A stretch of DNA of 64,000 bases from Takakia lepidozioides (Eukaryota > Plantae > Bryophyta), in contig CM060731.1 of NCBI GenBank assembly GCA_030704615.1, forward strand, positions 18,724,001 to 18,788,000, written 5' to 3'. Numbering within the stretch: position 1 is the stretch's first letter; each line of letters starts with the position of its first letter. Made by a program: the position numbers and the translations under genes. Below the pieces are notes generated by a model that was not told the origin of the DNA, searched no databases, and saw only the letters and a program-made list of their open reading frames with translations. Shown piece by piece: positions 1-64,000 of this stretch.

Positions 1-367
1 CCCACTTGAATACCTTCATCGGGGTAGCGTTGTGGATGTAGTCGTAGGAACAGTCGTACTTGTTGAATAAAATCGCGAAATCTTGTACTCGTCCCATCAA
101 ATTTCTCGGGCATGCTGATCTTTGGTTCTCTCGTAATCTGTTGAAGATGAACCGTTGCATTATGAGCTGTTGTAGTAGGGACTCGTATGATTGAAGACCA
201 TTGTTCGACTCCTTTAACTCTGAAATTTGTTGTTGCAAATTGTGGAGAGCGTTGCCAAGATCTTGAGACTGATCGGCTTGCAATTGGGCGGTAGAGGTAC
301 AAAGTTCTTGCATTTGGTGCTGAAGACTCTGCAATGTGGCAACCATTTCCGCAAATGTATCTTCCAT
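1..367 (-). pseudogene. Ty3/gypsy (chromovirus, Tcn1-like) gag, N-terminal part, frameshifted, runs off the window
   Basis: Minus strand reads MEDTFAEMVATLQSLQHQ..., then in shifted frames PKISMPEKFDGTSTRFRDFIQ and VRLFLRLHPQRYPDEGIQV (PEG10/RTL-like gag motif). It lies directly downstream of the LTR and PBS. Confidence 0.8.
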
Positions 368-405
368 CTTAACTAACTAAGGAACAAACTTTAGTATCGC
401 CAAAC

Positions 406-1073
406 TGTCAAGGACGAGAACATGACTGAACACAAACAAGAGATCAGACTAGAGGTACAAGACTAAACAAGAAGTCAAGGTCGGCGTGGCCGAATGCATG
501 GTGGGTAAACATGAATCAAGATGATCTTTATAACAATGGACAAGAGTACAAGATAATAGAACTCGACTCGAATACGAGAATGCTGGAAACTGGACTGGGG
601 TACCAGATACTAGAAACTGGACTGGGGTACCAGATACTAGAAACTGGACTAAGACGCAGATGTATTTGCTTGCATTTGGCCTGAAGGCGGACGGAGGCCG
701 CCAACATCCACCACCTCCGCAATTGTGCTTCAAGCTAGACTGGAGTACTGGGACTGGGAACAAGAGTAGTTTGAACTTGTGTTGGCGAGACTGAAGAGTG
801 TCCAGTCTCGCTCCTATATATACTGGCTACTAGGAGGTTCCCTAAGAGGCTTCCCCAAAGGAGGTTTCTTGATGGAGAAGTTTCCTCCAAAGGAAGCTTC
901 TTGAGTAGTTTCCCAAGTTACTCTCGGTAATTTGATAAATTCTCGGTAACTTGGTAACTAATGGTAACTTATGATAAATCATATGGTGTATCATGGTAAC
1001 TTTCGGTAACATGATAACTTGATAACTTCTGGTATTTACTCCTGGTAAGTTCCTCTGGGCTATGTCCCTGACA
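406..1073 (-). mobile_element. 5' LTR of the chromovirus element
   Basis: TGTCA...TGACA termini, TATATATA at 815-822, internal 27-bp tandem repeat (about 585-650), followed by a PBS-like 11-mer (393-403) and gag. Confidence 0.8.
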
Positions 1074-1446
1074 CTACCCTAGTACATATGAATGAATGAA
1101 ATCCTTGGATGAATAGTTCTATGCATGCGTGAGTACGTCTACCAGCCATAGAAGGCCAATATTTTCTTTCCAATGACTTGTATTTCCTCTTATTCTATTT
1201 GCTCTCACTAAAATTTCTGATACTCATGAGTCATAGTGAAAGACTTTTGTGAGAACATTTGAGTCTCCCAGGGATCTCATAGTGAAGAGGGCAGGAACAT
1301 AAGAAGTAAAAAAAAATAGAGAATGAGAGAATGAAGGCACTATTTTTGGGGCAATTTTTACAGTAAGTGATTGGAAAGAACATAAGGCTCCATAACCTCA
1401 ACTCAACCATCACGACTTCAATCACAAGTCATAACCTATATGGCAG

Positions 1447-1605
1447 GGTTGACAACCAAGTTGTAGCCCGGCGGTAATGGGCACGTACCATCTTGGAAGT
1501 GGTTGTGGGTTTAATCCACCGATTGGTATCACAAAGGTGTCAACCTTCTTAACGGAAGGTAGTAATCCTGTAGGGTCAAGAGACACCATAATTTACGCTT
1601 CTTTG
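1447..1605 (+). mobile_element. tRNA-derived SINE (family also at 35565-35705 and 50164-50340)
   Basis: A-box-like TAGCCCGGCGG and B-box-like GGTTTAATCC; colinear similarity to 50164-50340 and 35565-35705. Confidence 0.65.
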
Positions 1606-1988
1606 GGCTTGGGGAGGGTTTAAAATTTTGGCATATGTTGTTTTATTTTTTATTTTTATTTTTTAATCTACAAAAAAAACATGCTAAACTTGTTCCCTAT
1701 ATCATGGAAGGAAGTCAGTGTAGTAGGGGATGTGTGTTGTGAGCATACAGTTGCATTAGTTTTGTATTTTCCTTTCACTATAACATATTCACCAACAGTC
1801 ACTAGCTCAGTGGGTTAAGTGCACTAAGTGCCACCCAGATGATTATGGGGTCAAATCTTGCTACTGACGGGTGTGGTATACTCTTCTCCTAAGTTCCTGG
1901 GTGGTCTCCCATTTCTACGCCTCCATGGCGGGGTTAGTGTGAAAGAGGTTATTTTCTCCTCTCACTACAATTAAGGGGCCTGATTTGT

Positions 1989-4819
1989 ACTAGAGAAAGG
2001 GCTGGGTAGGGCCGATTCTGCCCTGTAAGCGGCCCTTGGGCGAGCCCTATGGCCGCGCACATGGCCGAATCGGCCCTACACGACCCTTTCACTGGCATTA
2101 AAAGTTGGTAGGGCGTATTCGTACGTATTATACTGGATTCTACTATTTCCATCTTGCTCACTTCTACGGTGGTTTCATTGTTGTTGCGTGTAGTTGCTAC
2201 GTGTAAGTAGTTGTTGCGTTGATGTTATGTATTTCTGCTTCGTGATGGAGAGCCCGTGGCGTGGAGTTCTAGGAAATATTTCCAATGTGCCTCAGACGAC
2301 ATCAGGTGGTAATCTGAAGAAAGCGCGTCTATATGCTGCAGATTCGCAAGTGCCGAATTCATCTTTTTCAGATCCTGTTGCACAAAAAAATGACGACGAA
2401 GAAGATGAGCTCGATTTGGCTTTTTCTACGTACCAGTCTGATACAGGAGTTGCTTCTTACGACGATCCAGCTTTTGAAGATATGTTCAGTGTTGTCGATA
2501 ATGGATTTGTTGATGCAGATGGTAATTCAGTTCCTGTAAGTCAAGACATTCTTGATTTCAGTTGGTGGCAATGAAGGCATTCTCAGTCACCCTGCAATGC
2601 CACATTCCAATCAAACAATACTGAAATGGGAATTTGTGATCTTGATGCTGAACCGGATTGGTTAACAAATGGCACTCACGCTTTCAGCGCCGCTGCTGAA
2701 AATATTTTCATGCAAGAACCGATCAATGATGGCGTTCAGAATGCCGATTCTGCTAGTGCTTCAAGCGCGGAGACAATGGCAAAAGAATTCGACCTACTCC
2801 GACGTGGATTTCGGCAGCTTGACAAAGAAGAGGTCGAGGAATTGAAGAAGGGAGGGCCACGAAAATCACTGTATATGGAGCGCTGGGGGAGGAACCGGTT
2901 TGGAGACTGGAGGAAGGTCACCGGTGGTCTTTGCATGGACTCAATTGAAGAAATGTTTGTGCATCGCCTGCCGGAACTTGTGGAGATGCTTTCTCAGTTT
3001 ATGTTGGAGGTGCAACGCAAAGACGGGAAACTTTATCCCGGTGAAACCCTGGTTACACTATTGCGCGCTATTGGACGGATTATTAGGGGGAAATTGGAGG
3101 CCGATTCTGTCAGGACTAGTGAAGTGGCAGAGAAGTTCGTGATCATCGACGATCCTCGTTTTAAAAAAATGTGCATATCTTGCTTAATTGCTGTGAAGAG
3201 GTCTGTGAGAGCGGGAATAGGCCGTAAGAGAAAAATTACCTCTCCTCTTACCTACGAGATGGGACAGCAAATATTAGTGTTGCCAATGATGTGCAGAACT
3301 GACAGAAGGGGATGTGTGCTGCGTGTAGCATATTACGTGATACACAATTTCTGTGTACGTGCACAAACTGAATTGTACAACATAATGGATTGTGATTTTT
3401 CCATTTGCCAGGACAATATCAATGGGAAGCATGTCAGGTTCGACGAGAGGGATACGAAGAATCACTTGTAAAGTTGATTTGCTGCACTGCCAGCCAGAAA
3501 AAATGAGGCGATCAGTAACTTGTAATCATCCAAATCTCGTTGAGACCTTCGAGACATATATGTCTCATTGGCCGAAGTGGAATGAAAAGGATCTTGATCC
3601 GCCTCATCCTTTTTTTCTGCGAGCAATTAATGATAATCTCAACCTCACAGAGCCTGACGTCTGGTACGCAAAGAAAAGAGTGGGTGTAAAGATGATCGCA
3701 AAATGGCTGAAAATGATGGTAGCTGCTCTTCCTGGGGCGCATGATGGTAACTATACCAACAAGAGTGCACGGGTGACTACTATATGTCGATTTAATGCAA
3801 TGGGAGTTCCTCCAGAACTGGGGATGAGAATGACAGGCCACACCTCTAGGGAGGGTTACATGCGTTATGACATAGATCACGACGGAATAATCATGCGTGC
3901 GCTCCAAAATGTTGCTTCTGCAGTGCCAGGTACTGGTGGAGATGTGTCGTGGGAGGCAGCACTAAAATATGAAAAAGATCGTTACAAGAAGCTTCAGGGA
4001 TTTGCTATAACCGATGGCTCATCAACTAGTGCACCTGAATGTCTGGATTCGGTTTCTGGTGATCACTTGGCGAATGTGCCATCGTCGGTTTCTGCATCGA
4101 AGGAAGTTTGCGCTTCGAAGATATCTGCAGCATTGGCCGATTCTGTTGGAGTATCGAATTCTAAGGCCCTTGTTGTTCGTGCTCCTAATGAGCTCTCGCG
4201 CTTGAGTGATGATGATTTTTGGGAGGACAAGGGGGTTCTCAATGAGGTGAGTGAAATGATGCGCTCTCATGGAGCTCTGCGTCCAGGACCTACTTACAAT
4301 GTGTCGAACACTCGCACGATTGGAAGTACTATCTTTCAAGGGAATTTGACGAATTGCACCATTCAGTTGACTGTGCCGGATGCAGCTACTGCAGCTTCGA
4401 TTCTTTCTGGCGCTACGGGAGCTCCAAGTGATCCTGGTTCTGCGTAGTTTTAGATTCGGATTCACATTGAATCGATCATGCAAATCATTCTTGTTAGCAC
4501 TAGTGCTCCATTGATGCTGGATCCCGGTAGTTTGTAGATTAGATACATTTTTACAGCAATAATCAACCAGGAGCAGATTCACATTGAATCAATTTTGTAC
4601 AAAATTTCTCATTGAATTTCTGCGCTGCGTGCTTGCTTTCTCCGCCATTTTCTAAATTGAAACCGTAGCTGGATGGAGAAGCGACGTATGTCTCCCCGTA
4701 TGAGAATTATATGGTGTATTTATACGGTGCAGATTCTGTGGCAGAATCGGCAGTAGTGGCCGATTCTGCACACCAATTACGCCGGGAAAGGGCCCGAATA
4801 CGCCCTACCTGCTTTTAAC
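1989..4819 (+). mobile_element. Tyrosine-recombinase DNA transposon (Crypton/DUF3504-like), copy 1
   Basis: Boundaries set by the empty site at 47592-47634 and by the internal inverted copy of the joined ends (2067-2121). Encodes a YR; no RT or gag seen. Confidence 0.85.
2245..4447 (+). pseudogene. DUF3504-like tyrosine recombinase with one in-frame stop (2572-2574) and one frameshift (about 3467-3470)
   Basis: Catalytic motifs VRAQTEL (R), TKNH (K), TNKSAR (K-x-x-R), TGHTS (H), YMRY (Y), plus PFFLRA and WY..KRVG typical of DUF3504/CryptonA. Removing TTGT restores NHKVDL as in copy 2. Confidence 0.8.
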
Positions 4820-4853
4820 GTGCGCTGTCGCTCCCAGGTGTTTCCCTTTAGAA

Positions 4854-4857
<4 letters not shown>

Positions 4858-4889
<32 letters not shown>
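4858..4889. repeat. (TA)n microsatellite
   Basis: Direct inspection. Confidence 0.95.
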
Positions 4890-4891
<2 letters not shown>

Positions 4892-5192
4892 TTTAGATAT
4901 TTCCAGATTATGTAGAATAATATCCCCTCCTGTTTGTTCGACTCAATCGTTCAAGGTACAACGAGCAGGAAACGAAACGAACTGCTCTGAACTTGGACGA
5001 TCGCTAAAGCACCGTCTGTCCGACCCGACGAACGTTTGGATCCGGGGTTTGGTTTGTGAAGTGTAGCGATTTCTACACGAGAGTGCGGTAGATTAGATTC
5101 TTGAATGCGGTAGTCTTGAGGATGCCCTCTGCTCAGATTTCGAAGATAAGTAAGGGCAATTGGCTCTGAAAGCAAGCTTGCTAACGCAAAGG

Positions 5193-8100
5193 ATGCAGGG
5201 GAATCAGCACCGGGTCACTTTCTCTCTTCCTCCTGAGGGAGAATACTTCCAGGAAAAAGCGGAGATCGGTCCAGATGAGAGGAATCTGCCTCACAGAAAG
5301 CGGAGCTTCACACAGTTGCTGATGGAAAACCCTAAAGATGCAGATTCCATGGCCTTAGATGAGATGGACGCAACGTATGTTGATTAAATTCCTGCATGAT
5401 CTCTGATACCTTTGTCATTTCCAATTGAAATTTTCTAGGTTGGTGTATTGATATTCGTTCTATCAGTAGTTCTGTTATTGCATATGGCGTCGGGAGGATG
5501 CATCGTGCAAACTTGTAGGGGGTAGAAATTTTTAATGCATAGCAAGTAGAGGCTAACGTTTGAAATGAACACGAGCAAGTGGAATTGCCATTATGATAAA
5601 ATTGAGAGGGAAAACAGAGACGACTCCGGCCAGCGAATATACCGAAATTTTATTTGGAGTTCTGCTTTCAATGCAGGGATGATGATGGGGAGAGCGTTGA
5701 GCTTGAGGAAGATAATTGTGACGGGGATTCCATTCACGAAGAGTTAGAGCAGAGTGAGGCAGAGGGATTGGGAGGCAGCGAGAGAGAAGAGGAGGACGAG
5801 AGACACCATGAAGGAGACGCGGAGGTGGACGTGGAGGGAGATGATTATGAGGAGTACGAGCTCTTGTTCGAGGGGGAGATGGATCCCTTGACGTTTGCAG
5901 AGGAGGATGAAAGTGGAAAGCTGCCTTACGAGCAGTTCCAGCGGCTGGAATACGAGGCACTTGCTGCACGCAAGCGGAAAGCATTGGCCGCACAATCGTA
6001 AGTTTCTTTCTTATCCAAATTTTCTGTACCTTCCTTTATGCTGCACTCCTTAGGCATGATGTTGTGTGTGTGAGAGAGGAGGGAAGAAGAAAGAAAGAAA
6101 GAAAGAAAAACTACACAATGTCGGAGGGTCCCAGTGAGAGATAGAAGTAAAGAAAGAATTAACTTTATGACATCCTGAGTCCCCTGAGGGCTCATGGGAC
6201 AAAGTGGAAAGATAAGAACTGCATCTGAGGGAAGACAAAGTGACTTCTCTCAGCTCATCTGAAACACCAGGGTTTTAGGATAAGGGGTTGGATGGAGTCT
6301 GTTTGTATGTCTGATGGTAATGGAGTGACTTGTGTACACTGCTGTTGCTTCTCAATTGTGGGAGTACTTACAGTTTAAATAATGGCATGCCACTTCTTCA
6401 ATACATCAATACCATCATTTCAGGAAATGACCTCTCACATGGCAGAAAAAATATTCAAAGCTCTGGGTATTGTATTGGCACGGTCTGATCTCCTGGTTCC
6501 TTTCTTCTTTCTGTTAGGGCAGAGAGTGCACAGGCAAAGAAGGCCAAGCAGCAAGATGTATTTGGGGCAAGTGTGGATGACATCTGGAATGCTGCAGGCT
6601 TTGGATCTAATCGCCGGCGCCGAAGAGAGGTCCGTGAATCTTACGAGGGAAGAAAGAAGAAAGAAATAATCTTTATAATGACCACACACCTGAGAGAGAG
6701 AGAATGTCGTCATAAGATGTTGGTTGCTGTAGTCTTGTGGCCATAGACCCCACGCCCAGTTTGGGCTGAACAATGTGGAATATGAACTCTCCTGGATGCT
6801 GTTGTCGAATTTCAGCCAACCAGTCTGTATGAGACTCCACTCAATATTAGCACAGTGATTACCGACAGCTGTTGGCACTCCCGACAAATGGAATTGAGTA
6901 TTGATGCTTGTACTGCTGTCGATTGAATACCATGAGGTTGCTGCTGTAGCTCACTGGCTGGTGTGGACTATGTGCCAGTCAAAAGAGTTCAAGAGAAAAG
7001 TGCAGGAAAGAGGAAGAGATTCTTGATTCCACAGAAGCTCAAAAGCGCAGAAAGAGAGATGGAGAGATTGCCATGTTTAGTCAATCAGCTCCTTTCTTGC
7101 CATGGTCATTTGTATTTGATGGGCTCACGATTGTCTGGCATCCTGCTTCATTGAAGTTGATGGACTCCTTCTGTTTGGCAGCCAAAGAAGAGAGGCAGAA
7201 AGAAACTTCCTCCAGGTGCGTCAAGACTGACACCTGAGGTTACCAGGAAACTTGGGGAAGCAAATCTTCTGTATGCCAGCGGCCGATTTGATGAGGTGCA
7301 CCTTGAGTTTCATATGCCTTAAACTTATACACAGTTAGAGAATGTACTCATAGATGACGTTTGCAATGCCCTGTTGCTTGCCATAGACCCTGTGCCTAGT
7401 TTGGGCGAAAGAGAGATTGTACTCATAAGACATTGTTTGCAGTAGCCTTGTGGCCATTGACCCCGCGCCCAGTTTGAGCGGGAACAAAAGGGACAGAACC
7501 TACCTCTGTCAGGGGCTGACGTTGGTAGTAAGACTTACCTTCATATATAGAATTAATCCGGGTTTTCCAGATATCCTCTAGAAATCCCTTCACACAAGCA
7601 TCAATCTGCTGTGTGTGATTTGCCCAAAAACTAGGCCTCAGGAGGGCCTGGGCTTTTGGCTCAGCCTCGAGACTTTCAAAGTTGGTAAACAGGGGTACAG
7701 GCACAATTCCCTTGATAGATTTGAAGAGAGCGTCTCTTTGGTGAGAGAACCCCGGACAGTGTATCAGAAAATGAATACTGTCTTCAGATTGCCCACACAA
7801 CGGGCAATTGCACTCTCCCTTTCCTCTCTGCTTCTGTTTGCTGTTCAAAGGTAGGCTTCCTGCCCTGAGTTTAAATTTCAGTCTAGTGCCGAGAGTGGGT
7901 AGACCCTTGAGGTCATCCAAGATGTCCTCCCTCATGTCACTGACTGGAAACAAGTTCAGGGAAGTTTTCTGCCTAACTTCATTTTCATCAGACAATCTCA
8001 TGGCAACAGACATGGCTTTGGACACTACAGCCTCTAAGTCAGATTGGACATATGTTGCAGCTGACCCCACCATCTGACCTTGAATTCATCTCGTTGGGAG

Positions 8101-11100
8101 CTTAAGGACGGAATGCCAAACTCACCCCGAACAGCCACATTGGCTGTTTTGGAGCATGCTGACATACACTCCTTAAGCACCTCCACTTGAATGGATTCTA
8201 GAGACTTAGCCTGGTTGGAGTTATGATGTTGATCAAGTTCTTTTGTGTAGTCCTATGTGCAAAATAAAAAAATTCATCCTACATATGATAATCTTGTGCC
8301 ACCTACATTCTATATAAGGCTCTTACTTATGGTACATTGCAGGCACTGGAGCTACTAAAGGAGGTGGTACGGATAGCTCCAAATGTGGCAGATTCATACC
8401 ACACACTGGGCCTCTTGTATGATGCCAAGGGTGACCGCAAGAAGGCTCTTAACTTCTACATGATTGCCGCCCATCTCACACCCAAGGATGTTGTGCTATG
8501 GAAACGCTTGGCTTCCTGGTCAATGTAATATGTTTTCCTGACTTTGCGCTTCCACTCTACATTGGTTTGTTGAGGAACATTCTATTCTTTCTATATGATG
8601 TGTAAAAATGTGAAGCTTGCACAGATTGATAGTGACGTGGACTATGACTGGTTCAGGGAACAAGGAAATTCAGGACAGGTGATATATTGCTTGACAAAAG
8701 CAATAAAAGCAGATCCCACTGATGAGGATGCCAAGTGGGACCGCGCCTCTCTGTATGCAGAGCTACAGGACTATCAAAAGGCTGCAGAGTCTTTTGAGCA
8801 AATCCTAACACTGCGTCCCAGTGATGTTGAGGTGTGCAAAATGGTTGCCAAGGTAGGGGCTTATATCTCTTTTTCACTCCCTCAATTCTAGATTGGGGTG
8901 CCAAGTCCTAAACAGTGAATTTGTTTGACAACTGGACATATGCATGCCACCAAAATCACCTCAACTGATGCTGGAAACTTGAAACCCTTTGCAAGTTTAC
9001 TGGACATCTCAAAAAGTTTGGGTGTTGTTGTGTGTCCAATCAGATGCAACACAAGGACGGGCAGTGTGAACGGGCCACACAGGTGCTGGAAAGATTGATT
9101 GATGAGCATCCAAGGGAGGCGGATTTGACAGCTGTCAACCTTCTAGCAGAGCTGCATATGGATAACGGTGCCTTTGTGGCAGCAATTTCCCGGATTGAGG
9201 GGGCGCGTGTTCTCTATTGTGCTGACCAACACCTTCCCCTTGACCTTGCTGTGAAAGCTGGCATTTGCTATGCGTATATGGGGAATTTGGATGATGCTGA
9301 GGTGGCTTCCTTTCTATCCTGTTCCAATTATACTGACCAGAATGCAATAGGTGCTCCATCAACTTTGAATTGATTGAGTCGGATAGCAGTTTGACTCTAT
9401 CTTTTAGCCTTCAGACATGAAAGAAAGTGTGCCACTTCAAAATCAGTTGGCTATGAGACTGAGTTTGGTGGTACATTTGTATCAGTGTTTTAGGAATGTA
9501 ACAGCATAAATGAGCTTGGCTAAAGACACAGTTAGAAGGCTCAGGGTTAGGCCTTTGGATAGTAAGCAGCGAACACCAAGGGGTATTCTCAGAGCAAAGG
9601 GGAATCCTCGGGGAAACCTGATGTGAGTCTCCAGGGGGAAGCCACAGGCCTGATCTTGAGAAGCAAGATTGAGGGCATAGCATGCTGTGAAGTAGAGTAC
9701 TCCTGGGCAAGTGCAAGAAGAGGATTCAAGGTTACATGGTTGACTTGCTCATACATTGATGTAGGGTCTGGTTTTACTATATGAAGACTGCGCCATCCTA
9801 AGTTCTCAAACACATTAAGTTGTTTAATTTGAAATGACTTTGGCAGAGAAATTTTGACGGGCTAAGTAAGGAGAGTGTGGATGAAATTGCGGATTTGGTG
9901 CTGGAAGTGGGTGATGCATACCTGGCGCTTGGAGAACACAGGCACGCCCTCCGCTTTTATCAGAAGCTTGATGGCAACAAGGCCTTTGACAATGTAGATC
10001 CCATTCTCTCTCTTTTTTCCTTCAACTGACTCCAGTCCATCCAGACTGGCAAGCACAGTCAACGTTTACACCTCTTTTCCTTTAAGAAGAGAGCTTGAGA
10101 GTCTTCTGGGTCTCATGAACACCACCTGTTAGCTTCACGCCTTGAGGCCTTAGGTGATTAGTGGATATATCTCAATGCCGGATGTCCTGAAACTGTCACT
10201 GCTGCTTGTTGTTTCACAGCACTCTACATCACTCTTGATATTCTGTATATGCAGTCATTCATCAGTCATATGTCTGTAAACCTGTTGCGCAAACAGTTGA
10301 AATTGAGGGGAAAGCAAAAGAGAGACTAGTTCTACTTGTTTTCGATGATGACAAGTAATGTGGCAAGCCTTTTTACCTGCACATGATCCCTCTTCTTTAT
10401 CCACCTGCCTTTTTAGGGTGTCGCTCTGTTTCACTCCAGCAGACAGGATTGTGAAAACATGTATCAAAGGGGTAGAGTTTCAATTGTGATGCCAGAGGGA
10501 TGTGTAACTATCTAAGAATCTCTTCTGGTACACATGGAGGGCAGGTACTGTTGTGGCTAAAGGTGGCTCAATGTTACATTTCAATAAAGGCAGATGCAGA
10601 TGCGATTTGTGTTTACCTTCAGGGTATGCCCCCCATCTACTTCACTGGCTCTCTCTCTCTCCCTTTAGGGAACGGCATGAGTACATTCTCTGTCTTGTTT
10701 CAAAACTCGATGCAGAGCCTAAGCCCTGGCCCTGTTCTAATAGCTGGGCAGCTCACACACAGTAGATTGATGCTTGTGTGTAGGGCTTTCTAGAGGAAAT
10801 CTGGAAAGCCTGAACCAATTGCATAAACCAAGGTGAGTCCCACTACTGGTGTGAGCCCCTCACCAAGGTTTGTTCAGCCCAAACTGGGCCGCAGAGTCCA
10901 TGGCGGCTACAGCCACAAGGCTCCAGTCTGTAGGCTATTGCTGTGTGGGCACTTCCCTTTGTTTAGAAGGTAAGCTTCACTACTGAAGCATTGTCCTACT
11001 TCCTCCTTCCAGGAAACGAATTTTGATGTGGCATGGCATTGATGCTGGGGTTGGCACAGTGGTGAAGGAGATGCCCGAACATGTTGATGCACGTCTTACT

Positions 11101-14100
11101 CTTGCCTCTCTACTCTGTGATTCTGGCCGAGTTGATGAGGCTGTGGATTTGCTTGTCCCTCCAGGTTCAGGTTCCCTCGAGCCTTTCCTTCACATGGTCA
11201 TTCATCCTTGTATCTGTATGTCCTCAGCATACAGGGCATGGAGCCGTTTTCATATCTTTTGTGTGGATATATTTGTGTATGTACTATGGATTTATGAGAT
11301 CTGAGGGCCTCCTTGCAACCCAAATTAAATCCGTCATTTCAGTTGGCCTGAGAAAGAATTGTGGAGGTGTGACCTTTCGGTTAATGTCAAAGCAAAGCAG
11401 TGGTAAATGTCACAATTTCTGTCCCTCTGACGGTCAGGAGAACTGCCTTGGAACATCAAGATCTATCTGCCATAGAACATTCCTGATTGTGTCAAGCTGC
11501 AAATAGTTAGCTGTCATCTAGATATGGTTAGGACATTATCTTGATACTTCAGTACGTCTTTAGATGTGTGTGCATGTTTGTGTGGACTTATTTACAGTTC
11601 AAGGCTTTGTATAGTGGCTCTCCTTGATTGTGCATATTGGTGGGCCTATGTATGCCAGTGAAAGTAATCATACCTGCAGGGTTGTCATTATGGTAGGTTA
11701 GCCGAGACTTCTCTGTTTTTATGAGCAGTGGTGGGTGTAAAATAGAGGGCACAGCTGCTTCTACTGAAATTCAGCAAGAGGAACAGCCATGGTGGCAGAA
11801 GGGGAAGGTGAAGACCAAACTAGCTCAAATATACTATTCACAGAATCGACTTGGCTCCTTTGTGGATACAATTTTACCCAGCATTCAAGAATCTCTGTAC
11901 ATTGAATCTCTCAATCAGAAGGTGATCTTCTCCCTTCCACTTCTCTCAGAACAGACTTTCAACAAGGGTCATTTTTGTTGACCTTCCGAAAGGGATTTTC
12001 TGAGCGTTGTTCTTTCTGGAAGTCACCAGATCTTCTTATGGATGAAAGCATTGGGGCCATTCTTGTCCATTCAGCATCTGTAACCTGCATTTTTGAGATG
12101 GTCTTTCTTTGTATGCTTGGAACCAGTCGGGGTGAAAGTAATTACTGGAGCACAAGGACTCTTACCAGAGCTTAGATACTTCAACATTGGAAAGCTTACA
12201 CTGTTTAAGCATTTACTTTCTTGGTAAGGGTTAGACCCTTTTTCTAAAGAACCTTGTTTTTCTGCTTTTCTGAGAGAATGAGCAACAACATCTAATCAAC
12301 TGGAGACAATCCTCATGGTAAAAAGCACTTAGACGTAGATGTTTTGGGCTCCACGATTTGAGGTGAGGGGAAGGGGGGGGGGACTTATCTCCTTGTCTGC
12401 TTCTCCAATGTGTGCCTGACACAAACGAAATTCATCTGGGCTGTTGGAGCAGGTGAAAAGCAAGAAGCGCTTGCACAAGAGTGTGTTATCTGCAAGAGTG
12501 CAATGGTTGGAACAGAATCGAGTGGACCAAGTGTTTCATAGCTTCCGCCCAGTGTTGTCCCGCACAGACATGTAAAATTCATTTGTATTCAAGTGTAGAT
12601 CTTTTGACTGTCAGAATACTTGAGTGAATGTCATAAATTCATCTGCCTCTGCAAAATTTGTCACCTTTCTTTATACATGTTCTCGTTAAGTACGTAGGCA
12701 TTCACAGGAGATTCAATCTTTTGGTTGTCGTTGCTGACTTCGATGCAAAAACCTGGAGGAGTTTTCATGCATCCTGGCCTACTACTCACAATGAACTCAC
12801 CCGACAAATGTCAAAGACACAATTCTTCTTAATGAAGGTCATAGCTTCAGCTGTCTGAGATTGCAAGGTGGGGGGTGGGCACTGAAGGGCCAAAGCATCG
12901 AGGGCAAGGAAACGGCTGGCAAAGCTGGCTGCTGATAAGGAGGAAAAAAAAGCTGCAGTGTTGGCTGCTGGGCGTGAATGGGAGAGTGACGAAGAATCCG
13001 ATGAAGCAGCACCGGTTATAATTTTCTCTTTTATTCTCTCCACGAAGCAATGCTGAACATTGTTGTTGTATCTGCAATTGAATTCGATGAAACGATGGAC
13101 AACTTGTCAACAAGTTCCTGAAAGTTTTTTCAATGTGGGCAGGAGGTGGAATTGAAGGTTGCGCCGCTGCCGGATTTATTGAAGGATGAGGAGCACTTCC
13201 AACTTTTGCTTCAGGTTCATCAACAACTTTCTTTCACGATTCTGCCTTTGGGTGGCTATGTTGTAGTAACTTCTATACGCCTGATATCACAGGTAAGGTT
13301 TAATTGTCAAGGCCACATTAGGATGGGTACTGGCCTGGAGTACCTTGTTGAAGCTAAATACCATTTTGGCGTACTCATAAGATATGATGCAACCTTCTGT
13401 GCTCCCAGCGAAATGGTAGCCTGTCTGCCTGTATGTACTCTCTATTCACAAAGGTCGCAATCTTTACACCATGATGTTATGAGAGTTACTTGAGAATTTG
13501 ACATGTGATTGCAGATCTGCAAGTCGTTGGCTTTGTTGAAGAGATACTGGGAAGCCCTTGAGATTGTGCACCATACTTTGCAAGTGGCCCACAATCTTGG
13601 CAAGCCCAAGTGTGATGAGCTTAGGGCCCTTGGAGCACGTAAGTGATATTGTCTGCCTGAAGTTGCCAGATACTGTTGTATTGTCATCCTGTTGACAGTT
13701 GACTAGAATTTGGAGGTATTGGCTTCAAGTGTGGCCAGCGCTGCTTCTGGTGAGACTCCGGTTGAGAAGTCATGCCAATTGACTGGTGTCCTATGCTGTT
13801 TGCTGGATATCAGAAATTGCATACAAGACAAGGGACAGCAAGTATGGATACGACTGTGTGCGGTACATGGTGCAACAACGGCCCTACAGCTTTAGCATGT
13901 GGAATTGTTACTACCAAGTGGTCTCCCGGTAACCTGTCTGTCTTATATCTATTATTCATCAGGATGGCTCTCTTGTTCTTCAGTTCTCTTTTGGCTCAGG
14001 GTAGGTGTAAGTGAGGAAGAGTGGCAGGTTTAGTTGTGGTCTGATCTATGCATAGTGAAGTATAGATGCGGAGGGAGGTAAAGATTGCATCACATGTAAT

Positions 14101-15715
14101 GTAACAGAGGTGTCATGGTCTTTTGTGCAGCTTCCCTCTTTCTCCCTGGATATTTTTATCTTGAATTAATGTGGAATTGTGCATAGATCCATATCATGGA
14201 CATTAATAACAATTCTCAAGGGATATTTATCGAGTCTAGCTGCTGTGGATTCGTCAGGTCAGAGACGCGGGTACCAAAGCACAACAAGTTCATGCTGCAG
14301 ATGCGCACAAGGTTTCCAGACTGTACTGCAGCAATGATGATTTCAGGTCACCAGTTTGCCATGATAAGCCAGCCCCAAGGAGCCCTGCGGGAGTACTTGC
14401 AAGCTTTTCAACTGCAGCCCGAAGACCCCTTCATCAGTCTCTGTATTGGTACGTATCTGCCCTTCTGAAGTTCTCTTGGTGACATGGAGATTGGGTTTGT
14501 AGTACATACCGGAAGATGGCAAGATATGACCTGGCAGGGTCAACAGACAGCAAAAACACCAAGTACAGCTAACAGGGGAATCAAACCACCTGCTCAGAAA
14601 ATGTAGCACCCAGGCTTAAGTCACCAGACACACGCAAAAATGTCCTCAATACTTAAGATGTTGTCTGAGGTTAGAGAGAGTACAAGTCTGGAAGGCTAAC
14701 GAAGACCAACTGCGCACCAGCAACCAGCACAAAGTTCTACCAACTAGGAGTGGATCGATTATGGACTTGAAGCTGTTGTTAAGTTCCTCTCTCCTCTTTT
14801 GTGGTCATAATAAATTTCTCCTGCAGTCCGTTGTAGTGGTCTGGTAATACAAGTTCTTTTGTCTTCCAAAAAGGTTGGCTAGTACACCCACCTTGTTTCT
14901 AGAATCAAGTCCAACTCATGGCATCAGTTGTAGGGCCAATGGTTGCTGCTGATTGGCTTGTGTGGCAGGGGTGGCGTTTATCAACCTGTCACTCGGGTTT
15001 CGCTTGAGCAACCGCAATCAGACTATCCTTCAAGGGTTTGCATTTCTTTGTAACTATCAGCGCTTGTGCAAATACAGCCAGGTGCATACTGTTATCCATT
15101 TTCCTTCTGGCCCAGCATTTATTACTATTTTTGTGTTTGTTCTATTCAGCTCTCTTGGTGATATTCTAACGAAGGATGACTTTGGTAACCTTGAGACATA
15201 CCTAAGGTCGATCTGTGGGAGCCATACGTGGATCGGATGGTTGTTGGTTTTGTTCCCCAGGGTTAGTTTGTTACGATTGCCCAGCAAGACCTTCAGGTTG
15301 GTATGATTACCCCTAGACTTGATACAGTGCTGTTTAGGTTACATTATGCTTAAGTTACACAAGGGCCTCCCAAGGTTTGGCTTTTACTAATAGCTCCATT
15401 GGTGCACTGCAGGAATCAAACTACAATTTAGCCCGAGCATTTCACCATGTGGGCCTAGTGCAGCTAGCAGTCAATTACTATGAGAAAGTGCTGATCCAGA
15501 CAGAGAAAGACCGCCCCATTTTGAAACTACCGCATGAGAGTACGGGTTTCATACCAGGGAATGAAGAGGCAGAAAAAGAGGAAGCTGCAGCAGGTCAAGG
15601 CACGGGCCATTGTGACTTGCGCCGTGAGGCAGCTCATAACTTGCATCTGATTTACAAAAAGACAGGGGCTCTTGATCTGGCCCGACAAGTGTTGAGAGAC
15701 CATTGCACCCCTTAA
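5193..15715 (+). CDS. GTF3C3: General transcription factor IIIC subunit 3 (TFIIIC102/Tfc4), multi-exon TPR protein
   Basis: Phase-consistent GT-AG exons 5193-5374, 5677-5997, 6518-6629, 7182-7295, 8343-8524, 8657-8852, 9044-9301, further exons not individually resolved, and final exon 15413-15715. Acidic N-terminus, LPYEQFQRLEYEALA, LGEANLLYA, TPRs, C-terminal YNLARAFHHVGL...DLRREAAHNLHLIY. Confidence 0.92.
7410..8220 (-). mobile_element. 5'-truncated non-LTR retrotransposon (LINE, RTE-X/L2-like C-terminus) in a GTF3C3 intron
   Basis: LESIQ...NVAVRGEFG, KFKLRAGSLPLN, CPLCG...HFLIHCP zinc motif; 3' tail ends in a TCTCTC-type repeat. Confidence 0.8.
10680..10925 (+). mobile_element. Degenerate 3' fragment of the same LINE (intronic)
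   Basis: Matches the reverse complement of 7440-7690 (CACACA..AGATTGATGCTTGTGTG..GGG.TTTCTAGAGGA.ATCTGGAAA). Confidence 0.7.
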
Positions 15716-15759
15716 ATCCACTTTGGCATCTCTCTCCCTCTTTTTCTCTCTCTTGCCCC

Positions 15760-16062
15760 GTCAAGGGAATTTTGCCTGTACCCCTGTCAACTTTGAAAGT
15801 CTTGAGGCTGAGCCAAAAGCCCAGGCCTTTTTGGGGCCTAGTTATTGGGCAACCACACACTGCAGATTGATGCTTGTGTAAAGGGATTTCTAGAGGATAT
15901 CTGGAAAACTTGGATCAATCGTCTGTTCCAAGGTAAGTCATACTACCGGTGTCAGCCCCCGACAAAGGTAGTTTCTGTCCCTTTGTGGTCCGCTCAAACT
16001 GAGTGCGGGGTCAATGGCCACAAGCCACGGCAAACAACGTCATATGAGTACATTCTCTCTTG
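15760..16062 (+). mobile_element. 3' fragment of the same LINE just downstream of the GTF3C3 stop codon
   Basis: Encodes NHTLQIDACVKGFLEDIWKT...GVNGHK, nearly identical to the C-terminus of ORF 7423-8073. Confidence 0.8.
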
Positions 16063-16367
16063 CTCCACACACAGGTATGCGGAGGAGTGCCACTTTGAGC
16101 CCTAAAAACCTGCCCAGGCCGAAAGTGACCTTCAGAGGCCTCCAGGCCGAAGGTGGATTTTCCTGACCCAGCGTGTTCTTACACAAGTGGTGAAGCTCTT
16201 GGGTGAATAGTCACCGTTACCCTGTCCTAAAGCATCAGCATCGTCAGATGAGTGTTCATCAGAGTGTCTACTGGGACACTATTTTGTCAATGAAGTTCCC
16301 AATCAGTGGTTTTTTTTCTGGCAAAAATGGCTCTCATTTTTTAATAATTGGGTCTTGAATGCAACTA

Positions 16368-17866
16368 TGGGCCCCGCCAGTACGGCCCATGGGGTGAGCT
16401 CATGAACCCACCCCCCTTATACCGGGTCTAGATTTTGAATTTTTTCTAAGTCCTAGTTTTTTAATGGCGGCGGACCTTCTAGCGGACTGGCCAAACCCTC
16501 AACAGACTGACTCCAACTGGCGAACGCTGACCAGTGGATTGGCGATCGGACTGACCAGCAGACTGACTGGCGAGCGGACTGGACTGGCGATTTGCGAATG
16601 GATAGACTTAGTCCGGCAGACTGGCAAGCGGACTCACTAGCAGACTGGCGATTGACGAGCGGACTGACTGGCGACAGATTCCAAGTGGCGAGCACCTAAC
16701 TCCAACCTTCAGACCCTCCTCAAACAAAATATATATTTATTATTAACACACATTACCACCACAATGTCACCTGCCAAGATTTGAACAGCGTCACGTTCAT
16801 CACAAGTTGCTCTTTACCATCACATTAACCGCTATTTTCTGCAAACCCTTGAAATAATTAATTATATATCTACATATCATCAGGTGTTTTGTGAGCCCAA
16901 CAAACTCACTCCCCTTCTCACTTCCCCTGCGCGGGACGGCTCACCCGAGCATACTGACCCCGCCGGGTAGGGGTTGCCACACCCCGCGCAACCCACTGCG
17001 CCATCCGCGGGCCCCGCCACAACCACACGTGGCAAAAATTGCCAGATTTCGACCTGGGAAATCGGTGAGCTACTTGTACAAAGGAATTGTAGGGGGTAAA
17101 ATCCGAGATTTCGCCAAAAAGCACCAGCAAACGAATATCAGGAGCCTAATTTTTCTGACAGTTAAAACGTGCCACTTGGAATATACCTACTGTATTAACC
17201 CTGCCACCTTGTTACTCTTGCCACATGGGCACTGGGCAGAATTCACAGGTGGCCTCGCCAGCGATTTTGGAAAAATGAAAAAAAGACATTGCCAATGCTT
17301 CTCATTGTTTGATAATTGGGACTTGAATGCAGGCACGTGTGGTTATGGCGGGGCCCACGGGGTCACGCAAGGTGGGCCGACCCGTTCCCAGCTGGGTCAG
17401 TCGGCTCGGGTGAGCCGCCTAGGGGCACGCACAGGGGAAGGAGAGGGGGAGAGAGTTTGTTGGGCCCACAAAACACCTGAAGATATGTAGATAAATAATT
17501 AATTATTTCAAGGATTTGTAGAAAACAGTGGCTAGTGTGATGATAAAGAGCAACTAGTGACGAACGTCAAGTGCTGTACAAATCCTGGCAGGTGACATTG
17601 TTGTGGTAATGTGTGTTATAAATATATATTTTGTTTGAGGAGGGTCCGAAGGTTGGAGTTAGGCGCTTGCCAGTTGGAGTCCGTCGCCAGTCAGTCCGTC
17701 CGCCAATCGCCAGTCCGCTCGCCAGTTGGAGTCAGTCTCTTGAGGGTTTGGCCAGTCCGCTAGAAGGTCCGTAGAACTAGGACTTGGAAAAAATTCAGAA
17801 TCTAGACCCGGTGAAAAAGGGGGTGGGTTCATGAGCTCACCCCATAGGCCATTCTGGCGGGGCCCA
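16368..17866. mobile_element. Foldback / long-TIR non-autonomous element (about 1.5 kb)
   Basis: Arms 16368-about 16980 and about 17370-17866 are imperfect reverse complements (TGGGCCCCGCCAG...CTGGCGGGGCCCA). No clear TSD. Confidence 0.75.
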
Positions 17867-18982
17867 AAGAAGCTTGATAGCATGGATGTGAAGGGGTCCT
17901 ACATTGGGGAAAGAAGGGCTTGCCATCATGCCATTCTCTAGTTTGTAGTAAGATTTGGAACATGTCATGGGTTCAACAATTGTGTACTAGCAATTGCTTT
18001 ACCACACCTTCTGGCTCCATTCATCTACGAAAGATGAGCCCTTGAATCTAGGAAGTATGTGAAGTTTATTCACTATGCAACATTGGAGCATTAAACATGA
18101 AGAGGAGACTCATTCACATTTAGATCCTCCAGTGATCTTAGCCAGATTTTGTTTTATAGGTCCGATACATAGCTTCAATGTACACTAATTGCTACTTTGT
18201 GTATATTGCAAGTTGTATGCTTGAACGGGTCAAAAAGCTGTTCAAGGACAATCTTTGTCTGGATAGAATATTGTGCCAAAATTCTACTCAGTATAATTTC
18301 TGGAGGTGATCCAATAAATCAGTGTAGTGACTGGCCCTTCACTTGTCAAGGGAGTTTGCCACATTGCACCACGTGACGTTTTTTTTTGGGTATCGTAGCT
18401 CTGATAACCACATTTGGGGTTTGTCGCCCCAGTAATACTCCCCCATTCCAATTACGTTCCATAATGGCCACCGGTTGACCCTGCTTGCGCCCCGCCCTCG
18501 CCTGTCCACCCGGTGGCCATTATCTAGTACATAACCGGCATATAGAGACTCTCCCTACTGTACATTATGAATCATGGCTCAGAAGACGTGTTATCCAGCA
18601 CTACAGATGTAGCTCAACACAATAACCAAGACAAAAAGATTCTAGGACAAGCTTTGCTGCACTACAAGGGACAAGTATGAGAAGGATAATTGTAGTTGTT
18701 GAATCTGGATTCTGGTGGCTCATGATGTACAATCAACATATACTTCACTTGAATATGACTTGATTGATGGCCTCCATTGAGGCGGTCTATCATAATTACC
18801 AAAAGAGTTACTAAAAGAGGCAAACTTTAAGATAAAAATTGTCCAACGCTATTTCATTATATTGCTTACCGCACAGCCCAGAGGGCTCATGAAGTAACAT
18901 TTCTGTAGGATAAGCGTGTTTAACCAATTTTCTCTCTCTTTCTTAGGCGACAATATTTGTAGAACACTAATCTGAGCTTGGC

Positions 18983-21900
18983 CTAGTAGATGTAGGCATA
19001 CAGTCCGGTCACAATTCCCTTGACTAGTTTGATTAATCGCTTGGTGAAATAGAACATAACCCCAAGACACACAGATCCTCCAATGGTAAGCGCGCTGAAT
19101 GTTAAAGCTCGATGATTCCATGTCCCCGGCAGCACAGCAATGCTGGCCGCTGCAAAAGCGACTAAAATACACCCAATAGAAGCGAAAAGTGCACATGCTG
19201 CAGCAAGAATGGTCCTTTCCGTGAGTTGCACCGACTGCAGCAATGGCTCATGTTTGAGTGGAAGTGAGGGAATCACAATCAACATGATACATGCCACAGC
19301 AAGACAAAATGACAAACTATCACAAAATATGAAGATTTCCACTAGAATATTTTTGTCGTCCAAAGACACATATCACCGTAGGTAGTATAGCCGAGGGGTG
19401 GTTGCATTGGGCCCAGATAAGACGTTGTTGCCACAAGTCCCGCTGTCAGTGATATGGCAGTTGCAGCAGAATTGAGATTACTCTGGATGTTGGTGGTTGT
19501 AGTAGTCACCATCTCGTACCACCATGACAGATACTCCTCCGAGGCACAAGATCCAGGCTCTGGAGGTGAGTTGTCTTTGCAAAGCTGCGACATGCTTAAG
19601 CCCGCTCGCAACAATAGGATGATGCATCTTTTTTTCCCACCGTATCCTTCGCAAAAAATTTCTCTCTTTTGCAATTCCGAAAAACTTGAGAAGTCAAAGA
19701 TACAACGCAGGTCCGAGTCCATCAACAATCCATCCGCTGCGAGATGGAGAGCCGTGGAACCAAACTTTGAATCGTCCCTTAATGCATGAAATTTAGAGAG
19801 TTCCTTGTCCAAGAACAAGCGTACACCTTTAGCATTTCCCGTAGCAGCAAGTATATGCAACGTTGGGAAAGGATTCTCGCATTCTGTGTTATGTTTCCCG
19901 CTATCCTTTATCCTGTAACACCGAACTTTCAATACATCATGAATGCCATAGATTTTTAGATATGGCCAAGCCACAAACGTGACTTGGTGGAGTACAGACT
20001 ACAGACCTGTTTTTCAGGTGAACACACTGCCATCAATAAGAAAAACCTAAGCCCTGTTCGTTGAGTATTTGAAAACCCCAGTTCCATAAAAAACTTGTTT
20101 CAAAGCAGAAGGGCCATCTGGTTCTAACGTTCTAACATCTTTAAGATAGCTGCAGTTAGGGTTGGACCAATGAATCTATCTCCATTTCAAGGAAAAAGGT
20201 TCCTCTAGTTTAGGATGGGACTTAGAAATGGAAGGGAAAAAGCCACGATCTCTCAGCCCATTGAATCCAAAATAGTACTAATATTTTTTCCCTGCAATCA
20301 AATTCATGCATTATGATATGTAACACATACCTCGAGTAGCAGTTTCAATATATCCGAATCTCCAGTCATGGCAGCCAACTGCAGAGGTGTCCATTCTTCA
20401 GACTCCATGTATTCTTTACTCCCGAGTTGCATCCGACGAGCCATCAACTTGTTTCGATCGATCCTGTTCGACTTCCAAAGGAGCTTAACACATTTGCAAT
20501 GTTTATCCATGATAGCCAAGTGTAAGGCTCTCGCCTCATATTCTTTAAATTTTTCATCCTCCATCAAATCTCTTAAGTGCTTGACATGGGTGAATGGAGC
20601 GAAGATTACGTTCAAATCTGTTCTCTTATCCACTATGAGGTATTGCAGAGCATCAAAAGCTCCGCAGGCAGCAGCTAGATGCAATGTTGTCCGTCCCAGG
20701 GCGTCAAGTGCATTCACACACTCTTTGTCCCCACCTGGATTTATTAATTTGAGGAGTTGATCGACCACCGAGGAGTTGCCACCGCCACTACCACCACCCA
20801 CTTCACCACCACCAACTTCATTCACACCTTCTTTGTCCTTGGTGGTCGATTGGAGGACTTGATCGACCACCAAGGAGTTACCACCACCACCCACTTCATT
20901 CACACCTTCTTTGTCCTTGCTGGTCGACTTGGGGACTTGATCGACCAACGAGGAGTTGCCTTCCGAGTTCACTTCACCACCACCCACTTCATTCACACCT
21001 TCTTTGTCCTTGCTGGTCGACTTGGGGACTTGATCGACCAATGAGGAGTTGCCTTCCGAGTTCATTTCACCACCACCCACTTCCTTCACACCTTCTTTGT
21101 CCTTGCTGGTCGACTTGGGGACTTGATCGACCAACGAGGAGTCACCAACCAATGTTGAATTCACTTCACCGACCACCGACGAGTTACCTGAGGACTTGAC
21201 CTGTCTGACCAACGAGGGGTTGACGGCGATGTGCAATGGAGTTCTGCCGAAGTCATCTTGCAATTTGAAAAGACGCTGTAAAACGGAAGAAGGTCTACGC
21301 TCGCATTCCTCAGTTATACACCTGCATTTACTCTTGCCTTTACACTTGCATTTACACTGGCAGCCCTTCCTTTTACACTTGCATTCCTCCATCATATCTT
21401 GTCGCAGGAGGCGAGCAGTGTAGTTTTTGGACGAACGTAGGATATGAAAGGTGTAAAGATCATCTTTCATTATACCTTGCCGGTTTTAATCGTCTAGCAT
21501 GCTCAAAGACGCTCGCATATAATCGTCTAACTCGTGTAAGACTTTCTGTTGAATAATCCGAAGCTCCTCATCATCATTTGTCGTTTCTAATGCCGTAGCA
21601 CGGTCGGGTGGTACATCGGTAGGGCAGGCGGCCTTCATCAGGCTTCGATAACGCCTTGTTTCCCAATTACGAGGGCCATAGCGAGTGCGGTCTCATGACA
21701 TGAACCATCCTCTGCCCAAAGTAGGTCCTCAAGGGTAATCAGATCATCGGAAACCTCGTGCACAGGTTTTTTCCTGGGAAAAATGCCTAGCGCTTGGTCG
21801 ACAAGGTCTTTGCAACCGCTGTGTGCAGTACAGTTCGCCCTCCCCAACCTCTTTGTTTTAGTAGCAGCCGCGGGTCCGAATTCAGGTCCAAGTCCATGTC

Positions 21901-22544
21901 ATTCAATGCACTAAGCGCACGCTGGTACTTCGAACCCTGCTGTTTCTCAAGCGACTTCTTCATGTCCTGTATTATAAGCTCAACAAAGTCGTTCTCCGAA
22001 AGCTGCATAAGCTTAGGCCTGTCCTTCAAGCTCTCCCAGCTCGCCATGAAAAGCTTAGGCGACTGGAACAGGCTTGCCAATTCGTCCTGTATACTCTCGG
22101 GCGGCATACTCTCAGGCGGGTCATTCAAGAACATCCTAAACGAGGGTTTCTTCGAGATCCGTCTAAGCAGAGACGAGTCGTAGGCGAAGCTCTGCATAAT
22201 TTTAACCCAGTCCATCAAGGGTTGCAAGAGCAGCATAAGCTCAGCACAGTTGGTGTGCTGTATAGCCTTATACCACTTCGAGTTTTTAGGAGCATCAGTA
22301 AATTTGCTGTTGTCCGAACATCCTCTAGCTCCACTGCCACTAGGCATTTTTATTATATGGAAGATTGGAGTTGGTTTGGAAAGTTCAAGTCTGGCAGACT
22401 CTGGAAACAAGTGTGATACGTCTCTCATGCATTGACCTCGAACTGTGATTCCGGACACAAATTTGGGTCGACTTCTTGAGAACCCGGCCGCAACCTTCAG
22501 AGCATGACTAGGGCGGAGGTGACGCTGCGTTTTTGGAATCAAGC
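18983..22544 (-). pseudogene. Ankyrin-repeat / PGG-domain membrane protein (ACD6-like), several frameshifts
   Basis: Ankyrin motifs GRTVLHTA, GRTPLHIA, GRTTLHLAA, WTPLQLAA, TALHLAA; PGG-type LVATTSYLGPMQPPLG followed by TM helices. Frame changes near 21810, 21640 and 19370; intron about 20005-20328. Confidence 0.8.
20760..21215 (-). repeat. 93-bp in-frame tandem repeat (about 4-5 units) inside the ankyrin ORF
   Basis: TGATCGACC recurs at 20938, 21031 and 21124; unit NSSLVDQVPKSTSKDKEGVNEVGGGEVNSEG. Confidence 0.9.
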
Positions 22545-23414
22545 TGCAAGCAGATAAAAACGGTCATGAACTGCAACGTGAGATTACTAGGTCTTTAGAC
22601 CGTACTGTAATGGTCGCCCGCAACGTACTTGTTCTTTCGCACTTGAGCTTCGTAAACGTACAAAACCTTCTCGAGCTTCACGTCGTTTGCGGCAGTTACT
22701 TATAACCTCTTCATCAACAGATTTGTTGAGTCTCTTCGCATAGATACATGCTGGGGCGATTACTTCAATTGTAAGAGAGATATTCTAGCTCTTCACAGCT
22801 ATATCCTCTGGATCACTGACGCTCGCTCTTCCAGTGTTTTACTCAGCAAACGATGTGCCTTGACCCTCATACTTGTCCGCAATGTACGTTAAATCTTATT
22901 CTAGCTCGGACTCTGTGAATCCCACCCACGAAAGTCGATCCAAATCAAGAACGACACAAAAAATATAACAGTGAGACACAGTGTTAGGTCTGCGATATAC
23001 CAAATGATCACAATGATCCAGAACGATGACCACTGGAAAAGATTGATGGGCTTATCATGCATACGATCTTCCCAATGCGGAATCTCTCCAAATGGCTGCA
23101 TTGCGATCCGAAACAGATTGTTAAAATCTGAAGTGACATTGGTGGAGGACGCACTTAGCCACATAAGCTGATAAACCTTAATGAACGTATCTCCTGTGAC
23201 AAGTCTAGAGTACACTCATGCAGCTTCGTAACCAACTATCGAACGCATTGACTCACAAATACTTGCTACCCTCACACTTGCTTAATTAGCAGACGCACCT
23301 AAACACAGCGCGCAGGAATGTACAAGGACGGCAGCACTTGAGAATCATAATATCAAACGTGCTTTAGTCCTTGCTCACACAACTCGCAAAAGCTACTACT
23401 GAGTACAACGCCGC

Positions 23415-24720
23415 CCAACCATCCGTTGGCCTATTGAACGAATTTTGATTGATGATTGATCTCATATTACTCTGGGGCCTCTTACATGACACATTGAACA
23501 TAGTGGCCAAGTCTCAAAGCGAACCAAAATCATTTCGATGGCCAACCATCCATTGAGCCTTGAATTTTGATTGATCTCATATTAGTCCGGGACCTGTGAG
23601 AGGGTGTCTCGAACGTACTGGCAAAATTTGGAAGCAAACAAAAAAGATTTGGATGGGCAACCATCCGTTCACCCGTTGAATGTATTCCGTTGGATCTGCT
23701 ATTACTTTGGGACCTGTTGGACTGTGTTTCGTGTGCTCGCGATTTTTTTTTCATTCCATTTTTGAATAGGGCGTGTAATGACTTCATATGCAACGTGCGT
23801 GCCAAATTTGGGAGCGAACATAATTCATTTGGACCCAAAACCACAGTTTTTTCCCTGTTTTGCACTCCAAACTTGATTTGTGTTCTACTTCATGCACTCT
23901 TCATAGAGAGTTCTGCAATAGTGAGCAAAAAAGAATATATATATTTTTTAGGCATCTTTTATTGGTCCAAATTTTGGCGGGGGAGTAGCGGTGGGATGCT
24001 TGAATCCGCAAAACAAAATTGAGCCAAAAACAAAATCGATACGTGCCAGAAACCCCCAATGAAAGGCAGTGCAAACCTATTTATTGGCTTAAAATTAATT
24101 TAAATTCAATTAATTTCTGGAATGGCTTGAGGGGTGAGTGCGTCGATGGGGAGGCAAATGATTTATTCGTCTAATGTGTCTCTGCACATGTGTGTTCAAG
24201 CACATGGGGGCAAAAGAGGGGCTTCAACCACATCCGTTCAATCGGTGCAATAGCCATGCACACATTGCAGGATTTCTTTTTCGCATTGAACAAAAACCAG
24301 ATGACAAGTGAACGCCTCATTGGCCCATCGAACGAATTTCGATTGATCTCATATTACACTGGGACGTATCTGAGAGTACATTGAATATACTGGCCAAGTC
24401 TGAAAGCGAACAAAAATCATTTGGATGGACAACCATCCGTTGGCCCATTGAACGAATTTTGATTGATCTCATATTACTCTAGGGCCTCTTACATGGCACA
24501 TTGAGCATAGTGACCAAGTCTCAAAGTGAACCAAAATCATTTCGATGGCCAACCATCCGTTGAGCCTTGAATTTCGATTGATCTTATATTAGTCCGGGAC
24601 CTGATACATGGTATGTTGAACATAGTGGCAAAGATTGAAAGCAAACAAAAATCATTTGGATGGGCAACCATTCAATCGCCCATTGAATGAATGGGGTTTC
24701 GTCTTCGATTATACTGGGAC
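23415..24720. repeat. Interrupted array of about 120-bp tandem repeats
   Basis: Unit AACCATCCGTTG..ATTGATCTCATATTA..GGCCAAGTCT.AAAGCGAAC.AAAATCATTT.GATGG at about 23417, 23544, 24310, 24431, 24551 and 24665. Confidence 0.85.
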
Positions 24721-24739
24721 CTGTTACATGGTATGCCCT

Positions 24740-26345
24740 TTGAAGCTCTTTTTGTAGTGTCTCCTGCTTCGTAATGCGGTGCTTCTCCATGTCCATTTTA
24801 TCCAATATGTTGATGTTCTCCACCTGGAACAGATTCACATATGTGTACCGAAATCCTTAAATAAGCAAATGACCATCTCCACTTTTATAAGCATCATCCG
24901 CAGCTTCCAGTTTTGATGATCATTTGGTTTTTTAAGTATTTATATACGCATGTGTGGATATGTTCCAGATGGAGAATATCAACGTTGGAAAAATAAGAGT
25001 TGGAAAAGCACCTCATTATGAAGCAAGAGACATTACAGAAGACCTCAGCATGTTGAACATGTGGATGAAGAACCTTGTCAATCGTCGCTTCAAGCGCTTC
25101 TGAAATGATCACATGTTTGTTGGTGGAAGCTGATTTCGTGGCCACATTGATCTCGTACCCATCGAAGACTCCCGTAGGCCACATGGAACGGTTCATGTGA
25201 TATATTTTCACAAATGCGATGTGATACATTTGTGAAATGGTATCACATCAACCGTTTAATGTGGCCAATGCACATCTTCCGCACCATGGCGGAAGTGTTC
25301 GCCACTTGAAGGCACAAACACAAATAATCCGTGCAAACAATCTCAAGAATCATATGTACTGCAAGGTGTTTTATACTGCCGACGTTCATGTAGCTGAATT
25401 ATTTAAGAATCGTTTCGCTACGCCCATGCCAACAACATCAGGTCCACTGGGACTACTATATTCCGAATTTGGTATCAGCCACCACGGACATGAAACCAAG
25501 AACTTCGCACAAAATCTCCAATTCATTCAATTTATGGTGGCTCGTGGCTACATCCTGCAAGCTGGCCGGGATGGCTTATACGTTCGCTTGAACATGACAG
25601 TCTCAGAGGACCTGAGGTTGTTGGCATGGGAATAGCAAAAAGAGTAATACACAATTCAACTAGAATAACAATAATAGCATGAAACACCTTACCGTAAATA
25701 TGATTGTTGACATTGGTTATGATAGCTCTAATCAATAAAGAACTCGCATCATCAGTTGCGCTCCTGCAGCAACACCGGTCCCCCAAGTAAATAAAGTTCC
25801 GTTGTAAATAATAAATTGCATACGCTCGAACCTCACAGATGTCATGTCAACAAAACTGGCCGTGTATTGTGTCACTGTTTGTAACTTCGAATGTTTCAAT
25901 GTTTCTGACAGGGTACTGAGAAAATGATATATTGGTTCCGTACGAGTTAGACAACAAACGTTCCATATCTCATTCAAATGTCGACACTACCATGAGTGGC
26001 ATGGATAAAAAAGTAATAGGTGTACATGCAACCTCCGGACGTTCAAGTAGACCATTCGCTGGAACTATTATCAAAGGTCAAACGTTCGGACTTCAGAGGT
26101 CGCATGTACCCCTATTAGTTTCCGATCCATGCCTCTCATGGTAGTGTCGCACATCCGACTGAGATGAGACGTTTGTTGTTTAACTCCTACGAAACTAATA
26201 CATCGTTTTTTCAGAACCCTAGCGAAAATGTTGGAACATTACAAATATAAACAATGAGACAATACACAAACCATTTATGTTGCGATGACATGTGTCAGGG
26301 TCGAGCATATGCAATGTAGTATTTATTATGAGACTTTATTTATTA
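24740..26345. repeat. Four consecutive imperfect palindromes
   Basis: Self-complementary units at about 24740-25050, 25177-25266, 25325-25730 and 25787-26345. Confidence 0.8.
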
Positions 26346-26594
26346 CATGCACGATCAAAATTGAGTTCTGTCTTCATAAAAGAACCATTGTACTGCCACA
26401 CATCTCATATCTACGAAACTATGGTCTACTCCATCATATATACGTCTTTCGGCTCAGTCAAATTGAAAGGCTTGCCTATGAACCGAAGTACTACATGGGT
26501 TAATGTGACTCTCTCATTCTTGTAATTATCGTACAACCTTTGTAACATTGAATGCTAACAACCTCTTGTAAATTGGTCATCGAACATACTTTGA

Positions 26595-27811
26595 TCATAA
26601 TGAGCACCGCCATTTATTCGTACCGTTATCTTCCCAACGGCAAAGGCCTCCGGTCGCGAGTTCCCGGTCCAGCTTGTCTTGGTTTTCAAACTGGTACGAC
26701 GAGGTTTTGCGTATGCCCAATGTGGTGGCTAAGCCCCAATCACACACCCCAATCTTGATCTCCTCGGTGCCATCTGGAAAATGCAACAAGATGTTGTCAG
26801 GGGACAAGTCGTTGTGCAAGACACCATTCTTGTGGATAGCATCCATGATGCACACCAGTGCCCATGCAAGGTTACTGCGCACTTTCCGGAAACGAATCAA
26901 GCGATCGCATTCCTGGAACTCTGTTTTTGTTCCCATTTGTTCCAAAATCACCCCGTTGTCTGAATCGTTGCCCCATTTTCTGTCAAGGTTCATCATGTCG
27001 CGTATTGTCCCCCTATTCCACCGCGAGTGTAACCTTCTACCTCACGTGCATTCACAGCAAAATATGAGATAACACTCGGATGCTGGAACTTCACTGCCAA
27101 ACACTCGTCGTTATGTTGTCTCAACGTCTTTTCTGGATTTTTGGACTTGGGGTTTTTTTCCCGCTAGCTCCCAACGCTCCGGTATTCTAGAATTGCCAAG
27201 AATCCTACACTGACAGACCTTAGCATATCCTCTTTCTTTGTAAGGGCCAATCTCTACCAACTTCGCAGTAGAGTTAAGGTAATAAAGACCAGTTGTGTCT
27301 CCCCCGCCCGATGACCCTGCCTTCCAAGGGACAACCCTAATCCGGCGATGTGAATTCTGACTTGCCGAGCAAGCCCAATACTCAACACGTCGCATTAACT
27401 CAGCTTCGGCGAGGGCACTCGACCTTCGGTTGTTCTACCCTTCCATGTCTTCATTAGCTGCCTCAAATTCCACGTGGTGTCTTTCGCCCTGCTTTGGATC
27501 CACCGATTGAACTTCGGCTTATCCCTGTCCGCCGTCCACTTAACCCCCGCCAAAGCGTTTGTCATTTTCCTCTCCATATTTTGCTAGAAAATCTGAAACC
27601 TCTCCCATCCATGCCTGACATAAGCACTCTCCAGCCTCATCATGTTCCTACCCTTGCAATAATCCACTACCACTTCTTTCACCATATCCAAGGCATCCGG
27701 TCCCGGGTAGTTTGGCTTGTTGACCTGGCTATCCCGCTCGTGGGCACGTTTTCTCTTCCTCTGACCCCCAGACGACCCCGCCCCAGAACTTAAACTCACA
27801 ACCCCCAACAT
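26595..27811 (-). pseudogene. Intronless protein kinase pseudogene
   Basis: GYAKV (degenerate Gly-rich loop), LAGK, HNDLSPDNILL catalytic loop, DWG activation motif; several stops and frameshifts. Confidence 0.75.
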
Positions 27812-28398
27812 TGTAGAAACCTTTGCCCACTACAAGGGACAAAACCTCAGAAAACGGCAATGGACGCGTGTGGATGGGTCTTCGTAGTTTCTGCAAAAAA
27901 ACAAGTCGCCGGAGATCCGAAAACGGCAAAATGGTGATATGATGATTGAATCGTGAACAAGGGTGTGAGACTGACCAATAGAAAACCGACAAAACCTCCC
28001 TCCCTCCCCCCTCCTAAATAATCACTTTTGCACCTCCTGTTGGCAATGCCAAGTAACGAAGTCTGAAAGGACTACATGATGCCAAAGAACTGCACCACGA
28101 GAGGGCAAAAGTAATCAGAAAAGAATGGGGGAATGGTTTATATAGGCGCCCACCAGCAGCCCTCTCCCAAAATGACATTATGCTTGAAAATGAGCGACAG
28201 GTCAGTGGTGTCTCGCCACGTGTCAGCGCAGCGCGACTGGCCAGTCGCATCTCGCCACGCGCACCCACATGGAGAGGTCAAGGGTTCAAAACCACCTCCC
28301 CCATCCCATTTGTTTCGTTTTTCCTGACCCGTGGCATCTCGCCACGTGGCTGGCCCAGGCGCCGCTTCATGATTTTAAAAAAAAACAAAAAAAAACAC

Positions 28399-29065
28399 GC
28401 GACCTCCGCATGACGGTCGCTATATTTATAAAACCAAGAAAAGCGACCGCCACATGGCGGTCGCTGTTTTTTAAAAAACAATATTAAATAAGCAAGATTC
28501 AAAATATAAATAAGCGACCGTCGCTAAATGGCGGTCGATTCATTTATAAATATATATTAAGTAAGCGACCGCCAAACGGCGGTCGCTTAATTTAAGAATC
28601 AAAATCAAATCGAGCGACCGCCTCCAAAAGGCGGTCTCTGTATTGTGTATTAACAAAAATAGCGACAGCCGCCAAATGGCGGTCGCTGCATTTTTCAAAA
28701 AATAAAATAAAATAAGCGACCGCTGCTAAATGGGGGTCGCTAAATTTAAAATATATATATAGTGACCGCCACATGGCGGTCACTGTATTTTTATAAAATA
28801 TATCAAAGATATAATAATAATATAATAATATAATAAAAGTACGAACGACCGCCAATTTGGGCGGTCGCTTCCTTTAAAACATAATAAACTTCGACCGACC
28901 GCCAATATAGGCGGTCACTTATTTTAAAATATAATAAAATACAAGCGACCGCCAATATGGACGGTCTCTTTAATGAAAAATTAATAAATTACTGGCAACC
29001 GCCAATATGGGCGGTCGCTTCATTTAAAAAATAAAAAATAATATGCGACCGCCAATATAGACGGA
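28399..29065. repeat. Array of 13 palindromic GCGACCGCC-N3-7-GGCGGTCGC units with AT-rich spacers (period about 50 bp); probable TE subterminal repeats
   Basis: Units counted at about 28399, 28443, 28514, 28565, 28614, 28662, 28716, 28762, 28846, 28896, 28945, 28996 and 29045. Confidence 0.85.
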
Positions 29066-29645
29066 TGTATTTTTTTTTAAGGAAATAATAAATATTAATA
29101 AATGGCCACGTCTGTTTTACACCGTGGCTGCCATGTCATTACAAAGGATAGAAATAAATCGTGAAAATCAAATGTAAAAAAAATTACATGGGTAAACGTT
29201 CGGATTCGACGTGATGTGACGCACGGCCGACGTGACAGCCGACGTGTCAGCGCCATGTCACGTCAAGAATGATAACTAGGCCTCTTACATAGAAGCCATG
29301 GCCACAAAAGTACTCGCCAGTTGTCACCCCACCGATGTTAATCAAATGAAAACATTGTACCAAAAATTCCATACCTACTTCCTGCAGGAAGACCGAAATG
29401 GGACTATTGTAGGTGAAAGACCTCGCCAGCTTGAGCAACTACAAAGAACCATCCAAATTGTTTCTGGGGGTACCTGATTTCTGACCCTCTATCAGAAATA
29501 ACAAGCCCTGATTGAAGAGATCTGTCCGCATAAGCCAAGTACTCCAACAACTGAACAACCATAAAAGAATGATAACAAATTAGCTCAGTGTTAAACCGCA
29601 ATCTAGGTTTGTTTGACGACAGATTAATGAGGACACAACTAATAA

Positions 29646-30093
29646 GAGCATGACCAGCAGTAGCGCATGAAATAGACACGCCAACGACATTATGCCAGCC
29701 CTTTTTTGGCCCGGAGCCCCTATAGTGTTGTGGCAGCTGCTGTGAAGGCTAGCAACATGGCAGCCTCCCACGGCAAAACCCCCCCCTATCGCTAGGCGCA
29801 AGGCTGAGACGCATACCGTTGACTGTGGGCCTTGCCACCTACCCCGCCACCCGTCAGCACATGTGAGGCCTATATTATGGCAGTGCGCGAGAATGCTCGG
29901 ATAAGACGGTGCCGTGTGGGTTTTCCGGGGGCGCCAAAGGAAGTGTAGATGGCGTGCGCAAAGATCGGGTTTGCGAGACGGCCGACATTTTAAGGTGTGG
30001 GCAGATGTTGTTGGGGACGGGAAGAACCCCGAAAATGCCGGCCACGCCAGTTTGAGGTTGACGCGTAAAAAATGACCGTTGTTGGCCATGCTC
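29646..30093. mobile_element. PIF/Harbinger (Tourist-like) MITE
   Basis: TAA TSD on both sides; imperfect TIRs GAGCATGACCAGCA / TGTTGGCCATGCTC. Confidence 0.75.
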
Positions 30094-31269
30094 TAAGGTA
30101 GATAAAGTAAGACCATTACCATTAGAACAAATGACACTACTCTCTTTCCACTTTTATGCCACTAAGTCCTTTATTTGTCTCTGTCCCCCTGGCAGGAAAG
30201 TGGTATAAAGAGAGGTTGGTACCCACTCCTCAATTTCCTTATCAACCTCAAGTTCTTCCATTATTCCATTCAAGACTTTTGCTGTACCCAAATTATTGGA
30301 GAAAGAAATGTCATTTTCTACATGACACTTTCGTCCTCAGAAACGAGTAGCACGTTTGTCTCGATGTAATTCAGCAATTACTGCCCAAAACCTGAATGGG
30401 AGAGCACACTACTCGGTTTAGTATGGTATCATATCCTCATCTTCACTTTGTGCAACAATCAATTCACATCGGACACAATTTCTTCTTGGAAAGCAGAGAT
30501 GTTATAATTTTTCATGTGGCTGTTTGTTCTATGTCACGCTCCAGTATGGTGCTTTCCAGTAAGTCGGGTTGCTCCAGAGTAAGAGAGCAACGTATCTACT
30601 TCCTCAGGATAGAAGTACACATAAGACAAACATAGCTTGGCTGTTGAGTCGTCTTCCAGATGTTGCCGCGCCTGCTCGTCTCCTATAAAGGAAAACAGGT
30701 CGTTGATATAGATCTTGATGCGATTGAACAAATCACCACTTGCATTCAATGCTATCACATATATCTCCATACACTTCTGCCTCCAGCAACACGACTTCTT
30801 TACTCGGTTCAAAGCTTCAAATCAGTCCAAGTCTACGAGAAAATTAGACATCCGTAGGTTTCGCACTCGGAGATGCAACACTCTTGGATGAATTATTGGG
30901 TTTTTTATTCAAATTATGCATGTTTAACATGTAGTTAATAACAATCTTGACATGTTGCTGGCAATGCATGTCAGAGACCGACTTTGTGCAATGAGCAGCC
31001 TGCCAGAGAGAGTTGGTCACTAAGAATAGACTTGTAGTGAGAGTGGAGATCAGTAGCAAGAGTGGAGTTGTGGCTGAAAATAAGTTAGAGATAGAATTGT
31101 ATATACTTGGTGGGTCTCGGGTTTGGAGTAATTGGAGAACATGCTTCACGACGGTGGTGTTGGTGCAGTTGGAAGATGGTTGAGTATAAAAGATCTAGTT
31201 TTAGGCATCCAGACATACGTGACATTGTATCATTGGTAAGAAAATGAGGAGACATGTCATCTATTTCTG

Positions 31270-32850
31270 GTGCTGATCAACATATGAGATATTTGTCTGT
31301 ATGATTAGCAGTTTCTTGTGGATCACAAAATGAGCCTTAAGTTTGTTTTGGAGGGAAAATTCTGTAAGCAGATGATCTGTTTTTTTTTTTCATTGTGTAT
31401 TTTTATCTTATGTCCGGAATTTATGAACTTCTTAAACCGTGGTATTATAGCTGAATTATCACTAAAGCAGCATTTGTGCATTTTCAGATGTTTGTGATTT
31501 ATTCTTTATAGATGGTTTCCTGCTCTCAATAATATACTGATGTAGCATTATGATAACTAAGCTAGGAGAATCATTCTGAAAGACATTCAACCTGCTCAGT
31601 CGAAAGATATAAATGTTAAAAGATGAGAATTTAATAATGTGACTTTGTATTTTCAGTACTTTCAAGTCTACAGGGTTTGTATCCTACTAATGATTTCACA
31701 CTACCACAACATCCGAGTGTAACATTAGGATAGTCGAGTTGAGAGAACATTTGTGGGTAACATTCATCCATTCCAGCAAAGAGATATAGATTTAGAAGAT
31801 GTTAGTTTACCACAGTGGCAGCCTGATTGGTTGCGACTGTTGTGTTTGGTGCCGTAGTAGCAGCGACATGGTGCGTCGTCGACCATCCAGATCGCTTCTC
31901 TTGACGTCTTTCGAACAAGCGATTATCGCATACAATGACTTGGGTGATAAATTCGCTCGGTGTACTCACGTTTGACATTGTCAACAACAAATCTTTTACA
32001 TCATCTTTAGGCCACATCGAAACTGACTAATGAGACTCTTATCATTCCAGGCGAGGTCGCACGCAAGTTGTCGAAATTTGGCAGCATAAACGGAAGCTGG
32101 ACGTGCTCATTTTCGAAGATTTCGCATCTTTGTCTCTTCAACTCTTTCTCTATCATTCTCTCCAAACGTTGCAGTGAACTCGGACATGAACGCTTCAAAA
32201 TTGTATAGTAAATGCGAATTTTTCTCATAAATGAAATCACTTTGTCGTATATTTGGAATCTAGAATCATAATATTATTGGGCTCTTGGTTGGGAAGCCTG
32301 CAGATCAGTATATGAGATACTTGTATGTATGATTAGCAATTTTTTATGGACCACGAGGTGAGTCTTAAGTCTGAAATTTAACTAGCAGTTGATCTGTTTT
32401 TCTTTTTCATTATGTATTTTTTTTATCCTATGTCTGGAATTTATGAACTTCTTAAACTGTGGTATTATAGCTGAATTATCACTAAAACAACATTCGTGCA
32501 TTTTCAGAGGCTTATGATTTATTCTCTATAGATGGTTTTCTGCTCTCAATAACATACTGATGTAGCATTAAAAAAAACCTAAGCTAAGAGGATCATTCTG
32601 AGAAGCATTCAACCTGCTCAGACGAAAGATATAGATTTTAAAAAATGAGGGTTTAATACTATGACTTTGTATTAAATGCAGTGCTTTCAAATGCACAAGG
32701 TTTATCTTCTACTGATGATTTCACACTACCACGTACATCCTAGTGTAACATTAGGATAATTGAGCTGGGAGAACATTTGTTGGATAACATTCAGCCATTC
32801 CAACAAAGAAATATAGATTTTAGAAGATGTTAGTTTACCACAGTGGCAGC
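31270..32850 (+). repeat. Diverged direct duplication of about 550 bp (31270-31822 and 32300-32850)
   Basis: Colinear similarity ending in GTTAGTTTACCACAGTGGCAGC in both copies. Confidence 0.85.
31826..32012 (-). mobile_element. Chromovirus gag fragment
   Basis: KDDVKDLLLTM...FITQVIVCDNRLFERRQEKR resembles the C-terminal part of Tcn1-like gag. Confidence 0.6.
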
Positions 32851-34889
32851 TTGACACAATTTTCATTTTCCCAGAGCTAAACTTAGTATTTCATAGGATA
32901 GGGGAACGAACATAATAGTTGTTTGGTTTTTTTTTGTGACTGACATGATTAGTTGTTCTACTTCGACTAAATCAATCTTTGTTACAATATTTTTTTATCG
33001 TAAAAGCCTTTATGTTTTTCCGTCTTTAAGGCCTTAGACCAGAGGGCAATTGCAACATCGTCAACGACGCTCTCTGTCAGGTTTATAGTCTGTGTTGATT
33101 CTGCATGTACATTTGATCTGTGTTTTTTTTAGGTGATTTTTTCAAAGTTATGATTTGGATTTGTCATTTATTAGTCTGCACGCTCCATAACTCAATGTCT
33201 ATTATAAGACAACGAGGGTCGTCTGCATGTTAGAGATCCAGCCCAAACGGAGTTGAGATCCCAAGTTGGTACATCTAGTACTTCTTTGATTTGATTTGGT
33301 CCATAACTCTCGAGTCATTAGGGGACAATTAATACAATTATCAAGTACATCAAACTTTATTATTGAAAATTTTGTGTGGGAAGTAAAGGAAGAATGTAGA
33401 TAATTCTCAATTGCTTCACACAAGCACAATGTATGTGGCGGATCTTTTCTTACTTTGTGCTTACAAATCAAATCAATTCATATGGTGAAATGACATTGCT
33501 TCCATGATTGCCAAGCTAACACCTTGGCTCAGTCCCACATTTCGGCAGTGAGCCATGGGAACGAGGGTTTTTTTTTTATTGAAATGGTCGTATATGGGTG
33601 GGTGAACGCAACCTACGGTGGCTCAGTGATGACCAGATCATGAATCCTTGAGAATACACAACATTTTCTTAAAAAGTTTAAAAACTGAAAATGCAATGCA
33701 TTGACTAAGAAAGTAGATGGATGTATAAGGCAAATTTATTTTAATAAAAGAATTGTGATTAGATTAAGTTGTCGAAATTAAAAAGTCAACCTTAAAGTCT
33801 AAACCATAAACCCTAAACCTCTAATTAAAAACATCCATGTCTTTCTTGGCGGTCCTGGGTAATAGGCAAAGGTACCTTTTCAATGAAGGGAGTTTCTATA
33901 ATTCATTCATTTTCCTCTTATAAGACAATCTGAAAATTCACTGCTTTTTAGGGTACTTAAAAATACATGAAATTTATATAATTGAATATTAATATATTAG
34001 ACTTGTCATTTTAGTTTCTTTAAAAAAGCACCCCCTTATAGTGAGTCCCATTTTTCATGTTGATTTGTAATTGGAAAGAAAAAAATCCATAACGATAAAA
34101 TTTTTGTAGTGTTACATTTCTTTATGGACTTTTTCAAAAGTTCAATACTTCTAGATATTTATGATTTGTTTGGTGAGGCTTGAAAGATGGTTATGTAGAT
34201 GTATATAGAATACCCTTTCTGAGTCCCATTTGATTATTTTCACTGAATGAAATGAATATAAGTCAATAGAGAGTAAGTATGTAATGCAAAAATGATGCTG
34301 TTACAGCAAAAGTGAGCCACCATAGTCTGCTTTCACCCGGGTAGAAGGCTCTCATAACCCCTTTGATTTGATTTGGTCCATAACCGCTGAGTCACTAGGG
34401 GACAAAATTCGAAATGGTTGAATGTTTGAGTCTGGTTAATGGGGTTTGGGGCGATTATACTCACTCAGTGAAGGGGGGAACAATTATATTCTGTATGAGG
34501 AATAAAGGATCTTCAGATAGATATATAAAAACTAAAATATTTATTTTTAAAAACAAATTCTTTATATACCAAAAGGAATGATAAAGCAATGACTTTTTTT
34601 AGATTTTTATATATATATTTTATTTATTTGTTATTATTGTTATTATTATTGTCTGTGGTCATTTTGGGTGTAATAACAGGGCCAGGGTTGGTCATAGGAG
34701 ATACTCACATTGTACCTTTTTCTACTTATCCTCCAATAATATATATATACTCACACATAAAGTGTGCATAGAAATAATGTACCTTCCAATTAGATAAATA
34801 AAGATAAAGTTACTTTAACTTCCAGTGAATTTACAGAGCCTACTGCTCAACACAGAGGCCATCGAGGGCCCAATGGACTGTCCGAAGGC

Positions 34890-35065
34890 ATATATATATA
34901 TATGACGCCAACCGAAGCTAGCGTAAATAAGAGCCTCTTCCCCTTGTGGGTACTGCCCCTTTGGGGGGTGGCCTCTATGTCTGAAGGCACATGTTGAAGG
35001 GTCGAACCCAGGATCACCTAGGATCACCTAGGTTATGGCCCCAAACACCCAACCACTCACGTGGA
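34890..35065 (-). mobile_element. tRNA-derived SINE with a structured 3' body
   Basis: GAGTGG A-box part, GGTTCGACCC B-box, shared three-way-junction body, (TA)n tail. Confidence 0.6.
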
Positions 35066-35281
35066 GATCTCCCAAACTGAAGGGTCTTTGGCCACAATTG
35101 GAAAGCCCTCGATGAGTAGGGTGGACCCAGAAGGGAAAGGATAAGTAAAAACATTTACCCCTTCGAAGGGTAAGGTTAAATAAAAAGGGTACATCCGAGA
35201 TTTATCTCTACCTTGATTTATCCTCCGGGCAAACTACCATCCTGATGATAAATGAGCTATCCACACAACACTGGTTAGAAC

Positions 35282-36065
35282 CAGTGTTGTGCGGGTCCGG
35301 GTTTGAAGCCGGGTACCCGGCGCGTTAGGATCCAGGTTACCCGGACTCTTGCTATCACAAAAAACCCAGAACCTGACCCGGGTTCATTTCTAAAATGAAC
35401 CCCGACCCGGAGCCGCCTGCTGGGTCCAGAACCCCTTAAACCCGCTATCCGCGGGCCAATTTAGCGGGTCCGGGGGTCTTAATTTTAGATGGGGCATGCG
35501 GGGTCCACCTTAGATTTGGTAGGTTTTGTCATATGTGTGGAGAGGATAGGCCACTGCAGCAGCCAACCCCACCACGTTATAGCCCAGTGGTAATGCCCAC
35601 ACAACACCTCAAAAGCGGTTGTGGGTTCAATCCACGGAGTGGTGTCACAAAGTTGTGCCCTATGGGACCATAATTTACACCTCCCAAAGGAGGCGTCATA
35701 TATTATTATTAGGCCAGATCCCACACATCCATGCTATAGTGATCTACCTTGAGGCATATTACTATTCTTAACATGTTTAAAGAATTGATATTGAAAAATA
35801 GAAAATGGAACTCAAACTTCTATTTTAATTCTTATTCGTGGTATACATATTCATATTTTGAAGGAATGTCTCTTAAATTAAAATTCATTATTAGGATTTA
35901 AAGTTTTTTCCAGCCAAAAATAATTTTATCCCTAATTAATTTTATTTTTCTAATTTATTTAATCAATAAATTAGGACCCGGATCCGAACCCGCTAATATT
36001 TCCCAACAACTACCCGGACCCTGACCCGGCGGGTTCCTAAAAAAGGCAGAACCCGCACAACACTG
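35282..36065. mobile_element. hAT-type MITE with a nested SINE (35565-35705)
   Basis: 8-bp TSD GTTAGAAC (35274-35281 and 36066-36073); TIR CAGTGTTGTGCGGG; ACCCG subterminal motifs. Confidence 0.85.
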
Positions 36066-37064
36066 GTTAGAACCAACCTAAGTTTTTTGTCAAATACCCA
36101 AATCACTTTCATGATGAGGTAAAAAGGAGACAGCCCTAGTAGTGAATATTGTCGCAGAACGCGCGGTGGGTAAGTTAAGTAGTGGAGCGTGTGAGAATGT
36201 GGACTGTCTTGCCTGCTTTTGCATGCACAGCCATGGCGGCTGCATGCGCTCGCTTGCTTGCGCCGCTACCCACATCCAAGGCCCTATCTTCTGAGCGGGC
36301 AGGAGGTCCTCCATCATGCAGCAGATTAGCGGGCCAGCATAGGGAGCTGGCAGGATCGTCGTTCAGCTCATTCTCTAGACCCTTGCTAGTGATGGCTATG
36401 ACGCCTTCGAGTTCCCAGCTTTCAGGGAAACCGGGAAAAGGTGTGAAAATGTGTGATTAATTTTGCGATTCTCTAAACAATCAAGACCCCTCCACCAGGA
36501 ATTACTCCCATTTTGATCGAAGGAGTTCAATTTTTGGTGGTGATAATCTTGCCACCCTTCCATCATTACGAGAGAGAGAGAGACGTTCACAACGGGAAGC
36601 TCAAAGGGAGAGAGAGAGACCTATTCACATGGTTTGCCTGCAGACCGGTGGGCTAGCGTGGATTTTGGGGAATACCTACCGGGTATTCTTAGCGGTTCAG
36701 AATTGTTACAGGGCTCGTGCAATAAGTGCAAGCATTTTGAGCTCTATCCTGACTAGAGAGCTAGTGTCACCCACATGGCTGTCCTCTAGAGTCAGCTGTA
36801 GGGTTCCACTCCCCCAGGTCGTACTGTGCTTTGCTCGAAATGCCCCCTAGGAATCTGGTGATGTACATTTCATGCTCGAATGCAAAAGGTGGATTCGATC
36901 CTCAATCTGACCACAGCTGTGAGACTGCCAGTCACACACTGGCTAGGAAAAGACAATGGTCAGACAGAGACTGGTATACTTCGTGGAAAGCCTCTGTTCC
37001 TCAACCTATTTCATGCAATTAGGACCTGCCTGCTAAAACACCCATGTTTGTTGTTTGCATGCAG

Positions 37065-40000
37065 GCCAAGCAAGCAGCATAGAACGGCTTTGGCAGGAGT
37101 TCATTTCAGATCCTTTGCAGTGGTGGGACAATAGGTCTGACAAGGTGAGACCATTGCTATGATGAACCAATCATTTTTCATTCCTAAGGTGAAAGGGACG
37201 TTGCTCTGTTTCCTGATTGAATCTGTCTGATGCATTATCTTGGTAGAAAAGAAAGGTTTCAGTTGTTCTATTGATGACATTCTTTTCTGTCACAGCTGTC
37301 ACAGTGGTTCTCATTATTGGATCAGTCGATGGGTAATCCACGCCAGCATTGATGTTGGTATTTTCAAAGTTGTGGCCCATTCTTGAAGCGATGCCTGTGG
37401 AGCCTTGGTGGTGGTAAACGAGGTTGGGGTTGAACCTATGGCTGCTCAGCTGCCCAACTCATTCTTTACACAGAGAAGTCCAAGATCACCAGATTTCAGA
37501 CATAAGCGGACAAATGAGGTCCTTTGGATTGAGGGTTGGTCGAACTCTCCTTGGGTGACAGCAGAGCTGGCTGCCATGATAGAAGGTCAACTGCAATCTA
37601 GTAATTTTTTTATTATTGGAATGGATCATGGAGGTGGAGCTCGAGCTTTTAACAGGTATTGTTCTGATGATTATTCACATGTTCAAATTCAAACAGATAG
37701 AATAGGAACACTACCATCTCAGAGTAGATGGCTGAATATTTTTGGAGCACTGTCAATGTGTAGCCAGAAATCTGCCCTTGTAGAAAGTCCTTCTGTTGCA
37801 GTATGGAGGAACTTGGATATGGATTATATCAGTGGGACAGTCTCTAAGTAAGAGCTTTGAGTCATGCAGGTCACAGTTGAATGAGGTACATTTGTTTGTT
37901 GGACATCAGACAGGCGGCAGCGGTATCACTTCAACTCCTTTTGAAAGGGGACCAAAAGAGGGAGTCGACAAGAACTCTACTGGCCTTTGTGAGGATGTGA
38001 GGACACTCTGTAGGGCAGGAAAACTGAAAGAGGCGCTGTATATTTTGAACCAATCAGGCATTCAAGCAGACTTCAATAGCTATGTGTGTCTGTTGCAGGG
38101 GTGTACCAGGACAAAGAATGTAGCTCAGGGAAAGCAGGTGCATGCCCACATAATCCAGAGTGGATTCAAGCCAAATGTCTTTCTACTAAACATCCTTATC
38201 AACATGTATGCCAAGTGTGGGAGGCTGGTGGATGCACGCCAAGTTTTTGACAAAATGCCTGAAAGATCTTTGTTTACGTGGACTATAATGATAGCAGGAT
38301 ATGCAAAGCATAGCCGGGGTAGGGAGGCTTTGAAGCTGTATGAGCAAATGCAATGGGAAAGAGTGATGCCTGACAGGATCATTTGCATTTGCCTTCTCAA
38401 TGTGTGTTCCAGCCTAGGAGCCCTGGAAAAGGGCAAAGAAGTTCATGATGCCATAAACAAAGCTGGAATCGTATCATCTATTGACTTGGAGACTACCCTC
38501 GCTGACATGTATGCCAAATGCGGGAGCATGAAGGATGCCTGTCAAGTGTTCAACAATATGGCTGAACGAAATGTGGTGTCGTGGAATGTCATGGTTGCAG
38601 GATATGCCCGAAATGGCTGTGGTAGGGAGGCTTTGGAGTTCTATGAGCAAATGCAACAGGAAAGGGTGACTCCCAACAGGATCACTTTCACTTGCGTTCT
38701 TAAAGCATGTGCTAGTCTTCGTGCCTTGGGAAAGGGAAGAGAGGTCCTTGATGACATCAACAAAAGTGGAATTGTGTTGGATATCATATTGGAGACTGCA
38801 ATTGTTGACATGTATGCTAAATGTGGAAATATGAAGGACGCACATCAAGTGTTTGAAAATATGGCTAAACGAAATGTGGTCTCATGGAATACCATAATTG
38901 CAGGATATGCTCACCATGGGAGTGGCAGGGATGCTCTTGAGATGTATGAGCAAATGGGACGGGAAGGGGTGACACCTGACAGGGTCACATTCATTTGTGT
39001 TCTCAATGCTTGTGCAAGCCTAGGAGCCCTGAAAATGGGGAAGGAGGTCCATGCTGACATCAAAAAAGCTGGAATCGCCTCAGATGTTAATTTGGAGACT
39101 GCCCTTGTTGACATGTACGCGAAATGTGGGACCATGAAGGATGCACGTCATGTATTCAAGCATATGGCTCACCTGGATATCGTGTCATGGAATGCCATGA
39201 TTGCAGGATATTCTCAGAATGGGAGTGGCAGGGAGGCTTTTGAGATCTACTACCAAATGCAACGTGAAGGGGTGATGCCCAACAAGGTCACCTTCATTTG
39301 CTTTCTCAATGCATGTGTCAGCCTAAGAGCCCTGGATAAGGGCAAAGAGGTCCATGCTGACATAATCAAAGCGGGAATTGCATCAACTAATTTGGAGACT
39401 TCCCTGGTTGACATGTATGCCAAATGTGGAAGCATAAAGGATGCACGTAAAGTGTTTGATAATATGACTGTACGAGATGTAGTCTCATGGAACACCATGA
39501 TAGCAGGATATGCCCAGCATGGATGTGGTAGGGAGGCTATTGAAATTTATGAACAAATGCAAGGGGAAGGGATGACACCCGATACGGTCACATTTACTAC
39601 TGTTCTGAATGCTTGTGCCAGCTTAGGAGCCCTTGAGAAGGGTAAAGAGGTTCATGCTGACTTCATCAAATCTGGATGTGGGTCAGATGTTAATTTGGAC
39701 ACTGCCCTCGCTGACATGTACGCCAAATGTGGGAGCATGAAGGATGCCTGTCAGGTATTTGATAATATGGCTGAACGAAATGTGGTCTCATGGAATGCCA
39801 TGATCACAGGATATTCTCAACTTGGATGTGATAGGGAGGCTTTGGAGATTTATGAGCAAATGCAACAGGAAGGGATGACACCTGACATAGTCACATACAT
39901 TTGCATTCTCAATGCATGTGCCAGCCTAGGAGTCCTGCGAAAGGGCAAAGATGTACATGCTGACATTGTGAAAGTTGGAATTGTGTCACATATGCACATG

Positions 40001-41008
40001 GAGACTGCTCTTGTTGACATGTATGCTAAATGTGGGAGCATGAAGGATGCGCGGCAAGTATTCGGCAGTATGGATGAACGAGATGTGGTTTCATGGAGTG
40101 CCATGATTGCAGGATGTGCCCAGCATGGGCATGGTAGAGAGGCCCAGCAACTTTTTGAACAAATGCAACAGGAAGGCTTGAAGCCAAACAGCATCACCTT
40201 TTTATCTCTTCTCTCTGCCTGCAGTCATGCAGGCCTAGTGGAAGAAGGCCATCAATACTTTCATTCTTTGAGTCAAGATCATGGCCTCACTCCTACAATT
40301 AAGCATTTTGGTTGCATGGTGGACATTCTTGGTCGTGGAGGGCGTTTAGACGAGGCAGAGAACTTCATCAACAGAATGCCTATTCCACCAGATGGCAGGG
40401 TGTGGAGACCCTTGCTTGGGGCCTGCAGAATGCATGGTGATGTGGAGATAGCTGAACGCACAGCCAATGCCATCCTCAAGAGTGATCCACTGCACCCTGC
40501 AGCTTATGTGCTCCTTTCAGACATCTATGCTGCAGTTGGCAGGTGGGAAGACAGAGCTATGATTAGGAAAATGATGGAGGACAGAGGTGTCAGAAACGAG
40601 CAAGGTCATAGCTGCATTGAAGTTGGAAACCAGTTGCATACATTCCTTGTAGATGACAAATTGCATCCACAAATTGAGGAAATCCATGCTGAGCTGAGGA
40701 GATTGGCTGGGCAGTTGAAGGTAGCCGGGTATGTGCCTGACACAAGCTTTGTATGGCATGATTTGGAGGAGGAGCAAAAGCAACTTTTTCTCTGGCATCA
40801 TAGTGAGAAGCTAGCAATCGCCTTTGGGCTCATCAGCACGCCAGCTGGGATGCCTATCCATGTCATCAAGAACCATAGGGTGTGTGGGGACTGCCACACT
40901 GCCACCAAGTTCATATCGAAGATTGTGGGGCGACCAGTTGTTGTGCGGGATGCCAATCGTTTTCATCACTTTCAAGACGGGGTTTGTTCTTGTGCAGATT
41001 ACTGGTGA
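37065..41008 (+). CDS. PLS-class PPR protein with E1/E2/DYW deaminase domain (organellar C-to-U editing factor) and N-terminal OSB-type PDF motif; upstream transit-peptide exons (about 36198-36973) uncertain
   Basis: More than 20 P/L/S repeats (DMYAKCG, VVSWNAMIAGY), HSEKLA...CGDCH...HHF...CSCADYW. Exon 37065-37144 splices to 37474. A 4-bp duplication near 37846-37853 shifts the frame before the PPR tract. Confidence 0.93.
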
Positions 41009-43596
41009 AACAAGCAACAATCGTGCACTATTTGAAAAGTATGAGGGCTCTAAAGGAGATTATTTATATGATAGTATTACTGGAAGCAGGAGTAAAGAAA
41101 TGATTTGGCTGTTGATGTGATGGTCATAATCTATGTATTGAAAGAATGTAACAACAGATGAGAAGAAAATCGTCAGAGTTGTGACCAAGAAAGGTTGAAC
41201 TCGAAACATTCATGAAGACGGGTACTGGTGTGCGTTGTTTTTCTTTGGATTGACCCAGGGAATGTCCAGTATGTTGGTCCCTGTCCCTCCTATTTACTGG
41301 AAGAGCTGGAGACCCAGGCAGTGTCTACATCACCAGAATCCCAATTGAGGGAGTTGAGCTCCCAATTTCGCACTCATAGATTGGTCAAAGAATCTTTGGT
41401 ATTCTTCACTCAAATTGAACCAGCCACAGATTGAAGCGGACGCCCTCAGATGGCGTGAAGTGAAGCTTGAAGGGCCCAATGGTGTTCCTTGCACGTTACT
41501 GAATCAGACATCACCTTCTGCATCTTCATGATGGCAAGCAACTCCTGTACAGCGTTCCGAATAACAGAGATGTGAGGCCCCCTGAAAATTTGTGAAATCA
41601 TCAATCTTGTTCTTCAAACTGGGAGTTGAATATACTGCCCATCTGTGCATTCCAGAACCAGAGGATTTTTTTTTTCCTTCCCTGGGAGAACCTCTAGGAG
41701 CCATGGAGGCTTTAACAACCGAACCACCCGAGTGTCATAAGTCACAACCGAACACCACAAAAACAGACGAATTGCGAACGAAAGCTCACCAAACAAAAAG
41801 AAAACTTAAAATGCTAATTCTCACAAGTAGTCCTGTTCTCCCTCTTCCTCTTGAGAAAGAAGAAGAGGCACAGGGATGACAGCGAGCTTTTGTATACTCT
41901 TCCCCGCGCTCAGATAGAATCTTTGTGTTAACGGGGTGGGAGGCGTCACAAATTGACCGGCCAGTCTGTAAGTCTGAAGTGGGAACCACACTTTGCAATG
42001 CCTGGTTCGAGATCTCTGCAATTGATCGCTATGGGTATGGACGTATGGACTCGCAAGTCTGTGCGTACTTTACTGGGACTTTGCAACAGCTGACCGGACT
42101 TGGTCCAGGCGTGCAGGCTCCGTCTCGTCCTTGACCCAGGGAACTGCACCCAGTTTGGCAGTCGACTGTTATTATGGCTGTATCACGGCAACTTTAGTTT
42201 ATCTCATCTCACCATCGGAGTGTGTCTGTGTGCGTCTCTAGTGGTTCGCAGCGGAGGGGTTTCAGAGAGCGTTGTTCTTTTCCACCTTCTACAGGTGTGC
42301 CAAACATCCTAACGTCTAGCGGGAAACATGTGGGCGGCCTGTCTAAGCTTGAACATTATCTTTGCAAGACAAGGCTCAAATATGCACGTTCTTAGACCAA
42401 TGTCAAGGAGGACGCATAGATAGGGTCTGCAATTACACGTCTTACGAAATGATCAGTGCACATGTCTGGTCGCGGGCGATCAACTGGGCCCCCCGATGCT
42501 CCCAGACATGAGGAGGCTAGTGGGCTCTACAATGTTCCAACTTGATCGTAAGGATGGTTTTGTAAAGAGATTTGACCGTCGCATGACTGTCGACACAAAG
42601 CTCATTGGGTTCAACTGGAACATCCAGCAAACCATTACTGTGCATGCGTTACAACGTTACAACACACTAGACTGAGGCAGCAGAAGCATTGTCACATCTC
42701 CGGACAAGAGCTGTGCCGAAAGTGATGAGAGTACGCTGCACTGCCCCACCAGCTATCCTTTACGTTTTATATATGTACAGTGGACGGCTGCCGTCCCGAC
42801 CGACAGCTGCACGGGGCGGTGGAGGTGGGGGTCGGCATGGCAGTCGCTGACTCATTACTCATTACCACTCTCACAGACAAATCAAACAAGACGAGTCTTC
42901 CTCTTTGTCAGGATGGCCATGATTGCCTTGTGCTAGGCTAACTGCTAACCTTCCACATCAATCTTGGGATCATTGCACATTGATATGTTGCACTTGCAGT
43001 CGATTAGGCTAACGGCATATCGGATCTTTGCCCATTTGTTCCAAATTAGAATCAACTCGAGGCTGGCTTACCAAATCAATGATGAGCTGCGGGCCGCGGC
43101 TATACACAACAGTGCGTGCATTCAACACTCCATGTGCACACTAAATGCCCCCATCACACTTGCCCTTACTTATTAAACGTGCTTTTAATACTGTGGAGAA
43201 GGTACACATTAGTACACTACATACACGCATTCAACAGAACATAACTCTGCTTCTCACGCATCATCAGTGATCTATCCTCATCATCCACCATCGAACACGC
43301 TAGATTATGAGCTGTAAAACCCAAGTATACCCAGCGAAAACTCGAAGAAGGAAGTTTGGGAAATCTTCTAATCGTATATGCCGGCCAAGACACAACTTAC
43401 AAGGATGATGGTTGGTGATCGATCAGGCCTGCCAAGCTTGGCTCCCAGTCTCGCACGATGCATTGGATTGCGCTCCACTTCTCAAATGGGGGCACGCCAC
43501 GGCGCTGGTCAGAGAGGGATCCAGCGACAAGTGTTGGTTCAACGGAGGGCTCAGTGTGCGAAAAGTGCCCTATTGCCTGAATGCACACGTGTTAGG

Positions 43597-43768
43597 CACG
43601 TGTGCGGGACCCGACAACCTGCGGGGTCGCCCGACTCGCGGTTGGTCCCCTGCGGTCGATCCTCTGCAGTTGGTCCGTTCGAGGTCGGGGGATCGACCGC
43701 GGAGGACCAACCGCGGGCGGAGGTTCCCCGGAGATGACCCCGCAGGGGGGTCGGTCCATACGCACGTG
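43597..43768. repeat. GC-rich imperfect palindrome (MITE-like)
   Basis: CACGTG..CCTGCGGGGTC..CGCGGTTGGTCC..CGGTCGATCC is mirrored by GGATCGACCG..GGACCAACCGCG..GACCCCGCAGG..CACGTG. Confidence 0.65.
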
Positions 43769-44529
43769 TGGATTCAAGACGCAGTAGAATTTTAGACAGC
43801 GCGGGAGGGGGTGTCGTTTTGCGGCTCCCGAGGAAGAAAGTAGGATGGTGTTTGTGAGATGGGGATCTCGATAATAAAGTACGGCAGTTGCCTTGCAGAT
43901 GGGATCGCAGTAAAGAGAGACAGCAAAGAACAGGTTGATGATGGCGGGTAAGGCATCCATGATTCATCTCTCGCAGCGATGTCTGTGAGGCTTTCCTGGG
44001 AACAGGAATGGTCTGGTCATCCAATCGGAGGAGAGGCTTGCAAGGCAAAATGGCACATCTGCTCCCAATCGCAGACTGCAGTGTGTATGTGCATAGGCGC
44101 AGGGGTGGGCCCTCTGCTGTGAACTGGAGAGCAGTAAACTTGTCATCTTCTTCATATATTTGTGTGTAACTGCGGTTTTCGAAGGATTCAATCATCGTAA
44201 TAACTGGCGTCTTGTTATACCCGCTATGTGTGGCGACATAGTAGTTAGCTGTGGACGGGATTCTCCTCTGCTAGCATTTTATATGCAAGTTCTCTGTTTC
44301 TCCAGGAGATTCTCAGCCTGCCTTTTGCTCCCCACGGCTTTGTGAGACGACGCAAATGGTGTAAGAGAGCTACCCAGATGGGTTGCATAGAGCATATATC
44401 TGACCTTCCGGTCAGCTGTTGTTTCTGCATATGCTATTGCGGGACAGCTGGCTTGTGGCTGTGAGCTGTGAGAGAGACTCTCACTCTGTTTCCCGGCGGT
44501 GTACTGACGGAGCGTTGACAGAGAAAGTA

Positions 44530-46673
44530 ATGGTGGGCTTATTTGGGACGATATTGGGGAAATCGGCACATCGCTCACCACGCTTGCTGGTCTCTCTCTT
44601 TTTCCTTCTCTGCTGCTCGTTGTCTGTGTGAGCTGGTTTTGGGTATTGTTGCCACAAGTCTATTGCTAGCAGGATCCAATGAACACACCTATCTGCCTGT
44701 GTCTATTTTGCAATTGGGATCAATGGTCACAACACTGTGGCGAGCACAACTTATTGACTACATCTATATTTTGTAGAGATTGTTCGCATCGACGATTGTC
44801 TTTCCCATTGGCCCTCAGGACGTTTGATAAATATACCTGAGGCAATGCAGACGTAGGCACCCACCAGATGGGCATCTCCCTGCTGTTGTTAGTGACGGCA
44901 AGTGGATGGTTTGAAGTGACATAGAACCATATGTACAGTCTTTTTCCAATTCGCTTGGTTGCAGAGCAGCTTTTCAGGCCTTCCACCAATCAGTTTTCAC
45001 TTTGACGCTTGACTCTTGCAGCCCTGTTACTTGGGCGTTCTTTGGATCTCAGGGAGATTTATGTGACTGTCTCACCATTATTCCAGATAGAAGTCCATGA
45101 GCGGCAATACTCTGAATTGAGCTGTTATTTATTTCACGAGTAAGATGCATACTGGTAGGATAAGTTCGTGTTCATCTTTGCGAAAGTGAGGCTGGTTTAG
45201 ATGCTGTACTCCGCGAGTAAACTACAAAAGCAGCGTTAAGGCTGTGCAGCACTGACCGATGCATGAGTTCAGATCTCTTCGTGGGCACCAAGAAACCCAT
45301 GATCGCGAATGTGCGACGTGTTACATGTTACCGATAGCACTCCTCCGATTGTGTGCCATATTGGTGTAAGAGATTTGTTTGTTCACGAAAATAGGCTGGG
45401 AGGCTGGAGGGTTAGACAGTCGCAAAGTGCCAATGTACATGATATTATTGGACATTTTCAATTCTAAGCCAGATAGTAAACAGAAGAACAACGTCTCTAC
45501 AGTAAAGCATAAAGTGAAGTCTTTGGCTTTGGGATGGGTCATCTCCTAATTTGGAAGATAGTCACTTGCTTTTGCTCATTTTGGAATTTTACCTCTTCCA
45601 GTGGACTATCAGTTTCAGCGCATGTCATATTGCCTCCTTGGACTTCCTCTAACAAATACATTTGGTCATTGATTAAGATCAGAATTTCTTTTTCAACAAC
45701 CCAATGATGGACAAACACTGGAGGAAGGTAGAGAGGGCGTGTTGAGCAGTGTTTAGGATTTGTTTGCAGGAAGGGAAGGGGCAAGGTTATGAGGGAGGCA
45801 AGGAGAGGGTCACAATTACTGTAACACCTAATGGTGTGGAGCTCAGAGAGAAATTTGTGCCAGTAGAGCATCCCTTAGAACCTCCAGATGTTGACCAGCC
45901 TGTGCGGTGCCCACGACCAGAGCCAGGCATCATGCATGTATGTAATGTAACTTCTCTCTCTCTCTTCTAATCTGTTTTCATGCTTTTCATGCTTTGACAG
46001 AGCTAAGGTTACACTCTTATTATGAACAGGCTCTGTTTGTTTCTCACTGCAGGTGATATCCCATCAAAATAAGTAGAGAGGGGAGGATTTTATTTTCTGT
46101 ACTGGGAGGCCCAAGGACCCCTAGAGTGAGAAAGAGATGGTAGAGACACTTGACTGTTCCCTGTGATTTGAGCTATGATGGAGGGCACAATCACTACAGG
46201 ATAGCAACTCATGGAGCCAGTCATGGGGTTTGATTCCACCAAGATATGAAACTCATACTGAAATTAGTGCTCCAGAGAGGGACATAGTGACATGTTTATT
46301 AGATGACAGATGTGGCCTACTTCACAGAACAATGGAAAATTTGTGCTGACAACTAATGTCATTTGTGTTATTCAAAGCACAAGGCACAGTGGGGAAGACA
46401 TCATCCATTTCAACTTCAGTTTCTTGCTGTTTGTGGGTGTGACCACTACTAATGGACAGACTTTACTGACTGCAGGATGGGAGGATATGGAAGAAGAGAC
46501 TGGCAGCAAGTGCCAGACAGAGGGTTGAATTTATCAGTACCATGCGAGATAATGATCATACCCTGTTCTATAGCAATGTTCCTCATCGTCAATGCCGTGG
46601 CCCTTCCGGCGAGACATTTTTGCTTCCAGCGCACAGTGCTCCTGGACATGTATTGCACAAATCTTTGGAATAA
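44530..46673 (+). CDS. Small conserved land-plant protein of unknown function (EHPxEPPDxDxPVxCP family), 3 exons
   Basis: Phase-0 exons 44530-44589 (MVGLFG...), 45770-45937 (FVPVEHPLEPPDVDQPVRCP) and 46476-46673 (DGRIWKK...LPAHSAPGH); GT-AG borders. Confidence 0.75.
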
Positions 46674-47574
46674 GATGCATCATGTTGTCGTTGATGGTGT
46701 AGGGTTTTGGTTGTGAATATTTGTGTATGAGAAATATACGATACGATGCTAGCGATATAGTGCAGTCGATGTCATTTATCCCCACTAGTCAGGAGCAACA
46801 ATGCACTGAGGCATAGGCAGTTTTGCTTTAACAAGGATAGGTTGAAGTTAGGACAGATGTGTTGCCAAGTATAATAGCTGACTTTCAAGAAATCGATGAA
46901 CTGAGATTGATTGAATAGGTAAGTGCGGTCTTTGATTGTTATGGTTGTGTTAGGAGTGTGCTTAGGCCCTTCAGCTTTAGCACTGTTTATTGCCCTTTAA
47001 ACATCTGTTCTGTACATGCAGGTTGAGAGTGGGGAGGAGCTGCTGACACACGGTAGTACCCACAGTTGTGGAGTAGAGGCACAAACGGCCCTCAAACAAT
47101 GTCAGAGGCCAAGAGATACAGAGAGACATGTGCAGGGCTATCCACAGCTTGTGGAGTACCAGCATGGAAACATGTAAGAGACTGATTGTGGTTTATTCCC
47201 TGAGCACATCGGCATGTTTTTTACCCTTTGGGGCATAGTGCCCAAGATAAGAGCTTGAGTGAGAGAGAGATGAGGGTGTGGGGATCAACATTTTTGCAGA
47301 TTACTTTCTTTCTATGACCCTATGGCTTGCCAGACATGCATGTGACCTTGTGAGATTACACAGAGGAAGGCAGACACATGGATGGAGTAAATTGACTTAT
47401 CATCGATGCCTACCTACAAAGAGCAACCTCCCATCCAACTGCAGATAAAATTCCACATCAGGGTCACCACCATTCATTTATATTTGGCCCCCATACTCGG
47501 AGTGTCCATGTATGCTGTCATTCTAGGTCAGTGCAAATGTAGGAAAATGGACTCCTTTGAATAAGAGCCAAGTT

Positions 47575-47636
47575 GTTCTCCTCTCTCTATCAAGGGGCCT
47601 GATTTGTGAGCTGTTGCTCCCAGGTGTTTCCCTTTC
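47575..47636 (+). repeat. SINE-like tail copy that is the empty target site of YR element 1
   Basis: AAGGGGCCTGATTTGTGAGCTGTTGCTCCCAGGTGTTTCCCTT joins the sequences at 1973-1988 and 4822-4848. Confidence 0.8.
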
Positions 47637-50163
47637 TAAATTTTTTTTAAAAAATAAAAATAAAAAATTGCTTATCTTTCATATGTAAGCGTGGAGTTCT
47701 CTTCTGTTCTTTAATAGGTGATATGCATGGCTTGCCATGGCAAGCAGTTCTTATTTACTTTGGCTTCAGCCAGACTCATCTCTTCTCTGAGCAAAGTTGT
47801 CTTTTTGGCTTTCCCTAGGAGTATGTACCCCTCATGAGCATCCACACAAAGAGACTGGAGGGCGTGTCCTCTGAAACCTAGTTGTCTAGTAGGATTCTGT
47901 GTTCACACGGTTCCACAAGGTGACCTAAATCTTTTTTCACCAATTGCTATGAGTGTTAAATATGCTTAAAATCCACTTTGAGGTAATGGGAGATGCACAG
48001 ACGGATGCCTATTATGTCTGAATGATGTTACTGCTTTGCTTTGTACTTGTAAAGATTGTGGGGTAAATTGGGTCTTGTCATATAAGCCCCCCAAGTTTGT
48101 GTGGGCCTGTCCATTAGAGGGTGGTTGAGGAATTAAAAAGCGGGGGTTATAGTAAGCTACACCAGGATTTGAATTAATAATCATCATGCAAGGGTGTAAA
48201 AAAAAGGGAGGTAAGAAGGCCACACCTATTAAATGGGGGATAGTTTAGGCACCAAATTATACGCGTGCAACGTGGTGGTTTCTAGGGATGACATGCAGCC
48301 ATCTAGAAGGGTCCCACCGCTTGAGGGGGTGTGCGGGCTTCTAGAAGGGTCCTTGAGAGGGTATATAAAGGAGAGCCGGGCTCTCTTCCCCTGCCTCTTA
48401 CTACTTAAAAAGTTACTACTTATTGAATTAGTACCTAGGGGGCTCTGCAAAACGCAAACAAGAACCATAGATGTATTAATTAATTGTGTTCCTTATGTGT
48501 TTCATGGGAGGATGATTGAAGATATCCAGCATCTTATTACATGAATTATTGACGCACAAATCCTACAAACACTCAAATTCCGATATGCCCAATACATGGG
48601 CCACCAGCGCAAACACATCTTCTGGCCACATCTGTTCCCATCCCCATACTACCCGTTATGTGCAACCACCCACCAAGCTCGTGACACTTGGCCACATCTC
48701 CTCAGCCAATGTACACACCCAGTTATACATAGCTTGCATATCACGCGTCATAACCAGGCAGTCTGACACCTCCACAAGCTATTTCTAAAACGTACTGAAC
48801 CCGTTGGTTCTCGCTCATGAATGCAGGCACCTACCAGGGACGGCCACCCGACCACACAGTACCACCGTAGCTACTACCATGTATATGTACCCGATCACCA
48901 TGCTCATGCCCTGCTCGACTTTGCCCGGACATACTCCTCGTCCAAGGTCTACCTATCAACACTTTACCCCCTACCTCACCATCCCCACAACTCACCATCC
49001 ATTTCATTGAATTCACATTTTGCCATGATCGTTATCCAAACGATTCAATCTTAGAAAAACGTCAAAAATATGCCCCGCTTATCTTTGCACTCCGAAGGCG
49101 TGGCTGGAAAACCGGCCCGTTAACTGTCATCACAGCCGGCACTCGAGGTGGTATTCATAACGCCAGTATCACGGACATACACAATAACTTCCAAATTCCC
49201 ATCCACAAAAGTTTCAAAGAAATCCATCTCACGGCACTCCGTTCACTCATAGCTATTATCACCAACAAACACCAACTAGAATCCGACACTTCAAACGCAC
49301 CTTAGGTCCCCCAGGATACCCCTGGGTACCCAGGGGTACCCTCGCCCCCTCTATCCTTAGCGGTCACCTGGTGTCCTCTGGGCACTTTTTGTTATAGGGC
49401 CCACCCCCGAAAGGGGGCAGTAGCCGCAAGGCGAAGTGGCTCTTAGTTACGCCGGCCTCGGCCGGAGTCTTCTCTCTCTCTCATGAATTATTGACCTTCT
49501 AGAACAGACTACTATGTACCCCAACTCATTTGGCCAATTTGGGAAGGTCAGGCAACCCGACACTGTGGGAACAGCCAATCAGTGGGGCCGCGGGAGGCTT
49601 GGAGAGGAGGGAAATGGCTCGACAGGGTGCAGACATCTGTACGCCTAGGCTAGCATAGAAGTAAGAGGGTCGATAGGAGGTAGACAGCTGTACGGTTTTT
49701 TTTTTAATACGACATGGGATGGGGCGGTGGGTCCAAGACATGCACCTTTACGCCCTCCTTCTACTTCTAGAAGGCTCCACCACCACCTCCAAAGACTATA
49801 TAAGGAGGGTAAGGGGTACATATTTTGTTAGGTTTCTTCCGCCTCCTTTTGGTGGGCTCAAAGAAGATAATAGGAATAATGCAAGAACTTAATGCAACCT
49901 CTGACATGATGGTACGTCGGTTTTCGGCATGTCAAATCTTCCCCATCCTCTCTTGAGAATGACATGGAATGAAGGAGTGTCAACTCCAATCAGGGTTATA
50001 CGACGAGGTGTGTAACTCCATTTGGGGTTACATTGGGTTACACGAGGTGTGTAACTCCACTCAGGGTTACACAGAAGTATAAAATGGACTAACCAGAGTT
50101 ACATGAGAAACTGGGGTTAAAGAGGGTTACACCAATTGGAGGGTTACATCAACCGGGGTTAAA

Positions 50164-50340
50164 GTTGACAACCAACATGTAGCCCAGTGGTAAGGGGCAC
50201 ATACCACGTTGGATGTGGTTGTGGGTTCAAACCACCGTCTGGTGTGTCATGAAGGTGTCCACCTTCTTGCTGGAAGGCAGTAGCCTTTCGGGGTCAAGTG
50301 ACACCATAAGTTACACTCCCTTCGGAAGGCGTCATATTTT
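50164..50340 (+). mobile_element. tRNA-derived SINE
   Basis: TAGCCCAGTGG A-box, GGTTCAAACC B-box; homologous to 1447-1605. Confidence 0.7.
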
Positions 50341-50356
50341 ACTTTATTAATTAATA

Positions 50357-50661
50357 GGGACACTAAGCTCAAATAAGGGCCCTAGTCAATGAGAGGAGGG
50401 AATGTGAACAAATATACCCCGGTTCCAACGTTTTCGTAGGGTTGAAAAGAGTTTCGTTGAAAAACTCTTTTCCCAGGGAGCAATTGCATGATCCAAGCAG
50501 CCTATGATGGAATTATCAATCCAAAACCCTAGTTAGCTTTGTCCAACATATAATTGGTTACATCAATCCACCGACTAATATAAAGGCCACTTTAGACTAC
50601 AGACCAAAAGCCTGGTCCGGGGGCTTGGTTATATTAGGGCCCTTATTGAGCTTACTGTCCC
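50357..50661. mobile_element. MITE, possibly MULE-like
   Basis: TIRs GGGACACTAAGCTCAAATAAGGGCCCTA / TAGGGCCCTTATTGAGCTTACTGTCCC, flanked on both sides by TATTAATTAATA. Confidence 0.65.
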
Positions 50662-50997
50662 TATTAATTAATACATCTATGGTTCTTGTTTGCGTTTTCT
50701 TGGGGCCTGCGTGTGCAGAGCCCCCTAGGTACTGATTTGATAAGTAGTAACTTAGTAAGCAATAAGAGGCAGGGGGAGAGAGCCGGGCTCTCCTTTGTAT
50801 ACCATCTCAAGGTTAGGACCCTTCTGGAAGCCCACACACCCCCTCAAGCGGTGGGACCCTTCTAGAAGGCTGCATGTCACCCCTAGAAACCACCACGTGA
50901 CATGCTTATCCCAGTCTGGCGCCTGAATCATCCCCCATTTAATAGGTGTGGCCTTCTTACCTTCTTTTTCTTTACCCCTTTACATGATGGTTATTAA

Positions 50998-51823
50998 CCC
51001 TTAAGTTCCCAAGCCCTTTTTTGACTTTTTACCAATTTTGGGTACCCAGCTGCAGTAAATTGCCCCTAGAAACCTACCAAAAATCATCCACAGATTCCAG
51101 CCTTATAGCAATGGGCCCAGCTCATTTATGCATGACATACCAAAAAATGAGCCAAGTCCACTATGGAAATTGTGAGATTATAGCGTTGGCCCGGACCTCA
51201 AATATCAGGTCCCAAAGAAAAAGTGAGAAAGAAATAGGTTTGACCAAATCAAAACCTAGCTTTATCCAATTTTGCTTGCCCCAAGACCCACCATTTCCAA
51301 ATCAATAGTGGAGTGGCCATGACCCCACTAAATTGCAAGTCCAAATGATTTTTTCACCTATGCTTGCTATTCATGCAATTACATGGGGGTTGAAATCTCA
51401 AAATTGACAACAGAAAATGTGCCTCCAAATGAAGTACTTTTTTTTCTACAAATTTTTTAAAAGCTAACGGTGGATGTGTGTATGTAAAGCTCACCCACCA
51501 CAAGGTGAAGTGTTTTTTCCAAAATTGCTAATTTTCTGCCAAAAATGGCCTTTGGAGTGCAATCTGTTTTGGGCTTGTTTACCTGCCACGTCAGCGGTCA
51601 ACAGCCCATTTCAGGCCCCAAAATGTAAATTAAAGATCTAAGATATTTTTTGTAAGTCGCAGCTTTTGTTTTTTTTTTAATTTTGTTTTTTGCATCATAC
51701 TCGAGACAAATCCCTTGTCATTAAAGGTTCAGGAGTGGGCCCCATCATATTAGATCTGCAAAAATTAGGTCGACCCTGCAAATTCAAAGTGACCCGATTC
51801 AGGTCGCTTGGGAACTTAAGGGT
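50998..51823. mobile_element. piggyBac-like non-autonomous element
   Basis: TTAA TSD, perfect 17-bp TIR CCCTTAAGTTCCCAAGC; the paralogous arm has a single TTAA (about 48174). Confidence 0.85.
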
Positions 51824-52919
51824 TAATTCAAATCTTGGTGTAGCTTACTATAACCCCCGCTTTTTAATTCCTGAAACACCCTCTAATGGACAAGGCCCAT
51901 GCAAACTTGGGCAGGGGCTTATTGGTCCTAGATGCATATTAAAATATTAATATCATAGGGACCAAACTGGGTGTGCGTAAAGGCCTTGGACCAAGACCAA
52001 GAAACTTAAAGTGACCTTCCATCACATTCATCTTTCCCACTCAACATTCAAGATTGATTCTACCGGAAGGCCACGATCATTTGAGAAAAAACATACTTTA
52101 ATGTTTTTATTTTTAGTCTAGGGTCCAAGAATCAGTCTTCCAAATGACATGGGTTCCTTTCTTGGTCCGTAGACCAACAATCTCTTGCCCTAATCAACAC
52201 CACTTAGACGCCATGTCATTCCTAACTTTCTTGATCTTGGGTTGTAGTGTAAAGCCAATATGACTAAAAAAATACCTCAACAAATAGAATCGTTGCATTT
52301 TGAGTTGGTCTTGGTCTTGGTCTTGGATCGAAGTCTGAAGTAGCCCTAAGCCCCTTCCCCCAAATGGGATTGGGGGCTAAACCAATTACCGACAGCCAAA
52401 TTAGTATTAGGGTCTAAAAACCATTAGGTTTAACATGTAAAAATAGAGGAGGTACGTGATAAGCGAAATAAAGGATTGTTGGCCAAATCGTTCTTTGCCG
52501 ATTAACACTTTATACATCAGGCATTGTATCGCGTGAGCACAACCCACAGTCATGGGTGTTTTATCTTTTTTAATCCCCGGTCATATGAGTTACATGTTTT
52601 CAAAACGAATATATAAACTCTAATTCAACCAGGGTTTCTCAAGGCAAAACCCTGAGTAGTATAGGCAAATACCCTAAACCTATAGTAGCGGCAGCAGTTG
52701 AGGGTTTTGCTTTCAGAAACCCTTGGTGATATAGCTTAAATCAAAACTTTTCATCTTAAGTCTTGATAAATTTGGATTTTTCAATTTTGCCCCGATTTTA
52801 GGTGTCGGTAACGTTTTTTGGGGGGGGGGTTGAAAGGTAAGTGTGACAGGAAGTGTCCATGTCCCCCGGAAATCACACGCATGAAAAAAATTCAATTAAC
52901 TTGTATTTTAGTAATTTTC

Positions 52920-52992
52920 AATGGTCGTCACGTCGCCGTCGGCACGGCGACGGTGGGACGGTCGTGCGACCGCGGATAATGTAAACGTAGTG
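52920..52992. mobile_element. Possible CACTA/EnSpm terminus
   Basis: Ends in ...ACGTAGTG (reverse complement CACTACGT) with CGACGG/CCGTCG subterminal motifs; partner end not found. Confidence 0.4.
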
Positions 52993-54444
52993 TTTACTGT
53001 GAATTCTTAGGTCGAAACAACCCCCTACCACTTGAGGACTTGAGCCATTATCCTAATAACTTACAATGGTTTTTGTCAGCTCCGATAAAAAATCTTCAGT
53101 TTGACCTTGGGGAGTGGATTTGGAGATTTAAAGATCACGTCCCTTTTTTTTATTATAATGTCAAGCTAGGCTATTCCCTGCTTTGATAGAAATGGATCGT
53201 GAATGCAAAATGGACCTCCAAGTGGGCACACCTTTTAGGCTTCCCTACAAATTTGAAACCTATCCCATCTAATGTATGGAGAAAGGATAGTAGATCTTCT
53301 AAGATATCAATTTTCCTTCGGAATTGGCCAACAGCAAGAGTGCGATAATGTTTAAAGTTCACTAAGAACTTATGTCTAAGGCTCGGAAAGCATGGAAGGT
53401 GTTTGTTGCAACTCTTTTCAGATGTGGAGATTGAAGGCGTGTAGAATTACTCGAGGGCTTTGACGCTTCTTGGGGACATTGTGGCTGCTCTGCACAAGGA
53501 CTTCAGATACATGAATTTCTTGGAACGACTCCATCCCAACATGTTGGCAGCTCTATTGTGCTATAAAGTCTACTTGTTGATGGAAATGATTCGGATGTCA
53601 ATTGGCACCGTAGCCTTAGGAATGGCAAGTCAAAGGCTCAACTTTATTTCGATCAACCTAGTTGGTAGGTTTTCTCTTGGATCAGGCTCGGCTCTTGTCT
53701 AGGTCCCTGATTCTTATTTTCTTCTGCTTCTTTAGCTGTGGTGGAGCGGTTCTCCTTAGTTACAGAGTGGCGCCTCTTTTGTTTGCCTCCGTGGCTTCTT
53801 AGCAATGATATTTTTTCCTTGCCCTCTTCTAATATATTCAGGGCTTCAACACCCTTTATTTTTATTTTTCAAAAAATGTTTCAAGGGTTCGAGTTTCGTT
53901 TTGCGAGATTATCCATGGGTGAGGATCTTAAAGGTGACACTACCCACTATCTCGCCTATTATGGAAAGGGCATGTTATCGTGTGAGCAAAATCGGGCTAC
54001 TATAGGGTAACTTGTTTATCATGTATAAGGGTTACTTGTTCCTTATGTGTTGTGATTAGTGCTCATGTGAACAACTAAAAATAGTTTCATGGGTTTTGAG
54101 TTTCACAAATTATAAGTTTCGCTATGGAATATTTTCTAGGGAATATACATAATATTCCCTCATTATGGTCAGGAGGTGGTTTTTCTGCCATTTTTGCCTC
54201 TCCGTTAAATGGCAGAATATTCGAGTAGGTAGCAGAATGCCCCAATAGGTCGCATAATGCACGAGTAGTTGGCAGAATGCTCGGGTCCTCCATGTTTTGG
54301 GCAGTTGTTGTGGCGGGCAGGTATTTAAGTGTTTTGTGAGGCAAGTATGACGTTTCATCTACTTCACTGTTTCCTCTACTTGCATGCAACTTGGCAAACC
54401 TCAACATTCGTGCTATGATTCATGAAATTCTCTCTGAAAGATAA

Positions 54445-54585
54445 CAGGTTCCCAATAAAGCCACAGTCCTCTATGTTCTCAAGGCATGTATCATCCTAGG
54501 CAAAGAGGTCCATGTTGACATCGTCAGAGATGGAGTTGCTCCGGCTCTGGAGACTAATTCCCTTGCTACTATGTATACAACATGA
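54445..54585 (+). pseudogene. PLS-PPR gene fragment inside YR element 2
   Basis: VPNKATVLYVLKACIILGKEVHVDIVRDG...LETNSLATMY resembles L/S repeats of the PPR at 39270-39420. Confidence 0.65.
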
Positions 54586-55079
54586 CATTTTTAAACAGAA
54601 ATTGAAGTGCTTCAAAGTTGAGCATAAAAGTGTATTTGGCTGAGATAGGCCGAGACATAGAAAACATGTTCCCTAACTTCAGCAGAGGGTGACCAACAAA
54701 TTGGTGCATGCTAATCATTATTTATCATGTGCACAACAGCTGCAGCTCTAGCAAGATAACATAGACCTAATTTCACATTTACCAAGGCCTTGAATGACTA
54801 AATGGCATATGACAGATGAAGACTTAAAGAACGGCTTTCTCCCAGTCAAGATAACACAGCCAGATCGGCTTGTATTCAAGTGATCAAGTTTCGAGCAAAT
54901 TTATAACTGTTGAAGTCCTAAATTTTGGACTGTATTAGGTTACTCGGTACTACAAGTGAACAGAGAAACTAACACGTAACCAAGAAACAAGTCACAAGAA
55001 CAGTTTGTATGATCACGGTCTCATGATCAAAATGTAATTCAACATCATGTCAAGTGCAACTAAAAGTGAAACTAATCAA

Positions 55080-57252
55080 TTATCCATCGCGCTTTTTGAG
55101 CACAGTTTTGAGGAGATCAACTGCAGCAACATTACTGTTACTATTTATGTTGAGCGTGATATTGTAGATCCGCCCGGAATTAGTCACTGTCGACGAAACT
55201 GTAGACGTGGAAGGAAGATTTGACCCCAAGCGTCGAGCAATAGCTAAGTCAAGATTCTTGAGGACGGTTTCATCAGACCAAAAGTCATCAATATCAACAA
55301 CTCGAGGATTATCAATAGAAGCCTCTTCTGCAAGGGTTCCGTTTGAACTCACAGGAGGAACTGATGACACACTTGAGTTTTTTGTTTCAGTTGCTCTTGT
55401 TGAGTTAACAATATCAACTACAGATAGCAAGCTTCGTCACAGATGGCTGTGTGGTCGATGAGACAGATTCGTCACCTTTAACTTTGTTCATGATGATTTC
55501 TTGATATTTTTTGCATTGATAGGCTATCGCAGCCTCCCAGCTCCCATCTCCCATCCCAAGAACACATCCAACGACGTTTTGCAGAGCCTTTTGTATCATA
55601 TCTTCTTCAATGTTGTCATACCTCATATAACCGCCCTCGGATAAATGCCATGTCGTCATCATGCCATATCGCACGGGAACACCCATTGCATTCATTCGGC
55701 TTATGGCAGCTGTACGAGGTGTTTTGTTTGTAACTCTTACATCAGCTAATTCAGGGATGTCTGTAGTCATCATCTTAAGCCATATGCTGATAGGGGAATG
55801 ACACACGGATCTTTGAGTACCACTGGTGTGAAGTGCCACAACAACAAGTTAGGCCATCAAATGAAAATCAACAGTCACAAGTGTTTTAAACAATATTCGA
55901 AATTGTCACTATAATATAGCTAGACTAAAATAGTCAAGTTTAAGTCGAAATATAAGAATGAGACATAGCGTTGCATGCTGAAAAATATGTCTTAGATTTA
56001 TCATCACTTGAGGATTCTTGGGATTGCCATCGATTGCACGTAAAAACAGAGGGTGCGGGCCTAGTTTGTCTTCGTTCCATTCAGGAAGATGTGAGTAATA
56101 AAGCTTGAAGGTGTCAACCAAATCTGGCAGATTCTTCATCACATATTTTTGGAGACGTTCCGATTGACAATAATTGAGGTCCACTTTATGATTCTTGCTG
56201 TTTCTCTCGTCAAATCTCACAAGCTCTCCCTCATAATCCTTTCCGAACTCGAAGTCCACATCTGCAAGATTGTACAACTCGGATTGTCCTCTTATGCCAA
56301 ATTGTAGGGTACAATAAAAAGCCACTCTGAGTTGGAGACCGCGTTTGTCTGTCTTTGCTAATATTGGTTGTGCAAGAATCTGAAGTTGCTGCTCAGGTGT
56401 CAAGCCAGCTATGCTTTCTTTTTCGTCCAATTCCTTGTACAACAGACCTTTTCACATCTTCTTGGCAAGATAGACATGACTTCTTGAAACGTGGATCTGT
56501 AAGAATATGAAATTCTTCCACGACTTTGCCAGTAGCAACAGATTTGGCTTCACAATTTGCGCGGATAATCCCTCCAATTGCACAAAGCAGTCCTACCAAT
56601 GTTTCACTAGGATAAAGGCTTCCATCCGTTTTCTGAACCTGTAAAAAAAATATACTCAACAACTCTAGAAGGTCCATAGTCTGTGTCTCAAAAAACTCTT
56701 CAATTGTAAGAGATGTTGATCGGCCCGTGACAGACCTCCAATCATGAAAACGCTTTTTAGCCCACTTTTCTACATTTGAAGAGTAACGACTGCCTCCTTT
56801 TGCCACTTCAGAGATTTCTTTTTCATCAAGCGACCTGAAGCCTCTAGCCAAGACGTCTATACTTGAAGTAGCTGCAGTTTTGTTTGTAATCTGTTCTTGT
56901 AGTCCCTCTCGATTTTGGACTTGCACGCCCTCATTGCTTTGAACTTGTGGTTCTACTTGGTCCTAAATTTCTTCAATAGCGGATTTAGCTCCTTCAAAGT
57001 AATTCACAAGCATACTGTCAATTTCTCCCGATCAGGTGAATTGAAGTCTGGCAACTTAACATGCTCCGTCCTGTGAGGAGAAAATGAAACTCCAAGATCA
57101 AAGCTGGGATGGTTTGTGATGAAAAGAGCTAGTGTCCTGATCTCAACAACATCTTTGGTGGCAGACTGCACATTCTGTTTAGGAGCAAGGTTCGTAATGT
57201 TGTCGAAAACAAGGCGACCATCAAAGGCGCCCCTTAATCTCTTCAGCAACAT
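55080..57252 (-). pseudogene. DUF3504-like tyrosine recombinase, frameshifted, with a 185-bp intron (55823-56007)
   Basis: GIRGQSEL, SKNH, TNKTPR, TWHLS, YMRY; colinear with the copy 1 protein (LYPSETLV, DPRFKK, GIGRKRK, DDFW). Confidence 0.8.
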
Positions 57253-59431
57253 TCATACTGTTGGAGCCCACCTCCAGCATGTCATGTGAGATGGGTGCAA
57301 CTTCTTCTGCCATGATAAGTATGCAACTGCAAAAATTACATGACCTTGATCGAAAATGTTGGAGAAAAAAGAACAAAACCTGCGCTCAAAATAATGATGG
57401 GAAAAAACCACCTCTGACCATAACGCGATGGAACGGTCGGGGCCGGGCCATTCTGCCCCCTGAGCTACCCAGCCGTGAATTTTGGCGGGGCAGAATGGCC
57501 CGGCCCTGACCGTTCCATAGCACGTGATACCCAATCTCTCACACGTCATCCCAATGAGCGCCTAAAACCAGCAGCCAAACCAATTTTGGCAGCTTATTTC
57601 ATGGCTTAATTTGATGATAGGCTATTTTTGGCCAAAGAGAAGAGAGAGAGAGAGAAGACTCCGGCCGAAGTCGACGTATTTGCTATGTGGCCACTTCTTT
57701 TTGGCATAATGGCCTTCACCGGGACTTTAAGATGCTATTTTATCTATAATGAGAAGCAATGGTTCTTTTTACTATGCTCTCTTGGTTCTTCCCTCTCTTG
57801 CTCAGCTTGGGCATATTTGCTTCATGGCCAATTGGGATTTTGTTTTTTTCCCTCACCTAATAAAGTGGAACCAGGGCCACTGTCCCCTATTCACTAAAGT
57901 AAAAATATTTAAAAATAAATAAATAAAATCTCTGATATCCGGGCCACACATGACATGTGCATTGCCTCAACGCAGTTCCCATTACGGGGGCCTTTGGTAC
58001 GCGACAGTGTCAAGTCATTCCTAGCTCCTACATTGCTGGCGGGGTGTCCACACGACATAGTTTTCTAACGTAGGAGAAACTAGGGTATGTCAAGATATTT
58101 TACCACTAGTGTGAAACTAGCTAAGAAATAGTTAATTTTGATATATTGACATTTGGGATTGATCCAAGTGTCAATCCAGGGACCAATGTATGTTTGGGTA
58201 CCGGACGGGGTTATTTTCACGGCAGAGCGCGGTGGGCTCATCTTTCTCGAGTTGAGCCTCACTGCGTCTAGCTATAGCGCCGCAGTGTGGATTCCCCATG
58301 GCGTGGCATGCACTTGGCTCGACTTAATATATGAGTGATATTTTTTATGTACAAGTGTGTGAGTTTGAGAGAGCTTGTGTGCTTCTATCCTTCTTCTTTA
58401 TCACTCGAGAAAGATCAGCTCGACTCTGTGAGTGCCAGGTTCGAGTTAGTTGTAGCACTTATGTTTCCAGATGAGAAACTACCCAGCTTAGAGTGCAGGG
58501 ACCCGTGCATGAGCCTATCCAAAGCGGATAGGATGCAAAGGCGAACATGTTGCAGGTTTGCAATGGAAAGAGAGACGGTCAGCCTGTGTTGAAGAGCGGC
58601 GTTGTATAGCTCAACGCTACGGCAACCAAGTTTGGGCTTCTAGTGTGAAGCGGAGGAGATGCTGGCCATAGAGAGCCATTGATTGCTGACCCGAAAGCAC
58701 TTGCTTTGGGGCCCATGAACTGCATGTATGATTATGGTGTGGAAGAATAGAAGACCAAGCTAGAGGGCTGGTTCTTCTCTTGTTCAAATCAGTGCACTTG
58801 TGAAGCATGTGCTGAGTTGGAGTTTCAATCTGAAACTCAGCAGTGTAAGGGCTCTTAGAGTGGCAAGAGCGGGGCTTGAAGGGCAGCAGCGAGGCGCCCT
58901 AAAGCCAGGGAATACGCATGAGAAACCTAGGCACACCAAGGTTGTAAAGGTGTGTATTTTCAGATTTGTTTTTGTGAGCTTTACGAAGAAAGACAAATTT
59001 TTGGGCAATGGATAGTTTGTTTGTTGAGTTTGGGGTGCTTCTGGCGGGCCGTGAGAGCTCAAGAGAGCATGACATCAGATCTGGGGGCTTCGCGGAAGCC
59101 ATAGCTGGTCGGCAGCAGATGCAGAGGCAAACCCCAGCTCGGGGAGAGCTCGGGAACGTGTGGGAACGTCCTGGAAGCGATCGGGAACGCATGGGAACTT
59201 GTGGGGAGTTCCAGGGAATGCAGGGAACAGTGGCTGTGACCGTGGTCGTGGCCGTGATGGGCCGTGGGGGTGGTATCACGAGATACCACGAGCCCAGGCC
59301 GTGACTGTTGACCGTGACCGTGGGATATCACGGGGTAGCTCGTGGGCAGCGTATGCCTAGGGCGGGCCGTGAGAAGTCGTGGTGTTGAGGGCCACAGAAG
59401 GCCGCGGACACGCTGAGTGAGAAGGAAAAAA

Positions 59432-59439
<8 letters not shown>

Positions 59440-59496
<57 letters not shown>
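59440..59496. repeat. (TA)n microsatellite
   Basis: Direct inspection. Confidence 0.95.
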
Positions 59497-59499
<3 letters not shown>

Positions 59500-60630
59500 T
59501 CATTCATGTCGTGGGACGTTGATGGGGAGGCTGGGCTCTGAAAAACAACAATTTTGAGCTAGCTGATCTGGCAGAAAAAGTCAGAATTGCCTCCCTGTTG
59601 CGTTTTAACAAAGGGGGTTACCTCCCTGCAGGTAATCTTTTGGGTTTTTCTTAACTAGGGGGAGACCAACCTGCAGGTAATTCCTTTGGACAAAATGTTG
59701 TTGGGGCCTATATGTACCTCCATTTGCTCCACTTTTGAACCTTCAGCGAATGGCGTGGTTTCCTAAGGTGGTTTCATTCTGAGGAATGGCTGGTGGATAT
59801 AAGGAGGCACTGGCGGACCATGTGGAGGCTTGCATGGGGCCTTGGAGGCCAAGTTTCATGAGCTCGTGGAGGGCGGTTTGAGGAGTGTCTACATGATGCT
59901 CCCCGTGGTCATGCAAGTGAGAGAAGAGAGGAAAAAAGAGGGTGTTGGGATGAGAGTGTGCTGGGGATAGACATTGCTTTAGCTTCCATTCCTCATAGCT
60001 TTCCACCTTCTCTGTAGGCCGAGACCTTTCCGTAGGTGGAGGCAAGAGTGAGTCCGGGTTTGGGCTGGGTTGCAGGAGCGACACTGTGGAGAGAGATTTT
60101 TGGTGTGGGGGAGTTGTTGTCTTCATTTCTTGTGTTTGGATCCCCTCCACACCTGCATGCTTGATTGTGCGCCATGCTAGTTTTGTGTGGGCACTTGTTT
60201 TTATAGGTGGTTGGCTCGGGCTTGATCGTCGATCCGACCCTAGAGCATGCTGTCTATGGTGAGGCTGGGTTAATGACCAGTCAGACCATCTTTGTTTCTC
60301 CTTGGTGAGGTTGGAGGTGATGACTAGCCGACCATAGGAATGCCTGCGGTGGATGCAGGTGCAGGTGCAGGTTATGTTAGGAACCTAGTATTCCAAACCA
60401 TAAGCCGCATCAGATTCTCTACCCGGTTACCTTGTAGAGAGGGGGCTAGGGACATATTCATGACCGGTTGAGTGTCAATTTGTCAATACGGAGGTGCTAC
60501 CAGTTGCTGGGGAAAGTGCCGGTACGAGCACTAGCGATACTAGTGGGTACACGAGACGAGGTGTGCGGTTTAGGCCACCTTCACCTCCTGTGTCTTCTAC
60601 GGAAGGTTCTGATTCGGATTGTGAATCAGG

Positions 60631-61152
60631 ATGTATTGGTCACCCGACTATGTCTCCATCACTAGAGGCACTAGAGGGACAAGGGCAGCAGCCACACCGG
60701 CAGCTTCCACAAGCAACAGTAGGACTAGTGGTACAGAGACTGGGACGTCCACCCAAGCTTCTGTTGCACCAGCACTAGTGCCCGCGCCTGTCTTCAACCC
60801 GGTTGTGGAGTTCTTCGAAGAGTTGAGAAGAAACTACCAAGGGGTGATGAAAGAGAAGTTGCGGAGCTCGCAAGAGTTCAAGAGGAAGCCTACTGAGAGA
60901 TTGAGGGAGGCTTTCACTCGCATGAGGCGCTTGATAAATATAACCCAAGGGGTTACGGAGGCTCAGACAGTCCAATTCTGGTATGAGATATTGGACAAGG
61001 AGTTGAGGAGAAGGGTGCGGGATGCAACTTTCCTACAAGTGGCCCAACCCACCTTAGCAAATGTGTTTTTGCTGGTAGAGCGGATAAAGCTCAGCATGGT
61101 GGAGCTAGTGGCTGTACTAGTGGTGGCTAGTGGTTGCCTAGTGGCAGCCTAG
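60631..61152 (+). mobile_element. Retrotransposon gag fragment
   Basis: EFKRKPTERLREAFTRMRRL...QTVQFWYEILDKELRRRV resembles the retrotransposon gag major homology region. Confidence 0.55.
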
Positions 61153-61466
61153 TGGTGGACTAGTGGTGGACTAATGATAGACTAGTGTTTGGTGTGCACA
61201 TGTGTTGTGTGGTTTTGGACAACAATATAGTTGTGTAGCAATATGTATGCGCACGACAGGTAGAAGCACCGTTCCTGGCGCATGTGCCCCGTAGTGGCGC
61301 TCAAAAGTGCGCCCACGATGCAAGAAAGTATGCCCATTTTTGGAACGTGTCACGGTGGGGTACGCCATGATAGGCCAACAAGCTTACCCAAAGAGGAATG
61401 AACTACACTACACCATTCATGAAATCACTTTACACTCAAATTATCCTAGGTAGATGAACTTTATTG

Positions 61467-61711
61467 AAATTTGTTCCAACTACAAAATCTGGGGCTCACC
61501 AAGAGCTTTCCAATGGTATCTTTATTTCCTAAAATGGTTAAAATGGTTAAAATCCAAGATACCAAACGAGCAATATATCTTGTGCACCTGAAATTTGTTC
61601 CAACTACAGAATCTGGGGCTCACCAAGAGCTTTCCAATGGTATCTTTATTTCCTAAAATGGTTAAAATGGTTAAAATCCAAGATACCAAACGAGCAATAT
61701 ATCTTGTGCAC
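61467..61711. repeat. Near-perfect 122-bp tandem duplication (a third diverged unit at about 61765-61825)
   Basis: GAAATTTGTTCCAACTACA...ATCTTGTGCACC occurs twice. Confidence 0.9.
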
Positions 61712-62569
61712 CACGATCGGCCCACTTGTTTTACCCTTAAATTGCTATAGGTAGATGTCCTCTAATGAAAATTGCTCCAACTACACAAAGATGGGCCACA
61801 TTAAGCGCTTTCCAATGGTATTTGTTTTTGGTTACCATCTCAGGTAGAAAAGATATTAATGAGATATGAATGAGTCATGATAGGAACAAGGTGCGCCACA
61901 TGCTGACCGCTGACATCCTCTACTTCTATCCACTTTTAATAGCAGATAAAGTCAAAATCTCGTTTAACTTTCAACTAAGAAAAATTGTGTTATCTTAAGA
62001 GTTTTCTGTTAAGGTCTTACATGATCTCATAGGTGAAAAGCACAAAAAGTTATTATATTTACCCATTTTCCTGCGCCATGAAGAGTGCTTCTACCTTAGG
62101 TTATGGTTACGGAGATGGAAGTGCGTGCCTTGAATGTTGCAAAATATAGTAGGGCATCAGGAGTGTGGGAAGGCGCTGCGAGAGCAGGAAAAGGAGGAAA
62201 TAACTCTATCATGACATCACCCTTGTACCTTGCTGGATCTTAGCTATCAATGCATAGTGTTCAAACTCGGTCCACCAAACAAGGATGGGCTACTATGGGG
62301 AAGTGTGACCGCTTGCCTTGCAGCGTAGACGCAGTTCCCGACACGTGTCTTGCCAACGGAGGCAAATGTCATGTGTGGCCGGGCTATGAGGGCCATGGTC
62401 CCTCTTCATAAAAAAATAAAAAATAAAAAATGGTATAGTGCTGGCAAAAGAAGGTTGCAATCGTTTGCTTCGTTGTTGCAATTCCAACAATTTTACATTC
62501 TTTTCCTAACGTGAGCATATATATATTTATATTTAAATATCCTTAAAAATATGTGGAATATACAGCATC

Positions 62570-63030
62570 AACATATGACCAAGTGGTTAGTAGGGGAAGC
62601 CGCCTTGGAAATTGTTGGGTTAGGCAATTGCGTTGCTCCTCCGGCCTTTTGAAGGTGCCCCCACCTTTCAAATGGAAGACAATAGTTCTTCGGGATGAAA
62701 TGACACCATAAGTTACGCTTGCTTGCTTCGGCAAGAGTATTCCTTCCTTTTGTGAAATATCTTTTTGCTTTGGGCTTTAGAAGGTGTCAAATGTCCTAGC
62801 CTTGGGGATGAAGTGACGCCAGCAGTTACACTTGCTTTGGCAAGAGTATTTCCTCCTTTTGTGGAAAATCTATTTTTGCCATACATAGCAACGACTACGC
62901 GAGCATGTCGTAACTTACCTCCTTCACAACGAAATGAAAGAGAAAGAGCCAGACATGACTTTGGCCCCCCCCCCCGGGAACTTAGAGCCACTTCACGCGG
63001 TTACTGCCCCTTCCGGGGGTGGACCCTATA
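62570..63030. mobile_element. Cluster of degenerate SINE bodies (62650-62745 +, 62780-62850 +, 62955-63030 -)
   Basis: Shared GAA.TGACACC/ATAAGTTAC or GAAGTGGCTCT motif and hairpins. Confidence 0.5.
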
Positions 63031-63347
63031 GTTAGATGAAGTGACCTCTACGCACACCTCTGTCTCTGCCCTGCATTGCATTTTCTTCCGACCTTGTAAC
63101 ACCCCAAATTGTGAGCTGCACCTTGAGAGGAAGGGCGAATTCCATTATGCTCAAAACACGTCAATGAAATGACACTATAATTTACACTTCTTTTGAGAAG
63201 AATCATTCTTGGTGAACTTGGTTATACGTATCGGCGAATGAAAATTCTTTGGATAACTTTTCACATAATGAAAAAATCAGGACCTAATTAGTAGAAAATG
63301 TTTTGAAATATAGTGTACCCTTATTGGGCCTGCCACGGGTTCGAACC

Positions 63348-63600
63348 AGTGTTGGGCGGTTATTTGATTTCTTTCATAATCTCCGGTTCGGGTTTTTACA
63401 AAATATTAGGATCACATAACCTCTGGTTCCGGTTTTTTCATATATTTTTGATGGAAAGAACCACCGGTTCCAGTTAACTGTAAGAACCTCAAAGAACCTG
63501 CGGTTTTCATCAAATAAGGTTATGAGCCTTTGCCGGTTCTTTGTGTTTTTTGAGAACCACGGTTGTATATCCACATAACCTTCTTGATAACCTCCAGGGG
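63348..63600. mobile_element. Partial hAT-type MITE
   Basis: Starts CAGTGTTGGGCGG after ...GAAC; repeated CCGGTT/AACC subterminal motifs; second end not found. Confidence 0.45.
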
Positions 63601-63844
63601 TTTGTAGCCGAGGACAGGAAGGCGTGAGTTGAAAGCGGGATAATATCTGCCTACCTACCCTCCTACCTTTCTGCCTATCTACGTACCTACCTACCTAGGC
63701 ATCAAGTGCGTTGGTCGGCAAGACACGTAGAGGAGTGTAGGCGCTCTGTGAACGTACGCACAGCGCAGCGCAGGAGCCTTGCGTGAATGTAAGGGAGTGT
63801 TTGTTGACGATCTAATTGCTGGTTGAAGGAAATTGCAGCGAGCC

Positions 63845-63993
63845 ATGGCGACTTGCTTCACCTGTATAGAGCAATCCAACGTGGGCATAGTGGAGAAATG
63901 GGGCCGCTTTTCTCATGTGGCGCAGCCTGGCTTGCATTGCTTGAATCCCTTTTTGGGAGAGTGGTTGGCTGGCAAGCTGTCGTTGCGCGTCCG
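63845..63993 (+). CDS. Hypersensitive-induced response (HIR) / SPFH band-7 protein, first exon
   Basis: MATCFTCIEQSNVGIVEKWGRFSHVAQPGLHCLNPFLGEWLAGKLSLRV followed by a GTATGT donor. Confidence 0.88.
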
Positions 63994-64000
63994 GTATGTG

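Follow-up and report, generated by a model that had tools for sequence, protein, structure and literature searches.

Of all classes of eukaryotic DNA transposon, Cryptons are understood least, and to our knowledge the literature offers neither a transposition assay for them nor an intermediate or a defined recombination site. Reviews treat them as featureless, which also makes them hard to annotate, and in published descriptions Cryptons have no terminal repeats and no conserved feature of structure (PMC3212892 section 8; PMC13465315; PMC12130899). Among bacterial systems, integron attC recombines as a folded single strand, and replication resolves the product (PMC2727003, PMC3458562).

The locus described here lies in a 64-kb window (the whole stretch of DNA that was analysed) of Takakia lepidozioides. 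It holds a Crypton-type DNA transposon of a non-seed land plant, in a copy that is no longer active, in which an inverted copy of the joined element ends lies beside the 5' end. The closest known analogue of this layout is the DIRS1 internal complementary region (ICR), and its functional analogues are integron attC and CTX attP. No description of the layout for Cryptons was found in the searchable literature, in agreement with an earlier, sequence-only reading of the window.

Element, insertion site and recombinase gene

The element has inserted into a very high-copy SINE-like repeat, which it interrupts (Table 1); a tRNA scan of this repeat was negative. Uninterrupted copies of the host repeat span the insertion point, so both element ends were fixed independently of the inverted repeats. 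Elsewhere in the window, a second copy of the host repeat has the flanks 1954-1988 and 4820-4849 joined without interruption, and over 60 contigs from this organism run through the empty site without a break (..GATTTGT/GAGCTGTCGCTCCC.., with the slash at the insertion point). Target duplication is absent, and the empty site shows GT alone as shared sequence. In the relative L001, a 10-nt similarity of the flanks (GGGGTTTC..GT on both sides) was considered as a target duplication and rejected as low-complexity DNA, with no repeat in the other copies.

Table 1. Positions of the element, its arms, gene and motifs, and of the host repeat, in the 64-kb window
Feature	Positions	Strand	Basis or remark
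Crypton-type element	1989-4819	+	ends set by uninterrupted host-repeat copies
Host SINE-like repeat, left part	1790..1988	+	contig depth 20,000-50,000 in the same organism; consensus empty site ..GATTTGT/GAGCTG..
Left GT, copy of the crossover dinucleotide	1987-1988	+	last two bases of the left host-repeat part
Arm A, 5' terminal arm	1989..2042	+	starts ACTAGAGAAAGGG; GCCGATTCTG motif at 2011-2020
Arm A', inverted copy of A	2043..2096	+	41/54 complementary; folding z; compensatory changes
B', inverted 3'-end copy adjoining A'	2097..2121	+	22/25 to the reverse complement of 4795-4819
Disrupted tyrosine-recombinase gene (intact length about 700 aa)	2245..4447	+	translations, Pfam, fold of relatives, motifs
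Three GCCGATTCTG-type motifs, 3' subterminal	4729-4738, 4742-4751, 4759-4768 (cluster 4729..4768)	+, -, +	motif scan
B, 3' terminal arm	4795..4819	+	ends CCTGCTTTTAAC; end fixed by the empty site
Host repeat, right part	4820..4850	+	starts with the right GT copy (4820-4821)
Paralogous empty site	47576..47635	+	uninterrupted host-repeat copy across the insertion point; blastn and pairwise alignment

The only gene encodes a Cre-like tyrosine recombinase (YR). Two insertions disrupt it: 77 nt from a high-copy repeat (2560-2636), which contain an in-frame stop at position 2572, and the four nucleotides TTGT at 3466-3469, which shift the frame. By contig comparison, both insertions are missing from other copies in the same organism. 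An intron at 2538-2594, which would have held the stop, was ruled out, since 2560-2636 is that repeat fragment. Pfam matches of the gene in the window to QRICH1 and DUF3504 were weak and below threshold (E 0.025 and 0.09), and a profile of the family reached DUF3504- and QRICH1-bearing proteins above threshold (E 1e-31 to 1e-10). For an intact relative, P0163 (843 aa), sequence searches against PDB and Pfam were blank, and the recombinase was identified solely by fold search: its AF2 model (pLDDT 77) had Cre as best PDB match, over both domains (E 7e-8, TM 0.70), followed by Tn1549 Int, IntI and QRICH1. Alignment recovered catalytic-type motifs (ER / NKSxR / TGH..Y), in which Lys replaces the first (box-I) His. 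A word-indexed protein search with the C-terminal half returned no proteins beyond two already found.

No RT domain was detected in Pfam scans of pieces of the window, of the relatives and of 10 long homologues. The element is 2.8 kb long and its relatives 2.8-3.6 kb, each filled by a single ORF of 700-843 aa that leaves no space for RT. Fold, catalytic motifs and Pfam scans together agree with the earlier description of an RT-less tyrosine-recombinase DNA element. That description had allowed for an internally deleted DIRS or Ngaro element; a recent deletion of this kind is contradicted by the relatives, which all fall in the same size range and are YR-only.

Layout and conservation of the internal junction copy

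Along the element, A is followed by A', B', the body and B. The match counts first read from the letters were exactly reproduced, with 24/30 for 1989-2018 against the reverse complement of 2067-2096 (fixed-register chance 4e-10) and 22/25 for 4795-4819 against that of 2097-2121 (fixed-register chance 6e-11); the whole A arm matches the reverse complement of A' at 41/54 (chance 6e-15). A repeat search found the same pairs, with arms of 50 nt (80%) and 24 nt (92%). A and A' make up a hairpin or cruciform with 54-nt arms and its centre at 2042/2043; its folding energy is -37.7/-38.3 kcal/mol (z relative to shuffles, -6.9/-7.7). The two termini do not form terminal inverted repeats with each other. 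The common core that had been proposed for A and B holds in the relatives at the level of a short GATTC-type motif, which is all that the two ends share.

Taken together, A' and B' are the joined ends in reverse complement, in effect a junction copy like an ICR, as the first reading had it and as also seen in relatives; a circle joining B to A would therefore complete an imperfect palindrome, B-A-c-A'-B'. The arms of the joined palindrome are about 80-90 nt long, and the crossover point lies ~54-61 nt from the centre, in one arm only. The predicted circle junction is ...CTTTTAAC / (GT)ACTAGAG... for the element in the window and ...GATTAC(G) / GTATTGGG... for the L013-type family of relatives. 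GT precedes ACTAGAG in all five relatives that have the 5' end. Should this GT form part of the circle junction, the internal copy would be colinear with the junction and 2 nt shorter (a TA bulge). Of the gap-free copy originally claimed, colinearity thus stands, and strict freedom from gaps applies only if the flanking GT lies outside the circle junction.

The same layout was found in four diverged relatives with both ends (L001, L003, L004 and L005), in a fifth, L006, which is cut in A', and in the distant L013-type family. This last family is recently active; it has an intact 843-aa ORF, its copies are 99.6-99.9% identical, and at least three distinct flanks were seen on each side. The abutment of A' and B' recurs in L001, L003, L004, L005, L006 and L013, with B' 25-32 nt long across the family, and two families with this layout have proteins that are only ~30% identical. 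The hosts are lycophytes, ferns, liverworts and mosses, all non-seed land plants. Hairpin and junction copy are absent from the Diphasiastrum loci L002 and L007 and from the JGI contig L017, but as fragments, decayed copies or truncated contigs these three are uninformative; L052 and L053 lack element ends and have the appearance of transcripts. A family-alignment search of metagenome contigs gave no related loci.

Compensatory changes between the ends and the internal site, which the sequence-only reading had proposed to look for across family members, were present: 23 of the 43 hairpin pairs carry compensatory double changes (four elements compared). The two arms within one element are 71-87% alike, the same arm between distant elements 43-57%. 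The palindrome runs without gaps through the junction in five elements of differing arm length, and the joined form has a folding energy of -46 to -88 kcal/mol. Since covariation keeps the pairing while the sequence drifts, the structure is under selection, and its conservation with compensating changes in distant relatives argues that the layout is a working part of how these elements move.

The covariation of the arms could also come from gene conversion between closely spaced inverted repeats, or from both arms binding one co-evolving protein. Gene conversion is common in palindromes, and would be the means by which inverted copies arising as a historical accident stayed alike with no function at all; palindromes are also unstable, and L005 has lost the centre of its hairpin. 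We nevertheless consider a functionless origin very improbable, as palindromes not under selection decay or are deleted, whereas here the exact geometry is kept in both of these diverged families with their differing arm lengths, A' adjoins B', and B ends at the element terminus.

Further GCCGATTCTG-type copies occur in the element at 2743, 3100 and 4136. Within the whole 64-kb window, eight of nine GCCGATTCTG matches fall inside the 2.8-kb element, with a chance expectation of three for the window. The motif in arm A lies 25-26 nt from the end in the element in the window, L001, L003 and L013, and relatives carry similar motif clusters. The 3' subterminal motifs are probably protein-binding sites.

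Possible roles of the internal copy

At least nine independent insertions were available, and in all of them the hairpin lies upstream of the ORF, the breakpoint is B/A, and an intact A'B' adjoins the 5' end region. The orientation of the asymmetric mismatches (+1 A.C in 4/4; +39/+40) is constant. The 5' GTA is fixed, and the 3' G-T-N is variable and target-derived. These observations bear on a proposal made from the sequence, in which the circle would carry two working inverted sites, like the FRT sites of the 2-micron plasmid. Such sites would allow inversion of the intervening segment, replication-coupled amplification or insertion via either site. Junction and internal copy are indeed inverted and similar to the degree given above for the two arms, but the internal site was used in none of the insertions (0/>=9, two families; P ~0.002 under equal use), the crossover nucleotides differ consistently between the two copies, and the asymmetric mismatches and loop are never flipped, either among lineages or in at least three recent copies from the active family. 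Neither the relatives nor these recent L013-type copies include a flipped hairpin or a copy with its body inverted. With the internal copy never serving as breakpoint and flipped isomers absent, a 2-micron-like pair is disfavoured, and we give it very little credence.

We prefer, as plausible and tentatively held, a reading by analogy with attC and CTX-phi attP, and in line with the self-splinted single strand of the sequence-only reading, in which the palindrome would be a strand-specific recombination site that acts in folded form. Within a single DNA strand, A would pair with A' and B with B', which would bring the two ends of the element next to each other along the uncut A'B' strand. The recombinase would cut flank/A and B/flank on that strand and exchange partners, yielding a closed single-stranded circle with the attachment site in its hairpin, together with a resealed donor strand. 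The circle would then insert by a single strand exchange beside a target G(T), and replication would finish the event. Such a site would explain the A'/B' abutment, the conserved mismatches adjacent to the crossover, the fixed 5' GTA with variable 3' G-T-N, and the missing target duplication.

Several results count against this folded-site reading. The element encodes no source of single-stranded DNA, and no tyrosine recombinase of eukaryotes is known to use folded single strands as its substrate. Assembled contigs of the organism showed neither a circular nor a single-stranded form of the element. The junction predicted for the active family (CGATTACG, 0-6 nt, TTGGGTAACGG) had 34 matches in metagenome contigs, one of them from a human-gut metagenome, all due to chance since in no case does the match continue into the element. 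The arm covariation, too, has the other possible sources named above. The two strands, top and bottom, have similar folding energies, with neither consistently better, and counts of G.T versus A.C mismatches favour one strand in L004 only; there is thus no signature of strand-specific folding in energies or mismatches, and these two comparisons by themselves tip the balance neither way.

The lack of strand bias in folding energy would suit an ordinary double-stranded circle recombining by canonical two-strand exchange at B/A, with A'B' as an uncleaved accessory or architectural site, or a cruciform, that assembles or regulates the synapse or sets directionality. A'B' would then bind extra recombinase subunits through the GATTCTG-type motifs, or extrude as a cruciform in the supercoiled circle. 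The recombinase is Cre-like, and all studied Cre-type enzymes act on duplex sites; the GCCGATTCTG motifs keep to set distances within both A and A' and form a cluster close to the 3' end, as arm-type binding sites do; and the internal copy departs from the junction exactly around the crossover, which fits a site competent for binding and incompetent for cleavage. On the other side, the covariation spans whole 80-nt arms, far past any motif, the 3' flank shows only a shared G(T) rather than the 6-8 bp overlap copy expected of homologous two-strand exchange, and the sites are 108-122 bp apart, a distance at which looping is sterically hard without bending factors. We regard the duplex explanation as a real possibility, if a somewhat doubtful one.

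Evidence from the genes and their introns bears on a route through RNA, in which the element would be copied into cDNA by an RT acting in trans and A'B' would be a splint restoring and joining the ends of linear single-stranded cDNA, as in the DIRS1 ICR. A left-end complement followed by a right-end complement is the logic of that ICR, a segment that DIRS-1 needs in order to retrotranspose; a junction trinucleotide is found in DIRS elements too, and DIRS-1 RT is able to work in trans (PMC7192593). Yet RT, RNase H, methyltransferase and gag are absent from every element despite protein divergence to ~30% identity, inverted LTRs are absent, and a transcript would need to span exactly the first to the last element base. 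A GT-AG intron of 169 nt is moreover kept in L006, and the ORFs of L003, P0003, P0008 and P0010 break at this one common position (after DPGV), where an RNA route would tend to remove the intron; the L006 exons were searched separately (P0002 and L006:1638-2333), and the joined protein was checked for an open frame only. We consider such a route highly improbable.

A broader reading, which we think unlikely, would make the inverted junction copy an ancestral requirement of Crypton and DIRS recombinases rather than an adaptation to reverse transcription: the enzymes would recombine a one-strand hairpin and move single-stranded circles, like integron cassettes and CTX-phi, and the DIRS1 ICR, which is essential for a step later than cDNA synthesis, would serve the same purpose. 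If true, this would be the first structure-specific single-strand transposition pathway of a tyrosine recombinase in eukaryotes.

The link between a DNA-only element and the DIRS1 ICR makes an old question testable, namely whether the junction copy is there for reverse transcription or for the recombinase. The finding supplies a precise, conserved and covarying cis structure for Cryptons, with ends at base level, and the near-identical multi-copy relative with an intact recombinase gene is ready for assay. A terminal hairpin followed by an inverted 3' end provides a search signature for plant Cryptons and their non-autonomous derivatives, and a recombinase that reads structure instead of sequence would be of interest as a tool.

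Comparison with known systems

Tn916 and Tn1549 form a recombinase-made circle whose junction has a short non-homologous coupling sequence, as predicted for the plant element, and the Tn1549 integrase is among the fold matches. Their junction is itself palindromic, since one end is an inverted repeat of the other, whereas A and B of the plant element share a short motif and the symmetry partner is the internal copy.

With attC and CTX-phi attP(+), the plant element shares an imperfect palindrome conserved by structure and not by sequence, a crossover in one arm only, integrated copies that keep the partner arm intact near one end, mismatched or unpaired bases at the crossover, and the lack of target duplication (PMC2727003, PMC3458562). 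Those systems are bacterial, rely on IntI or XerCD and have stems of ~25-60 nt against ~80 nt here, and it is by analogy with them that a folded single-strand substrate is suggested for the plant element.

DIRS1 likewise encodes a tyrosine recombinase and has an internal complement of the left terminus directly followed by that of the right terminus, so that circle junction and ICR are inverted copies; its junction di- or trinucleotide is likewise common with the target (PMC7192593). The plant element differs in that it lacks RT, RNase H, methyltransferase and gag, as well as inverted LTRs (the repeat search found no long inverted termini). Its junction copy lies beside the 5' end and forms a hairpin with that end, while the DIRS1 ICR is near the right LTR; a plant relative keeps an intron, and the recombinase is probably of Crypton/DUF3504 type.

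The plant element agrees with Cryptons (CryptonA / DUF3504-QRICH1-type; Goodwin 2003, Kojima & Jurka 2011, Glomhopper 2026), which are ~3 kb long with a two-domain tyrosine recombinase as sole gene, lack RT and terminal inverted repeats between the termini, and produce no real target duplication, with a common crossover sequence of 1-3 nt only; the profile of the plant recombinases reaches DUF3504/QRICH1 proteins, and QRICH1 is among their fold matches. The plant lineage is set apart by its non-seed land plant hosts, by the change of the box-I His to Lys (NKSxR) and, unlike Cryptons as described, by a conserved, covarying terminal hairpin with an inverted copy of the 3' end.

Element bounds, host repeat and recombinase gene

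The bounds of the Crypton-type element were set by comparing the empty with the filled site. In the window alignment, the flanks 1954-1988 and 4820-4849 adjoin each other in an uninterrupted copy of the host repeat (47576-47635), and in >60 contigs from public runs of the same organism the insertion point is uninterrupted, reading ..GATTTGT|GAGCTGTCGCTCCCAGG.., where the filled site reads ..GATTT GT|ACTAGAG ... CTTTTAAC|GT GCGCTG.... The element therefore occupies the interval in the table, with the target GT found at both sides. In contig X6 record 18 the match to the element begins at the same place after other upstream sequence. The host repeat reached a contig word depth of 20,000-50,000, no tRNA was found in it by ARAGORN, and many copies carry 3-nt indels around 1967-1970. 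At the relative locus L001, a target duplication was considered (flanks 5770-5786 and 8592-8604 share GGGGTTTC(TC)GT) and attributed to chance in GTTTC-rich low-complexity DNA.

Features of the window, with positions counted within it
Feature	Position	Strand	Description
27-nt tandem repeat	546-650		3.9 copies
Host repeat, insertion target	1790-1988 and 4820-4850; second copy ends at 47635		SINE-like, very high copy
Crypton-type element	1989-4819		inserted in host repeat
A	1989-2042		5' arm
A'	2043-2096		inverted copy of A
B'	2097-2121		inverted copy of B, adjoining A'
Tyrosine recombinase (YR) gene	2245-4447		single long frame, broken twice
B	4795-4819		3' arm
(TA)n microsatellite	4857-4889		directly 3' of element
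(TA)n microsatellite	~59423-59501		
ORF with ankyrin repeats	20304-21470	-	388 aa
PPR protein with E, E+ and DYW deaminase domains	37796-41008	+	intronless, 1070 aa

The PPR-DYW protein, an RNA-editing factor for organelles of a kind typical for land plants, confirms that the genome belongs to one. The recombinase frame is disrupted by a 77-nt piece of another very high-copy repeat with a stop inside (2560-2636; GA instead in other copies in the organism) and by a frameshifting TTGT (3466-3469; absent from those copies), so the window copy is a pseudogene, and the original protein measured about 700 aa. The repeat inserted at 2560-2636 has a depth of about 50,000 and its contigs run on as ACAACAAATATGAGGATTCGC... 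past 2635.

Pfam matches of the window gene to QRICH1 and DUF3504 were sub-threshold only. A family profile (alignment A1) run against 1.8 billion representatives recovered 498 relatives, the nearer being hypothetical proteins of Diphasiastrum, Selaginella, Adiantum, Marchantia, Riccia, Calypogeia and Ceratodon, all non-seed land plants, and the farther matching DUF3504 and QRICH1 above threshold. The structure of an intact relative (P0163, residues 170-700) was modelled with AlphaFold (pLDDT 77) and matched both domains of Cre recombinase (E 7e-8, TM 0.70), followed by Tn1549 integrase, XerA/XerH, integron integrase and QRICH1; judged by this model, the encoded enzyme is a Cre-like tyrosine recombinase. 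The recombinase alignment contains ER, NKSxR, TGH and a Tyr 9 residues past the TGH His, which we take to correspond to the R / (H->K)xxR / H(W) / Y set of Cre. Neither RT nor RNase H nor any further enzyme domain was detected in the elements, whose length leaves no space for one. The sequence-only reading of an RT-less tyrosine-recombinase element is upheld by the P0163 fold and the missing RT domain.

An RNA/cDNA route with RT supplied in trans appears very improbable, given that the relative locus L006 retains a 169-nt GT-AG intron (its removal opens a 707-codon frame; exons were taken separately in homology searches) and that the frame breaks at one shared position, after DPGV, in L003, P0003, P0008 and P0010.

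Two sets of recombinase-related proteins, P0028/P0166 (Marchantia polymorpha MARPO_0141s0031 and M. paleacea) and the P0039 cluster (Selaginella LOC9653486/LOC9657420), look like single-locus genes with isoforms and are possibly domesticated Crypton recombinases in liverworts and lycophytes; the Marchantia proteins are without the TGH histidine. At the P0017 locus of Adiantum capillus-veneris, a Replitron_HUH gene lies ~4.7 kb downstream of the Crypton-like gene. In P0022 the annotation fuses PPR repeats to a recombinase-like region, probably a gene-model artefact.

Hairpin and junction copy in two families

The inverted matches that had been reported from the sequence alone were reproduced exactly: 24/30 between 1989-2018 and the reverse complement of 2067-2096 (fixed-register chance 4e-10), and 22/25 between 4795-4819 and that of 2097-2121 (6e-11). 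The full arm A matches the reverse complement of A' at 41/54 (6e-15), and a repeat search recovered the same inverted pairs. Folded as single-stranded DNA, the hairpin of A, centre and A' reached -37.7 kcal/mol (top strand, z = -6.9) and -38.3 kcal/mol (bottom strand, z = -7.7), equalled by 0/200 shuffles.

Relatives of the window family are 48-76% identical to the window copy (DNA or protein). Both ends are present in L001, L003, L004 and L005, L006 being cut within A' by a contig end, and all share the termini flank-GT|ACTAGAGAA ... CTTT(T)AAC|G-flank. Their terminal hairpins have arms of 46-58 nt with 71-89% pairing, directly followed 3' by an inverted copy of the 3' end (24-32 nt, 92-96% paired).

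A distant family (L013 type) was found on nine JGI metagenome contigs, adjoining plant genes. Its protein matches the family profile at E 8.5e-42; identity is about 30% with its nearer relatives in ferns and 21-27% with the window family. A stretch of 3,643 bp carrying an intact 843-aa ORF is 99.6-99.9% identical among the contigs and has at least three different flanks per side, and the family has therefore been active recently. Its arms (A 872-931, A' 936-995; 60 nt) are 88% paired, and B' (996-1022) mirrors the last 29 nt with one indel. The A arm measures 54 nt in the window and L001 and 61-62 nt in L003, L004 and L013. The internal junction copy is thus kept in L001, L003, L004, L005, L006 and the distant family, and when B is placed before A the halves align gap-free through the junction in 5/5 complete elements. 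The junction-copy layout is a family character.

When all arms are aligned together, similarity between the two arms within an element is 71-87%, against only 43-57% for the same arm across distant elements. RNAalifold, run on the contiguous hairpins of four elements, predicted 43 pairs, and in 23 of them at least one element has changed both partners with pairing preserved; B and B' show the same pattern. The compensatory changes proposed as a check are therefore present, and the palindrome completed by end joining is shown to be under pairing-conserving selection. A functionless relic has very little probability, as the layout is kept in two distant families and the arms covary within elements.

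A second copy in the same organism (~96% identical; runs X1, X5 and X6) is without both gene disruptions and diverges upstream of 2084, 12 nt before the A'/B' boundary. The hairpin centre of L005 is deleted, with the same last 12 nt of A' kept; this shared remnant may reflect recurrent palindrome deletion. One contig of run X1 links 2066 back to 2010 via CTGTTT and may derive from a copy whose hairpin was rearranged or duplicated.

Breakpoints and candidate mechanisms

Every insertion seen (six in the window family plus one 5' junction known from reads, and three or more in the active family) breaks at B|A, the predicted circle junction, with the hairpin upstream of the ORF; the chance of this under equal use of both sites is about 0.002. 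Active-family insertions were counted by distinct flanks on one side only, because contigs L014 and L011, with identical 3' and different 5' flanks around the 3.6-kb element, are probably chimeric metagenome assemblies via the near-identical repeat. The internal copy does not serve as a second breakpoint. At position +1 the junction has A where the internal copy has G (4/4 elements), +3 and +6 are often mismatched, and +39/+40 differ between the two copies in constant orientation. These mismatches keep one orientation, so the 108-bp segment does not flip. Inversion via two inverted sites, as first suggested, was not borne out: a flipped segment was looked for, and mismatch orientation was constant in all elements compared. 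A 2-micron-like pair of active sites is accordingly most unlikely.

In the window family the 5' flank is GT in 5/5, A being the first element base, and the 3' flank starts with G in all six copies and with GT in four of them. The active family starts GTA; G is the last base common to its copies, with T next in 2/3 flanks. Should that G come from the target, the 3' flank would start with G in 9/9 and with GT in 6/9. A single strand exchange that tests homology over 1-3 nt would leave such junction nucleotides. The claim of a gap-free junction copy holds if GT belongs to the target only; if GT(A) lies in the circle junction, internal G would face junction GTA, with a 2-nt TA bulge beside the cut. 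Fold energies favour neither register.

By analogy with known folded-strand sites, we tentatively prefer a reading in which the joined ends would fold on one strand and the recombinase would act on that folded site. Such use of the palindrome would explain the pairing kept along entire arms, the exact A'/B' abutment, the crossover mismatch zone, junction nucleotides that are fixed on the left and variable on the right, and the lack of any duplicated overlap region. The main rival, a double-stranded circle in which A'B' would be an accessory site left uncut, or a cruciform, is possible though somewhat doubtful; it is favoured by the Cre-like fold, by the lack of a consistent strand bias in folding or mismatch types, and by motif arrays. 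Besides the termini, sequence is conserved in the (G)CCGATTCTG motif. Arm A has it at 25-26 nt from the 5' end, A' holds its mirror image, and further copies cluster in the last ~100 nt before the 3' end; 8/9 matches of the 64-kb window fall inside the element.

Comparison with described systems

Direct repeats of 4-6 bp are described for fungal Cryptons, and no terminal repeats of any kind for animal ones (Kojima & Jurka 2011, PMC3212892); a 2025 survey describes Cryptons as hard to classify, conserved structural features lacking (PMC12130899). Our full-text literature search (Crypton with internal complementary region (ICR), palindrome or hairpin; Repbase entries outside its scope) returned no description of this layout for Cryptons. 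Measured against the literature searched, the elements are Cryptons of a novel structural type from hosts that have been little explored, and with an intact, recently active relative at hand the experimental path is clear. The nearest described structure to the A'B' layout is the ICR of DIRS1, which is essential after cDNA synthesis (PMC7192593). The folded single-strand sites attC and CTX attP have the properties listed above for the folded-strand reading, among them a structure-kept palindrome, a mismatched crossover and no duplicated overlap (PMC2727003, PMC3458562).

Follow-up and report, generated by a model that had tools for sequence, protein, structure and literature searches.

The window analysed here is a 64,000-nucleotide stretch of Takakia lepidozioides contig CM060731.1 (positions 18,724,001 to 18,788,000), and it carries two divergent copies of a tyrosine recombinase element that share one layout. 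Copy 2, the subject of this account, is a decayed element of 3362 nt (~3.36 kb) running from GTGC to CCATAAT. Its ends were set from those of seven analogous copies together with the pairing of the arms, with a 2-nt uncertainty in the 5' limit (57521 or 57523). Copy 1 belongs to a different subfamily. In window coordinates the features are as follows.

54162..57523, minus strand: whole element, copy 2
57487..57523, minus strand: 5' terminus and outer hairpin arm A, containing the ATTCTGCC box
57460..57486, minus strand: hairpin loop, 27 nt
57425..57459, minus strand: inner hairpin arm A', pairing with the 5' terminus at 33/35 positions
57425/57424, minus strand: internal junction A'|B; A' and B together are an inverted copy of the joined ends
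57387..57424, minus strand: segment B, immediately adjoining A', with complementarity to the 3' terminus
57004..57252, minus strand: N-terminal fragment of the recombinase gene (open reading frame, broken downstream), which by eye resembles the N-termini of the copy 1 reading frame at 2194-2574 and of P0001 and P0002
56393..56926, minus strand: core-binding domain fragment, with a weak QRICH1 Pfam match
55909..56442, minus strand: catalytic domain, first half, carrying the box I R and SKNHK
55823..56004, minus strand: 182-nt non-coding interruption with a degenerate donor
55414..55839, minus strand: catalytic domain, second half, carrying NKTPR, WH and Y
55080..55430, minus strand: C-terminal tail fragment, named by its position relative to the tail of aligned relatives, the frame itself lying outside protein alignment A1
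54211..54280, minus strand: sub-terminal array of ATTCTGCY boxes spaced 20 and 40 nt apart, the same box occurring in both hairpin arms
54162..54196, minus strand: 3' terminal segment B', complementary to B
1987..4819, plus strand: copy 1, with A at 1987-2041, A' at 2044-2097, B at 2098-2121 and B' at 4795-4819

The preliminary description of this DNA proposed that the 5' end of copy 2 pairs with a segment just inside it and that the next bases mirror the 3' end, and a repeat search bore out both statements. The arms at 57425-57459 and 57487-57521 (35 nt, 94% complementary) enclose the loop, whilst 57401-57423 mirrors 54163-54185 over 23 nt at 78% without gaps. Altogether, the hairpin is followed directly by ~38 nt that correspond, in reverse complement, to the final ~35 nt of the element, and gapped alignment of the joined ends with the reverse complement of the internal region gave 94% identity over 68 positions. 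Folded as single-stranded DNA the 5' hairpin has a dG of -44.9 kcal/mol (z -8.3), and none of 200 shuffled sequences folded equally well. Across the copies searched for repeats, B/B' (23-45 nt) and the hairpin were all that appeared, with neither long inverted terminal repeats nor split direct repeats. The 5' termini of the two copies do align as had been reported (GTAC-TAGAG and GTGC-TATGG), and both 3' ends carry TAAY. The accompanying claim that there is no gap at the junction holds only if the GT at 57523-57522 is taken as flank; otherwise the internal copy is 2 nt too short. Since GT precedes the element in all seven independent insertions, whose flanks are unrelated, it more likely belongs to the element, which would then start at 57523, and on that count the joined ends exceed the internal copy by 2 nt in 6/6 measured copies. 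When the ends are joined, as in the circle assumed for Cryptons, B'-A-loop-A'-B becomes one imperfect palindrome of about 170-190 nt, and the integrated element corresponds to this circle cut open in one arm, between TAAY and GTRC, A'B being the other arm.

The encoded protein is a tyrosine recombinase, probably of the DUF3504/Crypton type. Proteins of the window give weak Pfam matches to DUF3504 and QRICH1, and distant relatives, P0020 included, reach the DUF3504 cutoff. An AF2 model of a relative (pLDDT 80.5) shows a Cre-like fold of two domains, its structural matches including Cre (E 9e-8), Tn1549 Int, IntI and QRICH1. Conserved in alignment A1 are R, SKNxK, NKSxR, GH (H/W) and Y, a K replacing the usual H of HxxR. 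The gene of copy 2 is disrupted by frameshifts, and reading frames are broken in all copies examined. No reverse transcriptase (RT), RNase H or Gag was found in any of eight copies, and open reading frames and Pfam revealed no other transposase or RT in copies 1 and 2, where the recombinase gene and the ends fill nearly the whole element. No Pfam match is on record for the called genes inside the mapped bounds of L001, L002, L004 and L005, nor for any called gene on the L006 contig. Two subfamilies (L002, L006) keep a canonical intron (GTAAGT...AG) at one and the same codon position, which is also that of the 182-nt interruption in copy 2; in the subclade of copy 1, L001, L004 and L005 the intron is absent at that codon, precisely removed.

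Beyond the two window copies the layout is present in complete copies from other assemblies (L001, L002, L004, L011), in L005, where the centre of the hairpin is deleted, and in L006 as far as the contig reaches. These copies make up five subfamilies with about 65-77% DNA identity where they can be aligned. The suggestion that the architecture is a selected family trait thus gains support, the arms diverging strongly across the five subfamilies while compensatory changes maintain their complementarity. The possibility, raised at the outset, that further families would lack the structure was realised only outside the clade, further copies within it having the layout and more distant relatives showing none; the layout is therefore a trait of the clade and not general to plant DUF3504 elements. 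A relative in Riccia (L007) has long TIRs in its place. In Diphasiastrum, L003 has no B/B' pair; it does have a hairpin of 40 nt at a distance of 220 nt upstream of its gene, with four copies of a motif of its own (8 nt, TAACGGGC), one of them inverted. L008 was searched for the layout and showed nothing; both loci are incomplete and look like fragments. Element ends are absent from L010 and L014, and L013 was set aside as internally rearranged or misassembled. A metagenome scan yielded one AT-rich locus (L009, 22% identical) with no usable structure. A protein search with the catalytic fragment of copy 2 returned no relatives, which leaves it as the sole member of its subfamily found. Non-autonomous derivatives with the same layout, envisaged in the preliminary description, did not turn up in the ~190 kb of sequence searched, and nor did solo hairpins. 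A control covered 39 non-simple hairpins with arms of at least 20 nt, on both strands of the window and of seven loci; the reverse complement of the segment following the hairpin lay downstream only in the hairpins of these recombinase elements.

Co-variation links the joined ends to the internal copy at almost all positions. For each pair of elements there were 9-32 double compensatory changes, 2-14 one-sided and 0-4 non-compensatory; the figures were 20, 6 and 0 for L001 against L002, and 32, 3 and 2 for copy 2 against L002. RNAalifold found compensatory changes in 23/42 pairs of the hairpin, and the co-varying span of about 60-85 positions extends far beyond a protein footprint. The virtual circle junctions fold into one long hairpin with z between -8.6 and -19.6, as computed with RNA energy parameters, and an Rfam comparison gave nothing near the gathering score. 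Only the ATTC/GAAT box, present in all four arms, and the bases next to the junction are invariant in sequence; 8/11 of the ATTCTGCY matches in the window lie inside the two elements. The pairing is also asymmetric in a conserved way. A 2-nt gap, forming a bulge of TA or TG, stands at the crossover in 6/6 copies measured, and directly 3' of the crossover is a patch rich in mismatches (12/51 at positions 0 to +9 compared with 27/299 elsewhere, Fisher p 0.006) that is kept in all six measurable copies. Some mismatches are shared by diverged copies, which argues against a simple re-copying of one arm from the other in each cycle. G.T-type mismatches were equally frequent on the two strands (8 compared with 8, with the decayed L004 set aside), so that no strand can be named.

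L011 and L012 are 98.9% identical over 2.7 kb and lie at unrelated loci, but L012, a single case, is without the hairpin: it starts exactly at the A'|B junction and ends in TTAAC. The internal junction is therefore a discrete breakpoint. A nested insertion was considered as the source of the GGCCATTCC common to the flanks of these two copies and was rejected, BLAST showing no homology. Flanks of the elements have in common only a G (7/8 of the 3' flanks) and the GT, and terminal direct repeats are absent apart from an 8-bp repeat in L001 alone. A Y^G target rule confined to one strand is, from the flanking sequences, suggestive of single-strand exchange; the sites are too few to judge any motif beyond Y^G.

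An inverted end-junction layout has until now been described only for DIRS retrotransposons. In Dictyostelium DIRS-1 the internal complementary region (ICR), which is experimentally essential (PMC7192593), is likewise an internal segment whose two abutting parts are complementary to the extreme left and right ends and so form an inverted circle junction. It measures 88 bp, against about 60-85 bp in the plant elements, and both kinds of element encode a tyrosine recombinase. However, the plant elements are without RT/RNase H, Gag, methyltransferase and long inverted terminal repeats, retain an intron and have a recombinase that is probably of the DUF3504/Crypton type, and their internal copy lies 27-40 nt from the left terminus, with which it forms a hairpin, whereas the ICR of DIRS-1 is near the right LTR. 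Ngaro, PAT and VIPER elements, with split direct repeats (A1 ... B1 A2 B2), likewise repeat the circle junction internally (B1|A2), but their copy is direct, not inverted, and they carry RT. Cryptons, and among them the CryptonA/DUF3504 lineage, resemble the plant elements in having a single tyrosine recombinase gene, no RT, no target-site duplication and only micro-homology with the target, and the plant protein has its affinities with DUF3504 and QRICH1. Cryptons have been described as lacking TIRs or long repeats and as having only terminal direct repeats of 4-6 bp (PMC3212892, PMC13465315), whereas the plant elements have the terminal hairpin, the inverted junction copy and sub-terminal box arrays, share at most 1 nt (G) with the target and carry the K for H substitution in NKSxR.

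There is a further parallel among bacterial systems. In the integron attC/IntI system and in CTX-phage attP(+)/XerCD, recombination takes place on the stem of an imperfect hairpin that has bulged or unpaired bases next to the crossover, and integration leaves this hairpin opened in one arm and causes no duplication. The plant elements have, in silico, a comparable hairpin, imperfectly paired and with extrahelical bases that are conserved where the crossover lies, and IntI is among the fold matches of their recombinase. The arm ends read YYYAAC and GTTRRR, as attC core sites do, but this likeness may be coincidence. As distinct from attC, the plant element is eukaryotic, 3 kb long and has a much longer stem, the crossover follows AAC rather than falling within it, and its single-strandedness is hypothetical.

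We put at about an even chance the reading in which copy 2 belongs, as a decayed copy, to a clade of recombinase-only DNA transposons of the Crypton/DUF3504 type, without RT, in early-diverging land plants, and in which the junction palindrome works by base pairing. The layout suggests that these Crypton-type elements move via a circular form that folds on itself. In a single-stranded or cruciform-extruded intermediate A'B would pair with the joined termini B'A and offer the recombinase a duplex site, in which the 2-nt bulge and the mismatch patch may indicate the strand to be cut; one strand would then be exchanged into a Y^G target with no target duplication. The recombinase probably binds at the ATTC/GAAT boxes of the arms and at the sub-terminal ATTCTGC array. 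If the opposite arm (A'^B) can also be cut, hairpin-less B...B' copies like L012 would result. It is possible, though we think it rather unlikely, that plant Cryptons integrate specifically from a folded single strand, which would be the first eukaryotic counterpart of attC and CTX attP, and that the internal complementary region of DIRS was inherited from such a Crypton ancestor. The element encodes no source of single-stranded DNA, which counts against the base-pairing model.

An important consideration is whether the likeness of the two junctions could arise with no folding at all. A double-stranded circle might carry two inverted recombination sites (B'|A and A'|B) around a small hairpin module, in the manner of the inverted FRT sites of the 2-micron plasmid, the internal site being second or regulatory and its likeness to the other being maintained by protein recognition and gene conversion. 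Double-stranded circles are presumed for Cryptons (PMC3212892), and inversions between sites are caused by CryptonF-1 (PMC9977147). As L012 demonstrates, a real end can lie at the internal junction; the boxes are conserved in every arm, and in copy 2 A resembles B, so that each junction is itself a pair of inverted arms. We nevertheless regard this arrangement as doubtful. Co-variation covers the whole 60-85 nt, including positions free to vary between subfamilies, and conversion would need the circle, as B and B' are about 3 kb apart when integrated. The 2-nt length difference would give the two sites unequal spacers, and the 3'-end hairpin expected from integration at the second site was found in 0/8 copies. 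Concerted evolution of the palindrome in duplex DNA could also be a source of the co-variation.

Mobilisation by reverse transcription, as in DIRS, would give A'B the role of a genuine internal complementary region: when cDNA is copied from a transcript with truncated ends, A'B would rebuild or splint the cDNA ends, with RT supplied in trans by another element and integration by the element's own recombinase. The DIRS-1 ICR, with 33 nt complementary to the left end and 55 nt to the right end, agrees with this layout in logic and size, and DIRS-1 RT works in trans (PMC7192593); a cDNA would naturally provide a single strand of the whole length, and the exact loss of the intron in the subclade of copy 1 points the same way. 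The lack of RT, RNase H and Gag, a recombinase of the probable DUF3504/Crypton type, which those of DIRS and Ngaro do not match (PMC3212892), an intron retained across the divergence of two subfamilies and the absence of poly(A) and LTR-like repeats make this improbable. Least credible is a palindrome with no function, either a chance occurrence or an unrelated foldback or MITE adjoining a TIR element B...B'. L012 does indicate that the B...B' unit can stand alone; but position, GTRC start and co-varying arms are common to five subfamilies, the hairpin screen confined the property to these elements, and the absence of stray hairpin modules elsewhere in the sequence searched tells against it as well, leaving hardly any room for such an origin.

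The movement of Cryptons is still largely inferred, CryptonF-1_cRei being the only one observed to be active, with a copy number that rose despite clean excisions (PMC9977147). This clade, whose palindromic junction is precisely conserved and co-varies, supplies defined ends, candidate boxes for binding and a structure open to mutational testing. The same end/internal-junction logic connects Cryptons with DIRS retrotransposons, two classes that otherwise share only a recombinase, and bears on the older proposal that DIRS elements are a Crypton combined with a retroelement. If the fold is the substrate, single-strand tyrosine recombination would extend from bacteria to eukaryotes, and if DIRS elements descend from a folded single-strand ancestor, end-joining by an internal complementary arm would be an ancestral device of eukaryotic tyrosine recombinase elements that predates the acquisition of RT.

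Copy 2, the minus-strand element at 54162-57523, and copy 1, its plus-strand relative, share a layout in which the 5' terminus (A) is the outer arm of a hairpin, the inner arm (A') is abutted by a segment B, and B is complementary to the 3' terminus (B'); the crossover is the point B'|A of the joined ends and the internal junction is A'|B. The features concerned are as follows.

57523, minus strand: first base of copy 2, whose 5' end reads GTGC-TATGG
57521-57487 with 57459-57425, minus strand: hairpin of copy 2, 35-nt arms (A and A'), 33/35 paired, 27-nt loop
57424-57387, minus strand: B of copy 2, just past the inner arm, reverse complement of the 3' terminal ~35 nt (B', 54196-54162)
54211-54278, in copy 2: sub-terminal repeats, three copies of the ATTCTGC box
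55823-56004, in copy 2: 182-nt interruption
1987-4819, plus strand: copy 1

Folded as ssDNA, the copy 2 hairpin has a dG of -44.9 kcal/mol (z -8.3 against 200 shuffles). Since A' pairs with the 5' end and B is complementary to the 3' end, A'B is an inverted copy of the joined B'-A; the two are 94% identical over 68 positions in a gapped comparison of the A and B arms, and B and B' match over 23 nt at 78% with gaps disallowed. The preliminary description had reported the 33/35 pairing, the mirroring of the 3' end by the bases that follow and a layout common to both copies despite divergent sequence, and all were confirmed, the arms being very different. Its claim of no gap at the copy 2 junction has to be qualified: if the GT is counted as element the internal copy is 2 nt short, and the 5' limit is itself uncertain by 2 nt.

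Homologues were found in three ENA assemblies, Logan run contigs, a JGI metagenome, the lycophyte Diphasiastrum complanatum and the liverwort Riccia sorocarpa, but no close relative of copy 2 was found in the databases searched. Among the loci fetched, the full layout, a terminal hairpin with arms of 37-58 nt followed immediately by the reverse complement of the 3' end, is present in L001, L002, L004 and L011; L005 shares these ends but has lost the middle of its hairpin, and the L006 contig begins within the hairpin, with B and B' present. With the window copies these make five subfamilies (copy 2; L002/L006; L004/L005; copy 1/L001; L011/L012), between which DNA identity is ~65-77% where they can be aligned at all. 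The architecture had been proposed as a family trait, to be abandoned if further families lacked it; it recurs in all five subfamilies with compensatory changes in the arms, and the proposed alignment of the 5' termini and conservation of the junction were likewise upheld, the elements beginning GTAC (GTGC in copy 2) and ending TTAAC (TAAT in copy 2). Among 39 non-simple hairpins on both strands of the window and seven loci, only those of these elements had a downstream complement, and no additional element fragments or hairpin-only modules were found in ~190 kb of window and fetched loci. In the alignment of several hairpins, columns 63-78 (copy 1 ~2035-2050, L001, L011, L004) hold a hairpin tip with a mini-palindrome, GGGCGAGCCC, conserved in four subfamilies; the stem around it co-varies and the tip of copy 2 differs.

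Between positions -25 and +35 around the crossover, pairwise differences in the joined-ends strand are matched by changes in the internal copy, with 9-32 double compensatory, 2-14 one-sided and 0-4 non-compensatory changes per pair of elements (20/6/0 for L001 against L002, 32/3/2 for copy 2 against L002), and this compensatory conservation extends over 60-85 nt. Applied to six hairpins, RNAalifold showed compensatory changes at 23 of the 42 pairs, and an ATTC/GAAT box within the stem is invariant. The window has 11 matches to ATTCTGCY; eight lie inside the two elements, whose length would lead one to expect ~0.6. When the ends are joined in silico, the circle junction forms a single hairpin of ~170-190 nt (z -8.6 to -19.6, RNA energy parameters) with a conserved bulge and bubble next to the crossover. 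If GT is counted as element, 2 nt (TA; TG in copy 2) are missing from the internal copy at the crossover in 6/6 measurable copies. Mismatches are concentrated in the nine positions after this gap (12/51 versus 27/299 elsewhere, p 0.006), and some are common to copies only ~75% identical, which indicates that they are maintained and not erased in each cycle.

L011 (782-3572) and L012 (169-2866) are 98.9% identical over 2.7 kb on separate contigs with unrelated flanks, and their ORF is broken identically, so that at least one must have been mobilised in trans after decay of the gene. Their homology ends after TTAAC, the next base being T in one and G in the other, which fixes the 3' boundary. 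L011 has the full layout; L012 starts precisely at the first base of B and ends TTAAC, and is thus an element without the hairpin, with the inverted repeats B/B' at its ends. Random truncation would fall within 1 nt of the internal junction about once in a thousand. Insertion takes place between a pyrimidine and usually G (5' flanks ending in Y, 7/7; 3' flanks starting with G, 7/8). Because L012 starts at the internal junction and both its own junctions conform to this rule, the internal junction is a site of DNA breakage and joining, at least once, and not merely a passive complement. The insertions compared had no target duplication, with the exception of an 8-bp repeat around L001, where GGGGTTTC directly flanks both ends (5777-5784 and 8592-8599); it may reflect target duplication or a tandem target, or have arisen by chance, and other copies have no flanking repeats. 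The left flank of copy 1 (window 1800-1860) has the appearance of a putative tRNA-derived sequence, GCTCAGTGGGTTAAG. In a JGI contig (L013, 1-1766), L006-like 953-1875 is joined to 382-1226; this is no end junction but an internal tandem rearrangement or assembly loop.

Almost all of the copy 2 interior aligns to a single protein, a tyrosine recombinase that is the sole gene of the element, its frame broken by several frameshifts; all copies examined are decayed. Pfam matches of the window fragments to QRICH1 and DUF3504 were weak only, one distant relative passed the DUF3504 cutoff and others gave weak Phage_integrase matches. The Riccia relative, modelled with AlphaFold (pLDDT 80.5), matched Cre across both domains (E 9e-8), and also Tn1549 integrase, integron integrase, XerA/XerH and human QRICH1. 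Conserved residues are R, SKNxK, NKSxR, GH and Y, with K in NKSxR in place of the H of most recombinases. Far downstream of the catalytic tyrosine (alignment columns ~835-860) a motif N-C-T-I-Q-L-T-V, with variants, is kept at 25-30% identity and may serve as an additional module for DNA binding or multimerisation. ORF and Pfam searches of copies 1 and 2 revealed no reverse transcriptase, RNase H or Gag, and no space is left for one; judged by gene content the element is of Crypton type, not DIRS type. A canonical phase-0 intron (GTAAGT...AG) follows the V codon of PGV|WYSK in L002 (~7215-7385) and L006 (~1470-1640), and the interruption in copy 2 lies at the same codon. The intron is absent from copy 1, L001, L004, L005 and L011, its removal being precise in the copy 1/L001/L004/L005 subclade.

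It is an even question whether, as these comparisons suggest, the element moves via a circle in which the joined ends form a long imperfect palindrome that acts by base pairing. The palindrome would pair, either in a single strand or in an extruded cruciform, and would present the joined termini as a bulged duplex site, at which one strand would be cleaved just behind TAAY and exchanged into a Y^G target; a one-strand target rule and the lack of duplication are consistent with single-strand exchange. A double-stranded circle bearing two inverted sites that conversion keeps similar is rather unlikely, since co-variation over the whole length favours pairing over mere double recognition by protein. 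DIRS-like retro-mobilisation with reverse transcriptase supplied in trans would account for the layout and for the precision with which one subclade lost the intron. It seems improbable, however, as the reverse transcriptase is missing, the recombinase appears to be of another type and the intron is elsewhere retained. A chance palindrome, or an adjoining foldback element, is scarcely credible beside a downstream complement confined to these hairpins.

More distant relatives are organised differently. The Riccia locus (L007; protein P0012, 36% identical) has imperfect TIRs of ~100 nt or more (5875-5977 and 12020-12122) that begin GGGGTGTCAAA and are flanked by TTA/TAA, a layout like that of a TIR transposon and unlike the hairpin and junction of the window copies. 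In a Diphasiastrum fragment (L003, 5640-5800), an AT-rich hairpin of 40 nt lies upstream of the gene. Its loop and the sequence beside it contain TAACGGGC four times, once inverted and otherwise in direct orientation, and this motif may be a binding box of its own lineage.

Integron attC and CTX-phage attP recombine by a logic like that proposed for the palindrome. The DIRS-1 internal complementary region, 88 bp long (33 + 55 nt) and essential (PMC7192593), follows this logic as well. Cryptons, in contrast, have been described as lacking TIRs and long repeats, with only 4-6-bp terminal direct repeats (PMC3212892), whereas the elements here have a terminal hairpin and an inverted copy of the junction. 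Full-text literature searches found no internal complementary region or folded site attributed to Cryptons; the elements are accordingly seen as a Crypton clade whose ends and internal junction are arranged in a DIRS-like manner.
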